Below, piece after piece: positions 1-33,885 of a DNA stretch of 33,885 bases. The translations under genes and the position numbers were made by a program. The notes below the pieces were generated by a model that worked only from the letters and a program-made list of their open reading frames with translations, made no database searches and had not been told where the DNA came from. Each line of letters starts with the position of its first letter. Positions within the stretch are counted from its first letter, which is position 1. Source of the stretch: Octopus bimaculoides (taxonomy: Eukaryota); contig NC_068999.1 in assembly GCF_001194135.2 (NCBI RefSeq), forward strand, positions 26,675,185 through 26,709,069, given 5' to 3'.

Positions 1-370
1 GAGGCGCAATGGCCCAGTGGTTAGGGCAGCGGACTCGTGGTCATAGGATCGCGGTTTCGATTCCCAGGCTGGGTGTTGTGAGTGTTTATTGAGCGAAAAC
101 ACTTAAAGCTCCACAAGGGTCTAGCAGGGGTGGGGGGTGGGGGTGGCGAACCCTGCTGTACTCTTTCACCACAACTTTCTCTCATTCTTCCTTTCTGCTG
201 TGCCTGTATCTCAAAGGACCAGCCTAGTCACACTCTGTGTCACGCTGAATCTCCCCGAGAACTACGTTAAAGGCACACGTGACTGTGGAGTGCTCAGCCA
301 GTTGCACGTTAATTTCATGAGCAGGCTATTCCGTTGATTGGATCAACTGAAACCCTCGTCGTCATAATTG
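1..370 (+). mobile_element. tRNA-derived SINE
   Basis: Pol III A-box TGGCCCAGTGG at ~10-20 and B-box-like GGTTTCGATTCC at ~53-64, followed by a ~300 bp non-tRNA body. No acceptor-stem closure. Confidence 0.8.
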
Positions 371-554
371 ATATAAATGTTGATCGGTTAGTTGATTTCT
401 TCAGTCAAGATCTATATCACATATAGAGAGGAAGAAAAAGTAAAAGAGAAGTTCATATAAGAGGTACTGGATGAGTGCACATACTAGGCTTTGTGGCAGA
501 AAGAGATGGAGAGATATAAAATGACAGAGCAGTTATACTAAGAAAGAAATTATC

Positions 555-2645
555 TTATTACCTCCGCCTTCGCTAAGGCGGAGGTATTGTTTTCAGTCGT
601 GTTTGTTTATTTGCCAAGATATCCCAAGAACCGGTTGATAGATTCAGAGGAAACTTTCAGGGATGTTTGGCCTCATGACAGGCACGAACTAATTAGATTC
701 TGAGATCGATCCGGTACCGGACAAAAATTCTGGATTATTTTTTCCTTTTTTTTTTTTTTTTTTTTTTTGAGAGCGGTCGGGTTCATTTTTAGTATTCTCG
801 TTTATGAGAGCAGTCGAGTTTATTTCAGATATTCTTATTTTAAAAAATCCTCTCTGGCTACTCGTTGAGAGGACGTTGCTATTGTCGTTAGTGTTGTTTT
901 TCAAATCATTTAATTCCGAGCTGTGTCAGTAATGTCTTCGCTCAGTGTGAGTTTTGTATTTTATTAATTAACTGGAATTGTTGAAATTGTTGTTAATTGG
1001 CTTTTATTTTTTCTTCCTCATTTATGGGTGAAATTATGAATAATACTGCCAGGGAAAGTAAACCAGCGAGGAGTTACGCTGCGGTGACTGGTAAAGGCCT
1101 GTCAGTAGAGGTACTGCAGGTCCAGGAAATCGAGTTATAGGAGAAGAATTAAAAAAAATATAATGGTTTGCTGGAGAAGGAAGGGGATAGCCTGAGATTG
1201 ACGCCCCCTGAAGAAATATTTGAAAAAACAGAAAAAAGGACAATTATTTATAGAACGTTGAATGTGACAACGAAAAAAGTCGAAGTAGCAGAGGAGGAAG
1301 CGGTAGAGGAATGTCTACGAGAGATAAAGGATATAACGACATATTACACCAGAGGAAAAAAATACGGCACAGTGGAGGTACGCTTTGTAAGCGAAGAAGA
1401 AGCGAGGAATTACTCCACTGTGCCTTTGAGATCAGCCGAGTAGGCACTGCTACCCACTTCCTGTGGCAAACGTGCGGCCAGAGTAAGAATAGATAGAGTA
1501 CCCCCAGAAATTGATGAGGCGTGGCTGGTGGCAGCCATCCTCTATAATACAGAGGAGGACTCTCAGGTGTTGAAGATATCGAGAACGTGAACTGTTGGGG
1601 GTATGGGCTGGAGGTGTCGGTCCATATCAGTCTGCCGGACCTCCACAAAATTGCGGAAGAGCTGGTGCTACCAGATGAGACAAGATTGAGAATCGTGGCG
1701 GAGGGGAAACCTCCGGTATGTTATTTATGTGGAGTAAGGGGACACATGAAGGCAAAATGTCCCCAGAAGCACGAACAGGAGGAGGCGGAGAAGGAGTGTC
1801 AGGAAGAAGAGGGCGCAACAGCGGAGTAGGAGGAAATGGTGGGAAAATATCCAGTAGTAGAAAGAAAGAGGAGTAACGTGGAATCGCCACCTAAAAGCCC
1901 GAAGAAGGAAAGAAAGGTAGAGGCGAACAAGAACGAGAAAAGAAGGGATGAGGAGTCAAGTGAAGAACGAACACAAAGACCGTTGCCTTCAACTAGTAAG
2001 GAGGAAGAAGGACGGAAGAAGAAGAGACCTGAAAGTGTGAAGGACGGACAAACAGAGACTGGTATACAGCAACAGAGGAAGAGAGTGGTGAGGTACAGCT
2101 GAGAGAGTCACCGAAAGGGAAATCTGAAATTAATTATAAGTTACAAAAAAAGTGTAGAGATAGAAAAGAAAATTTCAAAAGCGAAACATGTAATAAGGGT
2201 TAAAGTGGCAGACAATGAGCACAATCGAGATGAGAAAACGGTGCTGTTTGAGGAAAAAAGAGCAAGAAAGTTGCAGGAAATATTTGGCTACAGGATAATA
2301 ATGCCAGGAATTCGATTTCGTTATGACGAATTGCCATCAGTGGTAATAGTCGGTGTGACTTTGTTTGGATTTTTAAACAAAAGGAAAACTAACAAGATAC
2401 AAGACTGATTAGTGCACACTTTATTTAAAAACAGTAAAATTGAACTACCTGCTTTGCGGGGTAGGAAAGCCATTTCATTCTCATTTCCATTTATATGTTT
2501 TATATGTTTTTATGTACCCAATGTATTGTTTTGTCTGTCTTTTGTACTCTCCCTTCTCGTTTGAGGCCTTGTGCCTAATTAAAGAAAGATGGACGTTGGT
2601 GTTGCCTTGGCGGAGGTATGCACTCTCTGAATGCCATTGTTTAAT
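555..2645 (+). mobile_element. Non-autonomous Helentron (HINE/DINE-1-like) element with internal cargo
   Basis: 5' perfect 12-bp hairpin TACCTCCGCCTT-cgct-AAGGCGGAGGTA (559-586), then TGTTTGTT simple repeat and core. 3' subterminal inverted repeat GGCGGAGGTA (2609-2618) complementary to 559-568, followed by short hairpin GCACTC-tct-GAATGC (2620-2634) and a T-rich end. This layout matches described Helentron-associated elements. Confidence 0.72.
1024..2408 (+). pseudogene. LINE ORF1/Gag-like nucleic-acid-binding protein pseudogene (RRM-like region, CCHC zinc knuckle, charged linker, unknown C-terminal domain)
   Basis: Joined frames read MGEIMNNTARESKPARSYAAVT..., TVEVRFVSEEEA, ARVRIDRVPPEI and LRIVAEGKPPVCYLCGVRGHMKAKC (CX2CX4HX4C, ~1725-1770). 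Stops at about 1138, 1150, 1441, 1827 and 2100, and a frameshift near 1587. Purine-rich coding-like composition continues to 2408. Confidence 0.72.
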
Positions 2646-2738
2646 TTAATTTTAAGGTAATACATGCAAACGCATAATTCCAGTGTTACGGAACGAAAAA
2701 TCTCTCTAGTAAACATATGTGTATACACACATGTATGT

Positions 2739-2742
<4 letters not shown>

Positions 2743-2781
<39 letters not shown>
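2743..2781. repeat. (TA)n microsatellite
   Basis: Pure TA run. Confidence 0.95.
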
Positions 2782-2786
<5 letters not shown>

Positions 2787-2984
2787 TCAATTAAAGGTTC
2801 AACATCTTATTAAAGGATAATAAAATCCAATGAATATACTGGTTTATTACCTATTATAGATATTGAATATTATATTTAACATTCAACTGTAATTAGATAG
2901 ACCGGGTTTATATATATTTAAAAACAATAAGAAAATAGAAATAATTAAATTAATAATTATTTATTAATTACAAAAGTAGACATA

Positions 2985-3069
2985 ATCTCTGACAGCTGTT
3001 TCGATTCAAAAGTTTAGAAATTAATTAGTATAATTAAAACATTATAAAGTTGAATCTCGCCGGAGGTAG
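2985..3069 (-). ncRNA. Degenerate minimal hammerhead-like motif (probable PLE terminal remnant)
   Basis: Minus strand reads CCGGCGA-GATTC-[~45 nt loop]-GAATC-GAAAC-AGCT-GTC. Stem II and GAAAC-palindrome-GUC are present, but CUGAUGA carries 3 transitions and stem I is weak. Confidence 0.3.
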
Positions 3070-3304
3070 AAAAAGATGTACATTACAATTTCATATTTTT
3101 GTGTGTTAAGTGTAAGGAGCGTATCTTTATATGCAACTTAATCGAAGTGTACAGTCCCATATATCCATTACGGCCTATCTTACGAAATGGCTTCTCATTA
3201 GGGGTTCAACAGAGTGTTAGGTAACAGCCCGACTATATATCCCTGCGCTCTTCAGAGATGGAAGTTATAAAATGACATATGGTGACTGCTCTCTAAAGAG
3301 TTAT

Positions 3305-3306
<2 letters not shown>

Positions 3307-3337
<31 letters not shown>
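3307..3337. repeat. (CA)n microsatellite
   Basis: Pure CA run. Confidence 0.95.
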
Positions 3338-3341
<4 letters not shown>

Positions 3342-4027
3342 AATATACAAAAGGTAGAAAGTATGGTGGGTGATTCCACGTGGTTGAATATATAGAAATA
3401 AGATAAAAAGAAATATTATGAAAACACACACATTTGTTTTAAAAGACTAAAGAATATATTAGAATCATAATAGTAAAGGTATCATACAATATNNNNNNNN
3501 NNNNNNNNNNNNNNNNNNNNNNNNNNNNNNNNNNNNNNNNNNNNNNNNNNNNNNNNNNNNNNNNNNNNNNNNNNNNNNNNNNNNNNNNNNNNNNNNNNNN
3601 NNNNNNNNNNNNNNNNNNNNNNNNNNNNNNNNNNNNNNNNNNNNNNNNNNNNNNNNNNNNNNNNNNNNNNNNNNNNNNNNNNNNNNNNNNNNNNNNNNNN
3701 NNNNNNNNNNNNNNNNNNNNNNNNNNNNNNNNNNNNNNNNNNNNNNNNNNNNNNNNNNNNNNNNNNNNNNNNNNNNNNNNNNNNNNCAATTACAATAATA
3801 GAGGATAAAACTTTTTTTAAAAGAATTTATCAGTGGCCAGCATATAAAATGAAACCAGTTAAGGTGAAAATGATATGCATAATTATAATAAGGGCTTAGA
3901 AAAATTATTCTTGCTTATATGCTGAGAAATAGACGCTAAATCGTCTCACCACTCAAAGAAGTCACAAACCCAGAAATTAGGCTAATACAGAACTATCTAT
4001 CTTATTAAAAATTTCTCTTAGCTTGTT

Positions 4028-4717
4028 GCGATCACCGTGCACAGCTTATGGCGACCACCGTGCAATGACTAAGGAAAATAGTCTAATAAGCCCTCGACAG
4101 AAAAAAGAAGACTTTTCTATCTGCGTGGGAGTCGAACCCACATCTCTTTGTTAACGTGATTAAGTGTGTTACCTTTACACCAGCGTCAAATTTAAGAACT
4201 ATAGTAGTTCGTGTTTGTTTTTATGTAAACAAACTTTCTATATGCTTTCGGTGTAAATGGTTTTTTTAATACTGCGCCGAGTTTACAATCCTGTAAATAA
4301 TAATAGAATTTTTATATAAGCTTAAAGCTTATGGCGATCACTGTGCAATGACTAAGGGAAATAGTCTAATAAAGGGGTATATAAACCCTCGACAGAAAAA
4401 GAGAAGGCCTTTCTATCCGCGTGGGAGTCAAACCAACATACCTTTATTAAACCATTCCCACCGAAAGCGTATAGAAAGTTTGTTTGCATAAAAACAAACA
4501 CGAACTATTATAGTCCTTAAATTTGACAGAAATGGGAAGCGTGATTCGCTGGTGTAAAGGTAACTCTTAGTCTTGTTAACAAAGGGATGTGGGTTCGACT
4601 CCCACACGGATAAGAAAGCCTTCTTTTTTCTGTCGAGGGCTTATATGTCCCTTTATTAGACTATTTTCCTTAGTCATTGCACGGTGATCGCCATAAGCTT
4701 TAAGCTTATATAAAAAT
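4028..4717. repeat. Three copies of a ~250 bp tRNA-like unit (two direct, one inverted) forming a fold-back
   Basis: Copy A ~4043-4262, partial copy B ~4308-4452, inverted copy C ~4452-4717. Copy C has TGGTGTAAAGGTAA and a perfect T-arm TGTGGG-TTCGACT-CCCACA (4588-4606). Confidence 0.8.
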
Positions 4718-4934
4718 ACCATTATATATATGTATATATATATCCGGACTGTTGCTATAGTAATGAAGCTAAAGCAAGGATTGTGAAGCCGCTTGACGAA
4801 GATTGACCTTCAACTCTGCTGTGTATGTGCACTAAGTTTTAACGTTCTAGCGCACTTCTGCTGTTTACACACACACACATATATATATATATAGGAGAGT
4901 ATTGTAGTTCGCTTGAAGCATTGTGTATTGTTTG

Positions 4935-5235
4935 TAAAGAATAAAGTTTAGAATGGTACAACAATGCACTATAAAGCAAAAAATGGACTATATATCTGTT
5001 GTAACTTGGTTATCTATAGTCCGATGATATTTTGGAATTACAATTCCTTCTTCAGATCTTCTTAGCTGGAGTCTAGACTCCAGCTAAGAAGATCTGGACT
5101 CCAGCTAAGAAGATCTGAAGAAGGAATTGTAATTCCGAAATATCATCGGACTATAGATAACCAAATTACAACAGGTATATAGTCCATTTTTTGTTTTATA
5201 GTGCATTGTTGTACCATTCTAAACTTTATTCTTTA
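4935..5235. repeat. ~300 bp near-perfect palindrome with hammerhead-like core in the arms
   Basis: Arms are reverse complements with about 4 mismatches. Perfect 44-bp central palindrome at 5053-5096 plus a 21-bp tandem duplication (5076-5096 and 5097-5117). CTGAAGA-A-GGAAT-tgta-ATTCC-GAAA-TATC at 5115-5144. Confidence 0.88.
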
Positions 5236-5284
5236 TATATATGTGTGTTTGTGTGTGTGTGTGTGTGTGTGCTTGTGTGTTTAT

Positions 5285-5482
5285 GTGTCTGTTTTGTCCC
5301 CCCAACATCGCTTGATAACCGATGGTGGTGTGTTTACGTCCTCGTATTTTAGCGGTTCGGCAAAGTACTAGGCTTACAAAGAATAAGTCCTGGGGTTGAT
5401 TTGTTCGACTAAAGGCGGTGGTCCAGCATGACCGCAGTAAAATGACTGAAACAAGTTAAAGAGTAAAAGAGTAAAGAGTATA
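5285..5482 (+). mobile_element. 3' module of an abundant SINE family (same family as 24010-24432)
   Basis: Closely matches the reverse complement of 24010-24210 and ends in an (AAAGAGT)n tail. The tRNA head is absent here. Confidence 0.75.
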
Positions 5483-5678
5483 TATATATATATATATATA
5501 TATGCATGCATACATACACATTTCGTAGACTACGGTTTCAGAAAAAATATTTTTAGCATAAAATACACACAATATAAATGTTAACATACTAATTCATATA
5601 ATACCAACTAGAAAACATTTAAAAACGAACCAAGTAAACCACACTCTCGAAAACGTATTTCTGTAAAATGTTGGGTAT

Positions 5679-6020
5679 GGGGTGGGGGCTGAAATTTTCG
5701 AGGGTTCCACCCCACCCCAACCCCCGTTTTTCGGAAGAAAAATGTGTTTTGTGACATTGTAAGAGGTCACCGTAATTCTTTCAACGGAAAAAAACAAGCA
5801 TTTTTCAATGATTTCGGGAAGGGGAGGGGTGAAATTTCCGAGGATTCCACCCCACCGCACCCCACTCCATTTTTCTGGACAAAAAAGATGTTTTGTGGCA
5901 TATTAGGAGGTCACCGTAATTCATTCAGCGTAAAAAAATTACAATGATTCCGGGATAGGGATAAGGGTCCGGTTTCACACACCCTTTTTTTCTGAAGGGG
6001 TTTACGGCACATTAGGAGAT
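5679..6020. repeat. ~140 bp period minisatellite (~2.4 copies) with G/C tracts
   Basis: GAAATTT(T/C)CGAGG(G/A)TTCCACCCCACC recurs at 5691 and 5831. GAGGTCACCGTAATTC recurs at ~5763 and ~5908. Confidence 0.75.
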
Positions 6021-6109
6021 CAGGGTACTTGATACCACGCAAAAAATCCGAGGTTTTTTTTGTTAGTAAAACGCGTGCGAGTGTACTTCCTAAAATTTAC
6101 CGTTTTTTA

Positions 6110-6748
6110 AAATCTAAAATACACTCACCTTCATTTTCTACAATGCTCTTCCATCTATCTGGTAGACTTGCAAAGCTCCTCTTCCAAAATTCGTGTCTGT
6201 GACGAAAAATACTTTTCCAGTAGTGTTCTGACCTCGTCTAAAAAATTCATATTTTTTCCATCCAAATGACTTTGAAGACTGCGGAATAAATGATAATCAG
6301 ATGGGACCATGTCCGGCGAATATGGTGGGTGGGGCATCGTTTCCCATTCAAACTGCTCCAGCCTTTGGAATGTCAACCTCACTGTATGTGGCCGAGCATT
6401 ATCCTGATGGAAGAATACATTTCGTCTTGAAATCAATGATGGTCGTTTATCTTCTAGCGCTGACTTGAATGACTAGTTGAATGACCAAATCCAAGCTTCT
6501 CTGCTAGTTCCTCAACAGTTACGGTGAGATTTTGTTCCACCAGGTTTTGCAGGACATCCTCGACGAGGTTCGTCTTCTAGGCTGTAGTTTTAGGCTCGTA
6601 ATTTCTGGAACCACCGTTGACACTGGCTTATTCTTATTGTCCGATCCACATATACTCCATTAATATTCCTCGCACTTTCCGTTGCATTGTTGCTTTTATT
6701 GAACTTAGGAGGCAGAATATGCCAAATATGCTCCCTTGTTACTTCCAT
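6110..6748 (-). mobile_element. Internally deleted mariner (DD34D) transposase remnant
   Basis: N-terminus MEVTREHIWHILPPKFNKSNNATESARNINGVY...QCQRWFQK from 6748. C-terminal motifs FHQDNARPH and PHPPYSPDMVPSDYHLF in the ORF at 6155-6436. The middle, including the first catalytic D region, is missing. Confidence 0.9.
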
Positions 6749-7641
6749 TATAGCTTTGAAAAATAACTGTTAAAATAGAACTGCACTCTTCATAAGTTGC
6801 ATTAAAAATAAGGACAAGGTAAAATTACTACTTGCTTTTATAGCAAGTTGATGTAGGTAGTTTATCCCATCCCCCTCCGACTTTTAGCTCATTCAAAAAA
6901 CCGCATTATTCATGGGATGACGCAATATATATATATATATATANNNNNNNNNNNNNNNNNNNNNNNNNNNNNNNNNNNNNNNNNNNNNNNNNNNNNNNNN
7001 NNNNNNNNNNNNNNNNNNNNNNNNNNNNNNNNNNNNNNNNNNNNNNNNNNNNNNNNNNNNNNNNNNNNNNNNNNNNNNNNNNNNNNNNNNNNNNNNNNNN
7101 NNNNNNNNNNNNNNNNNNNNNNNNNNNNNNNNNNNNNNNNNNNNNNNNNNNNNNNNNNNNNNNNNNNNNNNNNNNNNNNNNNNNNNNNNNNNNNNNNNNN
7201 NNNNNNNNNNNNNNNNNNNNNNNNNNNNNNNNNNNNNNNNNNNNNNNNNNNNNNNNNNNNNNNNNNNNNNNNNNNNNNNNNNNNNNNNNNNNNNNNNNNN
7301 NNNNNNNNNNNNNNNNNNNNNNNNNNNNNNNNNNNNNNNNNNNNNNNNNNNNNNNNNNNNNNNNNNNNNNNNNNNNNNNNNNNNNNNNNNNNNNNNNNNN
7401 NNNNNNNNNNNNNNNNNNNNNNNNNNNNNNNNNNNNNNNNNNNNNNNNNNNNNNNNNNNNNNNNNNNNNNNNNNNNNNNNNNNNNNNNNNNNNNNNNNNN
7501 NNNNNNNNNNNNNNNNNNNNNNNNNNNNNNNNNNNNNNNNNNNNNNNNNNNNNNNNNNNNNNNNNNNNNNNNNNNNNNNNNNNNNNNNNNNNNNNNNNNN
7601 NNNNNNNNNNNNNNNNNNNNNNNNNNNNNNNNNNNNNNNNN

Positions 7642-7797
7642 CACATAGACTCTTGCGCCAGATACAAAAACCCTAAATTCATTATATTCCCTTTCTATCA
7701 ATGTAAAGACAGAATCTCCACACAAGAAAGAATCAATAAGGAGAATCTTTTCATAGAGAAATTCCAACCATTTCTTAACACACACACCCCTCAGTGA
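7642..7797 (+). mobile_element. Penelope-like element, C-terminal end of GIY-YIG endonuclease domain
   Basis: Manual translation HIDSCARYKNPKFIIFPFYQCKDRISTQERINKENLFIEKFQPFLNTHTPQ* fits the PLE ending R..KE..FI.KF.P.LN. The upstream part lies in an N-gap. Confidence 0.65.
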
Positions 7798-8179
7798 CCT
7801 TATTTCTCTATGAACAGACACAAACTTCCTGTTGAAAAAAAAAAAAAAAGAGTTCATAACTCCAACTTAAAACACTTGTTTCCCCTTACACACACTTCCT
7901 GTTTTGACACCACATTTCCTGCTTAACACAAACTTTTAACCCTTTTTTAAAAACCTAACAAAACTCTCAACTCTCATGCATCCTTATTTTTCCTACCAGT
8001 TTGTACATGAACTACTGTTGAACTACAGGAGCTCAGGGACGATGTGGTGTATGGGTATATTTATTTTTTTATATATTATTGTTTTATATATTTTTTTATA
8101 TATTATTGTTTTATATATTATTTTCTTCATTTTGTGCTTCTTTGTAAAGGGGCATTTTCATTCTCCTTCTTGATAATTT

Positions 8180-8310
8180 GCTTCTTCGCAATGAAAACCG
8201 GGTAGAAAAAATCTTTGTTAAAATATGCTTCCAGTTCAGCATTCTAGCTTCTTTTCATTTTCCTATTATTTCTCCACGTGCGGTTAACACAACCCCACTA
8301 TTTACTGACT
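8180..8310 (-). mobile_element. Possible LINE ORF2 linker fragment
   Basis: Minus strand SVNSGVVLTARGEIIGK*KE resembles the G.LT....I..RW.EYF linker found between endonuclease and RT. Short and next to a gap. Confidence 0.3.
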
Positions 8311-8964
8311 NNNNNNNNNNNNNNNNNNNNNNNNNNNNNNNNNNNNNNNNNNNNNNNNNNNNNNNNNNNNNNNNNNNNNNNNNNNNNNNNNNNNNNNNNN
8401 NNNNNNNNNNNNNNNNNNNNNNNNNNNNNNNNNNNNNNNNNNNNNNNNNNNNNNNNNNNNNNNNNNNNNNNNNNNNNNNNNNNNNNNNNNNNNNNNNNNN
8501 NNNNNNNNNNNNNNNNNNNNNNNNNNNNNNNNNNNNNNNNNNNNNNNNNNNNNNNNNNNNNNNNNNNNNNNNNNNNNNNNNNNNNNNNNNNNNNNNNNNN
8601 NNNNNNNNNNNNNNNNNNNNNNNNNNNNNNNNNNNNNNNNNNNNNNNNNNNNNNNNNNNNNNNNNNNNNNNNNNNNNNNNNNNNNNNNNNNNNNNNNNNN
8701 NNNNNNNNNNNNNNNNNNNNNNNNNNNNNNNNNNNNNNNNNNNNNNNNNNNNNNNNNNNNNNNNNNNNNNNNNNNNNNNNNNNNNNNNNNNNNNNNNNNN
8801 NNNNNNNNNNNNNNNNNNNNNNNNNNNNNNNNNNNNNNNNNNNNNNNNNNNNNNNNNNNNNNNNNNNNNNNNNNNNNNNNNNNNNNNNNNNNNNNNNNNN
8901 NNNNNNNNNNNNNNNNNNNNNNNNNNNNNNNNNNNNNNNNNNNNNNNNNNNNNNNNNNNNNNNN

Positions 8965-9001
<37 letters not shown>

Positions 9002-9239
9002 GAAGAAGATATATTTAAGAGTTTACAAAAAATTGGATAAGAACCGACCTGTCTTTTTAACATGTTTTCTCTCTTGTGTGTAGCTAGGAAATGTTTGCTA
9101 CTTTAAGGGACAGTGTGGGAGGCTGGTTGGCGTGGGGGGGGGAAGGAAGATCAGTGTAGAATTAAAAGGATTTTCTTTGTTTCTGGGCTAGTCTGTCATG
9201 GTTCAGTGGTTTTTGTGACTGGTCTTAGAGATCAGAATG

Positions 9240-10385
9240 GTGTGAGTGTGTGTGTCTCTGTGCACGTCTCTATGTGTGTGTGTGTATATACATGTGTTTG
9301 TGTGTGTGGGCCGTTTTGATTTGTCCCAGAGTTTATTGTGGCGTGTGTATATGGGTCTGTGTATGTTTTATATCTGGTAGGATGGTGTGCGTATATGTGT
9401 GCACGTTTGTGTGTGTGTATGTGTATGATTAATATTTGTTAGGGTGTTGTGTGTGCGCATGTGTGTGTATGTGTTTGTTCATGTGTGTGTATGTGTACGT
9501 GTGCGTGTGAGCAACCGTATGTATGTGTGAGGGTGCATATGTATGTGGGCGTCTGTGTGCGCGCGTGTGCTTGTATGATTTTTGTGTTGGTGGGATGTTA
9601 AGTGTGAGTACGTGAGTGTGTGTGTGTGTCTCTGTTTGAGTATGTTTTTGCTGTTTTAATTGTCCTTGTGGCGTGTGTGTGTGTGTGAGAGCAACCGTAT
9701 GTGTGTGTGAGGGCGCATATGTATGTGTGCGTCTGTGTGTGTGTGTGTGCATGTGTATGTCTGTGTGTTTTGTGTTGGTGAGGATGTTATGTGTGTGTAC
9801 GTGAGTGTGTGTGTGTGTGTCTCTGTCTGAGTATGCTTGTGTTGTTTGAATTGTCTTTGTGGCGTGTCTGTGTATGTGTGAGCAACTGTATGTATGTGTG
9901 TGTGGGTATGTGTGAGTGTGTATGTGTGTATTTTATTTATCAGGGGTTCTGTGTGTGTCCGTGTGTGTTGGGTTTATTCGGGTGGTGTGTATGTGTGTGC
10001 ATGTGCGTTTTGTGTATGTTGGTATTGAGTATGCGTTTGCGCGCGCGCGCGCGCGTGTATATATGTAGGTATGGTTTATGTAGTTTNNNNNNNNNNNNNN
10101 GGGGGGGGGGGGTGCACATGTGTGTGTGTGAGCGCTGTATTTGTGAGTGATTAGTTTTGTTTGTATTGTTAGTGCAGTGTGTGTGTGTATACGTGAGTGC
10201 GTCTATGTGACTTGTATTTGCCGGGGAGGTGTGTCATTGTGTGTGTGCATGCTTGTGTGTATGTGTGTTTGTGAGTGTTTGTTGTGATTGTTGGGTTTGT
10301 ATTGTGTGTATATGTGTGTGTGTGTGTGTGATTTTTTACTGGGGAACGGACGTATTATGTTTATGTGTGTGTGTGTGTACATATG
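9240..10385. repeat. Complex TG-rich microsatellite array with ~185 bp higher-order repeat
   Basis: GAGCAACCGTATGT recurs at ~9509 and ~9688, with a variant at ~9879, each with matching downstream unique motifs. Confidence 0.85.
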
Positions 10386-10387
10386 TG

Positions 10388-11990
10388 TCCAAAGTTAGAA
10401 ACAAAACTTTGGACAAATTTTGTGACTACATTTCAAACTTTCCTTATAGTGAACTTCCACAACCTAAACCCAAACCCAACATCAGTAAAAGGGAATGGGA
10501 AATCATCTATGAGTTACGAAACAATCATGACATCACAATCAAGGAGGCAGATAAGGGTAGTACTGCCGTCATTATGGATACAAAAACTCTGTATCTCACC
10601 TCTTACAAGACACTACCTACTATGAAAGAGTAGTCAACTACCAACAATCAAAATCAATGACCAAATTAAACAGACTCATTAGCCAACACTGAAATAACTT
10701 AGCAGCAAAGGAATGCGACTACCTAACAAACTTTAATTGCAAAACCAGCATCCTCTATAGGCTTCCAAAAATCCACAAGAGCACAATTATTACCGAAGCT
10801 TGCAAAAAGTCCACTTCAACCTACATCACTGTACCACATCCCACTGATCTCAAACTGAGACCAATTGTGGCAGGCCCATACTGTGAAACACACAGATTAA
10901 GCAACTTTATCGATATCCTCTTGAAACCAATACTTAAACACATACCAAGTATTGTAAGAGATCACTTGAACCTACTAAATCATCTCCCCAAACATACCAA
11001 TAAAGACATTTTCATTTTCTCCTTTGATGTAATAAACCTTTACACTACGATCTCACATCAATATGGACTGGAAGCCATTAAATTCTGGCTAGAAAAATAC
11101 CTCAATGAGGCCCCAGTAAGAATAAAAAAGAATTCATCATCGAGGGCCTTAAGTTTATCCTCCAAAACAACTTTTTGAATTTTAATAACACCTACAGACA
11201 GGTATCAGGGACAGCGATGGGTACTAAAGTTGCCCCTACTTATGCAAACCTGGTGATAGCCTACCTAGAATTACAAATTTATGAAGAATCCAAATCTAAA
11301 TACGGCCTGTCTTTCCACATATATCTGTTGGAGAATTGGTAACGCTACTTGGATGATTGCCTCATCCTATGGTCCCACACACCCGACCAACTCATTGATT
11401 TCAAAAACTTAATCAACAGTGTCAACAACCATATCCAATTTACAATGGAATATAGTCAAGACCAACTACCTTTTCTTGACATTCTCATTATAAAAAGCAC
11501 CAGCATTGAAGCTGATATCCACTACAAACCAACTGAATCCAAACAATACCTTCTGTTCATTACCAATCACCCGAAACACACGAAGACAAACATTCCCTTC
11601 GACCTAGCGAGAAGAATCTGTACAATTGTCTCAAATTATAGAACACGAAATAAAAGACTCCAAGAACTAAAGGCAATTCTTCTCGAAAGACATTACCCAG
11701 CATCATTAGTTGACAATGGAATAGAACGGGCCAAGACAATTGCTACCTAAGACTTGCGAAAACCGGAACACACTCACAGTACATTAAATAGTCTCCCATA
11801 TCTCTCAATACACAATCCAAGAAATGCAGAAGCTTACACAATTATATACAAGAACATCCCACAGCTGAGTCAAGGCCCACGTCTAAAAAAAGCACTCGCA
11901 ACCCATAAAATAATGAAAAGCAAAATACAACCCAAATCCTTAAAAAAACCTACTCACCAATGCAAAATTACCCAACACAAGCCCGCCACC
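10388..11990 (+). mobile_element. Penelope-like retroelement reverse transcriptase pseudogene (Penelope/Poseidon type)
   Basis: Motifs across frames: IKEADKGSTAVIMD, LPKIHK, LRPIVAG, SFDVINLYTTI, GTAMGTKVAPTYANL, RYLDDC, FLDILI, YKPTESKQYL and HPKHTKTNIPF. Several frameshifts and stops. No GIY-YIG visible before the gap. Confidence 0.92.
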
Positions 11991-12230
11991 CAATAAATGA
12001 ATAAGGAAGGAAGGAAGGAAGGGGTGATGGCAAGCTGGTAGTGAGATGATGGAAATTCTACGGTGAAAAAATCAAACAGCGTTTCAANNNNNNNNNNNNN
12101 NNNNNNNNNNNNNNNNNNNNNNNNNNNNNNNNNNNNNNNNNNNNNNNNNNNNNNNNNNNNNNNNNNNNNNNNNNNNNNNNNNNNNNNNNNNNNNNNNNNN
12201 NNNNNNNNNNNNNNNNNNNNNNNNNNNNNN

Positions 12231-12270
<40 letters not shown>

Positions 12271-12782
12271 TGTGTATGTGTGTGTGTGTGCAATGGAAGT
12301 GGGATGGTGAAAATTCAACGCTGAAAAGAAAAATCAAACAGCGTTTCAACTCTGTGTGAGTATATGTGTGTATGTGTGTGCATGTACAAGGGAAGTATGT
12401 GAATGTTTGTATGTGTGAACCAGCGTTCTTTCAGTAAGAAACGACGACCGATGTACATCTCAAAAGACAACCACTAGATAACATTAACAAATGTATTAAT
12501 TTGATTTACCATCCATACTCTATCTGTTTTATCAAAAATAATTATTACAATCACACACACCTACACAAACATATACATATACAAACTCGTTAGAGAAAAT
12601 TATTATTGCTTGAGTGTATCAAGAATATAAAACGACTGCAGTTGAAAGGTATATTATAAACACACAACTTAATTTAATAGTTTATACATGTCACTATTTT
12701 ATTTATATTAGAATTTTTTTTATCCAGTGTTCTTTCAGTAACTATACATAAACTAACCAGCGTTATTTCAGTAATTAACCAC

Positions 12783-13331
12783 TCTCTGATGCCGTCAGGC
12801 ATGCCCCCACACAATCTAGCACTGAAGAAAAATTCCATTGTGATTTTGCTGAGAAATTTGGATCCTGCTAATGGCTTGCTGAATGGTAGTCGATTTTTGG
12901 TTTTATCTTCTACTGAATTTTATATTCATGCAAGGAAATGAAATGAAGCTGTAATACCACGAATTGATCTGCGTCCGAGTGAAACAGATCTACTCTTCAA
13001 TATGAGCAGGTAGCGGTTCCCTCTGATACCAGCTTTTGCCATGACCATAAACAAGTCGCAAGGACAGAGTTTCGAAAAAGTTGGTATTTACTTGCCAGTT
13101 CCCGTATTTAGCCACAGCCAGCTTTATGTGGCCTCAAGTTGTACAAGAAGGAAGGAAAACTTTAAAATTCTCTTGAAGGAAACAAGCAGTCAAGGGATGT
13201 TAGTTGCGGATAGATTTTTCACAAAAAAATTGGTAATAAAAGAATTATTAAACTAAAAAATGGTTTTGTACCTTATTTATATATAAAATACTACAATTAG
13301 CTGTTATTTTTGACGGCACGGGGCCAGCTAG
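12783..13331 (+). mobile_element. Helitron 3' end: PIF1-type helicase C-terminal fragment and CTAG terminus
   Basis: In-frame PSGMPPHNLALKKNSIVILLRNLDPANGLLNGSR...IPRIDL...[26 protein letters not shown]...[10 protein letters not shown], with 2 stops. GC-rich GACGGCACGGGCC followed by CTAG|T at 13328-13332. Confidence 0.88.
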
Positions 13332-13337
13332 TTAATA

Positions 13338-13490
13338 ATAAATAATGAAAATAATGAACTATCCATATTAACAATAACAATGAATAAAATAAAAATGAAA
13401 TAAAAGTTTTGTTTTGTAAAAAATCTTTATTTCATTTTTCTTTTATTTATTCTTATTATTAATATAATATTCATTATTTTCATTATTTAT
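13338..13490. repeat. AT-rich imperfect inverted repeat
   Basis: ATAAATAATGAAAATAATGAA (13338) versus TTCATTATTTTCATTATTTAT (13470-13490), with further inner complementarity. Confidence 0.6.
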
Positions 13491-14073
13491 CAATAATCTT
13501 TATTTTTATCTTTTATTTTTCTCCTTATATACTTTAATTTAGTATTTTTATTATTATTGTATTTAAATAAAAATAAAGATAGTAACACATGCACGCGCAC
13601 ACACATATACACGCACGCGTGCGCGCACTCTCCCACAACAAATACGCTTTCAACTGCTTAGTCTGTTGGAGTATTTCAACTGATCAAAATGTAAACTCTG
13701 TAATGTCCGTTTTGCCCTAAAGAGCTTCCACCCAGGGCACTCAAAATGCAAACTTATATTATTATATATGTTTTGTAATTTAAATTGGGTGTGAAGTGAA
13801 ACAATTGCAGGCAATGTTAATTAATAAATTAATTGATTCATATCCATTGAATCTCTCCATTTTAAAACTTNNNNNNNNNNNNNNNNNNNNNNNNNNNNNN
13901 NNNNNNNNNNNNNNNNNNNNNNNNNNNNNNNNNNNNNNNNNNNNNNNNNNNNNNNNNNNNNNNNNNNNNNNNNNNNNNNNNNNNNNNNNNNNNNNNNNNN
14001 NNNNNNNNNNNNNNNNNNNNNNNNNNNNNNNNNNNNNNNNNNNNNNNNNNNNNNNNNNNNNNNNNNNNNNNNN

Positions 14074-14235
14074 TTCGAACAAGGGAATCCAGCACCCCAA
14101 CTCAGCTCAAAACATCGGCGTACCGCGACTTCCGGGCTACTTTCCCTCATCAGCACAGATGAGGGGAAGTAGCCCGGAAGTCGCGGTACACAGATGTTTT
14201 GAGCTGAGTGGGGTTGCTGGATTCCTTTGTTCGAA
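14074..14235. repeat. 162 bp near-perfect palindrome (left end truncated by gap)
   Basis: Arms are complementary around a 6-nt loop AGCACA (14152-14157), with about 5 mismatches. Confidence 0.92.
14113..14161 (-). ncRNA. Type I hammerhead-like ribozyme motif
   Basis: Minus strand reads CATCTGTG-CTGATGA-GGG-aaagtag-CCC-GGAA-GTCGCGGTA-CGCCGATG. Stem I pairs at 7 of 8 positions (one G-U), CUGAUGA is exact, and stem II is 3 bp. GAAA reads GGAA and stem III is weak. Confidence 0.55.
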
Positions 14236-14451
14236 AGTATAAGGACGCAGATCGTGTCGTGTAGCCGGCTGGAGACGATGTCTCCTAGGGCTGAATTACA
14301 GCAACATTCGTCCTAGACCTGGACTGCCATGTTGCGTTGGCAAACAATCTTTACTACAATGTACTGTTGCTGAATATCTCTCGTGAAATTAAAAAAAAGT
14401 GATTTTCTTATATATACATATGTATGCATGTATGTATTCATATATGGAGAG

Positions 14452-14504
14452 TGAGAGAGAGAGAGAGGGAAGGAGAGAGAGAGGGAAGGAGAGAGAGAGA
14501 GAAG

Positions 14505-14582
<78 letters not shown>
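14452..14582. repeat. (GA)n microsatellite
   Basis: Long GA run. Confidence 0.95.
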
Positions 14583-14585
<3 letters not shown>

Positions 14586-15084
14586 TGTTAATAGAAACAT
14601 TAACAATTTTCAAGATTGAACAACGTACATTTTAGACTATAATCGTCTTAAGAAAGAAAACAGTGATTAGCTCCCACATGAAAATATACTAAAACTACTG
14701 AATTATGCTTAGAAATTTATGAATGTATTATTATCATATATACGCTATGAAACCTATAAATGTTTCTTCATATTACAAAGAGGAAGTTTTGAGAATGTTA
14801 TTTGGATTGTTAACGTTCGTAATGCTAATTACTCAATATTGTGTTTTACAGCTAATTTTGTAGTTTATGTTGGATGAGAATATTCCATTTTTTTTCCATT
14901 TTTTATAGTCTATTATTTTTTCTATTTCCTTGTTATCTTGAACGTTATTTTGGTTGTGTGGTCTGGTGTAATGTGCTTAAGATTGTCTTCGGTAATTGAT
15001 GTATTCATTGTTGTCTTGTAAGATATGGCTTTTAAGATATGGCTATAATTATGTTGAATGTATGCACTGCAGTTGCTACTTCAG

Positions 15085-15215
15085 ATGCAGGGACGGCCAA
15101 GGGGTTGAAAAAAGTTCGTTTTGCAATCGTATAGTTCTAGGTTCGTTTCCACTGCTCCATTTCCTGGACAAGTGGGTTTTACTCTAGTCTTAGATCTATC
15201 CAAACCTTGTGAATA
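15085..15215 (+). mobile_element. Old, diverged SINE head
   Basis: GGTTCGTTTCCACTGC...GGACAAGTG...CCAAACCTTGTGAAT resembles the head of the 24281-24432 SINE. Confidence 0.45.
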
Positions 15216-15625
15216 AAACTCCCAAATCCTGCTGGATGAACTGCGTCGGTAATACAAAGGACCAATCTTGTCATACTATGTCGCGCTGATTCTCCCCGAG
15301 ACTTACGCTACAGAATATTCATCCACTAACGTTAAAGTGAGTAGGCAGGTCTGTCACAAATCAAATACTCATCTTTGTAACCGACAGAGATCCATTGTTG
15401 GTGTGACTGTATTCTGTTACTTGATAGAACTCGTTCCATTGTAAGTTTCTCGTTTTTTCATTGAAGAACGAGTGTGCTGCGATAATAATTAAGAGGTGTT
15501 CGTGGAAAATTGACGAATTTATTATATACACATGTTTGTGGTAACTAGGTGTGTGAAACAGAATGTGATGTTTGAGGAAAAGTTGTTGTAGTTATTTTTG
15601 TGAGGTAAGTGTGTGTCGATGTAGA

Positions 15626-16050
15626 TTATTTACTAATATCACTAATATTTGTGAAACCCTTAGCAAAGAAAAGTGCCTTCATCAATAACTCTATTGAAAT
15701 CGATGGATAAAAATTGACAAAGTCTAACTGTGTAAACCTAGCCCTGCCTCTGACCCCGTTGGCAATAAACCACGAGGTTACCTTATTGGTGCTACTCCAT
15801 AGATAGAGGCTCGTGTGTCTTCTTATGTCAACATTAATCTTCCTCAGTTTATACTTACTCGTCTGGCCAATCTCAGATTTGGTCGGGTTGATCAGACGGC
15901 ATTTGGGGTTAGAAGCAAAATTCAGCTTGTCTTTTAAAGTGATAAAGGCATTTCTCTTGGCCAATTTCTCTACTCTGTCTGCTATACCTAGGCTAACTGC
16001 GATGTAGAAAGTTAAATTTTTTTGTCTTTGTATAGAGTCTGTCGAGCTGT
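15626..16050 (-). mobile_element. Second, distinct Penelope-like RT fragment (resembles Naiad/Chlamys-type RT)
   Basis: AFITLKDKLNFASNPKCRLINPTKSEIG...STNKVTSWF...FTQLDFVNFYPSI..LLMKALFFAK. The sequence stops before the YxDD region. Confidence 0.75.
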
Positions 16051-17675
16051 CTACAAGGCTTTGGCTTTGTGGATACGAAACCTTTGGTAACTTCATGTCC
16101 AAAAACTAACATTTTTGTTGTAATAATTACTGTTCTATTCTTTAGAGTATGCTTCTTTTCTGATATATGTATTATTGACTATATATATATATATATATAT
16201 TTGTTATATTTATATAGTTTGTGTTGCTGGTATCTGTTTCAAAAGCCTTAAATTCTAGGGAAGCGTGATTTCCGTTTAGTTTACGAAAGTCAATTGTGAT
16301 ATTTAAATATTCAATGCACGCGTTTATATATGTAATAAGGCCGCCACCGTTTGTATAATTTGATTTGTATATAATTTGGAATGCTGGCAGTTCTGTGTTT
16401 AAGTTGTAAGAATGCTTCCTGAATTATTGTTACGTGATTATGGTGTGGTTATAAAATCTTTTAGTTCAGAAAACGTGATTTTAATACCGTTAATATCGAA
16501 CCAGTCCAGTTGGGTTGGTGGAAGTGTTGGATGATCGGGGGAGATGCCTAACGGTATCTGTTCCGATTCTTTGTGTTCTGACAGTAACACCAGCAACGAT
16601 ACTGTTGCCAAGCTGTGTCGGGTCAAGTCGGTGAGCCTCCCTCGGATAAATAAGCATCAATGGTATGGAAGGGGAAGACTTGTATTCATGGGCAATTGCT
16701 ACTCTTCTTCAAAAAATCATATTCAGGCCTGCATATACATGTTCATATGTATGATCAACATTGACTGACAGAGTCCCTACAATGTCATACTGCAGAATTT
16801 TTATATTTTGATGTGCTATACTTACAAAGTTTGATTTTGTGCATGAAGCATTCATTATTGCATGTATTCTGTAGGGACCCATGAGATAACAGCGACACTT
16901 TCTTCGTATGTTATTTGTTGTACTTTGGATTTGGTAGATGTTTATTCGTTTGGAGCTAGGATTCTTGGTGCTTGTTGTTGTAAAGCTGTAATTGTTATGC
17001 AGTTGTCTTGGGAACGGTGGGCGGCATAACTGCTATGTCTTCATATTTATTTGTGTGTATGCGTGCTATATATTGAAAATTCATATTTCTGTTAAAACTA
17101 AAATAAAATCCTTTAATTAAATATTTTATATAGTCATTAAGTACAACAATAAAACGTGAAATCATAATCAAAAGCAAAAATGTTCATATGCTCAAAATAG
17201 CCAAGTTTGATGAAACATATGCTTGCTTTCCTGTGTTTTAAAGAAAAATACTAGCAAGTATTTCAACCTAAATACATTGAATTTCTATTTTAGTACAATG
17301 CTAAAGAGTAATATACGCCAGTGCATAATCGAACCAATCAACTCGCGGTATATTATTGTTTTTTTTTCATGCCGAATATAGAATGATGAAATTCAGGCTG
17401 GCTTTCGTGGTGGTTTTTTGCAGGAATCGCTTTACTAATTCTGCCATCAACCACCTTCTCAATCTTGAAAAATTAGAATGTATAATAAATTGTCTAACAT
17501 ATATTATATTTCAACAACGAGACGAAACAATATAGTAAGTGACAACATTTAGTTTCATCCCTTTTGGTTCTGGATTGAAATATAACCGAAGCTATCTTAT
17601 CTATTTCTTGAGATTACTAAAATACGGCACCAATAATATGCCAATTTGATTCAATCGATTATATTTGTCGCTAGA

Positions 17676-18010
17676 GAAGGTGCATAGTTCAGTGGTTAGA
17701 GCGTCGGGATCTCAATCATGAGATAGTGCGATTCTCAGACTCGACTGTGTTGTGTTCTTGAGGAAGATATTTTATTCCACGGTGATCTAGTTCACTCAAC
17801 TGCAGAAATGAGCTGTAACGTCACTGGTGCCAGGTTGTATCGGCCTTTGCCTTTCTCTTGGATAACATCAGTGACGTGGAGAGGGGAGGCTGATATGCAT
17901 GGGCGACTGCTGATCTTCCATAAACAACCTTGTCTGGACTTGTGCCTCGGAAGGAAACTTTCCAGGTGCAATCCCAAGGTCATTCATGAGAGAAGGAGTT
18001 CCATTATTGT
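17676..18010 (+). mobile_element. tRNA-derived CORE-like SINE (diverged)
   Basis: A-box TAGTTCAGTGG, eroded B-box, and CORE-like TTCACTCAACTGCAGAAATGAG followed by a family body. Confidence 0.65.
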
Positions 18011-18720
18011 CCCTAAAAATATTGGTATTGTATCTAAGTAAGGAATTAGTTTCAATTTATGATCAACACGCTTTCACTTTTGATCAATGTGATATTTTGA
18101 CATGAATATACATAGAAAATATTTGACGTTATGTATCATTGTTATTGGAGTATGCTGCAGTACATTAGAATTCATCCCAGTATTGACGGTGATAAACAAT
18201 TGTGTACATTTCAGTTTCTTGCTACAGCGTTTGTTCATTGTAGACTTATGAAAGTACTTGAATTCAGCACAGCAAGAAAACAAAAAAAAAAACAAAAAAA
18301 AAAACAAAACTGATACAGCTGTTTACACTGGAGAGACATAAGCTAAAATGTTATCTGTTTACTTCTAGGTGGCTTGGTCTAGAAAGAATTTTTTGTCTTT
18401 ATCAAGAAACTGAGCGCATAGGTAGGTTGTAACAAACATTTAAGCTGTTAGGGCACACTACCGTAACAATTTTTCAAAACATTGACAGGGAATTTTTAGC
18501 AATAAACTTTCTTACCCCATTGATTTTAAAGGTAATGGTTAGCACTTCATACACTGTATGTGTTCTGGACCCTCAATTTTCATACAGTCGTTAAGATGGA
18601 GAATAAATCAGAATCGTTGATCTTTCTTCGTTAACATGGCACTTAAAGTAAACACTGGGATCTAATAACAAATTTGTCAATGTTACAGTGCTTCTACTTA
18701 CAGCAGTGAAGTCAGCGTCC

Positions 18721-18964
18721 TGAAAGGCAAAGTCGACCTCGGCGGAATTTGAACTCAGCACGTAGCGGCAGACGAAATACAGCTTAGCATTTCGCCCGGC
18801 GTGCTAACAATACTGGCAGCTCACCGCCTTAGTATTAGAGATAATTGTGAAGACGCGGAGCCTAGGGGTTGGGGTGCTGCACTCATGACTGCTAGATCGT
18901 GGGTTCGATCTCCGTACTAGGCGGCGCAAAACCCTTCATTTCACGTTACCCCAGCCCACTCAGG
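18721..18964. repeat. Inverted duplicate of 19805-20048 (two head-to-head SINE 5' halves)
   Basis: 244 bp reverse-complement match at about 96% by eye. Both SINEs are truncated at the copy edges. Confidence 0.9.
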
Positions 18965-19474
18965 CATAGAGAGATATTAAATCTCACATTGGCTTCTTTT
19001 AGCTAGATACAAAACCCTATATTGTAAAGGGGAGCGTAACAGGAAGCGTTTCACAAGCGTGTTAAAAAGTCTAAATAAAGTGAAATGACTTCACCCAAAA
19101 TGAAACTGCGTAGCGGTCTTAGTTTGCCGAGATCTAATTCTTTGCTCGGCAGAACTCTCTCCAAAACAGTATTATGATAAACATTATGAATGGACAATTA
19201 ATCGAAACTCCACATGATAACATGATAATTGAGCAAAATAAAAATAACATTTTCATTGTTTTCAATATAGATTTACTCAGAATTTAGTGTGGGCGTTTAC
19301 GAAAACCAAATAGAGAAATGCGGAAACAGTTGAAGTCATAATGTTTTAGAGGATGTTCTACATGTTTTTTAAATTTGGGAGAAATGATTAAGCTCTAAAA
19401 CTAAACCAGAATAGCTTTTGCTAGTTTGAGACGGGAAGTTGATATTCCAATCAAAAAGGATAAAATAATATACA

Positions 19475-19496
19475 GGGAGAGAGAGAGAGAGAGAGG

Positions 19497-19545
<49 letters not shown>
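19475..19545. repeat. (AG)n microsatellite
   Basis: AG run. Confidence 0.95.
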
Positions 19546-19550
<5 letters not shown>

Positions 19551-19639
19551 TGTTTGGACTGTGTGGTCATTGATGCGAAAGTAAACCTGCGAATTATGTT
19601 TTCAACTTGTAGCAATTTCTCTTCATTTACCACCAGTAT

Positions 19640-19917
19640 AATTATCACGGTGTTGACCAGACTATCGGATGGTGATAGACATCGCTGGCCACAATGAGCT
19701 TCGCATTGTTTTAGCCTTCGAATGATGCCATCTCGCTGGCTAAGGCGAGCTGCCACCCCCCTCGCTATCGAAAGACTATTCCGTCTGAAGGCTACCCATT
19801 TACACCTGAGTGGGCTGGGGCAACGTGAAATGAAGGGTTTTGCGCCGCCTGGTACGGAGATCGAACCCATGATCTATCAGTCATGAGTGCAGCACCCCAA
19901 CCACTAGGCTCCGCGTC
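19640..19917 (-). mobile_element. Full-length tRNA-derived CORE-like SINE
   Basis: Minus strand has GCGGAGCCTAGTGG (A-box), GGGTTCGATCTCC (B-box) and TTCACGTTGCCCCAGCCCACTCAGGTGTAAATGGG (CORE-like). Confidence 0.8.
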
Positions 19918-19938
19918 TTCACAATTATCTCTAATACT

Positions 19939-20146
19939 AAGGCGGTGAGCTTCAAGTATTATTAGCACGCCGGGCGAAATGCTAAGCTGTATTTCGTCTG
20001 CCGCTACGTGCTGAGTTCAAATTCCGCCGAGGTCGACTTTGCCTTTCATCCTTTCAGGGTCGATAAATTAAGTACCCGTTGCGTACTGGGGTCGATCTAA
20101 TCGACTCCCCCAAAATTTCGGGCCTTGTGCCTAGAGTAGAAAAAAA
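19939..20146 (+). mobile_element. Full-length tRNA-derived SINE with 16-bp target-site duplication
   Basis: B-box GAGTTCAAATTCC, central GCCTTTCATCCTTTCAGGGTCGATAAATTAAGTACC and an A tail. TSD AATTATCTCTAATACT at 19923-19938 and 20147-20162. Confidence 0.88.
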
Positions 20147-21024
20147 AATTATCTCTAATACTTTTTAAAAAGGCAGGAATGCCAGAATTTTCATTTCAAT
20201 TGTTGCTAAAATTTTTGGTTCAAACATTTCTGGAGAAGGCGATGAAAAGTACCTTCAATGCATCCTCTTCTGAGAGACTACGATATAACAAACTATGTAC
20301 AACAATGAATATAATTTTTTTCTAAAGCTAATATTCACTTAGATTAAATGAAGCAAGTAATTTTCTGATTGACCTTAGTAAACGTATAATAATTGTTATT
20401 GCTCGGTTTGGCTAGCTCTATTTCTTTACTGAATATCCTTCAGAACAAGGTGATATTTTTGTAATAACTTGAAGCAATGATTTCTCTCGAAGTTTAACAT
20501 AGGTGTCGTCCAGATAATTGGTTACCTAATTGGTTATACATGCTTTGTGTTTAACAGAATCGAATAATTCTCACCAATATCGATAAACACAGTTTACCCG
20601 ACTGTTGAATATTGTAGCATTCTATTTTAATTTTCTCCCTTCAGGAATGAAAACTTTGCACGTTTAGACAGAGAAATATGTTCTTTGATTAGTTCTGCGA
20701 AACAATTTTACTTTGTCTTTATTTAACAATAGAAAGTTACTTGAGGTTTCACACGAAAATATTTATACAATGTCTCCAGTTACATTTGCTTTTAATTCAG
20801 ATGTGTGGTACAATTTATGATGCTTTTATGTGATACCAAATCTATACTAAGAAGTCTCTGTAACTATTTGCGAAGAACCTCATCATTAAATACACCTACA
20901 TAAAAGTACCCTTGGCAAGAGGATTTTAGATTATCGGAAAGTTTTCATCTGCTGGAAATTAAGTATTTTAAAGCCAGAAAGATCTCATATTTCACTTGTT
21001 TGATGTAAAAGAAATACTTGGATT

Positions 21025-22256
21025 TACGAACTACATTCCAGAAGTTTTGAGGCATTTTTTTTTGAGGAGAGGCAGTTATAACTGTTCTAGGTTATTATGA
21101 GTTTAGTATATCATTACTATACATCTAATAAGCTGACCTGCCAACTTTTGTTATTCTAGATTGAAGGAGACTGTGCAATACATTTTTGTGTTAAACTGGG
21201 CAAAAACGGTACAGAAACTTATGAAATGCTCCAATGTGCTTATGGATTAACTTGTATGAGCCGAGCATATGCTTTTCGCTGGGACAAAAGGTTTAAGAAC
21301 GGTAGAGAGGATGAGAGGATTGGGAGGGAGAGGGACGCCAGACTATCAGAACTGGCTGAAAAAATTCGCAATTTCTAGATGAAGGCTCTCGTGTGTCTAT
21401 AAAGACAATAAGAATACAGTTTAGATATGGTGTGGCAACTGTGCACAGAATTATTCATGAAAATCTAAACATGCGCAAAATCTGTGCAAAGTTGTTCCCA
21501 GAGTGTTCAGTGACGAAGTGAAGGACAGATACGTTGGTGACAGCAGGGAGATGGTTGAACTCATTACCTCCAGTCCAAGAGTACTTGAGTCTCTGGTGAC
21601 CTGTGAAGAAAGCTGGATCTACTGTTATGATCCAGAGACCAAGAGACAGATTGCTCAATGGAAGCATCCTGGCTCCCTCAAGCCAAAAAAGGCCAGACAA
21701 AACAAGTCAAGTCAAGCGGGAAGCTCATGATGACCCCCTTTCTCGACAATAAAGACATATACATCTACTGGGTTACCTCTGATCAGGCGGTCAACAAAGA
21801 GTACTTTGTGGAGGTCTTGAGGGAGTTCAGGAAGAGATTTGGTTGCAAAAGGCCAGAGCTCTTCTACTCGGATCGGTAGCACCTGCACCAGAACAATTCA
21901 TCTGTCCACAATTCCATCATCCTGGTAACCAACTACTTGACAGAGATGGCCATCAAAGCTGTCCGTCACCCTCCCTACAGTCTAGACTTTGCGTCCTGTG
22001 ACTTTTGGCTGTTCCTCAAGCTGAAGGAGAATCTCAGGGACAGTCGTTTTGAAGATATTGAGGTGAAGAGCTGTGACAAGGGTCCTGGACACCTTCACTT
22101 TGGAGGATCCATGGGGTCTTTACGAAGTGGATGGAGTGCTACAACAAGTATATGAAGTTAGAGGATCCTACTTCGAAGGAGCTTAGAATTGTACTTCTTT
22201 GAAATTAATATATCTCTCATGAAAAATGTCTCAAAACTTCCTGAATACAACTTGTA
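21025..22256 (+). mobile_element. Near full-length decayed mariner (DD34D) element
   Basis: Degenerate 33-bp TIRs with TA ends (25/33 match). Transposase motifs FCVKLGK..TETYEML, WIYCYDPETKRQ, HQNNSSVH and HPPYSLDFASCDFWLF. Many frameshifts. Confidence 0.9.
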
Positions 22257-22819
22257 TTCTGAAAAACATCCCAAGTTTATATTTTACTCTGCAACCAGAG
22301 TAAAATATGAATAATTACTAACACTTGTAACATCAGTTGTAGCAAATTATGGCCAGAAAACCTCTTTAGAAGAATCAGAATTATGTAAACGAAGCTTCCT
22401 CATAGGTGCTGCCAAATTCGTTTAACGAATTTGCCTTATTGACTTCATTATCTCCGAGCAACTATCTCCGATTTCATTTCATTAATAATTAACAGTAAAT
22501 TTATGTAAAAAGAGATTCAAATGTAATCTTACAATGTTAAAAAAGTTTTGAGAAAACGGATACACTGCCGACCACAAATTTGAGTTGGTGAGATTCAGTG
22601 AGCATCTATCGATCTCTTCAATAGGAGATGCTCATTCATAGTCAATGTTCGATTGATTCTTGATCCCATTTATCGATCATCCAGTAATAAGGTAATGTCT
22701 ACATACAGTGTACACAAGGTATTTCAGAACAAACCAAAATACAAAGTAAATAGAACAAATAACTAAAAAACAATGAATTTTTAACACATGTTCAACTGCA
22801 TGCAGTAAGGGAATGGGCC

Positions 22820-23320
22820 ACTCAACAAAATCACTCTCTAGACCAACGACGGCATCGATGTGGCCACGGAAGTAATTCCGTGTTAAGACTAAGCTCCTCC
22901 TGAACGTACTGCCTACTGCGTCCAGAATGGCAGCCTCCACGATGAGCCCTCGGTACTGTGGAGCTACCTGTCAGTCTCGCCAGCCAATGACACCCAGACA
23001 CAATAACCAAGGGAGCTCAAATTAGGAGAGCCAGGAGACCATATGATATTAGTTGTCACCCAGGTCTTGCAGGACATGAAGTACTCTCTTCTCATCGCAT
23101 TAAGTTTGTACTTGATACCTAGTGCATCATACATTTGATAGCGGACTGTCACTTTGAGTTGTTTACCGATAACTCGCACCGACATGTTGGATGAACTCGG
23201 ACTGCCGAAAATATCTCACTCTTTTGGCTGCGGTCTCCTCACCAGAGACCTCCAAATCTTTCCTGACTTTGAACATGAAGGCTCTGGTCACTCTCAAAAT
23301 GGGTATTTCAAGTTATCAGT
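22820..23320 (-). mobile_element. Internally deleted Tc1/mariner-superfamily remnant (maT/DD37D-like)
   Basis: Minus strand WSPGSPNLSSLGYCVWV...AAILDAV...FRGHIDAVVGLESDFVE resembles WPPNSPDLNPLDY.VW...FR.RIEAV...EG.FIE. Confidence 0.65.
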
Positions 23321-23424
23321 GGAGTAAGTGATGGCAGCAGCTTTACCACGTTCTATGCACAGAGAGAACAAATAAACCCAATAATAGAATAATTTTTGTG
23401 AAGCATTGTGAGCTGTAACTTAAA

Positions 23425-23815
23425 GAATGTAGTTGTATAAGACCGAACAATGCGAGAAAGAACAAAGTAAGCTACAAAATGAAAAGAAAATAGAACAAAG
23501 TTGCAGTTTTACCTTGTATTTCTATATTTCGGGGTGAAGACCCCTTCTTCAGGACATTCAGAAAAGCGGTGGTTGGAAAAAGTTTGTTGCTCAAGTGTGT
23601 GTGTGTGTGTGTGTGGGGGGGCTTCCCTGTTCCCCACCTATATCTGAACAACAAACTTTTTTCAATCACCACTTTTCCGAATGTTCTGAAGAAGGGGTCT
23701 TCATCTTGAAATATAGAAATACAAGGTAAAACTGCAACTTTGTGCTGTTTTCTTTTCATTTTGTAGTTTACTTTTGTATCTTCTCGCATTGTTCCGGCTT
23801 TACATAACTACATTC
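23425..23815. repeat. ~170 bp inverted repeat with 50 bp TG spacer and hammerhead-like core in the arms
   Basis: Arms at 23425-23593 and 23644-23815. Minus 23516-23559 reads GAATGTC-CTGAAGA-A-GGGG-tcttca-CCCC-GAAA-TATA-GAAATAC. Confidence 0.85.
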
Positions 23816-24009
23816 CAATTATAGATGTTTGTAGGGAAAAAGATTTTACAGTTGTACACCAGAGAATCAGTCTCTCATTTCAGAGACATATGTCAGAATT
23901 ATTTCGCATTGGTGACCTCCCTAATAACATTTTAAACTTATTTCTACCAGGCGATAAAAAGCCCTGCTCCCATAACCAAAGCTTTATTCAATTTGTACGA
24001 TCATCTTCC

Positions 24010-24432
24010 AAATATACTCTTTTACTCTTTTACTTGTTTCAGTCATTTTGACTATGGCCATGCTGGAGCACCGCCTTTAGTCGAGCAAATCGACCCCAGG
24101 ACTTATTCTTTGGAAGCCTAGTACTTATTCCATCGGTCTCTTTTGCCGAACCGCTAAGTTACGGGGACGCAAACACACCAGCATCGGTTGTCAAGCGATG
24201 CTGGGGAGACAAACACAGACACACAAACATACACACACATATACAAACACATATATATGTATGTATATANNNNNNNNNNCATATATTCGACGGGCTTCTT
24301 TCAGCTTCCGCCTACCAAATCCACTCACAAGGGTTTGGTCGGCCCGAGGCTATAGAAGAAGACACTTGCTCAAGGTGCCACGCAGTGGGAATGAACCCGG
24401 AACCATGTGGTTGGTAAGCAAGCTACTTACCA
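24010..24432 (-). mobile_element. Composite SINE: tRNA head, internal microsatellite, 3' module
   Basis: Head at 24281-24432 (minus strand GTGGTAAG...GGTTCCGGGTTCATTCCC), CA/TA repeat, then a 3' module matching 5285-5482. Confidence 0.8.
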
Positions 24433-24901
24433 CACAGCCACCTACCAAACCTGTAGCTTAAATTCTTCCGCTGTACAACCACGTTGATCTTTAGTTCGAA
24501 GCCAAAGTGATTGTCACGATGGCAATTATTATACTGGGAGATAAAAAAGAAAGTCATGTAAGCCACATAGTCACCCACACTTCCTTAGATATCAGTCTGA
24601 ACAGGATAATGTTTAAAATGTTGTGCTACAGAGCCAATCCAGACAAACGATCCCGAAGCAAGAAGTCAGAAAAGTGGTTTGAAGTAGATTATAAATGATC
24701 TAATCAAGGACTGTTGATTGATCTTTAGGCGAGGCTAAAACACTCTTGACATATAACGCATGAAGTGAATAATTTCATGGCTTATAATCTCGCTAAAATT
24801 GATATTTCTATCTTTTGTAGATTTTGGGCTGGAAACTGTCTACTAAAACCCTTTTCCTCAAGGCTCTGGAAATAGAAGTGATACAGTCAAACACAGTCAC
24901 T

Positions 24902-25040
24902 GACAACAACGATGTCACATAGTATCTTCTGGACATGTCCATCCACATTGATAGAAATAAAAATAAAATTAAGAAGTAGGACATTATTATCAAGGACAGG
25001 AAGGCTACGAAATACATACTTATCGACACAGTTCACTCAT
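24902..25040 (+). mobile_element. R4/Dong-like LINE restriction-like endonuclease fragment
   Basis: Manual translation DNNDVT*YLLDMSIHIDRNKNKIKK*DIIIKDRKATKYILID aligns with the remembered RLE motif E...VTILWD..I.TDR.I.ANRPDIV+KD......LID. Confidence 0.55.
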
Positions 25041-25639
25041 TGTCGTACATCGTGACGATATGAAAGTTTGCTCTGTAGGCGATCGGGCCAAAGATGATAT
25101 GGTCAACCGTCCCACTGTACTGAATGCATAGTCTGCATTTGATGCTTGCACTTTACTTCGTTATTTAATTTTTTTAGTTGCTTGTAACTAAGCACTATTC
25201 TGCAGCTACTTTAAACTTTATGCGTCTACTTTTACCCTTGAGCTTTTGAGTCCTTGTTAGGCTTTACTCTGACATACTTCCGCTTCGTAGTTTTTCTATC
25301 TTGTGAGCTACTGGCCATGGTGTAGTTTTTCTAATATCAAAAAAAAAAAAAAAAAATTTGGGAAATCTATCTTGGTTTTTGTCTTTTGTTTTTCTAACAT
25401 TTTTAGTTGTTTCCCTCGTTATTCGGTGTAATGCTTTATCATTTCTTTACACATAAAGTTATTCCTCCCAAGTTACTTTATTATGCATATCAGTTTTCCT
25501 TTACTTGATTCTATGTATTTTTTTCTCACCCCACTTTTTTAGTACTTTTTCGCCTTTCCACTCCAATTCGCACTTCATCTCATACAGCACACGTCAATGC
25601 AGAAATACTTTCAGTTGTTTCAAATAAACAAAGCCACCA

Positions 25640-26300
25640 GCTGTGTTACTGTGTCTTCCATTACACTTAAACAATTACGTCTCAGAACTTGTCCTTATAC
25701 TCACCAAACTCCTTAATCTCTATGGAGATAAACCTTGATATTTGGAAGCATGTTTCAGTGTGTCCCATTCAAAAGACCTAGCCAACTATCATTTCATTGC
25801 TCTCACTTCTAACAAATTTAACAAGATAATGTGAAGCGACCTACCCTCGTATGTCATGCAACAGTTGCTCTCTCATTTCAGAGAAGTTTGGCGAAAGCAA
25901 TGTTGTGGCTCTTGACATTAGCAAAGCTTTCTATTGGGTCACACATACAAACTTCCTTTCTAAACTGCTAGTTAACGTGTTTCGCACATCTCTCATCTCT
26001 TGGATCAGTTGCTTCCTATCAGATCGCACCATTAAGACATGTACTGGTAGAGCTCTTTCTGCCCCGTTCTCAAACAGCTCGGTGTCCTCCAGGTTTCGGT
26101 TCTGTTTCCCAGTGTCTTCCTTCTATACATTAATGACCTACTCCCTGCCACATCCTATTACATCCACTCTAATACAGATGGCACTTTCCTTATTCATACA
26201 TCACTCACACGCAAACCTAAACAACAGACGTCAAATCTGCACTGGTTCTCTAAATAGAGACTTTGATAGCATCCTCTAGTCTAGCCATGCAAACCTTTTT
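25640..26300 (+). mobile_element. CR1/L2-group LINE RT remnant with internal deletion
   Basis: WKHVSVCPIQ...ANYHFIALTS, GESNVVALDISKAF and SWISCFLSDRTI. Heavily disrupted. Confidence 0.8.
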
Positions 26301-26342
26301 TCCTTTGGCAGTTAAAAAAGAAACTTTAAAAAAGTACTACTC

Positions 26343-26453
26343 TGGTATGCAGCCTCATCTCTCTCTCTCTCTCTCTCTCTCTTTGGTTTTCTATCACTAC
26401 TAAAATGGCCTCTGCTCCTCAAAGCTAGCTGGTTTCGTGCCTCTATCGCTCAG
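26343..26453 (+). repeat. Direct copy of 27081-27263 flanked by a 17-bp duplication
   Basis: Same unique sequence on both sides of a shorter (CT)n, with 1 substitution. TTAAAAAAGTACTACTC at 26326-26342 and 26457-26473. Confidence 0.85.
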
Positions 26454-26604
26454 TAGTTAAAAAAGTACTACTCATATCAAGAAAACACCACCGCCTGATA
26501 CCAACTCTCTAAATATGAGTTGTACTCAGCAAGAGCCTCTGCAACCGTTTCAAATGCTGGGTTTTATTATCAGGATCTCTTCTGGTGGAAGCTCATCGTT
26601 AGCA

Positions 26605-26890
26605 TAGCTAAGACTGCATCGGAGCGATCTGATAGGAAGCAACTGATACAAGAGATGAGAGATGAGCGAAACACATCACCCGGCAGTTTTGAAAGGAAGC
26701 TTGCATGTGTGATCTGATGGAAGGCCTTGCTGATGTCTAGAATTACAACATTGTTTTCGTCTAAAGTGAGAGACTAACTGCTGCGCGACATAGGAGGGTA
26801 GGTCACTTCACATTATCTTGGAGATGTTAGAAATGAGAGCAATGGGACGATAGTTGGCTTAGGTCAGAGAGGTTGCCTCTTTAGTCCTAG
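26605..26890 (-). mobile_element. Inverted paralogous CR1-like RT fragment
   Basis: Reverse complement is roughly 80% like 25770-26030 (ENNVVILDISKAF, SCISCFLSDRS) and shares the same deletion junction. Confidence 0.75.
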
Positions 26891-26899
26891 AGGATATTT

Positions 26900-27300
<401 letters not shown>

Positions 27301-27644
27301 CCTTGGTGGGTCTAACTTCTCATTTACCTGCACCATCCACTATTCCCAATCCGTCACCTCCAGAACATCGTCCCCTTAGAATCTTCTCCTCACTCATATC
27401 TTTTCTGCATGAACATTAACGCCATCGATCTCGCAACTCTCTAAGGTCATGTACTTTTCTCTTTCCACCAGACTCAACAAGTAAAAAAACGAAGAAAGAA
27501 AATTTCAGATTTGTTTCCCAAATTAGTCGTTATAAAGATAATATAAAACCGTCACTCGCAAACGAGAATTACTTGGCGTTAGCATAGACCATTCTTTTGC
27601 CGAAACATTTAAGACGAAACACACGTAGCGAGAGAGAACTACAT

Positions 27645-27780
27645 CAGCACTTGACTTGTAAATTGCTTATTAACCATGAAAGGATGAGAAGTAAAGTTGA
27701 CTTCAGCTGGATTTGAACTCGAGGCATAGAAAACCGCAAGATAATGTATCCGACGATATAACTTTGTCAGTTTACCACCT
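27645..27780 (-). mobile_element. Old diverged copy of the 19939-20146 SINE family
   Basis: TGAAAGGATGAGAAGTAAAGTTGACTTCAGCTGGATTTGAACTC resembles the reverse complement of its head and central domain. Confidence 0.55.
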
Positions 27781-27796
27781 TTGTGCGATGTTGAAT

Positions 27797-27870
27797 GATA
27801 ATGATGATGATGATGATGTTGATGATGATGATGATAATAATGATGATGATAACGACGATGATGAGGATGA
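27797..27870. repeat. (GAT)n trinucleotide repeat
   Basis: GAT/GAC/AAT run. Confidence 0.9.
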
Positions 27871-28781
27871 TCTAAAGAGATTGATAGCCAGTGTAAACGA
27901 GGTAGAGAAACGGTTATAGAATCAGAGAGCAAGTTCACAATTACCTGAAATGGCCCAATAAACTAAAGTGACAAACAGATGCTGTTTCTTTCTATGTTTA
28001 TCGATTAACAGAGAGTAGTAGAAAAATTAGAATACAGAAAAGTTAATTATGGCTCAAGAGAATTATTGTTCTCGAGAAGCTTAAAATTGAAGCAATATTT
28101 TGCAATGACGTCATATCATTCTCAGGCGATACTTGCACATCGAAAAAAAAATAACTGTAGGAGGTCTGTCTGAAATCGAGTATGTTTAAATTTCCTCGTA
28201 AACATCTGATTGCAGGAACATTGCTGTGATTTAGTGCTATAATGTTCTGAGATACTCTCACAATTCAAAAATATTTTTAGACTATTGCTGATATCCATTT
28301 TATATAGTGAAAAATAAATGAAAGACGAACTTCATCTTCAATAGGACAACACTTAGTTGTATTTAACTTTTCCAATGAAACCTAGTATTTTATGCTTCAG
28401 CAGAACTTAGGTTTAATTTATTATTTAGTGTCTTGCTAAGATACATATCAACTCACGATTTACGAAGTGGTAGTCTGATGTATTACCCGATTGGCCATTT
28501 AATCTTTATTACGACAGAACTGTCAGGTTCGGAACCTTATCGTTCAAAATGCTTGCCTGTAATTATGTTCGCAGCTACTGACTTTATAGGGCAGAACTGC
28601 CCTGTTTGGGGAATCATATTGGTCCATCAATATTTAATGTTTGCTCACTAAAAGAAAATGATTATATTCATGCATTGATTTAAATCAACATCCTTGAATG
28701 TAACCCAGATAAATCAAATGTCCTCGGCCGTATTTCGCGTATAGTTCAGGTATCAATTCTAATGGATTTATGAAAATCATG

Positions 28782-29650
28782 TACGAGGTGGTATCAAAAA
28801 GTTCCAGGACTGGTTATGATGAATAAAAAATAACTTATTTATCTAAGCTTTAATATCATCTCCTTCAAAATAGTCACCTGGCGTAGCAATATACCGGTCC
28901 TAGCGTTCCTGCTACTTTTGAAATCCGGCCTGGAAGTCGTTTTCCGTAAGTGAATCGAGGACCTTCTGCGATTTGCTCAGGATCTCGACAACAGTGTTAA
29001 AACGGCGACCTTTGAGCTGCATTTTTATCTTGGGGAAGAGATGGAAGTGTGCAGGAGCTAAATCTAGCGAATAGAGTGTGTGCGGAGCAATACCATGTTC
29101 TTTTTGGCTAGAAATTTACGTGTGAAGAGTGCTCAGTGACAGGGTGCATTGCCGTCGTGAAGAATTCAATTTTTCGCGCGCCACAGATCCGGTCACTTTC
29201 GCCGAATGTTCTCCATCAAATGCTTCAAAACGTCGTTGTAGAACTTTCGATTCACAGCCTGACTCTGGGGAGTGAATTGTCGATGCACAATACCATATTT
29301 CCGGGGTTGACGATCGTTCATCGTATTCCAGGGACGTTCTTCCGCTTTTGAAGCACTCGTGACATTCGAAACATTGCATACAACCCATTGCCTCGTAGCT
29401 ATAAGCTTGCCAAAGCATGCTCAATGTCTCTGTAGCAGACTTCTCAAGTTTAACGCAAAATTTCATGTTGGCTCATTGTTCTGTCCATGACAAAATCGCA
29501 GACTATAGCATACACATGATCACAAAAACACAAATTTCACAACTTGCCTGATGAAGGTCACTGCTAGCTCTCACAGCGCATGCAACCGTGAGCTGTCATC
29601 TGTTGGTGCGCTAGAGAACTAGACCGGGAACTTTTCGATACCACCTCGTA
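28782..29650 (-). mobile_element. 869 bp internally deleted mariner with intact TIRs
   Basis: 27-bp TIRs TACGAGGTGGTATC(A/G)AAAAGTTCC(A/C)GG. N-terminal MKFCVKLEKSATETLSML...FKSGRTSLEYDER fused to a C-terminal HDDNAPCH region. Confidence 0.92.
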
Positions 29651-29759
29651 TGCCATTATTTTCAGTCCTTTTCCACTTTTATGGTAGAAAAGGACTGGAA
29701 ACCAAAGGACATGAACATGGTACACAATATTTATAATATTGGATAAGGACAACTTAGCC

Positions 29760-30230
29760 AGTGACTTTGATGATCATATTTTCGACGGTGACTATTGTGA
29801 TGATATTGACGACGGCGATGATGATGGTTTTAACAATGATGTTAACATAATTTGTGATGATCATAATGACGATGGGAGTGTTGATTGAAAAGAGGAAGCG
29901 GCTTTAGTGAAGGATGACAATGATGGTTTTGGGCTCGATAATTGTGGTAGGGATGAAGTGAAACGTATAGGAACAAAAACAATGACAATGATTAGGGTAA
30001 CAACGCTGATGATGTTAATTTGTAGTGAAGAAGATAGCACTTAAGATGAAGAAAATGATATTGATGGTAGTAGCATGACACCAATGATATTGATAATGGT
30101 GATGATAATGGTGATGTAAACGATGAGAGGGTGACTATGACGATGATGATAGTCACTACGTCGACGTTGGCGCGATGAAAATGATGTAAGATACTTAGAT
30201 GATAATGATAATGCTGAAGACAAACGATTT
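29760..30230. repeat. Degenerate (GAT)-rich low-complexity tract
   Basis: Eroded GAT/GAC triplets. Confidence 0.75.
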
Positions 30231-32539
30231 TACTGTAGGTGTGTAGAAATTACATATATTTAGGACAGATTAGTGCATTGTTATAGAGTGCTACCTGAGT
30301 TTTCAACCTAATCAAACGTTATGAACGACAAGCAAGACTAATTAGTATTGATTAAAATTCCACTATAGAATTCTACGAACTGTTTAATGTTTGACATTTT
30401 ACATTTCGCCAATCATTTGGAATGGTGGTTGTTATCAGCGAGTCACTGTCACACTTTAAGAATAATTCATCAAAGTGATTTAATTACACTATATAAAGTT
30501 TTGAGAGTGTTCTTGTACTTACCCTTTACAATGCATACTATGCTGACAACATTGTAACCTAAGTTAAAGATTTCTAAAGTCATATCCAATTCTAAAGAAG
30601 CGAATATGTTGTGGTTGTTATTTATTTATAATAAAATTGTAAAAGTATTTTATTTTGTTACTGCTCACACTAACGCCATGTTCAGATAAAAAAAAAATGT
30701 CGCGAACCTCTGCTCTATAAAGTAGACCAAACGTAAGTTTGTTATCTATGTGATTTATTCCCTGAATCGCTTTGGGGACAAAATAATGAAAATAGATGTG
30801 ATGGTTATAATTAACGTGGAATTTACTTACAATTACTGATGAAAATTAACGCGAAGAGATCCACCGAGCAACGATTCTCAGTATGAAGGGCTTAATGCTT
30901 CTTGCAGTTGATTATATAAGATAAAGACTGCATATTGTCAAGAAGTAGAGACATGAAAGCTTTGAAATAAAGTAGCCATATACAAATGACAGGTAAGATA
31001 CAGTATAATGATAGGAGAAAAAGTGTTGAATTTACGTTAGAATGCTATAGATTTTGTAACTATTTCGCGAGGTCTTCGGAAAATATTACCTTTTTGTTTT
31101 TGCAAGTCTTGATATATGTGAGACTACCATCACCATTGATGGCAACTGCATGCACATCAAGAGCAGCAGCAACAGAGACAGAAACAATAACAATAGTAGC
31201 AACAAGAGTTGATAAAAACTACAAAACACAGCAACAACAATGACTCGCCAGTGAATTTCTGAATTACACAGTTCTCTGAAAGGAGAAAGCGGAATAAATG
31301 GACAATGTACACTAACTTAGGCGAAAGCCACAAATTCGCGAATAGGGAGTGTTTTGGTGGAAACCACACCAGAAGCGTATCATTTTCCTAAGATGATGTG
31401 GAAAATCTTAAAAACATTTTAGACAACAGGATTTTGTGGAGGATCTTTTCAAAAGTCCCCAAAAAACAAGATCAGGATAATTGACCTTCTCTCCTATTTA
31501 TTTGTTTTCTTCTCCTCCTATTCAAATTGCCTTACTGAAAGTTGGCAGTATTAATATGAGCGGCTTCAGACTGTATGAACGCAGGGACACCTGCTCAATG
31601 ATTTCACATCGCTATGCTTGAGTGTGCTAGCTAGCTATTAGCAGGATCAGGATTTTCGAGATGAAATCGCTCAACCTTCTTCTGAACGATTATGAGGCTT
31701 ACGTCTCTTTCAGTTGATCTAGATCGAGAGGCCTTGTAGAACTGTTTCGAAAAGACTTGAACCTAGAGGTAAATACAATTTTCCTGGTAAATCGGTTGCC
31801 CTGGACGAGAGTAGCAGTTAAAGGCGACAGAATTCTGGCCGTTTACGCCCTGACTGAAGCAGATACAACAGATTTCTTTAGATGTGCAGAGATTATTCAT
31901 AGGAACATCTCGCTCATTAGTGTTAGTGGGTAACTCAAATGACATTTTGCACGCATGCAAGGAGTGTGTGGATGTGGCCGATAGAGACAGGTACACAAGT
32001 CTTGCTAACCTCAGCTACTTCCAAATGTCTGATAGGTTTCACTTTGATTTTCCAACTGCAGCGAGTCATCAAGATTGTATTTAGATGGAATTTTTGTTAA
32101 GCTACCAAATAGGATTAGTGTAAGTTGTTTTCAATCTCTGATAACTGACTACAGAAGTTGAACGCATCATTCCCAGTACTGAAAGATTTCAGGGACCAGA
32201 TTTGTAACTAGTCAAGCGGGTGTTGACGAGAGCCATTACCATCAACAGGTCATGCTGAAGAGAAAAATCAGAATAGCATCGTTTAGCACCAATAAAGAAA
32301 CGACTACAGAAAGCACCAAAGTAGAGAATGTATTAATTAGCCGTTTAGAAGAGGTTCTAATAAAAGGAATATAACAAACGACATGGCAGTAGCGAGAATG
32401 GCCCTTGATTTCTTCGACTTAAAATAAGAATGAAACGTTGTCTCTGCTAAGGCGCGTGTGCTGAAACATGAGATTACGAAAGTCGTTCGATGGACCTAAA
32501 TGGCAGAAGAGCATATATATAATAAATAAACAGATAAAT

Positions 32540-33885
32540 GACTACATTTCATGGCCTGTTTTAGGCCGACATGGAATTGAAAAATGTAATAAAAATGGAG
32601 TAGCTCTTTTGACGTTTTATACTGTTAATAATCTGTTATCAACACTCTGTTTAAGCAGAAAAATAAATATATAACCACCTGAATGCACCAAAGATCCAAG
32701 GACTGGTATCTCATAAATTATATTTTGATCAGAAAGTGTGATATGATGTTTCTAGTGTTCGGGTCATGTGAAGAGCAGAAAGCTGGACTGATCATCGTCT
32801 TGTGCGTGGAAAAATCAATTTTTTTGATTATACCTAAAAGTCGACAGTCTGGTCCTGCGGTACCCAAAAAGTTAAATGTTACAAGCTTCAAATTATCAAT
32901 CAGCTTGCAAAGATTCCACGAACTATAGAAAGTATCAATCTTGATCCAAACAATCAATGGGAAGATTTCAAAACAAAAGTATTTCAGGCTGCAAGTTCTT
33001 CAGTGGGATTTAAATTACCAACCAAGGTTAAAGGATCTGTATGGAATTTTTCGTGGGATTTCGCTTTTACCCTTTTTTTGTTAGAACGTTTATATTCCCT
33101 CATAGTTCCAAATATAGTGTCTGAGTCTCAATGTGGTTTTCACCTCTCCAGGGGCACGGTTGATTGTAAATTCACTATCAGACAATTTCAGGAAAAGTGC
33201 ATTGAACAGAATCTTGCCGTATACTACTGCTTTGTTGATTTAAGCAAGGCATTCGATACTGTTAATCGAAATGCTCTGTGGCTAATTCTAAGGAACATAG
33301 GTTGCCCAGAAAAATTTGTAAACATGATCAGGGCTTTGCATCAAGACATGAAGGCTAGAGTTAATTTTGGTGGTAGGCATTCCGAATCTTTTGCTGTGGA
33401 AAATGGAGTAAAACAAGGAGACCTTGATGCACTCATTCTCTTTGCAATATACTTTGCTGTTGTGCTGTCACACGCTTTTCAAAACTCCGAGGAGGGTATT
33501 TACATAAAGTATCGAACAACAGGGTATGTTTTTAATCTGACCAGACTGAAGTTCAAAACAAATGTTTTTACTTCACTCATTAGGGAACACTTATATGCTG
33601 AATATTGCGATCTAGTCAGTCACCCTGAAACAGGCCTGCAATCTCTTGTATCTGCATTTGACTCAGCTTGTGATGATTTTGGCTTGACCATCAACTTGAA
33701 AAAAAACAAAAAAAAAACAGTTGTGATGTATCAATCTGCACGTGGTACTATTTGCAACCCCGCTAAAAATTTCGTTAAGGGTACGTTACTTGAGGTTGTT
33801 GACTCTTTCATCTATCTCGGAAGTTCTGTACAAAATGATGGAAATCTGGGCACAGAAATGCATCTGCAAATTCAAAGGGCAGCGC
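32540..33885 (+). mobile_element. RTE-clade LINE remnant (APE endonuclease and RT), running off the window end
   Basis: Endonuclease: LGRHGIEKCNKNGVALL and SWTDHRLVRG. RT: ESQCGF, FQEKCIEQN, FVDLSKAFDTVNR, GVKQGD, LYAEY, GLTINLKK and FIYLGS. The frame is open from ~33050 to the window end. Confidence 0.92.

Follow-up and report, generated by a model that had tools for sequence, protein, structure and literature searches.

A probable nested insertion of an ORF1-only LINE derivative in a HINE-like repeat of Octopus bimaculoides

We analysed a 33,885-nt stretch of Octopus bimaculoides DNA (the window) together with a comparison sample of ~165 kb of octopod DNA. The locus is very probably an ordinary nested insertion, a 1.7-kb ORF1-only "half-LINE" inside a short Helentron-type (HINE-like) repeat (Table 1). 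The nesting is demonstrated at the level of sequence: three other copies of the HINE are collinear with window positions 555-884 and 2605-2641 and run uninterrupted across the junction, without the 1.7-kb unit. The locus consists of two known kinds of element, one within the other, and HAL1 and HeT-A come closest to the ORF1-only unit. The original prediction had been of a rolling-circle element that captured a retrotransposon RNA-chaperone gene and amplified it as a chimeric family. That part did not hold, as the gene is found in none of the three other HINE copies and no HINE termini surround the other ORF1-only copies. What we found is instead the outcome named as contrary to that idea, a one-off nested insertion with its own target-site duplication (TSD) and with distant relatives of the ORF followed by an ORF2. 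The supposed rolling-circle amplification of a chaperone gene reduces to routine nested insertion, with no cross-class chimera to pursue. An Rfam search of the whole window gave no matches at gathering thresholds, and a Pfam search of the other TE-looking ORFs in the window gave none.

Table 1. Positions in the window of the outer repeat, the inner unit and their parts
Feature	Position	Strand	Remarks
Outer element, 5' part	555-884	+	TTAT terminus, 5' subTIR, inverted repeat, body to insertion point
TTAT terminus	555-558	+	5' end of outer HINE-like element
5' subTIR TACCTCCGCC	559-568	+	10 nt; starts 4 nt past family 5' end TTAT
Inverted repeat GGCGGAGGTA	577-586	+	Complementary to 5' subTIR; 8-nt spacer
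Poly-T tract, HINE left arm	738-768	+	TRF: period 1, 31 copies
Central tandem repeat of HINE	764-835	+	TRF: 1.9 copies of 37-bp unit, score 93, 80% matches
Left copy of 14-nt direct repeat GGACGTTGCTATTG	871-884	+	Putative target-site duplication
Nested ORF1-only LINE derivative, 1,706 bp	885-2590	+	Absent from three other HINE copies
5' UTR of inner unit	885-1023	+	
Decayed ORF1, ~450 codons	1024 to ~2376	+	Intronless, co-oriented with HINE
SYAAV motif	1072-1086	+	In ORF1
CCHC knuckle CX2CX4HX4C (CYLCGVRGHMKAKC)	1719-1760	+	Pfam zf-CCHC E = 3.8e-4, at gathering score
3' UTR of inner unit	~2377-2590	+	Ends ...GTGCCTAATTAAAGAAAGAT
AATTAAA	2577-2583	+	At place of AATAAA inside conserved LINE-family 3' tail motif
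Right copy of 14-nt direct repeat GGACGTTGGTGTTG	2591-2604	+	Abuts 3' end of gene unit
Outer element, 3' part	2591-2641	+	Aligns with L002 15005-14955 and L005 copies
3' subTIR GGCGGAGGTA, exact	2609-2618	+	Within outer element 3' part
Degenerate small palindrome GCACTC-tct-GAaTGC	2621-2635	+	3' of 3' subTIR
T-ended 3' terminus ...CATTGTT	to 2641	+	Outer element end

The outer HINE-like repeat

Three further copies of the outer element were identified, two in locus L005 (O. bimaculoides) and one in L002 (O. sinensis). Window 555-884 can be aligned from end to end with L002(-) 15977-14998, L005 2727-3064(+) and L005 3451-3084(-) at 77-85% identity. The family 5' terminus, TTATTACC, matches the element start at 555 and begins all four copies, and the three copies with a complete 3' end finish in ...TTGTT. 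No TSD of the outer element was found, the flanks of the four copies sharing no repeat. The repeat family is ~390 bp long and non-coding and has the HINE/DINE-1 layout; the two 37-bp central repeats are conserved in the other copies, the position of the poly-T tract, at which HINEs have a microsatellite, is T-rich in all three, and the inverted repeat of the 5' subTIR is retained by L002 and L005B, whereas L005A has lost part of it. As judged from sequence, the outer termini have the Helentron-associated (HINE/DINE-1) layout that had been predicted, in the window and in the three other copies, which supports the presence of a HINE-like family in octopods. No description of Helentron-type or HINE elements in cephalopods was found in the literature searched.

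The terminal structures were borne out unequally. The motif GGCGGAGGTA is located at 559-568(-), 577-586(+) and 2609-2618(+), and with one mismatch allowed it has 4 matches in the 33.9 kb compared with 0.27 expected. The 5' hairpin and subTIR predicted at 559-586 are real: the palindrome TACCTCCGCC-ttcgctaa-GGCGGAGGTA folds at -14.2 kcal/mol (z = -7.7), and the element start matches the four-copy family terminus. At the 3' end, where a subTIR and hairpin had been placed at 2609-2634, the subTIR is exact but the hairpin of the window copy is not above chance (-3.6 kcal/mol, z = -0.2). A palindrome GCACTC-tct-GAGTGC (5-6 bp) is seen across copies, each of which folds like shuffled sequence when taken singly (z = -0.2, -1.65, +0.55). 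Two other assignments of the outer element were rejected. A classical Helitron on the minus strand, with the 5' palindrome as its 3' hairpin, lacks its CTRR end, and alignment of the four copies places the element on the plus strand with its 5' end at 555; a simple TIR element at 559-2618 has no TSD, and family homology runs 23 nt past the 3' repeat.

HINE/DINE-1 elements carry, 2-4 nt inside the 5' terminus, a subTIR of 11-15 bp, and they have an inverted repeat complementary to it 1-22 bp downstream, microsatellite and/or central tandem repeats, no TSD, and T or TT at both termini (Thomas et al. 2014, PMC4067079; Vojvoda Zeljko et al. 2020, PMC7492417). Like HINE/DINE-1, bivalve Pearl and Cg_HINE, the octopus element is short, non-coding and multi-copy. 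Its 5' subTIR lies a few nt from the terminus, with the inverted repeat after a spacer of 8 nt; a microsatellite-like tract and central repeats follow, then the 3' subTIR and, across copies, the small palindrome. The termini end in T, and no TSD is seen. It differs from known HINEs in that its subTIR is only 10 nt, possibly 11, it has only two central repeat units, its 3' subTIR lies ~33 nt from the end, compared with 38-60 nt in mite HINEs, and no autonomous partner is linked to it.

The insertion junctions

Where the original prediction saw no obvious TSD around the gene, we found a 14-nt direct repeat whose copies, GGACGTTGCTATTG and GGACGTTGGTGTTG, adjoin both ends of the inner unit and are identical at 12/14 positions. 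In the gene-less HINEs the repeat is single-copy (GGACATTGGTGCTG, GAACATTGGTGTTG and GGATGTTGATGTTT). The two nhmmer matches in the window overlap at HMM positions 306-334, indicating that this stretch of the HINE occurs twice in the window. A repeat that flanks the unit and is single-copy in empty HINEs is the signature of a TSD-forming insertion, and no route of Helitron-type capture known to us would leave the flanking sequence duplicated like this. The sequence GGACGTT (the first 7-8 nt of the repeat) also starts the LINE units of L003 and, in the L002 LINE, lies close to the 5' end, so that part of the putative TSD could instead represent microhomology or the 5' end of the element itself (alignment z only ~2.3). 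Site-specific integration at GGACGTT would suit L003 and the window, though not the junctions of L004, L006, L001 or the SINE, and is kept as a caveat. For the ORF1-only copies of L001, L005, L006 and L007, local alignment yielded no TSDs or 5' ends better than those from shuffles; these copies are too diverged for either to be defined.

The inner gene and its relatives

The gene within the unit is largely as predicted: co-oriented, intronless and decayed, with ~450 codons compared with the ~460 expected, and the SYAAV motif, the CX2CX4HX4C knuckle and the AATTAAA near 2577 are all present (Table 1). No poly(A) tail and no endonuclease or reverse transcriptase (RT) adjoins it, also in line with the prediction. 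The ORF is interrupted by in-frame stops at 1138, 1150, 1441, 1827 and 2100 and by frameshifts near 1563-1590 and near 2345-2360. Its layout comprises two RRM-like domains, the CCHC knuckle, a K/E-rich linker and a C-terminal ...FGxxxxxxGxxFxYDELPSVV; the corresponding family motif, ..LKExFGxxVxPxGxxVxFxELPxV.., is conserved and has no Pfam match. RRM-like segments had been proposed for this gene. For P0001, whose alignment was shallow, the AF2 model reached a pLDDT of 51 and was set aside in favour of a model of P0018, an intact family member, built on a 73-sequence alignment, in which pLDDT is ~90 over residues 30-260. The top PDB matches of this model are all tandem-RRM proteins, with probability 0.99, supporting RRM-like folds in the ORF1, as predicted.

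The window gene is a type-I LINE ORF1 (RRM + CCHC) without ORF2, homologous to the ORF1 of octopod L1/Tx1-like LINEs, as the prediction of a LINE ORF1-like gene lacking ORF2 had it. By tblastn it is 34% identical to a LINE ORF1 (E = 2.5e-38), and by BLASTP P0018 matches the L003 ORF1 (E = 2e-28). More distant ORF1 relatives have an ORF2 downstream at all four of the loci L002, L003, L004 and L014, with the domains Exo_endo_phos, RVT_1 and zf-RVT in L003. The protein family has 215 matches at E <= 1e-3, octopod for every source looked up. Type-I ORF1p of L1/Tx1-clade LINEs has one or more RRMs ahead of a CCHC knuckle (the Khazina & Weichenrieder classification, summarised in PMC5203782). The octopus family resembles it in RRM and CCHC and in having relatives upstream of an APE+RT+zf ORF2, and differs in the lack of ORF2 at the window copy and in the extra conserved C-terminal motif of the family.

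Further ORF1-only copies, without ORF2 and without HINE termini, occur at L001, L006, L007 and probably L005. No ORF2 homology was detected within 10 kb of the ORF1 copies of the window, L001, L006 and L007. At four ORF1-only loci from three species the ORF1 is followed by a ~220-250-bp 3' UTR and then a LINE-type tail, with no ORF2 remnant, and the 3' UTRs of ORF1-only copies are alike directly downstream of the ORF1 stop. The 3' tail of the inner unit can be aligned with LINE 3' UTRs and with the tail of a SINE. The Argonauta LINE is flanked by a perfect TSD of 16 bp, that of the SINE sharing the 3' tail motif is 14 bp long, and neither has a poly(A) tail. Together, these results support an ORF1-only LINE derivative with a 3' tail common to autonomous LINEs and a SINE. 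The intact members P0018 and P0037 are 386-404 aa long. Among the ORF1 copies compared, pN (0.25-0.36) is well under pS (0.63-0.72), and dN/dS between copies is ~0.2, below the value of 1 that the prediction had set in its check for purifying selection. A neighbour-joining split of ORF1-only from ORF2-linked ORF1s has a bootstrap of 55% (111/200). No contig records encoding the O. bimaculoides gene models P0001, P0002 and P0005 were found.

The mammalian HAL1 (half-L1) encodes only ORF1p and depends on LINE ORF2p (PMC5753468). Like the octopus unit, HAL1 is a non-autonomous LINE derivative with ORF1 alone; its ORF1 is of type II (coiled coil, RRM, CTD) and it is polyadenylated, whereas the octopus unit has a type-I ORF1 and a specific, non-polyadenylated LINE-family tail, and would be of independent origin, in molluscs. 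HeT-A of Drosophila is a non-LTR retrotransposon with a Gag/ORF1-like protein that contains zinc knuckles and no reverse transcriptase. It is a jockey-clade element that inserts at chromosome ends and serves in telomere maintenance, and nothing suggests these properties for the octopus unit.

Competing explanations and proposed history

Helitron-class elements capture host DNA, and the gene lies wholly within HINE termini in the same orientation. A Helitron-like Rep gene fragment also exists in octopus, a decayed Rep N-terminus in L005 that no HINE terminus adjoins. These points would suit capture of a LINE ORF1 gene by a Helentron-type non-autonomous element that amplifies it as a chimeric family, but we consider this highly improbable: the gene is absent at the shared internal junctions of 3/3 other HINE copies, the ORF1-only copies elsewhere (L001, L006, L007, probably L005) are not flanked by HINE sequence, the gene unit is bordered by a duplicated 14-nt HINE segment, and it ends in a LINE-type 3' tail, such as a complete retroposon should have and a captured fragment should not. 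It is less improbable, though still unlikely, that the nesting is correct and the outer element is a MITE or foldback of a TIR transposon, or another unclassified repeat, with no relation to Helentrons. Its subTIR falls short of the published HINE range (11-15 nt), the small 3' palindrome does not reach significance in copies taken singly, and no autonomous Rep/Hel/EN partner with these ends (TTATTACCTCCGCC... / ...GCACTCTCTGAGTGCTCTTGTT) was found in the ~165 kb of octopod DNA. A TIR element should, however, leave a TSD, and there is none at 4/4 copies; moreover, the inverted repeat lacks symmetry, being terminal on the 5' side and ~23-33 nt internal on the 3' side, and the order of subTIR, inverted repeat, microsatellite, central repeats, 3' subTIR and palindrome is that of mollusc and Drosophila HINEs.

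A separate question is whether the ORF1-only copies form a self-propagating lineage. Full LINEs could have given rise to them by separate internal deletions or 3' truncations, or they could be retrocopies of a host gene domesticated from ORF1. The bootstrap of the ORF1-only clade is weak, the boundaries of the other ORF1-only copies are not definable by alignment, and intact members of 386-404 aa with a dN/dS of ~0.2 would also fit a host gene. Against such origins, which we regard as rather unlikely, the combination of ORF1, 3' UTR and LINE-type tail without ORF2 remnant is shared by four loci in three species, and resemblance between the 3' UTRs begins just past the ORF1 stop. The lack of a poly(A) tail is expected of the LINE family and not of mRNA retrocopies, and many decayed fragments (the 215 matches) are dispersed through the genome.

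The HINE/DINE-1 layout is that of non-autonomous elements mobilised by Helentron-type rolling-circle transposons. Under the nested-insertion reading, a ~390-bp non-coding repeat of this layout inserted without a TSD, and a non-autonomous 1.7-kb unit derived from an octopod L1/Tx1-like LINE, retaining the 5' UTR, ORF1 and LINE-family 3' tail without ORF2, then retrotransposed into it, between the central repeats and the 3' subTIR, duplicating ~14 nt of HINE sequence. We infer that the ORF1-only unit was mobilised in trans: its RNA may be bound by its own ORF1p, through the two RRMs and the CCHC knuckle, and copied at a nicked target by the ORF2p (endonuclease/reverse transcriptase) of a related autonomous LINE, which probably recognises the shared 3' tail (...TTGTG..AATAAAGAAA). 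The LINE family leaves 14-16-bp TSDs and no poly(A) tail, and the window copy decayed after insertion.

More tentatively, octopods may possess an old and diversified half-LINE lineage, its ORF1 under purifying selection, propagated by the ORF2p of autonomous relatives via the shared non-polyadenylated 3' tail. If so, molluscs would have arrived at the HAL1/HeT-A strategy on their own, and some members of the lineage might still be active or domesticated. The ORF1-only derivative would be useful for the annotation of cephalopod repeats, many gene models described as 'CCHC-type domain-containing' being fragments of it, and the octopod unit gives a setting outside mammals in which to study the borrowing of ORF2p by ORF1-only elements.

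Outer element and its gene-less copies

The comparison set consisted of 14 loci obtained via protein look-ups, seven of which are genomic (L001-L007, 17-23 kb each), together with two protein databases and the literature; all looked-up protein relatives came from O. bimaculoides, O. sinensis, O. vulgaris or Argonauta hians. Both the terminal 10-mer repeats and the 5' hairpin of the original prediction were recovered in the window. With at most one mismatch, GGCGGAGGTA matched four times in 33.9 kb versus 0.27 expected, and the 5' palindrome forms a 12-bp stem (-14.2 kcal/mol, z = -7.7). The predicted 3' hairpin did not hold up, folding no better than shuffled sequence in the window copy (z = -0.2). 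At the O. sinensis locus L002, picked on grounds unrelated to the outer element, we found a minus-strand copy with 82-85% identity to window 555-710 and 701-878, and the match runs from 701-878 straight into 2591-2641, with the gene absent. Two further copies, tail to tail in the O. bimaculoides locus L005, also align across this junction without the gene. As defined by the four-copy alignment and an nhmmer profile, the element is ~390 bp long, starts with TTATTACCTCCGCC and ends in ...GCACTCTCTGAGTGCTCTTGTT, and no flanking duplication was seen at any of the four copies. Extrapolating from four copies in the ~165 kb of octopod sequence sampled, the copy number may be high.

The element contains a 5' subTIR 4 nt from the end, a complementary inverted repeat 8 nt beyond it, a T-rich microsatellite-like tract, two tandem 37-bp units, a 3' subTIR and a small palindrome. 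Published descriptions of Drosophila DINE-1 and mite HINEs (PMC4067079), as well as of oyster Cg_HINE (PMC7492417), list the same substructures. The prediction of HINE-type termini stands as far as this list goes; unlike in HINEs, the octopus subTIR is 10 nt rather than 11-15, the 3' palindrome is weak and no autonomous Rep/helicase/endonuclease partner is linked in the sampled loci. At L005, a decayed Helitron-like Rep N-terminus sits 13 kb away from the two HINE copies. Its best matches are octopus PF14214 (Helitron_like_N) proteins, then Galendromus occidentalis (mite), rotifers and spiders, and the nhmmer profile found no HINE terminus beside it. Overall, the outer element behaves as HINEs do and probably belongs among them. 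We found no description of Helentron-type elements in cephalopods in the literature searched.

Nested insertion of the gene unit

Where the original prediction saw no obvious TSD around the gene, a 14-nt direct repeat flanks the gene unit. This sequence is single in the gene-less HINE copies and lies on both sides of the unit in the window, and the two window nhmmer matches overlap on the profile, directly showing duplication of HINE sequence. The inner unit ends in a LINE-family tail motif, ...TTGTCCC.TCT.TGTT..GCC..TGTG...AATAAAGAAA. Diverged forms of this motif also terminate the remaining ORF1-only copies, an abundant SINE and, at L003 and L004, the 3' UTRs of autonomous LINEs. The machinery of this LINE family leaves TSDs of a size matching the window repeat without a poly(A) tail; the TSD is a perfect 16 bp at the Argonauta LINE and 14 bp at the L001 SINE. 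The nhmmer profile found no HINE sequence around the other ORF1-only copies in the sampled loci. The duplication, the tail, the TSD size without poly(A) and the HINE-free copies are each predicted by TSD-forming retrotransposition. It had been proposed that a Helentron-type element captured the gene and amplified it as a chimeric family; these observations and the three gene-less HINE copies speak against capture, and no route of capture known to us would leave carrier sequence repeated on either side of the captured DNA. The earlier observation is confirmed in part, and its reading as a capture finds no support: what this locus holds is one TE nested in another in the ordinary way.

The two 14-nt copies mismatch at two positions. 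GGACGTT also opens the L003 LINE units and occurs close to the L002 LINE's 5' end, so the left copy may include some of the element's own 5'-terminal sequence, joined via microhomology, a reading whose underlying alignment is weak (z ~2.3). The TSD could be 8-14 nt long, with the nesting unaffected. Three different LINE-family members carry (A)GGACGT(T/G) at the 5' end or close to it, and the HINE target contains it too; the motif may be a terminal part of the element, a trace of microhomology or a sign of target preference. The 3' tails of the L001 SINE and of the LINEs hardly differ, which suggests a LINE-SINE partnership.

Features of the window and comparison loci
Feature	Position	Remark
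GGCGGAGGTA	559-568(-), 577-586(+), 2609-2618(+)	10-mer
Direct repeat	871-884; 2591-2604	GGACGTTGCTATTG; GGACGTTGGTGTTG
Gene frames	1024 to ~1590; to ~2345; second shift, then stop near 2374-2376	ancestral stop
In-frame stops of gene	1138, 1150, 1441, 1827, 2100	
SYAAV	1072-1086	
CCHC knuckle	1719-1760	Pfam zf-CCHC
AATTAAA	2577-2583	
tRNA-like SINE head	1-130	window begins inside it; no ARAGORN call
tRNA-Thr(TGT)-like call	4542-4614	amid local direct and inverted repeats
143-nt palindrome	4935-5077 / 5093-5235	near-perfect; candidate TIR or foldback element
244-nt inverted repeat	18721-18964 / 19805-20048	97% complementary, arms 840 nt apart; candidate TIR or foldback element
Transposon-like ORFs (by eye)	10229-11750(+), 15626-16102(-), 25851-27419(+), 29116-29466(-)	RT-like and mariner-like motifs; no Pfam match at E <= 0.01
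(A)GGACGT(T/G)	window:870-884; L003:2445, 7718, 12995; L002:~7790	
SINE	L001:8440-8675	within ORF1-only copy; intron in gene model; TSD GGTTATGATGTTTC
Insertion in HINE copy	L002:15173-15819	O. sinensis; ~650 bp, flanked by 10-nt repeat TGGGATCGAT
Tandem LINE units	L003:2445-17026	O. vulgaris OX597840.1; ORF2-linked
ORF2-linked LINE	L002	O. sinensis
ORF2-linked LINE	L004	Argonauta
ORF2-linked LINE	L014	ENA assembly
HINE pair	L005:2727-3451	CM046628.1; spacing 20 bp
Rep N-terminus	L005:16203-17192	

The gene and its ORF1 family

The decayed gene with its SYAAV motif, CCHC knuckle and AATTAAA signal was located as predicted. A family profile search returned 215 proteins at E <= 1e-3, every match with a looked-up source being octopod. 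None of the ten longest matches scanned carries an RT or endonuclease fusion, and those with other domains look like gene models that merge the ORF1 with a host gene. In the UniProt/RefSeq octopus gene models P0016, P0023 and P0124, ORF1 fragments are joined to domains of host origin (WD40, RGS, LDL-receptor class A); these are most likely annotation chimeras from intronic TE copies. The predicted RRM-like segments are borne out by the AlphaFold model of an intact member, P0018 (pLDDT ~90 over residues 30-260), whose PDB matches are tandem-RRM proteins only, e.g. IMP3 RRM12, nucleolin RBD12, HuR and Sxl (probability ~0.99). These matches identify the family protein as a type-I ORF1p (PMC5203782), and the gene is a LINE ORF1. 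Independent assemblies of six runs from a single study gave near-identical Logan contigs (L008-L013, SRR11869384-94) that carry a more distant relative, P0030 (294 aa); four of the contigs are ~1.7 kb long and two are shorter (1,279 and 1,070 nt).

An ORF2 follows the ORF1 of every more distant relative (31-36% identity; L002, L003, L004, L014), and closer ones (37-56%) are standalone. The intact L003 ORF2 (1,132 aa; Exo_endo_phos, RVT_1 and zf-RVT) fits the L1-Tx1 LINEs annotated earlier in O. vulgaris (PMC13282606). L003 holds three head-to-tail autonomous L1/Tx1-like units (period ~5,285 bp). Each starts with AGGACGTTACTTTG, and directly before its ORF1 ATG the 5' UTR contains a run of ~30 A residues; unit 1 has the intact ORF2 and an open ORF1. 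This array could mean self-targeted or site-specific insertion. As predicted for the window, no ORF2 homology was found within 10 kb of its copy, nor of those at L001, L006 and L007; an assembly gap lies downstream of the L005 copy. The one-off nested insertion that the original prediction named as its refutation agrees with the ORF2 of distant relatives, the window TSD and HINE enclosure only here among sampled loci.

A possible ORF1-only lineage

Among the sampled loci, four in three species share one layout (ORF1 stop, ~220-250-bp 3' UTR, LINE-type tail), and the 3' UTRs of ORF1-only copies are alike. Repeated deletion or a host-gene origin would be an alternative source of such copies. A lineage is favored by the common layout and similar 3' UTRs, by the existence of intact members and by the divergence between copies: pN (0.25-0.36) is far under pS (0.63-0.72), with dN/dS ~0.2 at a dS near saturation. 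Against it stands a neighbor-joining split of ORF1-only from ORF2-linked ORF1s in just 111/200 bootstrap replicates. We give the ORF1-only form a roughly even chance of being a HAL1-like self-sustaining lineage. Drosophila HeT-A works like the octopus inner element. So does HAL1, the mammalian counterpart (PMC5753468). The octopus element combines a type-I ORF1 with a family-specific, non-polyadenylated 3' tail.
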